A stretch of 64,000 nt of DNA. Source: Chiloscyllium plagiosum. Lineage: Eukaryota. Positions 1 to 64,000 of this stretch are shown piece after piece. The notes under the pieces are model-generated. The model searched no databases and was not told where the DNA came from. It worked only from the letters and a program-made list of their open reading frames with translations. The translations under genes and the position numbers were made by a program. The stretch spans positions 86,543,514 to 86,607,513 of the forward strand of contig NC_057718.1 in assembly GCF_004010195.1 (NCBI RefSeq), given 5' to 3'. Numbering within the stretch: position 1 is the stretch's first letter; each line of letters opens with the position of its first letter.

Positions 1-614
1 GGAATGTTTTTTTTAAAGGAGTCTCTAGTATTGGGAGATAGGGCAAATTGACATGGTTTCAGAATTATGGATTGTCTTAGCTGAAATGGTGGAACTTGTT
101 AGTAGTCAAAATATGTACAGATATTTCACAGCAGGTTGTTTGATGTGGATTGGTCTGCAAGCTCCTGATAGAAATGTTTCTTGTTTTCAACTGTGTAGTT
201 ACAGAGCATCAACCACAAGGAAAATCCTTAAGCCACTGTGTACTGCTTTGATGGCCCTACTTAAGAAAGGATATAATTGCAGTAGAAGCAGTTCAGAGAA
301 GGTTGACACCATTTATTCCTGGGATGATTCTTATGAAGAAAGGCTGAATAGTGTTGGCTTATACCCGTTCAGGTTCAGAAGAAACTTACATATTTTAATA
401 AGATCAAAAAAGTAAGATCAAATGGGGACTTGACAGAGTTATACAGCAAGGAAACAGACACTTCAGTCAAACTCATCCATGCCAACACATATCCTAAACT
501 GATCAAGCCCCATTTGCCAATATCCTTTTACATGGTGAACATGAAGAGGATTCCCGATGGGGGGAGTTCGAGAACTATGAGATGTGGTTTAAAAATTATG
601 GGTGTTCCCTTTTT

Positions 615-1735
615 AAGCCTGCTCTTATATTCAATGCTCTGACCAATAAAAGAAAGCATACTAAACACTTTCTTCAATATCCTATCTACCTGAGACTGCA
701 CTTTCAAGGAACTATGAACCTGCACTCCAAGGTCTCGTTGTTCAGCAACGCTCCCCAGGACCTTACCATTAAGTGTATAAGTTCTGCCCTTATTTGCCTT
801 TTCACAATGCAGCACCTCACATTTATCTAAATTAAACTCCATCTGCCATTCCTTGGCCCATTTGATCAAGATCCTGGTGTACTGTGAGGTGACCTTCTTC
901 ACTGTCCATTACACCTCCAATTTTGGTGTCATCTGCAAATTTACTAACTATACCTCCAATGTTCACAACCAAATCATTTATATAAATGACGAACAGCAGT
1001 AGATTCAGCGCCGATCCTTGTGGCACACCACTGGTCACAGGCCTCCAGTCTGAAAAGCACCCTCTATCACCAACCTGTGCTCTAGTTTCAAGCCAGTTTT
1101 GTATCCAAATGGCTACTTCTCCCTGTATTCCATGTGATCTAACCTTGTTAACCAGTCTACCATGAGGAAACTTGTCGAACGTTGACATATTGCAGTTGTA
1201 GAGGACATTGGTTAATCGACTTTTGGAATATTGTGTGCAATTCTGTCTCCTTCCTGAAACTTGAAAGGGTTCAGAAAAGATTTACAAGGATGTTGCCAGG
1301 GTTGGAGGATTTGAGCTATTGGGAGAGGCTGAATAGGGTGGGCTGTTTTCCCTGGAGTGTCAGAGGCTGAGGGGTGACCTCATAGAGGTTTATAAAATTA
1401 TGAGGGACATGGATAGAGTAAATAGACAAAGTCTTTACCCTGGGTGGGGGAGTCCAGAACTAGAGCACATAGGTTTAGGGTGAGAGGGAAAGATTTAAAA
1501 GGGACCTAAAGGGCAGCTTTTTCACACAGAGGGTGGTGCATGTATGGAATGAGCTGCCAGAGCAAATGGTGGAGACTGGCACAATTACAACATTTAAAAG
1601 CTATCTGGATAGGAAGGGTTTAGAGTGATATGGGTTAAGTGCTGGCAAATGAGACTCTTTAATGTAGGATATCTGGTCAGCATGGACAAGTTGGACCGAA
1701 GGGTCTGTTTCCATGCTGTACTTCTCTATGACTCT
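615..1735. mobile_element. CR1/HER1-type LINE with inverted 5' part (615-1182 minus; 1183-1735 plus)
   Basis: Minus: FDKFPHGRL, TSGVPQGSAL, FADDTK, WQMEFNLDKC. Plus: [15 protein letters not shown] and 3' tail ctctatgactct. Confidence 0.9.
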
Positions 1736-2139
1736 GAGCAGGATGTTTTCATTAGGGTCCTTAGTTTGTGGAATTCACTTTACCAGAACGCAGCATAATT
1801 GAAATATTCAGGACTGAGTTAGATAGATTTTTGATCAAAAAGACAGTGGAGTATTTTGGGAAGCAAACAGGCAGGCAGAGTTTGAGACCACAATCAGATC
1901 AGCCATGGTCTTTCTAAATGGCAGAGCAGGCTCAGGGTGCCATATACTATTTTTATGACTTTTTTTGCAAAACCTGCATAGTTGAAATGGCATTAAGTTA
2001 CCACAGGGTGGCAGTTGTCTGCATCTGCTGAGTGCTGCCTTGTTTTTCACATCAACTTCGCAAATCCACTTTCAGATGGTTACCTTAACAATGAGTGTGC
2101 ATCGGACAGTTTCTACAAACAATATGCTGTGAAACCAAG

Positions 2140-2970
2140 GGAACATAGTATAATAAAGACAGAAAATGCTGGAAAACCCCAGCTGGTCTGGCAATATAAT
2201 GGAAAGAGAATCAGTACATAATCATTCATCTGAACTAGGAAATACTAGAAATGCTAATTTTTAAGTGAGAGGAGCTGGGATGGTGAGAAAGGACAAATGA
2301 AGATCTGTCATTGAGTCTAAGACAGGAGAGAGAAAATGGCAAAAGAGTTAGATAACAGAACGAAGATTTGTATCACATGCCTGTGAAAGATGTGAATAGC
2401 AGAATTGTAGCCAACATGGCACTCTGTGCAGTAAGAGATGAGAGGAGGGTGCAGGGGTGGTATCAGATGCAATCATTAGCTGTTCAGGGGGCACAGGGTG
2501 GCATCAGCCCCTCAGCAGTGAGGCTGGGGCAAGGCAGAAGGTTCATTGTAGTGCTGCGACATCATCTCAGCCATCTGTGCAAGTGGCTGACAGCCATCTT
2601 TGGTGTTGGCAAGCAAACACTCAAGGGGGAATTTTTTAAAAATGGGCAGAGAATAGAGTCTGAGATTGTCAAACTCAAGTTGAGTCTGGAAAGCTGTACA
2701 ATGTTTAAATGAAAGATGGGAAGCAGCTCCTTGATCTTGGATTGAGGTTAATTAGAACCTTGCAACAGGCCAAGAACAGAGAATAAGATGGAAATTAAAA
2801 TAAACAACCAGTCGCTTGAGGTTCTGCTTGTGAACTGATCGGAGGTGTTCCACAAAGCAGTCATCTACCTGTGTTTGACCTCTCCGATGTAGACATTCCC
2901 ATAACCTGTAAATACAGTATATTAAACTGAAACAAGTAGGTTTAAATTCCTATTGCACCTGCAAGCAGTG
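2140..2970 (-). mobile_element. Degenerate Penelope-like (Neptune-type) fragment
   Basis: Starts with the reverse complement of the ...ccagcattttctgtcttt terminus shared by other PLE ends in the window; highly decayed. Confidence 0.45.
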
Positions 2971-3399
2971 CTTGGAGTCTACATTCCCTTCAATCCTTTT
3001 TTCCTCTCGTGTGGACCTTCTCGGTCTGTGCATGGCAGCAACTTCAGAGGTTCTGGTTTTTAAATTATTAACGGTGTAAAGGCTTATGGGGATAGTGTGG
3101 GTAAAAGGCATCAGACACTATCTTATTAAATCACTTCCTCAATTGGTTGCAAGTTTTTACTTGTTTGCAATCACTATAGACATTTTATAATAAGCAGAGG
3201 CTGGGAATCTTTTCACTGGAGTGTAGGAGTTTGAAGTGTGATCTTATAGAGATTTATAAAATCATGAGGGGCATAGATGAGGTGAATAGCAAAGGTCTTT
3301 TTCATAGGATAGGGGAGTTCAAAACCTCTGCAGTTGTGGGTACATTCACAGTGCTGGGAAGCTGATTTGCAGATATTTTGTCCCATCTAGGTCATGTTT

Positions 3400-4290
3400 T
3401 CAGAGCTTTGAAGCCTCCTGTGAAGCACTGCTGAACTATCTTTTCTGGAATTTATTTGGTTTCCTTCCTGCTGCTTCTGGTTGGTGGTTCCAGTTGTTCA
3501 CTGTAATGGTTGGTATATTGGGTCTAGGTCTAAGTGTGTTGAGTCTGTGGTCGAATGCCATGCTTCGAGAAATTCTCCCGCTGTCCTCTATTTAGTTTGT
3601 CCTATGATCGTTGTGTTGTCCCAGTCAAATTTGTGGTCCTTGTCATCTGCGTGTATGACTACTAGGGACAGTTAGTTGTGGCATTTAGTGGCTAGTTGGT
3701 TTTCGTGAATACGAATTGCTAGTTGTCTGTCTGTTTATCCTAAATAGTGTTTCGTACAGTCTTTGCATGGAATCTTGTAAATTAGTTAGTCTTGCACATG
3801 CTGGGTACCGGGTCTTTTGTCCTGCTGAGTTGTTGTCTGAGTGCAGCTGTCGGTATATGTCACGGATCGCAGTGATCAGAAAAGTCTGGCTATTGGTTGA
3901 GACATTTTTTATATATGGTAGTGTGGCTAGTGTGTTGGGTCATGGCATGTCCTCCTCATGTTGTTTGTCTGCCAGGCATCTGTGAATGAAGATGGAAGGA
4001 TAACCATTCTTGGTGAATACGCTGTAGAGGTGTTCTTCTTTTCGCAGGTCAGGAGTGCTGCAGTGTGTTGTCACCCTTTTGAACAAAGTCCTGGTGCAGC
4101 TTCTCTTGTATGTGTTCAGGTGATTGCTGTTGTAGCTCAGGATCTAGTCCATGTGGCTTTTCTGTACACTCTTATAGTGCATTCCCTGTTGTGTTCTTTC
4201 TATCATCACATCCAGGAATAGCAGTTATAGCATTCTCCACTTGCGTAAATTTGATCCCTGTGAGCATGGTATTGATAATCTGTGGTGTTC
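3400..4290 (-). mobile_element. Penelope (Poseidon-type) RT C-terminus / GIY-YIG fragment
   Basis: Minus translation IYKIPCKDCTKHYLG*TDRQLAIRIHE; homologous to 51600-52400. Confidence 0.85.
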
Positions 4291-5189
4291 TAGTTCAAAG
4301 CTAGAGGGCATATTTTTAAGATGAGATGAGAAAGATTTAAAAGGGACCTCAGGGGCAACCTTTTCCACAGAGAGGGTGGTTCGTATGTGGAATGAACTGC
4401 CCAGTTTCCACATGTTCCTATGATGAGGCACAGCTGAGGTCTTCCTAATGGAGAAACTGTGTACCGAGGGGGAGTCTTTTTCACATTGCAACGCACCAGT
4501 GATGTGAGCTGAAAATGCCAAATAAACTAGACACACAAAAGCAGAAACTCTCGTCGCCATCCCCCCGGCCATATACTAGTTACACCACATCAGTCTATTG
4601 GACATACATTGGAGTTGGTAACCAGATTTAAGATAGTTGGCAAAGAACCATTAGAAAATCTTAAGACATTAAACATTTTATGATCTGGAATGCATTCCCT
4701 GATGATATAGTGGAAGGAGACTCATCAGTAGCTCTGAAAGAGAATAGAATAAATAACTGAAGGGAAAGATTACTGGGCCATAAAGAGCTGAGGGGCTGAA
4801 ATGGTAAAACTAAATGGAAACCTCCAAAAACCAGTACAGGCATTATGAACCAAAGGAGTCACAAGATTGCACAATGATATTTTTGCAGTAAATACCTAAG
4901 AAGGAGATGAAAGGAACTTTTTCTGGAGGTTGTGAATTTTAATAATGCTATACTGCAGAAAGCTACAGCTGGGTTACTGAATATATTCAAGGTTGTGTTG
5001 GAAAGAGGTTTGAGGTATGAGGCAGTTAAGGTAACATATTTAGTTTCTACCAAGTAAGTGAGTCATATTGCAGGCCCAATTAATAATGTTAAATTGAATA
5101 ACTAAATCGATCCCAGGTTAATGATTTTGAAGGAGAAAAACACTCCGACTTAGCCAATTCTGCCATGTAGATTCTTACACAGTAGCTTA

Positions 5190-5235
5190 GTTGTAAAAAA
5201 AATACAAAACAACTCAACTGCTTTTAAAATTTATT
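5190..5235 (-). terminator. Distal polyadenylation signal
   Basis: AATAAA at 5235-5230 followed by GU/U-rich gttgagttgttttgtatttttttt; a second AATAAA lies at 5830-5825. Confidence 0.7.
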
Positions 5236-5987
5236 TTGCAAAGCAATAATGCATACACTGAAGAAATTTTAACTACGATCCATAGTGTGTTGTAAGCTTG
5301 TACAGCATAGGTTTAAATAATTTCTACTACATTCAACTGTGAAGCAACACAAAGCAAAGGAATAGCAGCACAGAACTTAAAAAAAACTATGTTTGAAAGC
5401 ATCAATATGTTCAAATCTGTGTTTACAATCAACAATGCATTTGCCACCGTATTCATGTAGTGCTTGGCAGGGTTGATTCCAGAGACTAGTAAAACATGGC
5501 AATCTGGATGGCAACTCAAGGCACACTACAAACTTCAATGTTTAGTGCTTAGTTATACCTGCATACAGAAAGGTCTTGCATATATTATGTCATTGGTGCC
5601 ATGGGTGCACAGGTTAAGTTTACGTTGTAATGGTGCAGGATTTGAACACCTATCAATTCAGATGAGGGAGAAAAAAAAAAACTAGCCACACCACACATCT
5701 GCTGGTACCACCTTGCTGCAGCTTCACACTTGCCAGTTAAAAATGAAACCAAGCCACATAAAATTTCTTCCAAATCTGCACTTGATTCTGAAAATCCTTT
5801 ATAACAGCTCTTCCCCAGGCAAGGTTTATTGAATTCATTGCAAGAATACTGCTCCACACCAGTTAAGTGTGTGGATGTTTTTTTTTCCAGTCCAAAAACA
5901 AGCTGCAATGCTGTCATTTTCAAAGCATTTAGAACGGGAGATATGTACTCCACATTAACATCAGGTTCTGAGCACACAGATGAAGCT
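5215..5987 (-). other. PCMT1: Probable PCMT1 3' UTR (exon 8)
   Basis: TE-free AT-rich stretch between the exon 8 stop and an AATAAA; the 3' end is approximate. Confidence 0.7.
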
Positions 5988-6000
5988 TCACATTTCATCC
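5988..6000 (-). CDS. PCMT1: PCMT1 terminal exon 8, coding part of the alternative isoform (...PR-DEM*)
   Basis: Acceptor ctctctctttaaacccacag|G GAT GAA ATG TGA; joined to CCA AG| at 23807 it gives R-D-E-M-stop, matching the RDEL-isoform architecture of mammalian PCMT1. Confidence 0.8.
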
Positions 6001-6879
6001 CTGTGGGTTTAAAGAGAGAGTTAGGAACTATAGCAGTATCAACTCAAGTGATCACAATAATAAAATAAAAAGTGGCTATTGCATTTAGCGGATCTTGTTA
6101 GTCATTGTTCTTGCAGCAGAGAACATGAGAGGGAGAAAAATAGGACTTTAAAAGGACAAAGGCTTTGAGAAAGTTGATTTAGAGAAACTTTTCACCAATA
6201 GAAGCATTGACAATGAGAAGGAACAGATTCAAGCTATCTGGCAAAAGAACTACAGAAACGTCACTGTTTGATTTAAAAATGAATTACAACCATGTGGAAT
6301 ACATTCCTTGAAAAGGTAGTGGAAGGAGATTCAATAATAACTCAAAAGGGAATTGAACAAATGATTAAAAGGAAGAATTGCCTGGTTATGGGAAAGAACT
6401 GGTGGGGATGAAGATGGGAAAGCATTGGTATGGTAGGACTAACTGGAAAGCACTTTCTGAAAGCCAGCACAGGCACAATGGACCAGAGGAGTCACATGAT
6501 AGTACTATGATTTGTACACTGACCTACCTACCTCAGGGACTTACTTATTGGATTGTATTTTACCTCCACGTGGTTTTTATCTGCACTGCAAACACCCCAC
6601 TGGATGAAAATGTTACCTACAAAAGAAACGGATTCCAATGTAGAAGTCCATCAATGGCAGTGGTCCTAAAACCTTCCATCTTAAATGTACTCACAAATAA
6701 TTCGACATGGACAGGTTGAAAAGGACCAGGGAACAGAAGTATAAACGAGATTAGATGTTTTTCTTAAAGAGATCATACTCTTTGGAATAAGCTTCTCTCA
6801 GGAAGACCAAATTCATCTGGTTCAAATTCTGGATCGTGGGAAGTATGGTACACATGGGTAAGTTATTAATTCATATTTT

Positions 6880-7900
6880 ACGAAACAAACAGAAAATGTT
6901 ATCCAGTTCTTTGATGAAGCAACAGGTTGATAGGTGGTTGCTGGAAAAATGAATATTTGAAAAGCATTTGAAGAAATATCACAAATTAAACATCAATTTC
7001 ACAACGTCTATGGGATTAAAGAAAGAATGCAGCATGGACATGGCTGAGGGACACAAAGTCAACAGCAATGGCAAACACTTATGGTTCAGATTAAAAGACA
7101 GATAAAGTATTGCTCCAAAAGGGGTTAGCCCAAGGATCACATCTCTTTAATACATAGAGGTCTTGATACAAAACTGGGAGATATAAAGAAAGTTAGGACA
7201 GAAGGAGACCTAGACTTCTGGGAAGTTTGGCACATAAAATTAATTAAATGTGAAATTACACTTTTCATATAAAGAATAAGAACAGGCAACATAAACTAAA
7301 TGGCATAATTATTAAGGTGGTGGAGAATCATACAAATCTTTGCAGATTGCAGGACAAGTTGAGAAGGCTGTTATGACAATATAGCAGCTCCTTGTTTTTA
7401 ATACAAGATAAGACTACAGAAGCAACCAAGTTATGCTTAACCGCTCTCTACACAAGTTCGGCCAATGCTTGAAACAAGAGTTCTATTCTGGGCACTACAC
7501 TTTTTGGAGTTTGAAGTGGGCTTACTGGAATGGTGCTTGGTATGGGAGACAGCAATTACATAGAGGTTGGAAAAGCTGGGATTGTTCGCCTTCAAACAGT
7601 GAAGGTTAAGAGGTGATTCAATAAGGCTGTTCAAAATCAAAAAGGCCTTTGATCAAGTAGTTAAGCCAAATCATTCCGAAGTCAGTAAGCTGTGACACAG
7701 ATCTAAAACATGAGTAGCAAACAAACCATAGGGGACATCAAATCAGTTCATTATTTTTACACACTTAGCTCCTGTGACCTGGACTGCTGAGTCTCTAAAA
7801 GGTGGTGAAAGCAGCTCCAATAAAACTACTCATAAGTGAACTGGATAAATTATTCGGATGAAAACAAAACAGGACTATAGGATTATTTGGAGAGATCTAC
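6880..7900 (+). mobile_element. Old CR1 LINE ORF2/3' fragment
   Basis: Decayed KAF, QFWA-like and 'EKLGLF' segments. Confidence 0.65.
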
Positions 7901-8369
7901 TTATGTGGAGGGACAAAACAGAATGATGCACAATGTAAAAGCAATGTTACAAATGTGTTATTTATAACAATTACAATTTGGAATCTCTAACTTTTAAAAC
8001 ATACAGTAAATAAAAGAACACAGTCTGATAAGCCTGGGAGAATTACAGATCAAGGCAACTGCCATGTTAATAAAGCCAATGGGTGTCTCGTTATCTTTTG
8101 AGGATTTTGTTGTAGAGCATTTTGGGAGAGGATTTGCAGATAATGTGAGGGAGTTTAAATTAATAATGCAATTTGCTCAGATCAGAGACATTTGCAGATA
8201 AGTAGTTAAAAAGGTCATAAAGTAACATATCCATACCTGCCAAGTTTCCCAAAGTGAACTAGTCCCACTGGCCTGCATTTGGCCAATTCTCTCTGAACCT
8301 TTACTATTCATGTACCTGTCCAAATGTCTTTTAAATGCCAAAGTTTATCTAAGAAACAGTTCTGCTGGG

Positions 8370-8868
8370 CATTAGACCCCAGATGTTAAGGAAATAAAAG
8401 GTAGGGAGGTGGGACTTGGGGGAGGGGTGTTGGAAATGCAATAGGTGGAAGGAGGTTAAGGTGAGGGTGATGAGATGAGGGTGATAGGCCTGAGAGGGGG
8501 TGGGGGTGGAGAGGTCAGGAAGAAGATTGCAGGTTAGGAAGGTGATGCTGAGTTTGAGGGTTGGGACTGAGACAAGGTGGAGGGAGGGGAAATGAAACTG
8601 GAGAAGTCTGAGTTCACCCCATCACCCTAACCTTATCACCCTCACCTTAACCTCCTCCCACCTATCGCATTTCCAACACCCCTCCCCCAAGTCCCTCCTC
8701 CCTACCTTTTATCTTAGACTGCTTGGCACACTTTCCTCATTCCTGAAGAAGGGCTTATGCCCGAAACGTCGATTCTCCTGCTCCTTTGATGCTGCCTGAC
8801 CTGCTGCGCTTTTCCAGGAACACATTTTCAGCTCTGATCTCCAGCATCTGCAGTCCTCACTTTCTCCT
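8370..8868 (+). mobile_element. Penelope-like terminal (pLTR) fragment with inverted arm and hammerhead core
   Basis: 8395-8470 is the reverse complement of 8635-8712; CTGAAGA-A-GGGC ttat GCCC-GAAACGTC at 8743-8770. Confidence 0.8.
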
Positions 8869-8919
8869 AATGCTCGAAATGCTCCAGATTATTGACCCAA
8901 CGGGATCTGGGACACTAAG

Positions 8920-10520
8920 TCATCATATGGCTCTTTCTGCATTCATGTCCTTAAAAAGGTCTACAATGGGATATGGTGAACCACTATTCAATAAAATCTT
9001 TTCAGATGCATTCACCACTAACCGACTCAAAGCTTCCTTCAATTCTGAGGATTGAAAATTTGGAAGAATCAGAATAATAGACAAAACTATATACAGTGAA
9101 TTTGTGTAATTGTACATTGAGGGTGTAATAGAACCTGGAGAGTGCAGTGATTCTTTGAATTGGTGTGGCTTGTTTGCTATATGTCGACATGTCTAATGTT
9201 TCTGTGACAATACAACTTCAGGAAATAAACATCCAGTTTCCTTTAGCAACCTCAGCTCTTGAAATGCTGATCTCGTCTTCATAGGGTCAGAAAGATCTGT
9301 CTCTCACACTGTTTATCGTATCAGGCCAAACTTCCAAGATAACTCTCCATAATCTCTTCAACCTTTTTGCTGTTTTGTCCTGAAGTAGGCTGCACTTGTG
9401 TTTACCAAAATTGAGTTGGAAGATGAAGTCAATGCACATCATCTACTTGTGCATGCAGCAAAACAGCTGCATCTTTTCCATATTTGGTTATCTGATTAAT
9501 GCATCTGAAGTAATCATTCTACTATCCGGATTTATTACAGGGAGCAAAAACATGACGGCACACTTTTGAAGTTTCTGCAGTGTATTTGGTGCATTAGTCA
9601 GTACCTTATACCAAATCATTTTAATGGATTATGGTTAGTTTTCAAAATTAATTATTTACCAAATAGGTGCACGTTGAACTCATGCGGTTGAACAGTAGAA
9701 CACATATCTTATGCTCCATACTTCAGTATCTGCATTGCCTTCATGCTAAGATTTTTGGTTTAAATGCTGTCGGCTTCATCAAGCATTATACATGCTCCTA
9801 ACACTGAAATATGCCAACTTGCAAAAGATGATCTCCTTTCTTGGATCTAATATTGCAAAATACATGATTCTTCAGAGAATGCCAGTTTGCTGATTCAAAC
9901 AGTTAGCATGTTTCCTTAACAGCTCAAAGTGATAGACTATCAAAGTTGAATATGTATAGAACTAAAATACATTGCTGCAAATCTGCTCTCTCCTGGTGTA
10001 TGTCAGTACTTCAGGTTTGCTTGTATCCAGGTTTATTCAGGAAGTCTATTTTTCGTGACTACATTTAATAACCTGGTCCACATGCACCTGGCATTTCCTG
10101 TTGTTGAAGATGAACTCTATGATGAGCCGATGAGTGTACATTTCGAACCTGCTCTTATCCAGTTTTGCCCGTAATTATGATGGCACCGTTTATGTTCCTG
10201 GATGCAAACACCATGTGTAATTGTGTCCACATGCTACAGGCCTAAATCATGACTACTGGATAAGTTAAGGTAATTAAGTATCGGAAACAGCATCTTCTGA
10301 ATGGTGTCCTGAAAATAGTAATGCCTTGAGGTTCTACCAAATGAAGCGACCAACACCACCGCTTGCTGTCCAACTTGATTAATTAAATCCCAAATTCACA
10401 ACAGCAACGTTGAAATTTTATGGAACCTCTCTTTACAGCAATACTTACCTATATACTGAAAATATTTGGCCCTTGATGTAACAGTTACACAAGTCATGCT
10501 GATACACATAACAGAATGCT
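8920..10520 (-). mobile_element. Probable hAT transposase fossil
   Basis: In order on the minus strand: VHSSAHHRVHL (CxxH-like), TPGESRF (TRW/F-like), ILILP...EGSFES (hATC dimerisation-like); many stops and frameshifts. Confidence 0.45.
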
Positions 10521-11770
10521 TTTGTGCTCCACATCATTGAATGACCTCCAACTTCTCCCGTACATGTACAGGGGCACTTCCTGGGAGGGTCAAGTGACTG
10601 GGTTGGAGCCTGCTGTGTAGTACAGCCATGCCTCTGAAATGTCCTATTCTATCAACCTGTCTATCTGTTGTAGGTAGCAGATTGGCATGTGCTTATTTTT
10701 AGCCTCCTCTGCTGCAACTGCTACACTGGTGACCCTCATGTACGGTCAACGTTACATACATTAGTAACCCTGCTAATGCTGCTGCACTTACATCCACCAG
10801 ATCGAATATTTATGACGTACATGTAGACTGGCTGCTTTTCAATGTCATTGAGTCACTCTGTAATAACAAAACACTGGATACAGTGAGCGTGGCCACTGCA
10901 GATTTTGTCATAGACCCCCAGTTGTTCAGATATACATGCTTCAGGATTTAGACTTGGAAGATATTCACACACTTCTACGTCAACTTTGAGAGTGAGCTTT
11001 TTAAATTCGAGAATAAATCTACTTTGAGCTCTCCTCTAACATGTATTAGTTCCAGTCTTTTTACTTTTCAGAACACTGATTAAAGTCTTTTGCATCTTAG
11101 GTTTGACTGAAAAGCAGCGTTCCTTCAATTTTGTTACAGCAAGAATGGAGGTTAGGCAAAAGTTTTGGTATATAAATTATGGCTTGGCTACAGGAGAGAA
11201 AATGACAAATGCCCACCTGCTCATTTAAAATGCAAGCTACAATCCAATAGCTACTGTGTTGGTTTACAATCTCAATATAGAAATTCTATTTGCCAAGGCA
11301 GCCCTTATGCTCCAAATTAAGGTACTGAAACTAGTGATGCTAGACCATGAATTAAATTTAAACTAACTGGTTAGGTACATATTGACAACTGATTTTGACT
11401 TTCTACTTAGGGAAACATAGAACAAATAATTTAACTCAAAAAGGCTAACAGATACTGCTACATTAAGGCTTATCAATAAAATCTCCATCCTTACTCTATG
11501 AAGATACACATACACACTTCAATGGGCGAATCTGCATTCCTCCATTTATAACAGGAGTACATCCCATCATATCTTAAACTGAGAGAATAAATGCAATTCA
11601 GGACGAAGACTAATCCATGCATTCCAGTGCATTACCGGATTAATATAACCTCTCAGCAAAGTACAAGGCAAAAATTTTTCAATTCTCAAGACTTACAACA
11701 CTGAAGGGTAAATTCAAAGTTAAAAAAGGCAGTCAGATCTTGACAAACACAAAGTGTTTCAAGATAATCA

Positions 11771-12101
11771 GAATCATAGAGACCTTACAGTGTGGAAGCC
11801 CTCAGGGTCACACCAAGCCACTGAAGAGAATCTCACCTGGACTCAAACCCCCTACCCCATCCTTGCAACCCTGCATTCCCCAGGGATAATCCACCTAGTA
11901 TGTACATCTCTGGACATTATGGGGCAATTTAGCATGGCCAAACCACCTAACCTCCACATCATTGGACTGTGGGGGGAAACTGGAGCACCCAAAGGAAACT
12001 CACACAGACAGAGGGAGAATGTGCAAACTACAAAAATGACCCGTCTGAGAGTGAACCAGATCCCTGGCACTATGGCAGCAGTATTAACCACTGTGCCACC
12101 C
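11771..12101 (-). mobile_element. HE1-like V-SINE (older copy)
   Basis: tRNA-like head GGTGGCACAGTGG, V-domain, CR1-like tail. Confidence 0.85.
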
Positions 12102-12381
12102 TGTAGTACGAGTGAATTATATACATTGTTGACATATTTATAAAATCTTGGTTTTCTGGATGATTTAACAGTAAAATGCACATTTGTGCATTGCTGGAAA
12201 GAGGGTTTTTTTTTAATATGTGGATGAGCCTCTCCGGCATGTCATAACATAACTGTGACAGTCATGTGATAGACACTACAGGGCTAGAACTTGAACAGCT
12301 TAGTAGAGGGAATGCTGCTACATGATCATTGCGCATATAATCTAAATAAACACTGTTTGAAGAAGCACCTGGAAGGGTTTA

Positions 12382-12700
12382 AGATTAGATTAGATTCGCT
12401 AGTGTGGAAACAGGCCCTTCGGCCCAACAAGTCCACACCGACCCTCCAAAGAGCAACCCACTCAGACCCGTCCCCCTATATTTACCCCTTCACCTAACAC
12501 TACGGGCAATTTAGCATGGCCAATTCACCTAACCTGCACATTTTTTTTGGACTGTGGGAGGAAACCGGAGCACCCGGAGGAAACCCATGCAGACACAGGG
12601 AGAATGTGCAAACTCCACACAGTTGCTTGAGGCGGGAATTGAACCTAGGCCTCTGGCGCTGTGAGGCAGCAGTGCTAACCACTGTGCCACCGTGCCGCCC
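12382..12700 (-). mobile_element. HE1 V-SINE, full length
   Basis: A box TGGCACAGTGG, B box GGTTCAATTCC, V-domain TGTGTGGAGTTTGCACATTCTCCC...GGTTTCCTCCGGGTGCTCCGG, (TCTAA)n tail. Confidence 0.93.
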
Positions 12701-12849
12701 AGGTTGTTATCTGAACTTCTAAACAGATGATATCCAAACTGCAGATATGCTAAACATGATGGCAGAAAGACAAGGAGAGACTGAGGAACCGCAAGATTAA
12801 CAAAAAGAAAGTCCTGAGAACACTTTGTGAGCATCTCATCTCACTTCAG

Positions 12850-15800
12850 ATAAGTCTTCAACTTAAAATGGGGTACACTCTGAATCAGCAGCATATCTGC
12901 ACCAGCCAAGCATTATGTGGCCTTCTCACAGCTGTCTGATATCGGTGGGCCAAAGCAGATATTTAGATGGAAGTTGTGGAAGTATACCTTCCACAAATTC
13001 AGAAGGGTCGCAAAGCCACTGCTCAAAACGGGAACTGCTCCAGGTCAGTACAGGTAATAAATATCACTGCAGATGATACCCCTATCAGACAGCAGGTTGC
13101 CAAACCACAGCAGATTTTGTTAGTCCTGGCAATACTTAATGTCCATCTCACAACAAAAAGAACTATGTTCCTGAATATGCCTTGTTCAACCACTGTTCTC
13201 AAGCTAGGGAAGAACAAACACCTTCCTTTACTGATATGATTCAGCAGACACCCTTGGTAATGAGTCAGATAAACTAGTCAGTTTAAACAGTTATGACACT
13301 ATAAACTAATGTATGGTTTATACGAGATAGAATAGTGGTCAGAGTCCTCAATGACAAACTGATTGTTTGCAGTCTAAAGAAGACCTACCATGACAGCAGG
13401 TAGACCTGGATAAGAGGCAAACACAGCTAAGAATTTAAAACTGGGACGCAATTCACGGCAGCTTGAGGCTTAGTCCAAGCCCATGATATGACTAAGTCCA
13501 AAGTTGTCCACCTCACCCAACATAAAAGGCAGCCAAGTCAGGGAAAAGGCAGGAAGCAGTATTTTGAACCGCTGGCATTGTGTGCAAGACAGCATCACAA
13601 CTCTGACTAATTAAGGGGGTACACAGTTTTATTGTGGTAAAATCTATAATTGTGAATCTATAATCTTCTATGGAAGATATACATACAAAACAATAATTCT
13701 GGTCACTGCATTTGGAATTTAAACTGGATTCAGGAGTGGCTGTCACAATGTTGGTGCACCATCTCAACAGGCCTCACATAATGAACCTCCAGTCACCTAA
13801 AATCAAATTACAATCTCTGCCCTTAAAGGTCATTTCAAAGCAATTCTTGGCCACAATGGTCAACATATTAACAAAACTATCTCTTTGGTTTGCAACCAGA
13901 GAATCTCATTCCTAAGTAGGCAAACGTATAACCAGTTAGGCCTTCCACAGTGCATACATCAAATCACCAGATAAAGGGTGTGCTGTCACTGTGACTAGAG
14001 TTCCCATCAGTCAGCCAAAGGCTGGGTAAGTTTAAAACCAAGCACCGCATTACAATGTCACAAGATGTTCCCTAGAAGGGCCCTGCACCCTGCACTATTG
14101 GGCAACAGTAAAGGAAGAGTTGGGTAGGATTTTATGAAGGAGTCATTTCTTTTTCCCCAATCAGAGCCAACGCAATTGTGCTCTAGCCTGGTCACTGTTC
14201 CAAATCCAAACTAATTAGCTCCACCTCTTCATCAATTTAACACAATAAAGCGAGATGAACTCCATGTCCTTGGATGGCAGCCTGGGAAAATCCACCAGTA
14301 GTGCACTTCTTAGCTAACAGCAGCTTCTGGTAAAGTGCCAACATAACAAGGGTCTAAACTGCTGACCTCACTAAACACATCCTTCAGACATTATTGTTAC
14401 AGTTAGGTCCCAGGTGAAATATTGTCACGTCCAGAGATATTTCAAAGCATTAAGCTCACAATTCTGAAGGAAAGGGCTAAATGGAAGATATTTGGATCCA
14501 TGCGGCTATGAGAAAACAGCACAACAACACAATTAGTGGAATTTTAATGTCTTTTCAGAAATTGGTCTCGCATCGAGAAACAAAATGTGGATGTGCAAAA
14601 ACAAAATCGGCCAAATTGCTGGCTTGAATCATTCAAAAAAAAAGATTGACTATGATCTGCAAAAGGCAGACCATCACTGACATTAACAACCCAAGTGGTT
14701 TAAACATTCAGGTTTCCTGGTACGGTTAACCAAACAGGCAGCTTCATCTCCAACCTTGTCCCTGTCATTGAACCTTGAAGTTACCCACCTAAGAGTCAAC
14801 AATGGTACTGAATAAGTATTTCTAGGGATTAAAGAGAAACTTATCATCAAGTAGCTCTGGCCATTGATGACCCCAAATTACCTATTAAGGTCACAATGGA
14901 CATCTCTCCACTGGCCTTGAAGTAGTCCTTATTCAACTCCAAGTGAACAAGAAAATCCATGTACTTTGCATCTGACCTTGTCAGAAACAGAGCGACTGAT
15001 AAAGAGCTCTTAGCTATCACATGAGCTGGTGACAAATTCTTCAGAAATCTAATGGGTCTGCTTTCAGGTGAACATGGACCACAGGTCCTTATTCATCCTC
15101 TTAGCTCCAATGAGTGTGCCAAGATGCCCTTGAGAACTCAATGATTCAGAACTCATTTGATTCACTATTATAGAAATAACATTGCAGGCAAACACAAACT
15201 GTGGCAGATGCTTTGAGCAGGGTGATGGTCCATTCTATTACAGAATATGATTGACTTTTGTTTCTGAGCAACATTGCCCTCAGAAGCCCTTTGCTTGCCT
15301 CAAAGAAGTTTCAAGCAATCAAAATGGTTTAACCAGCAGCTGATCAATGCATCCAAGTCATATTTTACCAAGAAAGATAGCCTGACTACACTGACTAAAA
15401 CTCAAGTGATATCTCAATGAAAACATCAACACCAGCTGTGGATGATCTATTAGTCTTCAATGATCATCTGGCCATACCAAATGGGAGCTCAGAAAGCATC
15501 ATCCTGAAGACAGTGATACCAAGTGGCCTCCATGTAAGTGCAGGACCAAGCCCAGCAATTAATGGAGTGGCTGATTATCTCCAAGTCCATGGAGAACCAC
15601 ATTTCCTCCTGCCGCACATTTAAACTTCACAAACCGCAATACAGCTAGTATTCCCAGGCTGGCAATGGTAATGGTCATCAGACCTCTCCACTTTTAAAGA
15701 GCATGTTTACTGTATTGTTGTGGACTACTCTTTCAAACTGGTCAAGATCAACCACAATGCAACTGTCCACACAGTCTTAAGTTTTTAAATATGTTTGTCA

Positions 15801-15890
15801 TATCCATGTAATCGCAAACGAGGCATTCTAATAAATGACAACTTGGGAATGAGGTCTTCAAGAAAATATGCTATTGACAAGCTTAATTAA
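12850..15890 (+). mobile_element. Gypsy LTR-retrotransposon gag-pol fossil
   Basis: Ordered motifs: protease FKLDSG (~13718), RT PEIFQ and MEDI (~14430-14490), RNase H end VADALSR (~15200), integrase VVDY (~15720); boundaries approximate. Confidence 0.8.
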
Positions 15891-15899
15891 GTCATAAGC

Positions 15900-16640
15900 T
15901 CTGAATTGAACTGAATTTATTGCCACATGTACCAAGGCATGGTGAAAAGCTTTCTTTGTCTTACGAGCAATACAGGCAGATCACATAGTTAAGTTGCATA
16001 GATAAATAAATAATTGGCAAACAGCAGCAAAAACAAAAACACAGGTACAGGTGAACGTTAAGACTTTGAGTGTCCATTCAGTATTCTAACAAACAGTCAA
16101 GTGGAATCGAAACCAGTGTGTGTTCAGGCTTCTGTACCTTCTCCCTGATGGTAGAAGTCAAAGAAAAACATTGCCAAGGTGGGATGGATCTTTGAGAATG
16201 CTGACGGCCTTTCCTTGACAGCGGGCCTGGTAGATGAATTTGATAAGATGGGAGGTTGGCCTATGTGATTGTCCAGGCCGAGTTCACCACTCTCTGTGAC
16301 CGTCTCCGATCTTGAACGGGACAGTTGCCACACCAGGGAGCGTAACATCCAGACAGAATGCTCTCAATAGCACACCTATAAAAGTTGGCAAGGGTATTCA
16401 CCATCATGCCAAATTTCCTCAACTGCCTGAGGAAGAGGAGACATAGTTGGGCCTTTGTAACCAGTGCATGCATGTGAAGAGTCCAAGAAGGCTTGTTGTA
16501 GATGACCACTCCCAGGAGCTTGACACTCTCCACTCGTTCACTTCTGTGCTGTTAATGTGTAGGGGGGCATGAGTAACATCCCGCTGAAAGTTGAAAATGA
16601 GTTCCTTGGTTTTGCCAGCATTGAGAACTAGATTATTCTC
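15900..16640 (-). mobile_element. Rex1/Babar-type LINE 3' fragment
   Basis: NNLVLNAGKTKELI, KAQLCLLFLRQLRKF, FYRCAIESILSGC; AATAAA plus short repeat tail near 15900-15920. Confidence 0.85.
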
Positions 16641-17717
16641 TCTGACCTCCGTACTCATGTAGATGGAGAGAGTAGAAGGATGCTGAAGATGTTCTTGCTG
16701 AGAAATGCTGACTGGAGTTTAGCCTTGATCACCTACAGGTGCTTAAGTAACTGCTTCTCACCATCTGAGCTGATGGGCAGGTATTTGAAAATCCAAATTT
16801 CAGCAGGGAAACTGAGATCACATATCCTGCCAAGGGACCAGACAGGGAGAGTCTTTGAACAAGCATGTTGAACAGATTCCATACCCATTATCCTGTAGCC
16901 TTTAGTAACTGAATATGATTGGCAAACTCCTTGGAGCTGGATTAAATCTGGAAAAATTGATCTGGAGAACAGAATGAACTTGGCCAGTGATCTCAGAGCT
17001 CATAAGAAATAGGAGTAGGTCACTAAACTTATCAAGCCTGTTCCATGATAACGAGATCAATTTTAACTAATGGAGGAAAATTAGATCAAGACTAGTTGAA
17101 GAAATCTCAGCGTTGAGAATGCATTGAGTCCAGCTGAAGTAACGGTTTGAAACGTTACCGAAACCCCCTCTTCCCCTTTGTTAGCCCCAGGCCAGAGAAC
17201 TGCATTGCACTTCTGGACTTTAACCCTCTGTAAACTGGAGGTCATCTAAAACTCATGTTGTTACACTCAAAGTCAGACCAATGACCACTGTTGTCACTGA
17301 CTTATCCTTGCTCCCAGTCAAGACACTCTTGAATGCATTAATTGAACCTGCCTCTACCATACTTCCAAGCAGCGCATTCCAGACTCTCGCTGAGTGGAAA
17401 AGCTTTTTCCTTTGTTCCGCACTTTTCTTTTGCAACAGATTTTAAAACTGTGGCCTCTGGTTCTCAATGCTTTTAGGAGTAGGATCTTTCTCTATATCTA
17501 CACTGTCCAGACTCATGATATCTCCTCACCAAGGAAAACAGTCCCCAACTTCTCCAATCTTTCCTCAACTGAATTCTCTCATCCCAGAACTATTCTGAAA
17601 TGTCTTCTGCCTTCACAACCTGTCTACAATAACACTCAGAACTGTATGCAATATTCCAGCCGAGATTTAACCATTGTCCTATATAAGTTCATCATGATCT
17701 CCCTGCACTTAAACTCT

Positions 17718-17935
17718 GAGTCATATACAGCATGGAAACAGACCTTTCGGTCCAATCCATCCACACCAACCAGATATCCCAAACCAACCTAGTCTCACCT
17801 GCCAGCACCCAGCCCATATGCCTCTAAACCCTTCCTATACCCATCCAAATGCCTCTTAAATGTTGCAATTGTACCAGCCTCCACCACTTCCTCTGGCAGC
17901 TCATTCCATACTCTGTGTGAAAAAGTTGCCCCCTC
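17718..17935 (-). mobile_element. CR1/HER1 3' end inside an older CR1 remnant
   Basis: Reverse complement of the 3' tail seen at 1540-1735. Confidence 0.85.
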
Positions 17936-20900
17936 TCATCCCTATTTATGAAGCCTAAAATTCTGTATACTTTATTAGCAGGTCTTTAACTATTTTGGCA
18001 CCTTTGATAACTAATGTACATACTCACTCAGATCTCAATGCTCCTGCACAGCCTTTGTTTTATACTGTCCCTCCATGCTCTATTAAAGTATCACCGCACA
18101 TGTCTCCACATAGGTAGCAGATGAAATTCAATCTGCCCAGTCTAATTTCTCAATGCCCTTTTGAAGTTCTACACTGTCCTCCTCTGAATTCACAATTCTC
18201 CCACAAATCCTCAATCTTTGAACTGACCCCTGCACACCAAGATCTAAACATTCAACTAAAATCAGGAAAAGCAATAATCCAAACTAATCCCTGAAGAAAT
18301 CCATTACAAATCACCTTTAAACTTGAAAACAGCCACTAACAATTAATCTGACAGCCTAAACCAAGTGAATTTTGTACCAACTTGCTACTGTCCCTTTTAT
18401 TTCAGAACCTATAACTTTGTTAGTCTGTAATGTGGCACTGCCTTTTGGAAGTCTATATACACCATATCAATAGTCTTGCCTTCATCAAACCTTTCTGTTA
18501 CCTCTTCAAAAAGTCTTTTATTCCTGAATAAATCTACATTAAAACTGACTTGCACTAGTTCTGAAGAGTCAAAGAAACCTCTTGACCTGAAATGTCAACT
18601 TTCTTCTCCACAGGTACTTTGGGTTGGTTTGCTTTTTATGACCGATTTATTTTCAAGTCCTTTAGTCTTTGGGAATACATTTATCACAGGTTCCCAACAA
18701 ACTTCTAACTCTTTCATTGACATGTCTGCTTCGGAGAAAATATGGCCCATTTTATATTGATTACAGCACCTAGTCTCATCATTTGCCATCTACTTTGCAA
18801 TCAACTGCATACTTTTAAGGGCTGTTACACAAACAATGTAATAAATTTGTAATTTCAAATTAATTGGATCTTAGTGTGATTGAAGATGTACAGAGTTTTC
18901 TTCAGTTTAATAAGGAAGTTTAATAAGTCAAATATTCGATACTTGAACTTCCTCACCCAAACTAAATGTGAAAATGCTTTAAAATGTATAGGAAATAGCA
19001 GCATTTTGTATTCTCATTCTGAGGCTCTTTGTTCAACAATTAGATTTTGTATCAATATTTGAACTTTGCATTCAATTTAAGGCTGCACATTCAAGTTTGT
19101 ATACTGGAGAATATTTGGGGCTACTTTATTTCAATGTAATCATCCAAATCCACAGTTATGCAAAGAAATGGTTATGCTTCGCTTATGCAGAGACTTGCTC
19201 AAACCCTATTTACATCAGTTTTAGGCATGGGACTAGACAAAATATCTTAGTTTCAGTGTTTGAGGGATGGTGGAGAAAGAGACACAACAGAATTATACAA
19301 TGGTTTAAAAGATTAAATTGCACAGACAAATTGTACGAATGTCTTTTTAAGACTGAGGAGCGATATCTAAATGAAGTACTTAATCCAGAACAAGAAAACA
19401 CAATCTGTAAAGTAGAGTAAGACCAATTAGGAATGAAATTGTAAAGTACTTTTTCCATATTAAGGGCAGTGGAAAGTTGTTCCTAAAAAAAAACTAAATC
19501 ACTGAGTCAAGTGTACCAAATGCCAGAACTGCTTCATGATAAGGTACCAAAATGCTGCATCTGCAACAGTCTTCATGTTGCAAGGTCTTATGAAACTATT
19601 GTAGGGTGGAATGATCAGTGTCATTACTGATTGTCATTTGGAAGCACTCAGGACACTGCAAGCAATTTTTCTCAAAATAAAGCACTGAACTGTGGCTGCA
19701 TTTCAGGTACTTGGCAGAAATTTTGATCAAGCTGTTTAATACACGTTACAACACATCTGAAGGGCAGACTTGAAGCCAGACCTTCTGGCCCAGCGGTTAT
19801 AGACACTAACACCAGGAGACCCACTCTGACAAAATTTGTGTACTATGTTTAAGCCTAACTGAAGAATTGGAGCTATGAGAGAAACACAGCAACACAGCTT
19901 GAGTGGAGGTGTCTTAAACCTGGTGCCTGACGAATTTGCGTTGATCCAGTAAAGGTAGAGACTTCAGACTGTCAGTTTCCCTTCTCCCAAGTAAGGCCTC
20001 TTCCTCGATGCAATTCTTCATATTTTCACCAACTGCTTCCTATTCCAATTCCCCCTGTGTCCCTCACACACTATGTTTAATCTCAGTGTCCAAACCTTGA
20101 TGACTGGCAGAGTAAGAGATAACATGATGGGTATTGTGCAGAACCTCAGGTCAAGTCCTAACTCTCCTAACTGGAGTGTTTTAGATGTGGAGGGAGATAA
20201 AACAATCCTCATTTGTTTGCAGAACATTCAAACTAACAACTCAGACAAAGCAGCCTGTTCAACTGGCACTCCTTGCACACGTGTATCGTCTACAACTCGC
20301 TGAAGCTCCTTTGATAATACATTTCAAACCAGTTGTCTCTTTCTTAGACAAGCAAAAGGAGATTAGGATCCCCATCCACGATCAGCTCTTCTCCAAGTCA
20401 AATACTATCCTGACTTGAACACACCCATTCCTTACCTTCATACACAATGGCAAAATGCAAACCCTGCAACAATGCTTTCATACCGAGCTCTCTCCTTGGC
20501 AGCGCACCATTGCAAAGTATTTCTTCCACCAGGTATATGACCTCAGCTATAACATGCAGCTCCTATTTGTAGATAGTTTAGGTCTCCAAAATGCCTTGTT
20601 GGAGTTGCTTGTATGTCTTTTACTAGGATCTCATCTTGGTTTGGGAGGTATTGGAGGATACCCCAATAACTGACATTGTTGCCTTTCCCCATCTAGACTG
20701 TAGCCAATGCAATCCATAGCTTAAAAACTGCTGCCCTCCCATGTCAAGACTTGGAGGCATGTGGTAGACCCCTGCTCGAGTTGAACCCAGGTCAGTTAGA
20801 GAATCGCTAGAACGACTTCCACATAATCAGAGGCATGTCAGAGATTCCATCTATGCCATTTCACTCAGCACAAAGGAATTTCTTGTACTGGCTGCAGCTG

Positions 20901-22149
20901 TATATTTTCCACTGTCTGCCCTCATCAGCCGTCTAGACACCCCATGACATTCCATCCTGTCATCCAGAGGTGGTGGTGGTGAATGCTCCTAGGATAGACT
21001 CTCTACAATTCAGGAATCAGGAGTAAAGGGTGTTGCAGGCAGCGGCCCGGTGCAATAAAAGAGGCAAAAGATTGTTCACAGCCTCCAGGGTTTTGTGCAG
21101 CCTTGAGCAGACTGTATTGGAGCAGTTTGCAGCCCCTCAAGTTTGTTGGCACTTCAGCCCCACAATCATACTTCCTTTGGCCATCCAATGTGAAGGGGGG
21201 GATGAGACGACAGATGAGAGGACTCCCTCAAGGGTCTGCTCCTGGGCCTGGCCAAGGTAGTCATAACTATGTCCAGAAAACCAACAGGAGTCCACTGGCA
21301 CACTTGAGGCCATCTACAGCTATGAACACTGCAGGAGCGGGAATTTTTTAGGAATTCACAAAGCATTTTCATTGGAATTTTAAATTTAGTTCTATGAATT
21401 CTGTTACAGTGCCCCTTTAAGACCATAAAATAGACAGCAGAGTTAGGCTATTTGGCCCATTGAGTCTGCTCCACCATTTGATCATGGCCAATATGTTTCT
21501 CAACCCTATTCTTTAATTTGGTTTTGGTTTAATAACACTTCACTGATTTTAAAAGAGCTATCACCATTCCTTCATCATCATTAGGTCAATATCATAGAAA
21601 TCACCTACACCAAACATACAAGTTGAAAGCAACGTCGCTTGCAGTTAGTTGTCAGGAATGAGTTGTTAGGAATAAGCAATAAATGCCTGGACTTGGCAAT
21701 ATGCACAAAGTCATGAACAAATGATAAGGGTGTGGCTTCCCTTCCTAGCCATCCATAACAAACCCATTCACATACCCATCTCAGAGGCAGGCAGCAATAT
21801 CTTTCTACATTTCCCAATTCATGTCATTTGTTGCATTTAGGACTAAAGGCTGTCTCTGCAGATTTTTCTTTCAAATACAACACTCAGTCCAGTGCAGTTG
21901 TACTGACTACATACCATAACAGAATTTTCCAATCTTTCATTACAAATATGGCTGCCCAATGGTAGAACATCATTCTAAGACCCCACCAGGAACAAGATTA
22001 CTATCTTTCTTATCCACATGAAAGGGATATGTTAGCCTGTAGACGCTCTCTCATATTACCACTATCCACCAAATAGGAATGGTTATGCTCTGCCGAATCC
22101 CTAGGTTATGAGACCCTCCTCTTTCCCAAGTTTCTGCTACATCTATTTA

Positions 22150-22650
22150 TTTCTTAAGGTCTCTGAGGAAGAATTTTCTTGCTATAGACGGAGTGTAGCA
22201 AAGGTTTACCAAATTTACTCCTGGGATGGCAAGATTGACTTTGAGGAGGGATCAAGTCAGATAGCATTGTATTCAATAGAGTTTAGTGAGAATCTTAAAT
22301 CCATAAGGTTCTTGCAAAACTAAATAGGTTAGATGCAGAATCAGGGTCATAGTTTAATGATGGGGCAAACCTTTCAAGACTGAGATAAGGAGAAATTTAT
22401 TTTCCCAGAGAAAGCGGTGAGTCTGTTGAAATCATTATCACAAAGTGATTGAGGCCAAGATGGGTGTTTCCAAGATGGAGGTGGATGTAACTGCTATGGC
22501 TAAAGTGATCAAGAGATATTTAGGGAGGGCAGGGGAATTAAGGTATTAAGCTTGATGATCAGCCCTGAGCGTATTTACTGGAGATGCAGGCTAGAGGGGT
22601 TGAATGGCCTATTCCTGCTCCTATCTTCTGTGTTTCTATGCTTCTCTTAT
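22150..22650 (+). mobile_element. Old CR1 3' fragment
   Basis: gagataaggagaaatttattttcccagag and gaatggcctattcctgctcct tail typical of shark CR1. Confidence 0.7.
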
Positions 22651-23623
22651 GCACCCACTTTTCATCAAGTCCCACACTCATCATTGCAAATTGCACAAGT
22701 ATTGCTCTTCCTTCATTATTACTGGATGAAAAACTTTCCACCAAACAGCAAGCACAGTGACAGCATCATAAGCAGAGTACAGTCTCACCAGTTCCCACAA
22801 CCCACCTCAGCTAATTCTGTACTCCTTTCCTGCAGAATAACATTGTTTTCTCTCTCTCTCTGGTTGTACTGCATTTTCCTGATCTCTTCGTCTCCCTTGC
22901 CTCCAAATTTTTTTACATCACCATTCAGCCAGAGTCTGCAAGACGTGCTGTGCTGCACAAGAATTTCCAAAAAGATCATCCATTCCATAAGTGATAATAT
23001 TTGGGTTCCGATCAACCCTACAGCTGCAAATAATGGAAGGCTTTTGCAATGGCAAGTGGGTCGATTATCTCCCTTATCCTGGTTGTTACCTGGATTCCTA
23101 AGACTTGGGTGATCTCTGTGCATGGAGAGGGAAGAAGGGATTGAAGAATGTGTATTCCATACCAGGTAAAGTTTGTCCATTTTCAGCATTGGGATTACTG
23201 GCTTTGTGCCAAACACATTGTAAGCACTTGGCGGGCCACCTTAGGCAAGTAGAACAATCAGAGGGCTTGGGATGTGGCAATGGGTTTCTGCCACGTTAAC
23301 CAGATCCTGTGGTAATATTTTGCAGATAGAAAATAGCCACCTCCCCACAGTGCTTTCAAACTATCACTAAAACGTTAGCTTTCTGATTCAGGAATCTGAA
23401 GCTAAAACAATGTGCTATGCAGGCAATTAAACAACTTCAGTTAAACATTTTAATTTAATTATGCAGCAATTATTGAACTGCTACAGTCAAAATATACAGT
23501 AGAAAACTAACTTCCAAAATGGTAGGTTAATGTTAAACCTACCATGCCTTGCCTTTGCCCACCCATTGAGTGGTTCCTTGGAACTATTTAAAACAGCATT
23601 TCCAAAGCATGCAACACTCATAT

Positions 23624-23689
23624 TTTATTAACCCAAATCCTCATTCATTATTTTTGTAAACAATAAACGTCTGAATTAGTCCATTTATT
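23624..23689 (-). terminator. Candidate proximal (intron 7) poly(A) signals
   Basis: AATAAA at 23689-23684 and 23629-23624, 108-170 nt after the RWK stop. Confidence 0.45.
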
Positions 23690-23796
23690 AGATGGAATGG
23701 AGTTACAAAAATATTAAAAGTAGCAGCCAGGCAAATCAGTGCAGCGTGCTCCAATCCACACCACTTCACCTTGTTTCTGAGGAAGACTGTGCAGAG

Positions 23797-23976
23797 TCAC
23801 TTCCACCTTGGCACTTGCTTATCTTGATCTGTTAAAGGCACGTAGATCACTCCCATCAGGGGTTTCGTGCTGATGCTGCCATTCGCTAGCTTGTCATGTT
23901 GCTCCAACATCTGGTTTCCTCCCGGAGGGCCGACTGGCAAAATCATCCTCCCACCTGGCTTCAACTGATCGAGCAA
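23797..23976 (-). CDS. PCMT1: PCMT1 exon 7 coding part ([10 protein letters not shown]...[10 protein letters not shown])
   Basis: Acceptor ctttctccag|, TGA at 23799-23797; candidate donors AG|GTGGAA (23807/23806) and AAG|GTGAAG (23770/23769). Confidence 0.96.
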
Positions 23977-26900
23977 CTGGAGAAAGCCAGAATGGTTTGC
24001 AGGCAGAGGGGGACAATAACAAGGAGAGGATAAAGCAAATGAGAGTAGAGACACGGAAGGGTGAGAAGCACAAGGAAAGGAGAGATTCACAGGGTGAGAG
24101 ACATTGAAAGCCAGAGTACAATCATTGTGATGGAAATAGAGAAATAGAGAGACAGCGAGCAGAGCGCGAGAGCGAGCGAGCGCGAGAGGAGAGAGAGAGA
24201 GAGAGAGAGATAGACAGGCGTACACAGAGGGGTGGAAGGAGAAAAAGAGGGGAAATTAGAGAACGTGGATGAATAAAATTTTATATCACTAAGAATTTCA
24301 ATTAATCACGTGCTGACCAATGCTTTTGCTTCTATACCCATCACATTAGCCAAGCTCCTTAACATCAGTTGCGACACAATATTTCCCTCACTGAGTCAAG
24401 AGGTTGCCCAGTCGAGGTCTACTCTAGAGGCAACCACAAAATTTTAGGTTGACAGTGCAGTACTCAGGGATTAAGGCACTGTTGGAGGCGGCCTTCTTCT
24501 ATCGAGACAAGACAGCAGCATCCTATCTATTGTCTCAGGTGAACAAGAATCGATCCCCAGACACTATGCAAAGACACAGAGTTATTCCAGTGTCCTGGTT
24601 AATACTTATCCTTCAAATCAGCTTGAGGCAGATCACCTTTGCTTTATCACATTGCTATTTGCGGATTCTTGCTGTGGGCAGAAGTGGTGTGTAATATAAA
24701 AACAAGTTTATTTTACTTGTTTTATTTAGTACGTATGCTTAACATTAACTTGCAAGGAGCAAGTAAAGTGCATAACATGATTTTGACTCGCTTGCTAACT
24801 ACAATACAATCTCACAATTCCGCCTGCCTCCTCACATCAGGCAGCAAACTGCATGCCTAAAACTGTAGCTGAATTTAAATAGTAATTGATACCATCACAG
24901 TAAAACAAAACAGAGGTCTCACTTTGAAGCAGTTAAACAGTTTGTTCATGTGCACAAGCCCTCAGAAATTAAGCAAAACCTTCCATTTAGTTCATGGCAT
25001 TTGATTCCAGTGAAGTTGCCAAGTTTATAATGCTGACTCCAAATGTTTCAATGAACGATCCTCAGACAATACACAGTTTCTTGAAATGAATGTCACAACA
25101 TTAAATTACTGCCTACAAGTCAGCAGACTATCCTGTGTAGAATTAATCCAGATTTAGCCAGTTTGAGAGAATGCAAGAACATTCTGGGTACGTATCAGGT
25201 TACAAGTGCATCTTTATTAATCAACCCAATTCATCTCTGCACAATAGCTCTTAATTTTTAACCAAACATTATCTTGAATGTGTCTCAAAAGTGGGAAATT
25301 TAGCTGAAGTTAAAAGAACAAAACTGACCGTTTCCTAGCTACTATTTGGTGTCTACTTGTGGCACTGATCCAATTACAAAAATATTAGCTTTTGGACAGG
25401 AGAATGAATTTTAGAAATCCAACTTGGGTGTCAGGTGAGGACAGATTTGAACTACACCATGGAACCATCAAACTAAAATATTCAGCCCAAGTCAATGAAA
25501 GGATTAGATTAGATTAGATTTGATTAGATTCCTAACAGTGTGAAAACAGGCTCTTCGGCCCAACAAGTCTACACCAACCCTCCGAACAGTAACCCACCCA
25601 GACCCATTTCCCTCTGACTAATGCACCTAACACTATGGGCAATTTAGCATGGCCAATTCACCTGACCTGCACATCTTTGGGCTGCGGGAGGAAACCTGAG
25701 CACCCGGAGGAAACCCACACAGACACGGGGAGAATGTCTGTGTGGAGCTTGCACAGTCACCAGAGGCGAGAATCGAACCTGGGACCCTGGTGCTGTGAGG
25801 CGGCAGTGCTAACCACTGAGCCACCGTGCTGCCCCAAGAAACTGAACTGAAACAACCATGTGAAAATGTTTGCTTAAATTCAAGTACTTTTCACACATGT
25901 AGGTAGTACCGATAGTAGAACACAGCCCAAAAACATATTCAGTCAGATCAGGCTTGAAACTCAATCTCTTCATAGATGCTACCAGGTCTATTGGTTTTCT
26001 CCAACATTTTGTTTTCATTTCAACTGTTTCAGCGTGCAGCATTTTGCTTTTATTTTTAAAAGAATTAGTCTCTACTTTGGAGCAGATGGTTCCGTGCTTA
26101 TTGCGATTTCAGTTCAGTCAACACAGGAAAAAAAACAGAATAATGTAGAGACCTCATCCTGCAACGCACTGCATTTTTCTCCAGCTTACAGTATTGTTTG
26201 AAAATGACTTACTGCCTGTGGGACCATGCTTGCTGCTGCCCCCACATGGATGGCATCATAAGGAGCTTCCTCTGGATATCCTTGTCTCCCATCGCCCACT
26301 ATGAACAACAATTGAATATCAAACAATTAAAATTATTCAAAGGAGGAATTTTAACATTTATGATTCCAAAAAGAACAAATCAATTTTCAAAAAAAGTGTT
26401 TCTATTGTGCTCTATTTGCACCCATTAATCAGTTGCAGAGGACAGGTTTTACACACTATTTCAGACAAAACCAAAAGAAAAGGTAGAAGCTGAACAGTTC
26501 AAACAGAAATTCAATTTTGTGGTACCACTTTCCAGTTAATCATTGATAGATATGCACACAAAGCTGCTCACTCACCTAAAAACTTTATTCTTCCTGATGA
26601 CAGCAAGGTTGGATCATCTTTCTTAACATTATTTATGGAGTCATTTACCAGTTCCTTAATATGCTCAATTCCCACCACTCTTCCACTTGGACCGACCTGG
26701 ATAAAAAGACATATCTGCATAATTTCTAAACTATTCCTTTCCCTTCCGTGGTAGGTTTGATCTAACGTTTGCATGATGCTTTGCTGTAGATTTGAAAGGG
26801 ACACAAGCTGGGTTCACAAAAGGAAAACAATAGTGAAAGGAAGAATGCAGTTACAGGAGGTGAAGGAGGCAAATGGTACAATGGCCTTTATAGTGAGAGA

Positions 26901-29900
26901 ATTTGAATGCAGGGCTATCTTGCTGCAATTGTATAGGTCCTTGGTGTGATCAAACTTGGAGTATTTGGTTTTGGACTGAGGAAGGATATTCTCACTAGAA
27001 AGAGTACAACAAATATGTAGCAGACTGATTCCTGAGACCAGGCCCGAATAAAACATTAACCTGCCTGGTATCTAACAGCAAGAAAATAGGAGAAGGAGCC
27101 CATTTGGTTCTTCGAAAACTCCATCATTCAACATGATCACAGCTGATCATCCAACTCCGTATTCTGGTTCCACTTTCTCCCCATACCCTTGGACCCCTTG
27201 AGTCCTAAGAACTAGATCTAATTCCTTCCTGAAAACATTCAATATTTTGGCCTCAAACACAACCACTGGCAAAGGATTCCACAGGCTCACCAGTGGATGA
27301 AATGAAATTCTTATTTCAGTCCCAAAAGGCCTACACATATGCTTAGACTGTGACCCCTAGCTTAGCACTCCCAGTCATCAGAATCATCCTTGCTGCATTT
27401 ACCCAGACTAGTTCCTTTGTAATTATATAGGATTCTATTAGATTACCTTCATTTTTTTTATATTCTAGTGAATAGTTTTAACCAATCTTATTTCTCACTT
27501 ATAATATCAGTCCCATACATATTCGTTGCACTCCTTCCATGGCCAGAATACCCTCGCTCAGACAAGGAGACCAAAACCAAATAGGTTATGTTGAACTCTT
27601 CTTCCTTCATTTCTTTGGGCAAGAGTCCTCTCACCATCCCACAGACTCCTTCACCCACCTCAAAACTTTCTGTTCACTTGGACCCATCCCTCTGGCCTTT
27701 TACTGCACTCAAGATGTTCATTAAGAACTGTCAACATGACTTTGGTTGCCTCAATTTCCCTGACATACCCATTCTAATCTATCTCTTTCTGAACTGACTG
27801 CACTGTGCTCTCAGATCCAACCCTGGCTTGATAACTCAGCCTGCCGACATTCTCTACCATTATGAAGAGTTCTAGTAAAAAAATGATAATTCTTACCCAA
27901 GGGACCTTGCACAGCTAGAATGCCAATTATAGACTTCTCAGTCCAGGATGGCTTGTTTTCTAGTTGTTTCCTCAATGTATTGATCCAGAAAAGAATCCCA
28001 TGCATTTTCAAGGAATTCCTCATCTATGGAATTGTTACGGATTTGTTTTGTGCAATTTATGCACTGATTTACGTCATTCATAATTACAGCTGTACCTTAT
28101 TGCTCACATGAGTAAGTTTCTACTTTATGCCTCCTCCAACTTTACCACTACAGTTTTTGTAGAAATGTGTAAAACAGAAATATGAATATTTCATGATTCT
28201 GGGTAATCCAAGATGGAGGACGGGAAAAAGTTGTGGCTGTAAGAGCTGCTCCTTATTTTGAGGTATTTTAGGTGTTGGAGGTGATGTTCTCGAATTCCAG
28301 GAGCAGCAATTACTGTTTTAAATGCTTTTGCATTGTTTTGGAACTTTGGGGAAAAAAAGTCAAAACAACAGTGGTTTTAAAAGGGAGAAGAGCAGACGAT
28401 GGAAGGACGGACGGGAGGGAAGGGAAAGGGAAAGGGAAAGGGAAAGGGAAAGGGAAAGGGAAAGGGAAGAAAAGAGAGAGAGAGAGAGAGAAAAAAAAAC
28501 TTGCACAGTTGCTGCCTTTGCTGTTTTTGAATTCATGTATCGCTGGACATCGGAGTGCATCTGGGAAAATTAACAATGAAATTCACAACTAATCTTGGAG
28601 GAACCGATTTGGGCAAAGTTCACAACACAGAATCAGATAAGTTAATTGTTGTTTTAAGTCTGTCCAAGAGAAAGGCAGTATTGGTGAGTACAATAGGTTC
28701 TTTCTTGATTATGCGTTTTTGGAGACAAATCTCCTGATTAAACTTAAAATATAAGCCATAGCTATTAATTTAACCCAGTGCAGTGTTTTATAGATGAATA
28801 CGACGGTGTTATTTTCTGGGTCTGTAGATTGTGAAGGAGCAAAAAATGGCCTTTGCAGTGATGTGTACTTCTTGTCAGATGTGGGAGTTGAAAGAGAGTT
28901 TAAGGGTTACTGCGAATTATATCTGCCATAAATGCTGTTGGATGCGAATCTTATCAGATGAAGTGGATCGGTTGGAGAGACAGATAGAAGCGATGAGGAA
29001 TTTGCAACAGCAACAGTGTGCGATGGATGGCAGTTATAGGAAGAGGGGAAAAGTCTCAGATACAGTCACATAGATGGATTAACTCCAGGAAGGGTGAGAG
29101 AGGTCAGCACCTAGGGCAGGAGTCTTTTGTGGATATACCCATTTCAAACAGGTATGCCATTTTGGAAAATGTAGGGGGTGATGGATTCTCAGGGGAACGT
29201 AGCACAAACAGCCAAGTTTCCAGTATTGAGACTGGCTCTAATGCAACGAGGGTTACGTCGGCTTCCAAGAGATCAATTGTGTTAGGGGATTCTGTGGTCC
29301 GTGGTACAGACAGACATTTCTGTGGCCAGCAGAGAGAAAGCAGAATGGTGCGTTGTTTCCCTGGTGCCAGGATCAAGGACATCTCAGAGAGGGTGCACAA
29401 TGTTCTCACGGGGGAGAAGGGCCAGCAAGAGGTCATTGTCCACAACGATATAGAAAAGGAGGTCCTCAAGGGTCAGAGTATTGAGTACAGGAGTTGGGAG
29501 GCCATGTTGCAGCTGTACAGGACAGTGGTTAGGCCACTGTTGGAATATTGCGTGCAGTTCTGTCTCCTTCCTATCGGAAAGATGTTGCGAAACTTGAAAG
29601 AGTTCAGAAAAGATTTACAAGGATGTTGCCAGGGTTGGAGGATTTGAGCTATAGGGAGAGGCTGAACAGGCTGGGGCTGTTTTCCCTGGAGTGTAAGGAA
29701 TGAGCTGCCAGAGGATGTGGTGGAGGTTGGTACAATTGCAACATTTAAGAGGCATTTGGATGGGTATAGGAATAGGAAGGAATATGAATATGGAGGGAAA
29801 TGGGCCAGGTGCTGGCACATGGGACTAGATTGGGTTGGGATTGGGATATCTGGTCGGCATGGACAGGTTGGACCAAAGGGTCTGTTTCCATGCTGTACAT

Positions 29901-32900
29901 TTCTATGACTCTAGCGGGGGGGGGGGGGGGGGGGGACCGAAGGTTAGAGAATTCTGTATAGAGTAACTCCATTCTCAACTATTTTCACTGAAACAATATT
30001 ACTTTTGTGATGGAAACCATACTCTCTCATGGTACTGTAATAATATGGATCAACAGCATACATTCCAGAGAGCCTGCCAGGTGCTTGGTCCAGACAAAGA
30101 AACAATGATGTTGGCATTCATTCCCATCATGGCAGAACTGGGTAACAATGCAGGTAGGAGACATATTTCAGATTTCACAGTAATAGGTTATTTAATGTAA
30201 ATAGCAGCGACCTGAAGGTAGCACAATTTTCTTCAAATGGGATCCTTAGTGCTGTTCACTTTCCTGCTCCTGAAAGCCTACTCAGTAAATGGGCCTAGAG
30301 ATGGTCTGCAAAACCTACTTCAACTTGGCACCTCACAGAACAGCTACTTACCATCCGAGCAAAGCAGGATGTGAGGATTCCACTGCCAGATCCCACATCA
30401 AGTGCTTTAGCCCCTTCATATAATTGATCATGTAGCAGTTCCAGGGCATATGCATGCTGCGAGAACAACAGATCACAACATAAATATCAATTAGGTACAT
30501 TCACAATGACTCAGTTACATGATTTCAATCAAGGTGATTTCCTTAATCAGTTTCAAATTACATCTTTTAGAGAGAGTTGGGGATACAAGGTGCATCATCT
30601 TTCATTTTGGTTAGAATATCAAACAACTTTAGCAAACCAATGCATCATAACTCAACAGTATTTAGGTACCTTTACAAAATCTTGCCAAAGCCTCACACTG
30701 AAAAGCAAACTTCACTCAAATTGACCTTTTTTTTAAAAACCAAGCACATTTGGCCACAGTTTAAAACATTCGATAATTGCTGCAAGTAATCGTGAAGGAA
30801 GCCAGGAATGGTCATGGTGTTTCAGGAAATGCAGATGACAAAATCATACTGTAGCAGTAAGGCTAGGAAAACTGAGCATCTGGTTAGATTCGAGTCACCG
30901 TGCCATGTAGTACAGGCCAAAGAAATGATACCTCCTTCAAACGTCTGTTGTGCAACTTAAAACACAAAAAGAAATGACTAAAATAAAAACAACAAGCAGC
31001 AGCTGCGGACATAGAGAAAGGGTTGATATTTCAAGTCCAATAGAGAAGGGAAGTAGAAATCTGACATGTTTTTACTGCTTTCCATGACCCACCCAAAAAA
31101 GACAGACTGGGGCAGATTAGAAAGCAGAAGGAATTAAATAATAATAAAAAAAAATCATGGAACACAAGGCGAAGCAAATGCCAATGGTGACAGTAAAGAA
31201 AAAATATTGTTCCAGACTAAGTGTTAATGGCAGAATAAAGGACAGCTCAGACAGAAAGCAGAACATGAAAAGAAGATACAGACTGGCATGACACAAAAAG
31301 TCTGAAGTTGTTGTACTCAATGTTGAAACCAGAGGCTAACAAGTGCCTAACTGGAAGTGCCTCGGCCTGCACTGGACTTCAGCAGAACTTTGCAGCAGAG
31401 GTCAGAAATGTGATCAGAACATGCGCATGCTAAATTGCCCATAGTGTTCAGGGATGTGTAGACTAGGTGCATTAGTTAGGGGAAAATGCAGATTAATAGG
31501 TGGAGGGGAATGGGTCTGAGTAGGATACTCGGAGGGTCAGTGTGGACTTGTTGGGTCTAATGGCATGTTACCAAACAGTAGGAACTTGAATTCTAAAAAT
31601 CATCAAGCTTCTTTCCTTTTTATATTCCACAAGTCATCCAAAAATATATGCCCAAGTTACATATCATAATACATACTAAGCATTGCTATTTAATATCAAA
31701 TTTTACATCTTGGATATAGGCTTTGACCCAACAAGTTTATTTCACAAATAAACTACTTTATATCATTGCACCATAACAGCACATTACCCTTTCTCCCAGT
31801 AGTGCCTTAGTTATTCTTAGCAAGTTTGGGGTTATAAAGACGACTTGAAATGTTAACGCTTTCTCTCTCCACAGATGCTTCCAATCCTGCTGAGTTGCTC
31901 TAGCATTGTCTATCTGTTTCAAGAGTTATATTGTTTTATAACAAAAAGCATATTATTGCTACAGAACATGAATGCATCATCAGGTCTGATCTCCAACGAC
32001 TGGATATATCCTATCGCCATTTGGGCTTCCTTTTCCTTAACACTGAGGCTGAAACCCAACTATTTCCCATGAACATCTGCACTCATTTTTCTTAATTTTA
32101 AGGCGCTGGATCAATACAAAATGAAGAATACTGAGTCATGTTAGAGGTGGCATGAGCATCTGTTACACAAATCTGCTGCACAGAAGGAGGAAGTTGTCTC
32201 ATGGTGTGGTGTCTCATTCTGCCTGCGCCAGAAGCTTCAGGCTCAAATTGCATTCCATGCTTTAATGGCCAAGGAAGGGAGTGTGCATAATGCAATCAAA
32301 CAGGTTAAGTGACAAATACTTCAAAAATATACCAATGACAGGTACTAAGAGCCAGGCAGATTCCTGATCAGCCATGTGATGAAAGTAACTGAAGCCACTA
32401 TCCATAACTCCAGCCTACACTATACAGGATAAGAGAATGTTAACAGCAATTCTGAATCCTTGGGGACATGGCCAGTGGCTAGATGGTCCATCTGGTTCAG
32501 AGTGGAGCCATATCACTGAGTTAATTTCCCGCTCTGGCTGGAATCTTGCATTTTCATTGCAAATGCAAGCGATAGAAACAGAAAGTTCATGACATTATCA
32601 CTTGCTACATAAAAGCACTCTTCACATGTCCCCTGAATCTCGACAAAAAGAAAAATCCATTACCTTTCATTTTTACATTATCAACAAATAAGAACAAATT
32701 TTGACTACCTTACCTAAACAGGTTGATTTCGTACACCATGATTACATCACCCCTTATTCTATTTTGCCTCGAGAAGAACAAAACCTCATCTTCCGCCTGG
32801 GCAGCCTACAGCCTGAAGGACTCAACATTGAGTTCCCCAATTTTAAATAACCTCCCTTCCCTGGATTCCCTTCCCAGCACCTCCCCCTCCATCCCATTCC

Positions 32901-35900
32901 TCTCATTGACCCTTCCTTCTAGCTACTGACCTGATTCATTCCTCCCACCAACAAACCAGGTTGTATACCCTCTAACTGTCTTCACCTATCCTCATTGCAT
33001 CACCCTGCCCGCCCCACCCCTTTCATCTGCAGCTCCCCTTATACCCACCCCTAGTCCTGAAAAAAAGGATTACATCTGAAACGTTGACTTCTCCACCTCC
33101 TGGTACTGCCTGGCTTGCTGTGTTCTTCCAGCCTCCTGCTTGTCAACCTTGAATTCCAGCATCTGTGGTTTTATTTGTCTCTAGGAGAAGAAAACCAGCT
33201 TTTCCAATGTAACCTTACACCCAAATTCTCACGCCTGAAATCACTCTACTCAAATCTCGTTTGCAACCCCTCAAGGACTTCCATGTTCTTCTTCAGGTAT
33301 GTAATAGCGTAGTCACCAGAACTGAACAATAATCAGTAGGTTTGCTATAGACTCATCATAATATCCCTGCTTTTGTGCTTAATATCATAACCTACAAATC
33401 CAAAAGGTCCCTGTCATTGCAATCTTTAGAATTGTACCATTAAGTACATGCTGTCCCTGCACATGCTTTCTGCCAAAATATCCAATTGTTCCATTGTTTT
33501 CTGTCAATTGTTTACCATCCTGCAGTCTATCCACTTTTGCAATCAACTGATATCAAACTCCCTGTTTATCACACTTTCAAGCCCAGTATCAAAAGGTAAA
33601 TTTTGCTCTGTATTGCAACATCTACATCAAGGTGTGTGCCACAACAGAAGTGATGGACAATATCCCACATACTTGAAACACCCCAATTTATTTTCTTTGC
33701 TGAAAGGTCAAATGGAGTTATAACCAAGCATTGAGCTGAGGCGTAGGATAATTGGACAAGGCACTCAGACATAATTCAGTTCCAATTTTACACCTTTATA
33801 TACTTTTTGTAATGGATACCAACCACCATTTATGCTCAACTAAAAGTCAGTGTAAAAGTTGTAGAGTCATCCAAAAATTCTGAGATTTTCTATACGTCTC
33901 TTGTAAAGGTCGATCCTTGTTCTTCAAAGATAACTGATTGACATTTGAGAATCAAGATATTGTATGAAAATGTTGTGATGAGGAAATGAACTTTTTCATG
34001 CTGTGTGTGTTGATGTAAATCACACCAACTTGGCGCAAAAAGGTCAAGTGACAACCAACTTTGTGGAATACAGTCACATACCTAGTTGAGGTTTTTAAAT
34101 TTCAGTGTAAAAATACCCTCCAGAGAAAACAAAAAAAAATTCAGCAGCGTTTAAACTGAAAGTTATTGAAGTTGCAGAGAAGACAAATAACTACGTAGCA
34201 GTAAGAGAAGTGTGCGTTTTGGAGAACCTTGAGAGAGACTGGAGAAAGATATCAAACCAACTTCAGATAATACTAAAATAAAAGGTAAACCTCGCAAATG
34301 GCAACAATTGGAGATAAAAATTGCTGAGTGGGTCCTTGAAAAATCACCAAAATGAAAAATGTGTTAGGCGTAAAGCCATCCGAATCTATACACGGAACAA
34401 ATCAAAGGGGGGTGGAATTTTAGATTTTACGACAATTGCTGGATGGTGCAAAAGGTTCATGAGAAGACATGGCTTAGTACTTTGGCAGAGAACTAAGAAT
34501 GCATAAAAGCTGCCCACTGAACTAGAAGATATTACAATATCACCAGGTTGTATTCAGAAATCTGCATTAGAAACATGGACAAAACGCCTATTACTCTCGA
34601 CATGCTGGAGAATTGAACTGCGAACCAAAAAGTGAAAAAAAAAACAGTATTGGTGAGAACCACTGGCCATGAGAAATGTAGGTTTACTTTAGTTCTTTCT
34701 TGTATGGCTGGTGGCACTAAGTTAAAACCGATAGCAGTTTTTAAATGAAAAACTTTGCCAAGGATGAAATTTCCAGAGGAAACTGTTGTCCCTATGCATG
34801 CACAAGGCTGGACAGATGAAGGTAGATGCAGAAAATGGACAAAGGAAGCTTGGAATTTACGACCTGGTGGACTATGCAAAGGAAGAGAGCACATTTGTCT
34901 GGGAATGCTTTAGATCACATTTAGTAAAAGAATATTGTTGATAACATCCGATCACGTAACACTGACGTATCTGTAATTTCCGGCAGACTTATGTGTTTTG
35001 CAACCAGTACATGTTGGTATCAATAAGCCATCTAAGGACATGATGAGAATGAAGTGGAATAACCGGATACGTGATGGAGAAAAAATATACACGAAAGGAG
35101 ACTGTATGGAGGCTCCAATCACTGCCACTGATCTGTGAATGGATCATTGATTCATGGAATAAATAAAAGTTGTCACTATTTCAAATTATTCAAGAAATGT
35201 GGAATTTCGAATGCACTGGACAGCACAGAAGATGATCATCTATGGGATGACATAGAAGCAGCAGTCGATGATGTGCTACCGCTAACTACAGACAGTGAAG
35301 CTGAAGAGGATCCATACGATATCATTCATCCTGATGATTATAAATCCGATGCTGAAGATGTTAACAAGGTAATTTTGCAGATTTAAATGAACTTTCGTAT
35401 TTGACATGTTTAAGATGTAATATGTATTTGCGATTTAAAACCATATTGTATTTCTACTTTATTTTTTAAATGTACAAATAAAAGCTTACTAATTCATTTT
35501 TGTTTCTATTGTCTTTATGTGTTAATTACTGTTGTTCATTGTTTTCTTTGTTTCGAGATCAACTGGGCTTCTGCTAACAATATGGAATTTTGGACTGTAG
35601 CATGAATTTCAGCCCCTCAAGAGTAATATCCATGTAATTGTCAACCCTATAAATTTAACCTTAACAAGTAGTGTAAAAAATTAGACATTTACACAAGTAT
35701 ATATGGTACATGAATTGATCATATTGTAGTTGCATGTAATGATACTCTAGCATCTCCACTGAGAGGAAGTAATTGCAGTGTGACTGTTTATACAAAAAAA
35801 ACAGAAGGAGATGCCATTTGGACCCCAAGGCCTGCTCCACCACGTAACAAGACGGTGGCTAATCGAATAATACCCTCAAATCTATAGTTCCAGCTACTCT

Positions 35901-38900
35901 TGATAACCTTTCAAATAAGTTGCATCCTAATCTAAACTCCAGCGAATACAAGCCCAGCAAGTCCAACTGTGCCTCATAAGATGATAACTGTGTGATAACA
36001 TCCTGTTTCTAGGCATCAGTTTGGAAATCTTTGAACTCCATCCAACTGACTTACATCCTTCCTTAAATAAGGAGTCCAACAGTTGGTAAGCAGGACTTCC
36101 CTTTCATAAATAACGTTGAGTCTGCCTGATTATCTTGAACTTAACCAAGTGCCTAATTATAATTTCCTTACTAAAGCTTTCTAATGTTTTTCCTAATGAT
36201 AGATGGTAAGCTATTTAACACATAGACATTAAATTTACTGTTTTTGAAACTAACAGGACTTTCTCTGAATATAGGAAACTTTAAATGAAAACTAATGCAT
36301 CGATTATGTCACTGGCCATTTCTTTCAGGACCCTGACACTTTTTAGCCTATAGCATAGACAACTTGATGCATACCACTTTCCTTTTGATTAAGATTAGAG
36401 AAGCTTCGTCCCTTCCATTTCTTTCAACATAGCTGTTTCTGGGATGTAACTTGATCCTTTATAGTGAATGCAAAATACTTGTTCAACGCATCTGCCATCT
36501 CCTTATACTTCATGATTAATTTTCCAAACTCATTTCCTACAGGAACAATGCTCACTTTTCTTTAGAATATTTAGAGAAACTCATTGTGTTCATATAGAAG
36601 ATATAAAAACAAAAACTTAATGGTAAAAGTTTACCACAAGCTGTTGGACTGTGGTTCAAAATCTGATTTACTCTCACCTACTCTCCAAAGTTCTCTGGCA
36701 AGTTCCTTGGGTCCGTTCAACCACACCATCTGTAAAACTCATCACCACCTCAAAGCAAGGATAATCAGTCTTGAATACATTCAAAAACCAAGAACCACAG
36801 CCCTCAGTGGTGGAGAAGTCTAAACATCTGAAGAAATTCCTCCTTTTGAATCCTAAACAATCTACTCCTTTAACCTAAGATTATGCCTCCTAGTTCTAAA
36901 TCTCTCCAGTCAGGGGATACACCCTTCAAGATCTATCCAGTCGAGCTAAATCCTGAACACTTGTTCAGTACCTGGCTACAAGGCAAGAATAGCTTGGAAG
37001 TACATTACAATGTCAGATCATAACTATTGTCTCAGGCATTAAAATGCTCTGAGAACATCCCAACAGTTATTTAACTACACAGAATAATCAAGGGTTTATC
37101 AATAAGGCTACAGACACAAGCTGGACAGTCATGTCTTTTGCATGTTCTATTTTGTTTCTCAACAATTTCAAATACAGATTCAAGAAATATTTATAAATGG
37201 GGATCTGATTCGAAAGATCAAGCTTCTTTGTTTACTATAAATGACCATATGGAGCAAATATAACTTACCTCGTTTTTAAATGACCTAATGCAATAAAGTA
37301 ATGACTATGCTACATTGAATCAGTACACCCTATTTGAAAAAAAAACAAGAATTCCCAACGATCCCTCTGCACGATCCTTTGCCTTGCATACATATTAAAA
37401 TTCACTCGAAAAGGTTTAGCCTGTAAAAAGTGACTTTATGATCGGTTCACTATCAGGTAGTATTAAATGCAGCAATACTGTATTTATCCACCAGAGGGTG
37501 GGACAATGTTTCCTGCTTACCCAACTATGACTGTGAAGAGATCATAACATGATGCCCATCTCCAATATCCTGTTACCCTAAATAAACATCCATGTAATGG
37601 TACATGCTAAGTGAAACATAACTTTACTGAATCACAACTTTACAATATCAAGCTGTGACACAAACACTCAAATAACCCTACCGTTTAATAATAACCTAAA
37701 GAGTGCGGATTTTAATGAAATGCATAAACTGCATCACCAAGCCTGTTTCAACTTAAAAAATGAAGAGGTATTCTATATTCCAGAATCCATAAACTGCGAC
37801 TAAATTGGTGCTGAACAGCATCGTTAGCACCAGCAGTATCAGCGTACATTAGATGACACTAAAATGTTTGATTGAGGCGGTTTCTTATTGACAAACGTTT
37901 GCTGTTGTTTACTAGGCAGTGGAAAAAGACACTACACAACAGTTCTCAACTCTAACTTCTACCACAAATAACCACAAATAGCAGTAATATTGCAGGAACA
38001 CAAGCACCTCCAGGTTTCCCTGCAGCTCATTCATCATCTGTAATTACACATATAATTCATATTCCTTCACTGCTGTTAGGCCAATACTATTAATTCATTG
38101 TGTAACAGAACAGGGGCATGATTGCCACAAAGATTAATAATTCAGGAGGGGACCATCTTCTTGCAGCAAGGAGAGCAGAGTCACGCTGTTTGCCACAACC
38201 CAAGGATAAAGTTTGGGTTACTTAGCATGTTTTGATTAGATGATGTTTTTTCACTATCAGATATACTAACTGTGGCACTTTTAATTTCATAGCAAAATTT
38301 TTTTTTGAAAAAAGGATAGTTGTAAACATTAGAGTCTGCTCATGTAATTATTCACTTGCAATCACAAAGAAACTCAACACTATATTCAGTTCACACTTTA
38401 TAGATCAATTGTCCAAAAGCTCGTTAGAAAGCATCAATGCTGGATAATCAATAGGGATGGCAACTTAAGGGGGAAACCTGGGAGATGACAGAACTCTGAA
38501 TATCATGCTGCTCCTCTTTTACCTGACAAAGGGGCAGCACTTCAAAAACCTGTGATTTCAAATAAAGCTGTTGGACTATAACCTGGAGTCGTGTAACTTC
38601 TGAACTTGTCCACTCCAAGCCAACACCAACACCTCCACATCATGGCTCCTCTTTCCAACTATATCATCTGTCCAGGCACCAAGCTGTTCGCATACTCTGT
38701 CCCTTTAACACAACATTTAAACCTTACCACTTTAACCAAGTATTTGGTCACGTGCCATAATAATCAATGTTTAGTTCAGTATCAAACATTTGTTTACTTA
38801 TTTTTCTGTGAAGTGCCTTGGGACATTTACCAAGTAAAAACCATAAAACTGCGAGGAAATCAGCAGTACACATTCCAGGAAGGTGATAATCATAGTAAAT

Positions 38901-41900
38901 TGCTAGATTGCACCCTGAATTCCCCCGTGCCGAGTAGACACCAATAATGGAAGTCCACAGCAGGAACACCAATCAAGCCAACTGCTCCCTCATAATGGTG
39001 TTGAACTTGGAGCACTGATATGACAACAACCCATCGCAAGGTTCAGAAGGCACTGTTAAAGCACTCAACCTTTGTCTGTTCTTGAAGCCACACTAGTGAC
39101 ACGGCTGATCTAATTCAATTTCTAAGCAATGGTGACATCGTCCCTCCTACTTCTAATATACAGAAGGTCTTAACAATGATGCTGCTGTACTCTGGAGGTC
39201 ATAGGAAAATATCCTGGCTTTGAACTGGCTCAGGATTTTAAATGTCACAAGGTAGGAGAGTTGCCATTTAAATTACTTGTCGACAGCTTGTCGATCTTAT
39301 AAAGGGTCCAGGACACTTCTAAGGAACTTAAAGTGACTTCTTTGTTGCAGAGATGATTGTCTTCTGACATTTCAAACCATTTTCTTTTACTTCACATACG
39401 ACTCCAACTATTAAAAGGATTTTTTTATTTGACCACTGATTCCAGCTTTTCCAGCAAGCCTAGGTGTCAATGACAAAGACCATCAACTTTCTCTGGAATT
39501 CAGCTCTATTCACATTGAGTCAAAGTTGCAATGCAGTTTGCAGCATAGGCTCAACTAATACCGTTGTAAACCTCACTGAAACATACACAGCCTTCAATAT
39601 AAAGGCAGCACTTTATCAAAAAATAACTTGCACTTACCATGTGTGGAGCACTGATTGTAGCTTGGAAACCTATAAAACAAAGCAAGTTCCATTTATTTAC
39701 AAATGTGAAACATTTTTAAATCTTGCAATTCATGTGAGTAAATGCATAGCTGCAATGTGCAAATGATATCCTTGGCAACATTGTCAAAACAGACTTTTAT
39801 GTACAATACATCATTATAACACAATGAATGGAGCACAACAAATGAAATAAGTCTCAGGATTCTCTGCCAAGGGTCAAAATTTATTTTTTTTGAGAGCTAC
39901 GAGTGAGGCACTCAAGGACTACTTTCTCATATTCACTAACTCCTTTATTAGACAATGCACTCATATACTAACATTACCTTTGTGTGTGTGCTGAATCCTA
40001 TCTTAAAATAAAGTTCTCTTTTAGAGCAATAGGACACCACAAGCACCAAAGACTATGTACATTTTAAGTTTTCAAACTTGGAATCTATAAACAAAGTGCG
40101 TGTTTTGAAAAGAGCAAAGAATGGCATTAAGTCAGGACACTCATTTGGGCAGCTGCTGCAGACATGGTGGGCCCGAATGGCCTCCTTCTGCACAATTATT
40201 TTATGACAACTAAAATCTCCCATAAATTGTGCAATGGTAGGACAGGGGCTGATTCTAACGTCCACTCTGTTTTCCAAATCAACTGGTTGATCTATTGCAG
40301 AAACAATACCAATAAACAGAAGCTCCCTTAACAGATAAATGTCGTTCTTGAACTACCTGATGTCACTGTGGGTTTCTTCAGCCAGTTCCACTGATGGTTC
40401 AATACGGTGTGCTTCTGAAGTATCTCGTAGGCTTTTAGTTGAAGTCTATGCAGTACCAATATATTGTTGCTTTACAATGATAAATAGCCTTGTCTAGCAC
40501 TGGAAGGCATTTGATTTCTTCACTCAAGTTAAATTTGAGCGCCACATTCTTTGAAACACAAGAGACATAAAGTTTGCTTGTTTTTTTAGATTACTTACAG
40601 TGTGGAAACAGGCCCTTCTGCCCAACAAGTCCACACAGACCCGCCAAAGCGCAACCCACCCAGACCCATTCCCCTACATTCACCCCTGCCCCTAACACTG
40701 CAGGCAACTTAGCATGGCCAATTCACCTAACCTGCACATTTTTGGACTGTGGGAGGAAACCGGAGCACCTGGAGGAAACCCACGCAGACACGGAGAATGT
40801 GCAAACTCCACACAGTCAGTCGCCTGAGGCAGGAATTGAACCCAGGTCTCTGGCGCTATGAGGCAGCAGTGCTAACCACTGTGCCACCGTGCCGCCCACT
40901 TTGTAGGCAAATACATAGAAACTTACTAAAGATCCTTAGACAGCACATTCCAAGCTTGGAAATATATCACTGTTCCTTCACTGGCACTGCGTCAAAATCC
41001 TGGAATTCCCCAAGGACATTGTGGATCAACCTACAGCACATGGCCTACAGTGGTTCAAGAAGGCAGCTCACTACCACCATTTCAAGGGCAACAATGTTTA
41101 GACAATAATTGCTGGCCAGCTAGCAATGCCCATGTCCTACATGTGAATAAAAATAAGCATGATTGATGAGCATCCTTAACAGCTCTTTTTTCCCCCAAAA
41201 GTTTACTTATCAGGAACAACCTATAGCTTGTTTTAGTGAGCTTCCTCATCGCCATCTAGCATTTGAGTTCTGCACGCCCTTTCCCTAAACCCCAGTACAT
41301 CCTTCCCACTGACATTCAAGCGCTGCTCCCTCCCCTTCCTCACTGATGCTCAGTCTTGGCCCGAAAGCACACTTCCCTCTGAACAGCCACTGTTCTAGTC
41401 CCCTGAAACTTTGCTGCACAAACTCAATCAGAGTTCAATCCTCCCTGTCCTTACTATGCCTTCAAATCACATTTTTCAAACTGGAGTAAGAACAATAGAA
41501 GCAAAATCTATGAATGGTGGAGCTGGAACAGGCAAAATGAGGGAGAGATGGTGTATCCCTTTTCGCCCCGCTTTTGGGAGGGAAGGTATGATTTTTTTTT
41601 AAGAATTACTCAATCACTCTTTCGATTTAATTTTTAAAGGAGCATTTTGTGATATCTGGGGCAATTTGCTTGCCTCCCCCATGTTGAGAAACCTGCTGCC
41701 TACAAGCCAAGACTGGAAATCAAAGACAGCAAGAATGCAGATATGAGCATGTGCTAGGAATGAATGATAATTGAAGGCAGAGGGTAGAAGAGTGGAGAGA
41801 GGAGAAACTTGCTCGCCAAACCCACCTGATAACAGGTAATGGAATTTGGTAGTGCTTGCGACTATTATCACAATCAGAATGTGTCATCAGGTGCTCAACA

Positions 41901-44900
41901 GGTCAACAGCATTTGTATTTTCCTGCAGTTGCGCATAATTGAATGGATAGCCAAATGAATGCGGTAAAGAAAGCTTAACCTCATGATTTGTTCCCTTTGG
42001 ATCTGATTAATGTTTTCATAAAAGAGAGCAGGGAAAGTGGCAGCAGACAGGCTCTTATTAAGGAGGGAAGCTCTCTCCTGGTCAGTGCCAAGTTTCTTAA
42101 ATATTGTTGAAGGTGCACTCATCTAGGTATGTGGGGAATATTTCATCAGTATCCTGACTTGCGTCTTGTAGGTGGGTGAACCCACACTTCGGAGAAATTA
42201 GGTGCTGGGTTATTCACTGCAAGATTCCTAACCTCTGACCCACTTTAATAGCCAATGTATTTATATTACTAGAATCGAGAGTGGGGTGCTGGAAAAGCTG
42301 GAATTCCTGATGAAGGAGTTTTGCCCGAAACATCGATTCTCCTGCTCCTTGGATGCTGCCTGACCTGCTGTGCTTTCCAGCATCTCACAGCTCTAATCTC
42401 CAGCATCTGCAGTCCTCATTTTCGCCCGTTTGTTTCACTAGTCCAGTTTAGTTTCTGGTCAATGGTAACTCCCTTCACATTAACATTTTTTTTGTGGGAG
42501 AGGGGAGACAGTGAAGTAACACCATTGCATGTCAATGGCCAATGCATTGATTCTTTTATTAGAGATGGTCATTACATGGCATTTGTCTGGCACGAATGAC
42601 ACTTGTTCCTCTTTAGTCCAAGCCTGGACATTGTCCAGCTTTTGCTGAATTTGGACATGGGCTACTTCAGTATCTATGTTGTTGTGAATGGTAGTGAAAT
42701 TTGTAATCATCTGCAAACATCCCACTTTATGTTATCATAGAGGGTCAGTCATTGATGGAGCAGCTCAAGATGGTTGAGCCTAGAATGCTACTGTGATAGT
42801 GTTCCTACACCAGGGTCACAATGTCTGGGTTCAAGACCCATCTGCTCCAGTCATGTGTAATAACATTTCTAAACAGGTTGATTAGAAGGTATCTGAGGAA
42901 CTATATAGTCTTGTGGCACACAAGTAGCATCCGTATCTTTGGGACTACAAGATTTGAATTCAAGGCCTATCAGTTCCAGAGGCGCATCATAACATATCTG
43001 AGCAAGCTGACTGAAATGCATTACCAGAGGAAGTCTTGCAGAGATGTTTGACCTCCAACAAACACAACCATCTTCTTTTCTGCTAGGTATGACTGCAGGA
43101 CAACTCCCTCCTGACTGCGTACTACTATGCCACCACCTTTGCTGGGTCTGTCATGGCAGTGAAACAAGACATATCCAGGGACAGTGATGGCGGTGAAAAC
43201 AAAAAAGTATTGGAGATCATAGCAGGTCAGGCAACATCCATGGAAAAAAAGCAAGCTAACGTGTTGGGTCTAGATGACACTGTACGTCAGCTCTGATGAA
43301 GAGTCATCTCGACTCGAAACATTAGCTTGCTCTCTCCATGAATGCTACCTAACCCGTTGTGATCTCTGGCACTTTTTTGTTTTCAGTACAGATTCCAGAA
43401 TCTACAGTAATTTGCTCCTATATACGTTGGCGGTGGTATCTGGACATTGGCTGGAAAGTATGACTCCATGAGTATGACTATACAAGGCTGTTGCCTGACA
43501 GGTCTGTTAAACAGTTCTCCCACTTTTGGTACTAGCCAAACGGAGGCCTCTGCAAAGTTGGCATTGCTCAGTTTGCCGTTGTCATTTCTGGGGCCAGAGC
43601 CAGGTGATCCATCTGGTTTCACTTTGTTTTATCAATTTCTAGGAAGTCTCAAAAAGGAGTTTGCTACGCCACCTCCGAGGGCAGTTAAGTGTCAACCACA
43701 TTGATCTAGGTCTACAGTCACTCATAGACTGGTTTCCTTCCCTAAAGGACATTAGTGTTTTTTTACAGCAACTAACAATGGGTTTCATGTCATCATTAGA
43801 CATTTAATACCAGATTTTTATTGAATTCCTGGTGGGATTCGAATGCAGGTATCCAGAACACTACCTGGGTCTCAGGATTAGTCTAGAGATAGGCTAGTAA
43901 ACCATCACTACTTCTCTAAATACGATTATTTCAAATAAACTAAAACAAATAGCGATTAAGATTCAGTACACCCAGCTTATGATCAAAAAAAGTGTGTTTC
44001 CAGTCGTAAACAACAATCCCTCACTCAAACAGAAGTAAAAAAATTAGAGGAGGAAATTGCAGTTTGGCTCTACTGGGGCGGGGGGCAGCATGTGCTTAAC
44101 ATAATGTTTGGAAAAAACCAAAACTTCTGCAGCTCCTCTGCTCAGGTACTTCCTACAAATAGGCTGGATTTCAAAACAGACCACTTACAATGGAAGTCAT
44201 CACTTAGTAGAAGTTGCACAATAAAATTTGCACAAAAATCACGGCAACTTACAAGTTACTATGGCTGTTTCACAAGTTTTCTCTGGTGAATAAGGTAAGT
44301 TGATTATACAAGTATTTTTTGAAAAGCATATTTATTTACCATGCTATGATGTTCATACGTTAAAAATATAACAAAATATATGAGTTATTCTAAAAATATC
44401 CATTGAAATTATAAGTTAAATGCAACTAATTTCTAGAACAGATGTCAAGAGGTCAATAATTCAAATAGGCCAGCAATAATTTCTTGCAATATTCGAAGCC
44501 CACTGCATTGGAAATACAGATTAAGGCACAGCCAAACGTGCATTAGGTAATGGGGAGGGATGATCAGGTTGTTGCTGAAAAGAGAAGTACTTTGGAAATG
44601 CTTACCTATAGACTGAGGGGAATCTGTATAAGGATTACTCTTTACATAGTGGCAACGGTCTGTAGCCAACATTACATTATAAACTTTCTCTGTCTTGACT
44701 ATTCCATTCTCTGTAAAAGATGAAAAAGGAAAGTATTTATGAACTTCCCCATTTGGAACTGCAAATATTAAGAACAGTGACATTAGGAAATATATACATT
44801 AATTTTTTAAAATCAACCTGTTATGACATTTCGGCCGCAGCTGGGATTTGAATCAGGGCATTTGGGCTCAGAGATAGGGATATTACCACAAGAGCCCCAA

Positions 44901-47900
44901 ACATATATTTTAACCTGTCACAACTCAATTGGGAAAAGTGCACGAAATTTGAGACTCACTTTCCAAAAGCCATCGCAAATGTGTAACAAACTATTTACAT
45001 CAGCAAGGTGATCAATTTCCCTGACTGTTTCAAAACCAGTGTAAATCATACCAGGCTTTATTATTTACAAGCTAAATTTATTGAAAACAAACTTATTGTT
45101 TCACAAATGGCAATAAGAAATGGATTACTTATTTCTACCAAACAACTTAATGTCAGTTTAAAACATGGAGTAAAACAGATGAAAAGGTTCAGATTGATTA
45201 TAAAAACAATGTCAGTCAATAAACAGAATGAATTGTTTCGCATTCTTTATTTTAAAAATTATGGTGACACAATGTTGTGGCAGTAATAGTTGACATTCTA
45301 TTCAAGAGTTGATTAGGCGGACCTATGTTTTTTCACTTGCACAAGAACTCGTTCTTTTCAGAGTCTTCAAGCTCTGATTTTAAGTATTAAAACAAAAATA
45401 ATTCCCCCATTTATTATCTCACCTCTCACTCCCCATGGAATTATTCCCATACCAAACAAACAACAGCTGCTCTCAGCCTCCAATGGGTTCTTTATTTCCT
45501 ATTTTGCCAAGTGGCAAGGGCTAGTGTTCGCTTACAGGTATTTTTCTTGCTTTTGTTTCTTAAAATCAATGACCAGCAAAACCAATTACAGCAATTCTTC
45601 AACCTGAATACACCAGAACAAATCCCCTGGCATGTGTCTATTTGACTGGAAACCAGATTAGCTCTTCATCCAACTGTGATTGATTTTGTAAGCTATCAGC
45701 CCTTCCCCCTTGTTAGCCATACAGAACCTTAGAGTCTGGTATTTATGAATATAGGGAAGCACAGATAACCCAATTTCAAGATTGCTTGTTTTTTCCTGTG
45801 GCAAGAAGATATATTAATATTTCTAACTAATAAGGCTAATCAGCTAGCCTCAACCTCCACTCCCTTTCATCTTGGAAGTGGATCATTTAGAATCTGATAC
45901 CTACAACTTTCCAGAACTTTGAGATCCATCCCATTGTAAATTCAGAGCATGTTAATATTGTCTCTGAACGCAAGTACCTTGCACCTTCTTCTCAATAAAA
46001 CAATCTAAGTTGCTCTTTGATCGCTAATAGCTTAAAAATGAGATGGTTCGCTTATCAGCAGAACAGGTGACATAACCGCCTTTAAAATTTAATATTAATA
46101 AAGCATTAATTGGTTCCATATGAGAAATGATAACCTGCAGCCAAATTTGACATTAACTTCTTATATAAGAAAGTATTACATTGGCACATTAAATTATCAA
46201 AGAATTTAATACAATAGCCCACCTGTGGTAGAGACTGAAACTAAATTCAGGAGAAGGAATTTTACTCAGTGGTAGGAATGTGAAACCCAATACAATTCCA
46301 AAACAGGTTAAGGCATGGAGGGAAATTGTAGGAAATGGAGTTCCCAGACACCTGATGCTATTAACCTAAGTAGTAGAAATCACAAATTTGGGGGAAAAAA
46401 AAACTGGCTTTGACAAGCTGTTGCATTCCAGCTTGTAGATGACATACATTGCTGATACTAGAGAAGCAAGTCAATACTTAAAGTGGTGAAGATGCCAAGT
46501 AAGCAGAATGCTTTTACCTTGAGCGCAGTTGGAGCCAGCAAGAGGAGATCATTTTTTACTTGTGGCTGGATAGTAAATGGAAAGGCTTTAGGGAACAAAA
46601 AGGCAAACTATAATCTGTTATTGTAGCCACACCATTCATATGGCTCATCCAATAAGGTTTCTGGTCATTGGTTACTCAGGATTTCAGTGAAGATAATGCT
46701 TTTAATGCCGAAGAAGTGTAGCATATCTATTGTTGGAGATTATCAATGCCTAACATGCACAGCAGAAATGTTTCCCATTAAAGTACATAATGGTGGAAGG
46801 AACAAAACAATTAAAGAACAAGATGGGTTGAGAAGACAACTAAACTGTACTGGTTGAGCCGTGCTTGTGGTACTTTTGCAGTGAAGACCAAGAAACATAA
46901 AACTCAAAAAAAGCCCCTGCTTATTATCGCACCTCTCACTCCCCATGGAATTATTCCTATACCAAACAATGTTTGAACTTTTACCAGCTATTTGACATGT
47001 CCAAAGACAGGAATTTTATTCAAGACCTCCTAACTTAATCAAGTTCATAGATCTTCCAGAGGTGGTCACTATTTGATGGAGTCTACTCAAACAAAAGAAA
47101 TGCAACTACTTCAATACATTCCAAAATAAAAAAAAAACCAAGCCATCATATTAGACATTTTACTTATTACACATGCTATATATGCTAATCAAATACAATA
47201 ATATCCAATTCCTACAAAAAGTACCTCAAAATCTAGGTTGTTTGTTTTTAGTTTAATTAAAAATATTTTTATGAGCAGCTTCCTTGAATTTTTTTGGTCA
47301 TTAGGTCTCCCTGAAACAGCAAAGAAAAACAAAGCAGTGTTCACACATATCAGGCTCTGGCTGAATCAAAAAATGGCCAAACAGACGGTTAATTAAATAA
47401 AATGCATTATTGAAGAATGTAGATAGGCACAAGTGTTAAGAACTGCAGCCTGGTACTGTGCCCAGCTTCCTCAGATGGAATGATCCTTGTTATTTCAGAA
47501 ATTCTAGAGTCTCAAGTCTCAGAAACATACAGTGAAGAGTTCAAGTTGTTCAGTACTTCCTTTGTCTTCAGTCTTTTGATATTTTGTGCCAACACAATGT
47601 GGAATGGTTTTACAATCCCTAACACTGTCCCTTATAGATATGAAATGTATGCTCCACACCTGATCAGTTGTTATTACTTATAAATATGGATATACTAAAC
47701 ATTCAAATCCACCAGCTGTTCCCACTATAAATTTTTGGTTCAGTTTTTAAAATTAAAAATGTCTAAAATTATAATTAAATATTACATCCGGTATTGGAAT
47801 GAACTAGGTCCAACAGCCAGAGGATGTAGTTAAAACATGACAAACTTAGCCATAGGAATTTGAACAGGATAAAAATAAGGACAGATGAGCAACTTTAAAA

Positions 47901-50900
47901 TAGTAACAGAAATATGCCTGCATATACTATTATCCTCTTCCTGTCTATATAAAAACTAGCACATGCACATTAGTATGCACATTCATATCATTAGGGCCAA
48001 ACAAGCACTGAGATTTAGTCCTGAAATGTGATCATTAAAATGTGCCTGTTGAACGGTTTTCCCATGGCACTGGGAAATATATCAGAGTATATCATTATGT
48101 GTCCATTGACGATGCAGCACAAGTATCCAGGCACTCAATTGCAAAGGAATTTTAGGAAATTTCACATCTTGTGCATCCTGACTTTTAGTCACAGAGACAA
48201 ACAGTACAGAAACAGACCCTTTGATCCAACCCGTCCAAGCCAACCAGATATCCCAACTTAATTCTAGCCCTATTTGCTAGACTTTGGCTCATATCCCTCT
48301 AAACCCTTCCTATCCATATACCCATCCAGATTCCTTTTATATGCTGTAATAACACCAGCCTCCATCACTTCTTCTGACAGTTCATTCCATATGTGCATCG
48401 CCCTCAATTGAAAAAGTTGCCCCTTAGGTCCTTTTTAAATCTTTCCCCTCTGACCTTAAACCTATGCCCTCTAGTTCTGAGTTCCCCCACCCCAGGGAAA
48501 AGACTTTGTCTAATTACAATATCCATGCCCCTCATGATTTTATAAACCTCTAAGGAGTAACCCCTCAGACTCCAAGGAAATCAGCCCCAGCCTCTTCAGC
48601 CTCTCCCTATAGCTCAAACCCTCCAACCTTGGCAGCATCCTTGTAAATCTTTTCTGAACCCTTTTAAGTTTAATAACATCCTTCCAGTAGGAAAGAGACC
48701 AGAATTGCACACAGTATTCCAAAAGTGGCCTAATCGATGTCTTGCATAGCTACAACATGACCACGAAACCTCCTCTACTACAATCCCAACCGACTCACTC
48801 TCTCCTCATATGTCAGCTCTGCCATCCCAGAAAGGAATCTGGTAAACATTCGCTGCGCTCCCTCGATATCAAGAGCATCCTTCCTCAGATAAGGAGACCA
48901 AAACTGCACACAATATTCCAGGTGTGGCCTCACCAAGGCTACTGAAAAATGGCAGCTAGACATCCCTGCTCCTGCATTCCAACCTCTCACTACGAAGGCC
49001 AGTGTACAGTCTGCCTTTTTAACTGCCTACTGCACCCTGCAGGTTTAGTTTCAGCCACTGGACAGTGCAGGCCAAGAGAATGAAAAGATCACGGACAAAG
49101 CAAACGATATGAGTCCTGTGGAGGGCAAAGTTCAAAATGGAAAAGGCAGCATGTTCAGTGCAGGGGGAAGTCTTGTTTTCACTGCAAGACACCAAACAAC
49201 TTTGCACATTAGTATCTGGCTGTGTGGAAGCACAATAAGCAAACACCATCACCTGCTCGAATCTGGAAGTATAGAATCCCAGTGTGGAAGCAGGCCATTT
49301 GGCCCACTGAGTCTAAACTGGCCCTCTGCAGAGCATACCCAGATCTTTATCCTGTTCCATTCATTTCCCATGACTAATCCACCAAATCTGTGCATCCTTG
49401 GATACTATGGGGCAATCTTAGCATGGCCCATCTTTGAACTGCTCCACCATTTTCGATTATGTTTGATCATCAATCTAAATGCCATATCCTGCGCTATCCT
49501 TATATCCATCACTATCTTAAATTCTATAAATGTATTGCTGTCTTGAACTTGCCCAACAACCTTTCACCTCTGGGGTAGAGAACTGCAAATTCCTCTTCCC
49601 CCTCAATCGTAATTGGTTTGTCTCTTATTCAGAGACTGTTGAAAACATAATCGCCAGTCCTTCTCTGCCACTGGGTGAAAATCTTTGAAGTCCCTCCTTA
49701 CTGCATTGTGGGTCTATATATACCAAATGGATGCAGTGGTTGAAGGCAGCAGCATAGCACCATCTTCTTCACGCGAACTAGTGATGAGCAATAAATTCTA
49801 GCCCAGCCAGTGATGCCCATATCCCATGAATGAATAAACAAAAGCAACTTGTAAATCACAATAACCTACTGCATTCGCTGTACACCCAACTTCCCGAAAC
49901 CAGTCAGGGATATGTAACAAGATATTGCATTTTAAATGCACAGTAGCACCTGGGGATTAGAAAAGGTGTTGTTGCTCCAAAACCTGGGAGATGGTAGCGG
50001 GTTTTGAGAAGTGTTTTAGCTCAGGTTGAGGTTCTGGATGTAAGTTTGCTCGCTGAGCTGGAATGTTCATTTTCAGATGTTTCGTCACCATACTAGGTAA
50101 CATCATCACTGAGCCTCCGGTGAAGCTCTGGTGTTACGTCCTGTGTTCTATTTGTGCGCGGGTTTCCTTGGTTGGTGACATCATTTCCTGCTCTTTTTCT
50201 TAGAGGATGGTAGATGGGGTGCAAGTTGATGCGCTTTTTGTAGAGTTCCGGGTTGGAATGCCATGCTTGTAAGAATTCTTGTGCGCGTCTCTGTTTGGCT
50301 TGTCCTAGGATAGATGTGGTGACCCAGTCAAAGTGGTATCCTTCCTCATCTGTATGTAAGGATACAAGTGAGAATGGGTCATGTCTTTAGTGGCTAGTTT
50401 ATGTTCATGTTATCCCGGTGGATAGTTTTCTGCTGTTTGTCCGATGTCATGTTTGTTACAGTTCTTGCAAAGTATTTTGTAAATGACGTTCGTTTTGCTT
50501 GTTGTCCGTATAGGGTCTTTTAAGTTCATTAGCTGCTGTTTTAGTGTGTTGGTGGGTTTGTTACCATGATGCCAAGAGGTCTGAGTAGTCTGGCAGTCAT
50601 TTCAGAGATGTCTTTGATGTACAGGAGAGTGGCTAGAGTTTCTGGGCATGTTTTGGCTGCTTGTTTGGGTTTATTGCTGAGAAATCAGCAGACTGTGTTC
50701 ATTATGCGTTCACTTAGCAGCATTAGAAACAACACAAAGACAACAAACTCACAGATGAAACTGACCAAACCAGACAGTCGCACCAACATTAAGCAGGAAA
50801 AAAGAAGGAAACACACCCAATACACAAGAAAGGAAAGTACTAGAAGGACTAAAAAAAGATAAAAACATTGTTATCCTACCTGCAAACAAAGGACACTCGA

Positions 50901-53900
50901 CAGTCATTTTAAACCAAACAGACTACATTGAGAAAACGAACACACTGCCTGCAGATGCCAACACTTAATAGATGGCAGTAGACCAGACCCACAACTAGAG
51001 AATCGAATCACAGCCCTACTCAAAAAAACTTCAGAAATCTGGAGAATTAAACAAGACTGACTTCCAAAAAACCACATGGATCCAACACACCATGCTTCTA
51101 CAGATTATCCAAAATTCACAAACCAGACCCCCCCCAGACCCATAGTCTCACTACCTGGAACACCGATGTACAGATTAGCCAAGGAACTACACCAAAGACT
51201 AAAAGACTTAGTAGAAGACTCATGTCACTCCACCCAAGAATTGCTGAACATGAAAGATACCAAGATAGAAGAGAATGAAATTATGGTTTTCCCATCAACA
51301 TCAACCTATTAGAAGAACCAAAGACACCTACACCAAACACCACCAACTTCATCAGCAAGGACAGAATTGTCAAGTTAGTGGACCTATGCCTTACCACCCA
51401 CTTCAATTTCAATAACAAAACCTACAGACAAACTAATGGAACATCCATGGAATCTCTGACATCAGGGTTCTTAGCAGAGGCAGTAATGCAGTAAGGCTGA
51501 ACAAACAGTTTTGCCAACCATCCAACCCAAACTTTGGGTCCGCCACATGGATGACACCTTTATCACTAAATTAAACAAGTTAGAGGAAACCTTCAAGACA
51601 TGAATAATATCCTTACTGGCATTAAATTCACAAAAGTGAAGGAAAACAACAACAAACTGCCATTCCTAGATGCCACAGTAGAGCAAACAATCAATCAATG
51701 GAGAACTTCAAACCAGCATCTACCAGGTAAACAACACATACGGACCAAATACTGAACGACAAAATCAATCATCCAAACACCCACAAACGAAGCTGTATTG
51801 GAACATTATTTCAACGTGCCACCACACACTGCAGCACAGAAGAACTACGAAAAGCAGAGGAAAATCACCTATACAGTGTATTCAAAAAGAACAGGTACCC
51901 CATGAACAAAGTCCACTGATTTCTCAGCAACAAACCCAAACACGCAGACAAAACACACCCAGAAACTCTAGCCACTCTCCCCTCCATCAAAGACATCTCT
52001 GAAATGACTGCCAGACTACTCAGACCTCTTGGCATCATGGCAGCCCACAAACCCACCAACACACTAAAACAGCAGCTAATGAACTTAAAAGACCCTATAC
52101 GGACAACAAGCAAAACGAACGCCATTTACAAAATACTTTGCAAGAACTATAACAAACATTACATCGGACAAACAGGCAGAAAACTAGCCACCAAGATACA
52201 CGAACATCAACCAGCCACAAAAAGACGTGACCCTCTCTCACTAGTATCCTCACATACAGATGATAAAGGACATCACTGAGTGTGACAATACATCTAACCT
52301 AGGACAAGCCAAACAGAGACAAGCACAAGAATTCCTAGAAGCATGGTATTCCAACCGGATCTCTTATCAACAACCGACTTAGACCCATCTACCACCCTCT
52401 GAGAAAAAGAGCAGGAAATTATATCACCAACCCAAGGAAACCCAAACTCAAATAGATAGCAGGACATAACACCAGCGCTTCACCGGAGACTGTGATGATA
52501 TTACCTAGTATGGTGACAAAACATCTGAAAATGAACCTTCCGGCTCAGCGAGCAAACTTACATCTAGAACCTGGAAGATGGCTCCAAAGTCAGAGAGCTG
52601 CAAAAGGATGTACGAATGAGCGTAACAGGCAAGGTATCTTGCAAATTCAGGTGTCTTAATATCACAATTCTTAGTGCGGAAGCAGGCTATTTGACCCATT
52701 GAGTCCACACCAACCCTCTGAAGAACATCACACCCAGACCTACCTCGCCTACTCAATCCCTGTAACTCTGCATTTCCCCAGGCTAATCCATCACTGGACA
52801 CTACTGGCCATGCTAAACTGCCCATCCACCTAACCTACATGTCTTTGAAATATAGGAGGAAACCAGAGTACCAGCAGGAAACCCACACAGACATGTGGAG
52901 AATGTGCAAACTCCACACATTCAATCCCCCAAGGTGGAATTGAACCGGGGCTACTGATGCTGTGAGTTAGCAGTGCTCACCACTGAGCCAACATGCTACC
53001 ATTGCAACCAGGATGTTCAGATGCATTAAAACGAGGATGAAGGCAATTTCTAGAGATTGCGTGTGGAGGCAACAACATGCAGATATCCAAAGTCATGTTT
53101 CTGAAGTGTGGAAATGGTGAGAAAAATTGGGTCAGAGCACCAAACAGATTACACAGTGTATACAGAACCAACTGGCCTTTGAAATTGCTGAAGGTAGCAA
53201 TCAATTTGGGATCAATGAAGAAGGTCCTCTGCATCACCAAGATCACTTGCAGATCTTTGGATTGAACAGAAAACATTAGTGCAGAGGAGTGAAAGTGAAG
53301 AAGAATGGGGACAGAGTGTGTGTGCAAACGAAAGGGAATTGAAGTTTAGTATTCTTCTTTTAGTCAAAGGGCAAAGAGACTTAAGTTCTCATTCAAAGTT
53401 GAAAGAGTTCTTTGGGTCAAACATTATTTTTTTTAAAAAACAGGAAGTAAATGAGATGAACTGTCATGGGGGGGGAAACTAAATTCAGTGAAACGTTTAG
53501 GAAACCACATTTAAGGAGTTTAAAATGCTGCTTTTGGAATGCTAAACTGGGAAGCAAGCTTCTGAAGATAGATAGATATAAATCAAAGCTTACATTTCTA
53601 AAGCACCTTTAGCATAGTAAAAGTCTGCAACATAGTCATAGAGATGTACAGCATGGAAACAGACCCTACTGTCCAACCTGTCCACGCCAACCGAATCTAG
53701 TCCCACCTGCCAGCACCCGGCCCATATCCTTCCAAACCTTTCCTATTCATATACCCATCCAAATGCCTCTTAAATGTTGCAATTGTACCACCCTCTGTGT
53801 GAAACAGTTGCCCCTTAGGTCTCTTTTATATCTTTCCCCTCTCGCCCTAACCTATGCCCTCTAGTTCAGGACTCCCCGATCCCAGGGAAAAGACTTTGTC

Positions 53901-56900
53901 TATTTATCCTATCCATGCCCCTCATAATTTTGTAAACCTCTAAGGTCACCCTTCAGCCTCCGACGCTCCAGGCAGCACTAAACTAAATAAGGACACAACA
54001 TACACTCCTGCCACTGTGCACCAGCAGGAGTGAATCTTAAAGGTGTGTGGGGTACCATATCAAGCAACTGTACTGTCTTCAATGGTGTTGAAATCTTGGA
54101 GGGTCGTTGGAGCTGAACCCATCTGGGCAAGTGGCGTGTATTCTATCACCTTCCTGACATGTGCCTTGCAGATGGTGAGGGGGCCCTGGAGAGTAATACC
54201 AATTGTAGGATTCAGCGTGTGACCTGCTCTTGTAAACATATTACTCATTTGGCTGGTCCAGTCAAGCTTGTATCAATTATAATTTCCAAGACATTTTTGG
54301 TGGATTCAGCAATGGTGTTGAACATCAAGGGGAGATAGTCAAATCCATTCTTCTTGGAGATGTCCATTGCCTGACACGTTTGGCACAGTTGCTTGCCACT
54401 TAAAAGCCCAAACCTCTAAACGTCATGTTGCAATTGGTAACAGATGGCTTCGTAGATTTCTTTCCAAAAATATAACAAAATACTAGTTAGATTATCGAAT
54501 TGCAAACAGTTCTGGTCACTACATTCAAGAAAGTTTATGATCACACTTCAGAAAGAGATAAGGATGTTGCCAGAATCAGAAACATTTAGCTTTAACAAAG
54601 GCCTGGATAAGCTGGGGTTGCATTCTTTGGAATATCAGCAGTGAAGGGAGATTTTTAATTAAGGTGCGCTAAATTAATAGCAGCCTGCACAGTGGATAAG
54701 ATTCGCAGATGGATGGATTTTCCTGGGAGAGAAGCTGCCTTTTCACCCAAAGGGTCATGGGGATCTGGAACAGTCTGCCTGAAATGATGGTTCTTAAAAA
54801 CAACTGGATAGACAATTGAAATGCTGCAATCTACAACGTTATGAATCAAGGGCTGGAAATTGAGATTAGACTGGATAGTTTTTATTTTAACTTATTTTAT
54901 GTTATGTATTATAGTACTACTTCCTTCTGTAGGAAGTTACTCATCTTAATTCCGTTTTCAACTTCAGTTTGCTAGAGCACACTCCTGCCAATCTAGTTAA
55001 ACACTTGCAACTGCACTAGTGAACCTCAGTACAGACAGGGGCGTTCCCTCCCATTTGGAGAACACTTCAGTGGTCCAGGACCTTTGACCTCGGTGACGAG
55101 CCCCCAAGACTGACTTCAGGACAAGCAACTACTCAAAGTGGCCGAGCAGAGGCTGATAGCAAAGTTCAGTTGAGGCCATTGGGGATGGCCTCAATCGTGA
55201 CCTTGGGTTCATATCACACTACAGGTGACACCACGGCACCACACACTCCTACAGACCCACTCTCATAAAAAAGCTCTCTCTCATACGCTCACAGATACAC
55301 TCCCACACTCACATGCACCCCTCACAGACATATACCCCTTTACACACTCTCACGGCCTCACAGACACAGACAATCATACCCCCTGCACACACACCCACAT
55401 ACACACAAGTTTGTGGGGTGAATTTGTACTTGCAGAAGTACATTTTATTTTGCTCAAAACTGCATGAATTCATGTAAGAATCTGCAAATCCTTTTTTAGA
55501 TTAGAATCAGTCTGAACATTGGGGCACAGACAGCCTCACACAGGGCACTCACACGTTCAATGCATTGTCTGGGCCAACATGACACCAACTGTTAAAGTTC
55601 ACTTGAGAATGTAACTTAAAGGAAGTCTTGGGATTTACATACGAAAGAACTGAAACCAACATGCCCATTCTAAAAGATGTGAAACTTAAACAACCCAGGT
55701 CTTTTTCAATATATAAGTTCAGTTACATTACACAGTAAACTTTTGCTACAAATTCTGTGTCCTCCAATCTTATACACCACAACCACCTGATGAAGGAGCA
55801 GCACTCCGAAAGCTTGTGCTTCCAAATAAACCTGTTGAACTATAACCTGGTGTTGCGAGATTTTTTTAAAACTCAGTATACCAGGGAACTGAGCCCAAAT
55901 TGGCTGACAATCTAGTACAGTATTGAGAGCGTGCTGAACTGGTGAAGCAGTCTATTGGATGTAGATATTAAATGGAAATGATATTCCACCCTCTGATGTG
56001 CTCAAGAGATTTATCTCACCACGGTATTTTTAATAGACCACAGGAGCCCTTCCTGGTTTCCAGAGTAACATTTATTCAGAATTAAAAACCGCTGAAATAC
56101 ATTGCCCAGCCATTATTACACAGCTGATTTTAAGAGATTGCCATGCACGCAGTTAGTTATTGGGATTTCTAGGTTTACTATATAGCATTTCAGAAATTCC
56201 AGAGGTTGAGAAAGGGACTTTATAAATGCCTTAACATTTTTCAAGGTACATCTGAACATACTATTATGCTGTATTGGCTCTCCTATATTATATTTCCACT
56301 GCCCTACTCCTGGGATGAACCAATGATTACAGAAAGGATACATATTGCACTAACAGTGGCAGTTGTAAAAAAAATAAGATGTACTTATTGGAATTCTATG
56401 ATCTCTTCAATGTTAACATCTCTTCTAAGTATTCAGAATATATCAACATTAATTACTCAGACAATGTCAGAGTCCAACAATTCTCTCCACTTTCCTCCAT
56501 TATGAATATCCCCTTCAGTTATTGTTCATTCATTTCCCTGCCTATGTCTTAGTACTCTGTGGATAGGCCACTTTAGCAACATGCATTTCAAGATATCAGC
56601 TTCATCACATACAGTTTTGGCAGTCTGCAAGTACTTGTTCATTTCTCAATATATTCAGCCTTCAGGAAATCCAACATCATATAATCGCTACATAAATCCA
56701 GACTGACAAGTGAATTTTCATTCAACTATTTCTGTTTGAAGAACATAAACTATTCCTCAAAAGCAATTAATTGGCTTTCAACCATCTAGGAGTCATGAAA
56801 GGGATTTTATTAATCTAATCCTGGGATTTTCCCTCAGTAGCTCTCAACAGGGAGATCATTAGCCAGCCAGTGTTACTGGCAAAGGTGAAGAGGCGACAGT

Positions 56901-58283
56901 CTTGACGTGTATCTGCTCTCTTATTTGAGAGAAACAACTTGCAATGGTTTAACTCCAGGGTCACCATGCCTCAGGTGAGGCAAGAGCTTGAGGAGGACAG
57001 TCCTTCATGGTAACCTCATCCAGTGTGGGAACTGAACCCACAATGTCAGAATCATTTTGCATCACAAGTCAGCCATCCAGCCAGCTGAGCTAACTGACCA
57101 CAATACTGATGGCAGTGACGATCAGTGCACCAGGGGATCTTTCTCTGGGGTATGAGCAGAGAGATTAGAGTTGAAAGCATAAATGACACAATCCTTTCAA
57201 CATTACACTGGGATGACAGCCAAGACTACACATTCAATTGAAATTTTGTTTAAAAGCTCAACATAAAAGAATTCAGCAATCTAAATAACTGAATAATAAA
57301 TTATCAATTGGATTAATTTCTGAAAAGGTAAAATTGCAGGGCTAGCAAAACGGTTAGGGTCTTACATTAGATGGATTATCAGGTGAGCAGTTATTAAGGC
57401 ACACCAGAGCTGGCCCTTGCAGCATTCAGTAAGGTGAGAGCTGGCCTGGATTCTGGCATCAACTGTACTGACAAAGGGGTCACTGGACTGAACCGTTTTT
57501 TTTCTCTCTGGACTGATGATGCCAGCCCCGGTGAATTTCAACAGCACTTTCCGTTTTTGTTTCGGACTGCCAGCATGTGCAGTTCCTTGTCTTTTTTTAA
57601 AAAGAAAATACATCACTCGGCTTTCCCTCCCTGCTCCCCCACAACGGATGAAAATCCTGTCTACCTCAGCCTTGAAGACGGCCATCAGCGAGAGAGTGAC
57701 CCAGCCCCTCTCCCCGCAGGGCTGTTTCTGATCACACGGTGAAAGCTGCTGTTGACATCTGACAGCTCTGCAATGGTCAGCGCATTTTTTTAAATATAAA
57801 GGGAAGGAGACCACTTTGATCTTAACTCTCGCCCCCCCCCCCCTCCCGGGCTGCACCGCAGGGTCGGTGCGTGTGTGGGGGGGGGGGTAGGGTGGGAGCT
57901 GCCACCCACCTCCTGCCCGTCTCCCCGGGAGACGGCAGGGATCCTCGCCCTGCCCCCACCCTTCCAGCAGCCGGCCACCGCCCCCCTTTCTGGGATTGCC
58001 GCCCGGCAGGGAGCCGGCGCAGTGCTCCGGTGAGCTTCTGCCGGCCGGACGCGGTGTGGTGTGGTGTGGTGTGGTATCTCTTCCCCCACCCCCCCGGGCG
58101 GGCAGGCAGGCACTCACTCCGCAGGTTGTTGACGAGCTCCGCTTGGCTCTCTCCGCCGCACTTCCAGGCCATCCTCTGACACAGCGCGCGCAGCAGGTAC
58201 AGGGCCGCCGTCAGCAACACGCCTGCGCACACCGCTCTACCCACAATGCTGATCACCTCCAGCGCGTCGCCGCCGGCCTCCAT
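23797..58283 (-). CDS. PCMT1: Protein-L-isoaspartate(D-aspartate) O-methyltransferase (PIMT), 7 coding exons, RWK-ending isoform; 227 aa from ATG 58172, 264 aa from ATG 58283
   Basis: Hand-spliced coding exons of 55(166)/105/32/105/121/86/180 nt total 684 nt from MAWK with consistent phases. Translation contains [13 protein letters not shown] motif [21 protein letters not shown] and [12 protein letters not shown]. Orthologue versus paralogue status is not settled. Confidence 0.96.
23979..24288 (-). promoter_or_regulatory. AG-exclusion zone with distant branch point for exon 7
   Basis: No AG on the sense strand for ~310 nt upstream of the acceptor; tctctAAt (branch A ~24256) followed by a long pyrimidine tract with (CT)n/(CTCG)n. 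Confidence 0.7.
24365..24690 (+). mobile_element. Deu-domain SINE (SacSINE1/AmnSINE1-like)
   Basis: gtgcagtactcaggga...cactgttggagg, ctcaggtg, gtgtcctggttaatacttatcc, tatcacattgctatttgcgga match the Deu core as recalled. Confidence 0.7.
25502..25834 (-). mobile_element. HE1 V-SINE, full length
   Basis: Box A/B head, V-domain, (TCTAA)n tail. Confidence 0.93.
26213..26298 (-). CDS. PCMT1: PCMT1 exon 6 ([29 protein letters not shown])
   Basis: Acceptor ttgttcatag|, donor GCA|gtaagt, 86 nt. Confidence 0.96.
26576..26696 (-). CDS. PCMT1: PCMT1 exon 5 ([40 protein letters not shown])
   Basis: Acceptor ttttatccag|, donor G|gtgagt, 121 nt. Confidence 0.96.
28208..29913 (+). mobile_element. CR1 element with 5' UTR, partial ORF1 and ORF2 3' end (internally deleted)
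   Basis: ORF1 CTSC...CHKC zinc finger, coiled coil and SGNH esterase [10 protein letters not shown]...CFPGA; jumps at ~29465 to ORF2 [16 protein letters not shown]; tail ttctatgactcta. Confidence 0.9.
28416..28490. repeat. (GGGAAA)n plus (GA)n microsatellite
   Basis: About 8 GGGAAA units, then a GA run. Confidence 0.95.
29916..29935. repeat. Poly-G run (~20 nt)
   Basis: Directly visible after the CR1 tail. Confidence 0.9.
30352..30456 (-). CDS. PCMT1: PCMT1 exon 4 ([35 protein letters not shown])
   Basis: Acceptor gttctcgcag|, donor ATG|gtaagt, 105 nt; SAM-binding motif I; absent from the ORF track. Confidence 0.96.
32770..33181 (+). mobile_element. Penelope (Neptune-type) 3' fragment
   Basis: [27 protein letters not shown]-terminus, pyrimidine-rich spacer, decayed hammerhead ~33053-33089. 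Confidence 0.8.
33793..35706 (+). mobile_element. pogo/Tc2 (POGK-like) DNA transposon fossil with TIRs
   Basis: [11 protein letters not shown] (Brinker-like DBD), [12 protein letters not shown] (CENP-B HTH), NMDKTP...TTGHEK...TKLKP (DDE_1). Imperfect TIRs cctttatatactttttgtaa (33793-33812) and ttacacaagtatatatgg|TA (35689-35706). Confidence 0.88.
37471..37501 (+). promoter_or_regulatory. Putative CTCF site with upstream motif
   Basis: AGCAATACT-N8-CCACCAGAGGGTGG resembles the CTCF U-motif plus core CCASYAGRKGGCRS. Confidence 0.45.
39638..39669 (-). CDS. PCMT1: PCMT1 exon 3, 32 nt ([11 protein letters not shown])
   Basis: Acceptor ttgttttatag|, donor ATG|gtaagt; absent from the ORF track. 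Confidence 0.95.
40588..40897 (-). mobile_element. HE1 V-SINE, full length
   Basis: Same head, V-domain and tail as 12382-12700. Confidence 0.93.
43196..43427. mobile_element. Short palindromic Penelope-derived insertion with hammerhead core and 8-bp TSD
   Basis: Inverted arms 43194-43385; TGGCGGTG at 43188-43195 and 43428-43435. Confidence 0.8.
43289..43327 (+). ncRNA. Minimal hammerhead ribozyme motif (palindrome mutated)
   Basis: AGCT-CTGATGA-A-GAGTC atctc GACTC-GAAACATT-AGCT. Confidence 0.6.
44606..44710 (-). CDS. PCMT1: PCMT1 exon 2 ([36 protein letters not shown])
   Basis: Acceptor tcttttacag|, donor G|gtaagc, 105 nt. Confidence 0.96.
45411..46969. repeat. 49-bp direct repeat pair (45411-45459 and 46921-46969)
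   Basis: 47/49 identical, exactly 1510 nt apart. Confidence 0.9.
48190..49070 (-). mobile_element. Two adjacent CR1 3' fragments
   Basis: [25 protein letters not shown] and [20 protein letters not shown]. Confidence 0.9.
49998..52573 (+). mobile_element. Penelope (Poseidon-type) element with inverted terminal segment
   Basis: Plus 50705-52573: [42 protein letters not shown] (GIY-YIG). 49998-50704 is the reverse complement of the 3' ~680 nt. Confidence 0.92.
52670..53000 (-). mobile_element. HE1-like V-SINE (older copy)
   Basis: TGGCTCAGTGG head and V-domain. Confidence 0.85.
53633..53972 (-). mobile_element. CR1/HER1 3' fragment
   Basis: Reverse complement of 1350-1735 with an internal deletion. 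Confidence 0.9.
54990..55870 (+). mobile_element. Penelope (Neptune-type) 3' part with CA-rich spacer and hammerhead
   Basis: EHFSGPG...EQRLIAKF...GLN GIY-YIG end; hammerhead core at 55787-55815. Confidence 0.85.
55784..55818 (+). ncRNA. Minimal hammerhead ribozyme motif
   Basis: CAC-CTGATGA-A-GGAG cagca CTCC-GAA-AGCT-T-GTG. Confidence 0.65.
55885..56150 (+). mobile_element. Degenerate Deu-domain SINE
   Basis: Colinear similarity to 24430-24690. Confidence 0.55.
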
Positions 58284-58700
58284 TACGTCACGGCCCGAGA
58301 AGGCCCGCCCACTGCGCCTGAGGATCTGGGGTGGTGGGGGTGGGAGAGGCAACCGATTAATTAAAATCACAGCGGCCGAGTGCACCGCCCAGCCCGCAGA
58401 CTCTTCACTCGATCAGGGGACGATGCAGCACTCTTCAAGCGGTCACCGCTCCGCGAGATTTAGAAGTCCCGAAATGCCATTTCGATGCAAAACCGAGACG
58501 CAAATCCCTCTTTAGTGATTAAGGAGGATTAGGCGGGGATTGTCTTTGGTACAGGCCAGCCATTGATTACAACAACCCCCACGTGATGGGGGTGGAAAGG
58601 GCGGAGAGCAATGTGGCTCCTGTTCCCAAATCTAAATATAACCCCCAGTATCGATGCACGGCCCGATGTTGGCAACGACGGCCGCCTGTGGCATTGCACT
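57790..58700 (-). promoter_or_regulatory. CpG island / PCMT1 promoter and first exon
   Basis: Only GC- and CpG-rich stretch in the window; GC box GGGCGG 58599-58604, E-box CACGTG 58580-58585, CRE-like TGACGTAA abutting the upstream ATG (58290-58283). Confidence 0.85.
58118..58283 (-). CDS. PCMT1: PCMT1 exon 1 coding part (MEAGG...[22 protein letters not shown])
   Basis: ATG at 58283 (GTAatgG) and canonical ATG at 58172 (AGGatgG) are in frame; donor A|GTGAGT at 58117-58112, phase 1. Confidence 0.93.
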
Positions 58701-59450
58701 AGAGCATATCATGGACATCAGCAGACCACCCGTGGCATTGCACCAGAACCTACCACTAACATCAGCAGACCACCCGTGGCATTGCATTAAAACATGTCAT
58801 GAACATCAGCACCAGAACCTATCACTAACATCACCAGACCACCTGTGGCATTGCACTAGAGCACATCATTAACATCACCAGACTGACTGTGGCATTGCAC
58901 TAGAGCATATCATTATCAGCAGACTGCCTGTGGCGTTACAGTAGAACTTACCACTAACATGAGCAGACCACCTATAGCATTGCATTAGAATATATCGATA
59001 TCACCAGATCGCCTGTGACATTGCAGTAGAACATATTATTAACACCAGCAGACCACCCGTGTCATTGACATATAATTAACATCAGCCAGCCGCCCATGGC
59101 ATTGCACTACAATATATCACTAATATTTGCAGACCACCCATGGCATTGCACAAGGGGTGTATCATTAATATCAGCAGACTGCACTTGGCATTATACCAGG
59201 AACATATTAGAGATCCACCCGTGGCATTGCACAAATGAGTTGTTCCTGTGAATTGACCTCCAGTGGCATTCATATCAGCTGCCTTTTTTTGGCATGGTAT
59301 CAAGTGTGCAATATTAATATGCATAGACCACTTGTAACCTTGCAGCAGGAATATAATATGAATATCAACTGCCTTCCTCCAGCATTGCACTAGGTGCTTA
59401 ATGTTAATATCAAATTACCGTCTGTGGAATCACAGCAGGCATATCATTTT
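58687..59450. repeat. ~44-bp degenerate minisatellite, about 13-16 units
   Basis: Unit approx. GTGGCATTGCACTAGAACATATCATTAACATCAGCAGACCACCC, recurring at 58688, 58732, 58776, 58845, 58889, 58930... and decaying distally. Confidence 0.9.
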
Positions 59451-59904
59451 AATTTAAGCTGACCACTGAGCATTTTGCTGTGCAAATGACATGAATGCCA
59501 ACTGACTTCTTGTGCCTTAGCTTCAGCCTCCTAATAGTAATAAGCTGACCTCCTATGGAAATGTGTAAAATATTAAAGCAAACTAACCTATTTTTGTCAA
59601 AAAGCGTGGTGTTGGACAGCTGGTCAGGCAGCAACCAAGGAGCAGGAGAGTCAATGTTTAAAGCATAAGCTCTTCATCAGGAATGACCTATTTTTCTGCA
59701 TTGGAAGCAATGGGCCAAAATATGCTGTTGCTGAAGCTCATCATTTCTTTGAATTGCCTTTATCCATTTAATTTCTATTACTGAAAGTTGCCTTAAGCCA
59801 GGGATTCAAATCTCAGTCTCAAGTATCCGGAACTTGGATGGCCAGAGAAAGCGACAGTTTGTCTGCTTAAACAAACAGATTAAAGTATTGTTATTGAATA
59901 ATGC

Positions 59905-60172
59905 ACTCCCAGCAACACTCCCCAGAACCTTCCCATTAAGTGTATAAGTCCTGCTCTGATTTGCCTTTCCAAAATGCAGTACCTCACATTTATCTAAATT
60001 ATATTCCATCTGACACTCTTCAGCCCATTGGTCTATGTGATCAAGATATTATTGTACTCTGAGGTAACCTTCTTCGCTGTCCAGTACACCTCCAATTTTC
60101 ATGTCATCTGCATCGCTTCCTACGTTCCCATTCAAATCATTTTATAAATGATGAAAAGCTGTGGACCCAGCA
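59905..60172 (-). mobile_element. CR1 RT fragment
   Basis: MEYNLDKCEVLHFGKAN; homologous to 740-1010. Confidence 0.88.
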
Positions 60173-60420
60173 GTGAACATTAATTTAAAACAATTTGATA
60201 TAGGAGTTTTTAGTGATAGAGATTTTATAGTTTAGAACTAATTGCATTATTACAGAAATAGACAAGACCTCACAATTTTCTGAGGACTTTAGTCCATATC
60301 TATTGTGAGTTTTAGGTTATAATTTAAACTCAAATCCCAATATGAATTTGTTAATTTGAGATGTCAAGTCAATAGGGGACAGACTGGTGCAGTAACTCAG
60401 AAAACTTTACTTAAGTTAAT

Positions 60421-61031
60421 CGTTATGAATCAACCCCTAAAAGAAAGTAGCCCAGACCCTAACTTTGCTAGTTGTCTTAAGCAAGTGCAATGCAGATATT
60501 CCAGGAGGGTTGGAGTTGGCCAAACCATGTAGTTTTAAACAACCAAAATTTATTTACAAGATTACCAAATGAAAAAGAAACAAAATAGAACAGAATACTG
60601 AATAACGTAACCTATCCGAAAATCCAACAGATCATCCCAACTTAATGATGTTGTTCCAAATACTTGCAACAATCCCCAATAACACCCCTTGGCACAAAAG
60701 AAAATATCAAACACAGGGTCTTACGGGAAAGATGTTATACAGAGAGTACTAACATGGACCTGCTTCTTTGGATCCAGCAGCTTCAAAACTGGTTTGGTTT
60801 GCCCAAACCAAACCAGAGAAAAGCTAAGCTGGGAGAACTGGCCACTCTCCTTTCATTGTGCAGATGTTTTTTAAACTCAAAACCTTTTGCCTGAGGCAGT
60901 ATCTGTTAGCTCTAATCAAATTAGCCCTAAAACCCTTCAACCCCAGACTTTTTGGAGCCTGTTTCTCTTATGGCCTCTCTGAAAACACAACAAGGACAAG
61001 ATAACCTTATTAAAGGAGCAGCAGCATCACA
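60421..61031 (-). mobile_element. Solo LTR with 4-bp TSD
   Basis: Minus strand TGTGA...CATAACG ends, internal AATAAA (~60550), TAAT on both flanks (60417-60420, 61032-61035). Confidence 0.65.
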
Positions 61032-61483
61032 TAATACACATCAAAGAAGGACAATTACTTTACATGTGTAATATGGTTTCCTTAATTCCTTGTCATTATG
61101 CAAAGGACTACCTTCCTTACTAACCAATTATTGTCTCCTTATGACATTTTGATCATTTGAAATGTTCTTTAAACCTTTGTTTGGAAAAAAAGAGAGCATA
61201 TGCTGTAAGGATTAATACTTTTGGACATGTGTGAAACTTCACATAATCTTCATCATAAAATTCAAAATAATTCCTTGATAAGGACTAATGAACTGGGAGG
61301 ATACCAATTCTGTCTTAACGAACCTTGGAAGTCTGAATGTTCACACACTTGTGAAATTGAAATAAGTTACACAGGTCTCATCCTTGTATTTGTAAATCTA
61401 AAGCAATAGCATATTCTCTTCAGTCTGTTCACAATTCCACGGTGCATTTCTTTGTAAATTGAGGTTAAGCAGAATCAAGCTGT

Positions 61484-61519
61484 AATCCTGATGAAGGGCT
61501 TTTGCCCGAAACGTCGATT
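61484..61519 (+). ncRNA. Minimal type-I hammerhead ribozyme motif (Penelope-derived)
   Basis: AATC-CTGATGA-A-GGGC TTTT GCCC-GAA-ACGT-C-GATT: helix I AAUC/GAUU, helix II 4 bp, palindromic ACGU in place of helix III, GUC cleavage triplet. Confidence 0.75.
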
Positions 61520-62157
61520 TTACTGCTCTTCGGATGCTGCCTGAACTGCTGTGCTTTTCCAGCACCACGCTAATCTAGAATCACATGATATTCAAGTTCT
61601 AAAATCTACATTGGTTATAGTGAAACGGAATCATATAATATTAATTAATGAGCATTGTGTGATTACAACTAAACTAAATCAAACATAAGATGTTGACTTC
61701 CTCACTTTTTTTGTTGTGTTGCCATTGTCTTATCAGATCATAGGGCTGCTCTATCATGAGAGGAGATGACTGGTGGTTATTTAACCTGAGGCCCACCCAA
61801 TCACAGGCAAGGGGAGAGGTTGAAAGGAGATTCCTTCATGATAACCTCAACTAATAATGGAAGTTGAGTCCATGCTTTTGCCATCTCACTGCTTTGCAAC
61901 CAATCATCCAACCAACTGGACTAAACCAACCCACAATTTCCCTACTAATCAAACACTATCATGCAAGTATACCAATGTAATTTCATTCAATATACATGAA
62001 CAAGCAAACCACGTCCACATAGTCTATGCACCATGATATATTTCAGGCACAAATATAGACATTTTTGTTTTTATTGCCCATCTGTGCTTACCTGAAATTT
62101 CTGTCTAATACATGCATCATAAGGAGGGGCATCATTAGGCTCACCATTATTTTTAAC

Positions 62158-64000
62158 CGTAATTTTTGGCCTAATATTTTGAGATGACAGATAGTAATTA
62201 AGTGCACGTTAAAAAGGGGAAATTAACTGGGCTATTGCCTAGTCACATGGTTCAGTGACACAAAGAAGGCAGAAATATCATGAGTTGGTCAGTCAGTCTG
62301 TGTGTCGGCATGTGAAACAGTAGAAGCTGAAGTGTTAGACTCTCATGTCAGAATTCCTGGGAAAACTGCTGGAAATTGAGTTCAGGGAACTTGTCTGTTG
62401 GCTCTGAAGTTAAAGTGGTAATGAGAATAGGTGTCTCAGGGAGAAATATTAGATGTAATAACAAATTACCTAGTGAATAGGATAAATAGATAAAGTCTTT
62501 TCCCTGGGGTGGGGGAGTCCAGAACTAGAGGGCATAGGTTTAGGGGGAGAAAAAGATATAAAGGAGACCTAATGGCAGCTTTTTCACGCTGAGGGTGATA
62601 CGTGTATGGAATGAGCTGCCAGAGAAAGTTGTGAAGGCTGGTACAATTGCAACATTTAAAAGGCATTTGGATGGGTATATGAATAGGAAGGGTTGGAGGG
62701 ATATGGGCCAGGTGCTGGCAGGTGGGACTAGATTGGGTTGGGATATCTGGTCGGCATGGACGGATTGGACCAAAGGGTCTGTTTCCGTGCTGTATATCTC
62801 TTTGACTCTATGAATGCCCAGAAAGTTACCAAAAGGAAACCGATTGCTGTTGCATTGGCTAAGAAAGGAGTGTCAGTGGAGGAGTGTGGAGATCATGGAA
62901 ACTCTTCTCTGAAGGTTAGTTAAGGATATTGCAAAGTACAAAAAAATGTAGTGAGATCTTAATCCTGCTCTTTTGTATGTAATAAAATCTTTCCAGCGAT
63001 TACGTCTGGTATAACATAGTTCATGCTTTTCGTGTTCAATGTTTTATTCAATGCATTGAAGGTACAATAGTAGACTCTTGTGAATGAGCTAACAGGCTTA
63101 TGGCTAGATAAAAACAAGGTATGAGTCTAACAAGTCGTGTTTAGTCTGGGACCTGGCTTGCCCAGAATTAACATCAGCTGGTATCATAATGACATGGGGT
63201 CACCTTCCAGCATCAAACATTCTTGAATTTAAGGGATCTGTGAATTCTCAAAGGTACAGCTATGTGGAAGTGCTGGGTATATGAATAGATGTTGCATTGA
63301 ATTATATTACATGGGTTGGGATTATAAATGCCTTTGACTCTTCCCAAAACTTTTCTGAGTAGATGATATTTTGAAATATTTGACTATTGTTAACCATAGC
63401 AAGTTAGCAGACAAATTATGGGTAGATATAAAAGCAGGATTTCATAATGAAGATATGATTAAAGTGATTGCCCAGTCCTTACAAGTAAAGAGAGAGAAAC
63501 CCGAAAGTGATAGAATTAGCTAAGATTCAGTTACAAATGAAAGAACCTGAATTGGAGGTAAAGAAAGAAAATTTAAAAATCTTGAATTCAAGGAAAAGAG
63601 AAGAACAGAGAAGTGAAAAGCGAAGAGACAAATGAGGGAAAATGAAAAAGAAATGGAAATAAGAAAGCTCGAATTAACAAAAAAAAAAGAAGAAAGACAA
63701 GAATGGAGCAATGGAAAGGGAAACGCCATCAAAAATGTGAACTCCAGCGAGGGAGTTTTTGGGTAACATAAAGTAGCTGGAGAAAAGTTTAGAGTAGCAA
63801 AAGAAAGAAAACTTTGGACACAATTCCCCTAATGTTTGAATGGTATGAGCAATGGTGAAAATTTGGGAGGATACAATAAACTTGCATCTCGATATCAAGA
63901 TACGAAAAGTCTGATTTTCCTCTTAAAGTTTCAATGTATAGATTATAATCATCAGTAAATAGAAAGAACGTTATTTCCACACATTTGCATCACATTACTA
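62158..64000 (+). mobile_element. Possible LTR plus gag remnant of a Gypsy (Gmr1-like) element, interrupted by CR1
   Basis: LTR-like end ...gtatcataa near 63190, then a decayed E/K/R-rich coiled-coil frame (RENEKEMEIRKLEL); weak evidence. Confidence 0.35.
62470..62812 (+). mobile_element. CR1/HER1 3' fragment
   Basis: [26 protein letters not shown] plus tail. Confidence 0.92.

Follow-up and report, generated by a model that had tools for sequence, protein, structure and literature searches.

An upstream in-frame start in shark PCMT1 encodes a hydrophobic N-terminal helix conserved across jawed vertebrates

INTRODUCTION

One known enzyme with this layout is COMT, a class I SAM methyltransferase. 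MB-COMT owes its hydrophobic N-terminal anchor, an established membrane segment, to an upstream in-frame AUG, while S-COMT is made from the downstream AUG or from an internal promoter. PCMT1, the gene for the repair enzyme PIMT, belongs to this class of methyltransferases too and resembles COMT in having a conserved upstream in-frame start that adds a candidate targeting segment. The likeness drawn here is one of layout, and PCMT1 differs in that its anchoring is only predicted and its helix is weaker. For PIMT itself, alternative 5' ends are known to alter the destination of Arabidopsis PIMT2, a plant paralogue with import-type signals. Here the likeness is confined to the N-terminal variants and implies no homology to the PCMT1 helix.

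Mitochondrial outer-membrane proteins of the Tom20 type have one moderately hydrophobic segment at the N terminus, basic on its C-terminal flank, like the PCMT1 helix (as described in the consulted part of PMC4010795). Unlike these proteins, PCMT1 has three basic residues in this flank in only 23 of 36 lineages, a Lys within the tetrapod core, and an acidic linker upstream that reaches ~45 residues or more. Another close system is human long PCMT1 (RefSeq isoforms 1-5; ENST00000367378/367380 in GENCODE), which has an orthologous extension and combines long or short N termini with RWK or RDEL ends as the shark gene may do with its own. The shark linker is shorter (37 versus 58 aa) and without the internal Lys, and its alternative end is RDEM. 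The human long isoform is already annotated in RefSeq/GENCODE; the literature searched yielded no work on what it does or on its conservation across jawed vertebrates.

RESULTS

A second in-frame start in shark PCMT1

The window analyzed here is a 64,000-nucleotide stretch of the Chiloscyllium plagiosum genome, in which PCMT1 is intact, with canonical splice sites throughout. Spliced from seven GT-AG exons, its product is 264 aa long, ends in RWK, and equals a Chiloscyllium RefSeq model. P0313, identical to this product over 264 aa, scores 208.1 bits against the TIGR00080 HMM (curated cutoff, 159.05; family PIMT/PCMT1, TIGR00080, PF01135) and matches human structure 1i1n with an E value of 2e-123. 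The parts of the gene are as follows.

58173..58283, minus strand: N-terminal extension of PCMT1, 37 codons, in frame; upstream ATG at 58283-58281
58188..58259, minus strand: conserved helix core E9-R32, 24 residues, with the uncharged run A17-L31
58118..58172, minus strand: remainder of exon 1 with the canonical start MAWK (ATG 58172-58170), then donor GTGAGT
44606..44710, minus strand: exon 2
39638..39669, minus strand: exon 3
30352..30456, minus strand: exon 4, presumably the SAM-binding glycine-rich motif
26576..26696, minus strand: exon 5
26213..26298, minus strand: exon 6
23797..23976, minus strand: exon 7, coding part; read-through leads to RWK-stop, a donor after 23807 to RDEM

A further donor-like site lies in exon 7 after 23770.

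The analysis confirmed a second, upstream in-frame ATG and an open frame that adds a hydrophobic stretch to shark PCMT1. This ATG, at 58283 on the minus strand, stands 37 codons 5' of the usual start; positions 58173-58283 read as the 37 residues given in an earlier note on this DNA and continue in frame to MAWK at 58172. With G at both -3 and +4, it has the strong context that the note had ascribed to it; the corresponding bases at the MAWK ATG are A (-3) and G (+4). No other ATG occurs on the minus strand within 58400-58170. Among 5,000 dinucleotide shuffles of the 111 nt of the extension, 31.6% were open, 0.08% were equally hydrophobic, and 0.06% were both. The uncharged core of ~16 residues named in that note is present, at a length of 15 residues (A17-L31).

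Upstream exon, promoter setting, and transcripts

Four features lie around or 5' of the upstream ATG.

58284..58291, minus strand: GTGACGTA, adjoining the upstream ATG, which we take to be a CRE/ATF-like element of putative function
58284..58327, minus strand: splice acceptor AG (58327-58326) plus 42 nt in frame to the ATG, used by the 281-aa Chiloscyllium models
58952..58960, minus strand: candidate upstream exon (its 3' end), coding Met-Leu-Val ahead of a GTAAGT donor; the 281-aa models begin with these residues
57801..58800, no strand assigned: GC-rich, CpG-island-like region (GC, 0.52-0.72; CpG o/e, 0.43-0.91)

Two Chiloscyllium models place a spliced upstream exon 5' of the extension ATG; a second candidate for the upstream exon of the 281-aa models starts at 58762. 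The CRE-like motif is found at -119 relative to MAWK in the shark and in one fish contig, and the CpG-island-like region holds GC boxes at 58305, 58385, and 58599 and an E-box at 58580. At the transcript level, Logan contigs of 981-1762 bp (P0372 and P0371 from the skate cluster and P0241 from the primate cluster) contain the complete spliced enzyme together with 16, 24, or 31 upstream codons. A sequencing-run search listed no RNA carrier. When 4 of 24 sequencing runs were compared with 57950-58550, X2 yielded one 182-nt contig at 58307-58497, whose status as RNA is a guess, and X1, X4, and X19 yielded no contig on that interval.

Conservation across jawed vertebrates

Sharks and rays, bony fish and lungfish, amphibians, reptiles, birds, and mammals all retain the extension's helix of ~24-30 residues. 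The extension was present in 24/24 matches of one search and in 120/120 of the matches listed (244 in total) in another, counts in which losses are under-sampled because matches were retrieved via the extension itself. Lungfish, gar, zebrafish (long PCMT1 model P0403), mammalian, and human records also carry it, and many vertebrate PCMT1 records are annotated in the short form. Human RefSeq NP_001238979.1 (P0278) has a 58-aa extension that is identical to the shark core at 11 of 24 positions and similar at 16 of 24. The earlier note had named a human long model with such a segment and, from it, conservation from shark to human; both held up, the latter by an extension found in sharks through mammals. 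A frame broken in related sharks would have spoken against the proposal; of 22 elasmobranch records, 21 keep the frame unbroken and the other one has no exon 1.

Among the named matches listed (120 of 244, from 50% clusters that hide full-length members), none was recognized as coming from a lamprey, hagfish, or invertebrate. An ESM Atlas search gave no usable match. P0150 was not counted as a helix homologue, with its MAWR start and different upstream sequence, and a sub-threshold Pfam match of the extension to a bacteriocin (E 0.11) was dismissed as hydrophobic chance. Outside DNA for comparison consisted of L001 and L002 only, from a metagenome scan in which 2 of 173 pattern matches were confirmed.

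Residue statistics were drawn from 36 lineages chosen from the matches (21 fishes and 15 tetrapods). All 36 have E(-20), L(-5), and Y(0); exceptions beyond this set are Phe (koala) and Cys (Rhineura) for Tyr and Asp for Glu in carp. Identity is 0.63 in the helix core, 0.24 in the 12 columns upstream, and 0.82 in the MAWK exon. Pro, Asp, Asn, Gln, and His occupy 0 of 792 core positions, and differing residue pairs have a mean BLOSUM score of -0.06, versus -0.60 for random single-base changes. A Cys lies between Tyr and Met in 35/36 lineages. All deletions observed are in frame, and the upstream Met is kept despite linkers that differ greatly in length and sequence.

Codon-level constraint

Between the shark and two fish contigs, dN/dS was 0.14 and 0.27, with dS close to saturation. 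The differences fall mostly at third positions and leave the amino acids unchanged, and the +1 frame of the extension has stops in the shark and both fish contigs. The dN/dS below 1 that the earlier note called for was thus seen between shark and fish, but not between the two fish contigs, whose cores differ by 6 nonsynonymous and 2 synonymous changes (dN/dS of ~1.1, at low power). In this pair, synonymous sites have diverged less in the core than across the MAWK exon, a hint of overlapping DNA or RNA constraint. Judged by its sequence, the extension looks like a selected protein.

Helix properties and predicted topology

AlphaFold2 predicted a single helix at residues 5-39 (pLDDT of 76-79 over 11-30). 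The core is ~90% apolar or small residues and is immediately preceded by one conserved K/R. The helix bears a small-residue stripe (G-14, C/G-10, A-6, and A-2) and two amphipathic halves; a complex prediction for two helix copies scored 0.03 and was counted neither for nor against pairing. The uncharged run is at least 15 residues in the 21 fishes and 8 residues in 14 of the 15 tetrapods, where the core holds an internal Lys/Arg and, in frogs, also a Glu. Such charges make the tetrapod core a poor fit to a true transmembrane helix.

The best 19-residue Kyte-Doolittle windows of the core reached 1.5-2.2. A Wimley-White mean above 0.4 was found in 0/36 lineages (two scales, with self-defined windows; threshold from the part of PMC4010795 consulted). 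Hydrophobicity in 36/36 lineages is therefore below the ER signal-anchor threshold quoted in that excerpt, which describes mitochondrial outer-membrane signal-anchors by moderate hydrophobicity and a basic C-flank.

The N-flank is net acidic in 36/36 lineages (charge, -1 to -4). Past the core stand three basic residues in 23/36, two in 12/36, and one in 1/36. Read by the positive-inside rule (as set out in a portion of PMC13261788), an acidic N-flank in 36/36 and a basic C-flank in 35/36 agree with the charges of an N-exo/C-cytosolic signal-anchor. The basic n-region of a cleavable ER signal peptide is lacking, all 36 being acidic there. With a simple rule, no -3/-1 cleavage site close to the core was common to sharks and tetrapods among the 36 lineages; a site before Met fits 14/36, and the sole universal site is 7 residues inside the ancient enzyme. 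DeepLoc labels human long PCMT1 "Endoplasmic reticulum" (a row of the PMC12718117 supplement), whereas our own hydrophobicity estimate leans mitochondrial.

Alternative C termini

5988..6000, minus strand: candidate terminal exon leading to RDEM-stop, with a pyrimidine tract and AG; poly(A) hexamers at 5830, 5235, and 4943

A donor at the exon end 23807 joined to this terminal exon (6000-5988) gives an alternative product of 265 aa ending in RDEM. The candidate exon is absent from all shark protein records compared, none of which ends in DEL/DEM. RDEL ends most bony-vertebrate records, and the terminal Leu is Met in Chiloscyllium plagiosum and Anolis. A KDEL-retrieved ER lumenal protein would end in [KR]DEL, and the window gives RDEM. 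Long records with a DEL/DEM end number 57, all gene models and not long-read pairs. An "RDEL" at 25238 was rejected, as it is inside intron 6.

Human RefSeq has all 2x2 combinations of long or short N terminus with RWK or RDEL (Fig. 7 legend of PMC7696048). The earlier note had proposed that two starts and two C termini could yield cytosolic and ER/secretory-pathway repair from one gene; the combinations exist in human RefSeq, while lumenal or secretory repair found no support. The flank charges predict that the catalytic domain is cytosolic, a location in which RDEL/RDEM cannot serve for retrieval. The choice of RWK or RDEM is taken to be independent of the tether and is probably not an ER-retrieval switch for the long form.

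Translation and localization in human cells

In HeLa cells, six in-frame CUG/GUG starts lie 9-27 codons upstream of MAWK, and the 8 starts listed for PCMT1 do not include the upstream AUG (PMC11014515, excerpt of Table S1). A HEK293T Ribo-seq-derived database includes an upstream AUG entry under an unexplained code (PMC10267514, in the portions consulted). In the parts of its supplements searched, the PCMT1 N-terminal peptide row is acetyl-AWK from HEK293T cytosol, and two extension strings had no match. Proteomics rows for PCMT1 match the 227-aa entry, and neither peptide nor localization evidence for the long form was found in the papers and supplements searched. PCMT1 is not in Table S1 of PMC12718117 and is not a tested pair in the other supplements there; the main text of PMC7397870 has no PCMT1, and PMC13219423, covered with 9 of its 13 supplementary files, has it only in IP-MS rows. 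The human extension has 4 missense variants in ClinVar, all listed in its upstream part.

DISCUSSION

We lean toward a model, held at slightly better than an even chance, in which the upstream start yields a minor long isoform whose helix anchors PIMT on an organelle membrane and leaves its catalytic domain facing the cytosol. The mitochondrial outer membrane and the ER are about equally likely as the site. PIMT activity in the membrane fraction, cited in PMC12150319, speaks for this model. Transcripts starting 5' of 58283 would give the long form, and the ordinary soluble form would arise by leaky scanning or from transcripts that begin within the extension, 3' of the CRE/GC-box cluster. The helix may insert N-out/C-cytosolic as a weak signal-anchor or lie in the cytosolic leaflet, possibly aided by palmitoylation of the conserved Cys that follows it. 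The tethered enzyme would then repair isoaspartate on cytosol-facing portions of membrane proteins.

The helix could instead be translated and selected for binding a partner, helix-helix packing, or acting as a degron, and not as a lipid anchor. The invariant Glu, Leu, and Tyr and the small-residue stripe exceed what a generic anchor needs, and the amphipathic halves and tetrapod Lys point the same way; a core so rich in apolar and small residues, the basic C-flank, and the adjoining Cys argue against it, and we consider it unlikely. Somewhat more doubtful still is that the sequence is kept mainly as promoter/5'UTR or as a translated regulatory leader, the long protein being a product of annotation with little functional importance. 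The CpG-island setting, the shared CRE-like motif, the limited synonymous divergence between the two fish contigs, and the proteomics match to the 227-aa entry suit that explanation, as does the missing upstream AUG among the HeLa starts listed (PMC11014515, in part). It fits poorly with third-position changes that keep residues between shark and fish, a core free of helix breakers, in-frame deletions, and a Met retained over very different linkers.

The most radical alternative makes the helix an ER signal, either cleaved or an N-cytosolic anchor, that delivers PIMT with an RDEL end to the ER lumen for isoaspartate repair within the secretory pathway, with RDEL/RDEM retrieval. The proposal of RDEL as an ER signal is an old one, calreticulin is a reported PIMT substrate (PMC7859441, in part), an extracellular role has been proposed (sections of PMC12150319), and DeepLoc assigns the human long form to the ER (PMC12718117, in part). 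The 57 long gene models ending in DEL/DEM and the 15-residue uncharged run in fish also speak for it. Flank charges of the opposite sense, hydrophobicity below the quoted ER signal-anchor threshold in 36/36, the lack of a nearby -3/-1 site common to sharks and tetrapods, and Lys within the tetrapod core count against it, as do the Leu-to-Met change in this shark and Anolis and the shark records compared, which lack DEL/DEM. We also know of no established lumenal SAM supply. We give little credence both to this reading and to its lumenal repair step, so the earlier suggestion of ER/secretory-pathway repair is not upheld here; a cytosol-facing organelle anchor is the likelier and less radical proposal.

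All jawed vertebrates may keep an unstudied targeting helix in what commonly passes for the PCMT1 5'UTR. Dual-start targeting is a common mechanism and the long isoform is already annotated, which tempers the significance. Were the ER-lumen reading true, a 30-year RDEL puzzle would be solved and a lumenal SAM supply implied. A long form would also recast the 4 ClinVar variants. PIMT has been studied almost solely as a 227-aa cytosolic protein, and its activity in the membrane fraction, its membrane and extracellular substrates, and its RDEL tail are unexplained (PMC7859441 and PMC12150319, in the parts consulted). A helix kept from shark to human would offer a testable cause for these observations.

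Gene structure and reading frame

Minus-strand translation of the 37 codons upstream of PIMT gives the residues read in the earlier note, in frame with the MAWK start at 58172. Features used below are as follows.

58173-58283, minus strand: extension, from the upstream ATG (58283) to MAWK
58284-58291, minus strand: CRE-like GTGACGTA, adjoining the upstream ATG
58161-58163, minus strand: Cys codon just after MAWK
58688-59207: tandem repeat (44-bp unit), next to the promoter region on its upstream side
58952 and 58326: matching donor of a candidate upstream exon, and the acceptor ahead of the upstream ATG
23770-23806, minus strand: second donor-like site, 37 nt beyond the first exon-7 donor
6000-5988: candidate terminal exon for the RDEM end
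about 700, minus strand: translated fragment resembling the end of a LINE retrotransposon ORF2, an ordinary repeat

The strong context claimed for the upstream ATG was borne out in shark (purine at -3, G at +4); the MAWK ATG shares it, and these are the sole ATGs in 58400-58170 on this strand. The frame was both open and equally hydrophobic in 0.06% of 5,000 shuffles. PCMT1 runs through seven GT-AG exons to a 264-aa product ending in RWK, identical to residues 18 to 281 of the Chiloscyllium RefSeq model XP_043552389 (P0313), which we take to be from C. plagiosum. P0313 scored above the TIGR00080 cutoff (family HMM) and matched human PIMT structure 1i1n, whose chain is without the extension. 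The RDEM end would arise from an internal donor in exon 7 and the candidate terminal exon. Given the second donor-like site, the exon at 6000 may also be joined to the RWK mRNA, there as 3' UTR.

Conservation of the extension

The extension was present in 24/24 matches to a 55-aa exon-1 query and in all of the best 120 of 244 profile matches; these record sets favor carriers, and numerous vertebrate records are annotated from MAWK, so losses would be undercounted. Carriers among these matches were sharks, rays, bichir, sturgeon, teleosts, coelacanth, caecilians, axolotl, squamates, crocodile, and birds. Further searches added frogs, turtles, marsupials, placentals, and human, and lungfish, gar, and zebrafish also carry it. 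The shark-to-human conservation proposed in the earlier note holds: the human long isoform (P0278, NP_001238979.1) has a 58-aa extension, with 11/24 core residues identical to shark. The frame is also kept in 21/22 elasmobranch records examined, the remaining one being without exon 1.

We aligned 36 lineages, one record each, hand-picked from the matches. Mean identity was 0.63 in the 24-column core, compared with 0.24 in the columns directly before it and 0.82 across the MAWK exon. Counting back from the Tyr, Glu(-20), Leu(-5), and Tyr(0) were invariant, and Pro, Asp, Asn, Gln, and His occurred 0 times in 792 core positions. Records beyond these 36 include exceptions: the Tyr is Phe in koala and Cys in Rhineura, the Glu is Asp in carp, and one salmonid copy and loaches have in-frame deletions. 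AlphaFold2 predicted a single helix at 5-39 in the Stegostoma orthologue (overall pLDDT, 68.9).

Just after MAWK, elasmobranch records have Cys whereas bony vertebrates have Ser; in elasmobranchs, two Cys thus lie close to where the membrane boundary is predicted. A separate ENA record (P0150, 5-member cluster) joins a PIMT-like N terminus with MAWR to a different, Ser/Leu-rich 49-aa upstream stretch, which we take to resemble a transit peptide.

Transcripts and translation starts

Short Logan contigs encode the whole enzyme in spliced form, preceded by 16, 24, or 31 codons of upstream sequence (P0372, P0371, P0241). Therefore, spliced sequences extend well into the extension, processed pseudogenes being possible. 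Two Chiloscyllium models start in the upstream exon, with the matching donor inside the tandem repeat and the acceptor beyond it. The repeat provides Met-Leu-Val and the donor used in this first exon, which is perhaps a lineage-specific, repeat-derived exon.

HeLa start-site profiling lists at least eight PCMT1 sites (PMC11014515 Table S1): the MAWK AUG (log2 efficiency, 11.2), in-frame CUG/GUG starts at -81, -60, -57, -39, -33, and -27 nt (8.2 to 12.0), and an ACG at -140 classed as "other." The human AUG at -174 is absent among the PCMT1 sites listed there for HeLa. A HEK293T Ribo-seq-derived database includes the -174 start under a code of unexplained meaning, and the supplement row found gives acetyl-AWK as the PCMT1 N-terminal peptide from HEK293T cytosol (PMC10267514). 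Therefore, initiation within the extension is reported in human cells, with the full long protein itself putative. In PMC11014515 Table S1, several near-cognate starts within the extension equal or exceed the canonical AUG in efficiency, and the canonical site rises ~3.6-fold in mitotic arrest. An RNA G-quadruplex near the PCMT1 translation start is also reported (PMC11884054).

Constraint on protein and DNA

DNA was compared between the window and two fish contigs, L001 and L002. The expected dN/dS below 1 was obtained for shark against fish (0.14 and 0.27, with dS near saturation) but not for the fish pair (~1.1 on 8 differences). Synonymous divergence between L001 and L002 was unusually low, and DNA-level constraint probably overlaps protein constraint in the extension. 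In both fishes, the upstream ATG has a weak context (T at -3 and +4), unlike in shark. Relative to MAWK, the CRE-like GTGACG element is at -119 in both shark and L001 and at -107 in L002; it stands directly before the ATG in shark and within the frame (Gly-Asp-Val/Ala codons) in fish, a possible case of dual coding and promoter constraint. A conserved block lies upstream of the ATG (L001, ~850-980; L002, ~300-500), and in L002 donor-like and acceptor-like signals come after it, which suggests a noncoding first exon in these fishes. That conservation is mainly noncoding is improbable in our estimate.

Predicted membrane topology and rival readings

The N-flank of the core is net acidic in 36/36 lineages, and the C-flank has 2 to 3 basic residues in 35/36 (three in 23/36). 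Under the positive-inside rule (PMC13261788), such flanks would keep the catalytic domain cytosolic. We favor, at slightly better than even probability, a cytosol-facing membrane tether of PIMT. The Wimley-White mean never exceeded 0.4 among the 36 lineages (self-chosen windows); values below 0.4 with a basic C-flank go with mitochondrial rather than ER signal-anchors (PMC4010795). DeepLoc placed the human annotated long form in the ER and localized a truncation differently (PMC12718117 supplement); the preprint assigns this truncation to a CUG lying 113 nt inside the extension (PMC11974929 supplement). The mitochondrial outer membrane and ER would be about equal as tether locations. Lys/Arg occurs inside the core in 15/15 tetrapods (frogs also have Glu), and both helix halves are amphipathic; thus, a true span and a kinked or surface-lying helix are equally plausible. 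The Cys after the core (35/36 lineages) is a possible palmitoylation site. A protein-binding helix is unlikely, though less so than mainly noncoding conservation.

Lumenal import with RDEL retrieval appears the least probable. Human RefSeq already has long and short N termini with both C termini (PMC7696048), as in the proposed two-start, two-end scheme. Met replaces the terminal Leu in this shark and Anolis, and none of the shark records examined uses the RDEM-type exon, so RDEL-type ends say little for import. No cleavage site near the core common to the 36 lineages was found. Membrane and extracellular PIMT substrates are reported and membrane-fraction activity is cited in PMC12150319, a source silent, in the text available, on isoforms and signal peptides.

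A zebrafish study mentioned the possible existence of N-terminally extended isoforms, which it did not examine (PMC7859441). In the mostly open-access PCMT1/PIMT literature covered, we found no study addressing what the extension does or how it is conserved. Work from the 1990s reportedly dealt with the PIMT promoter and membrane PIMT. The PIMT N-terminal helix is real, deeply conserved, already annotated, and apparently unstudied. MB-COMT and S-COMT are the nearest working analogy, and the extension would belong to dual-start organelle targeting, a known type of mechanism, as a new variant.
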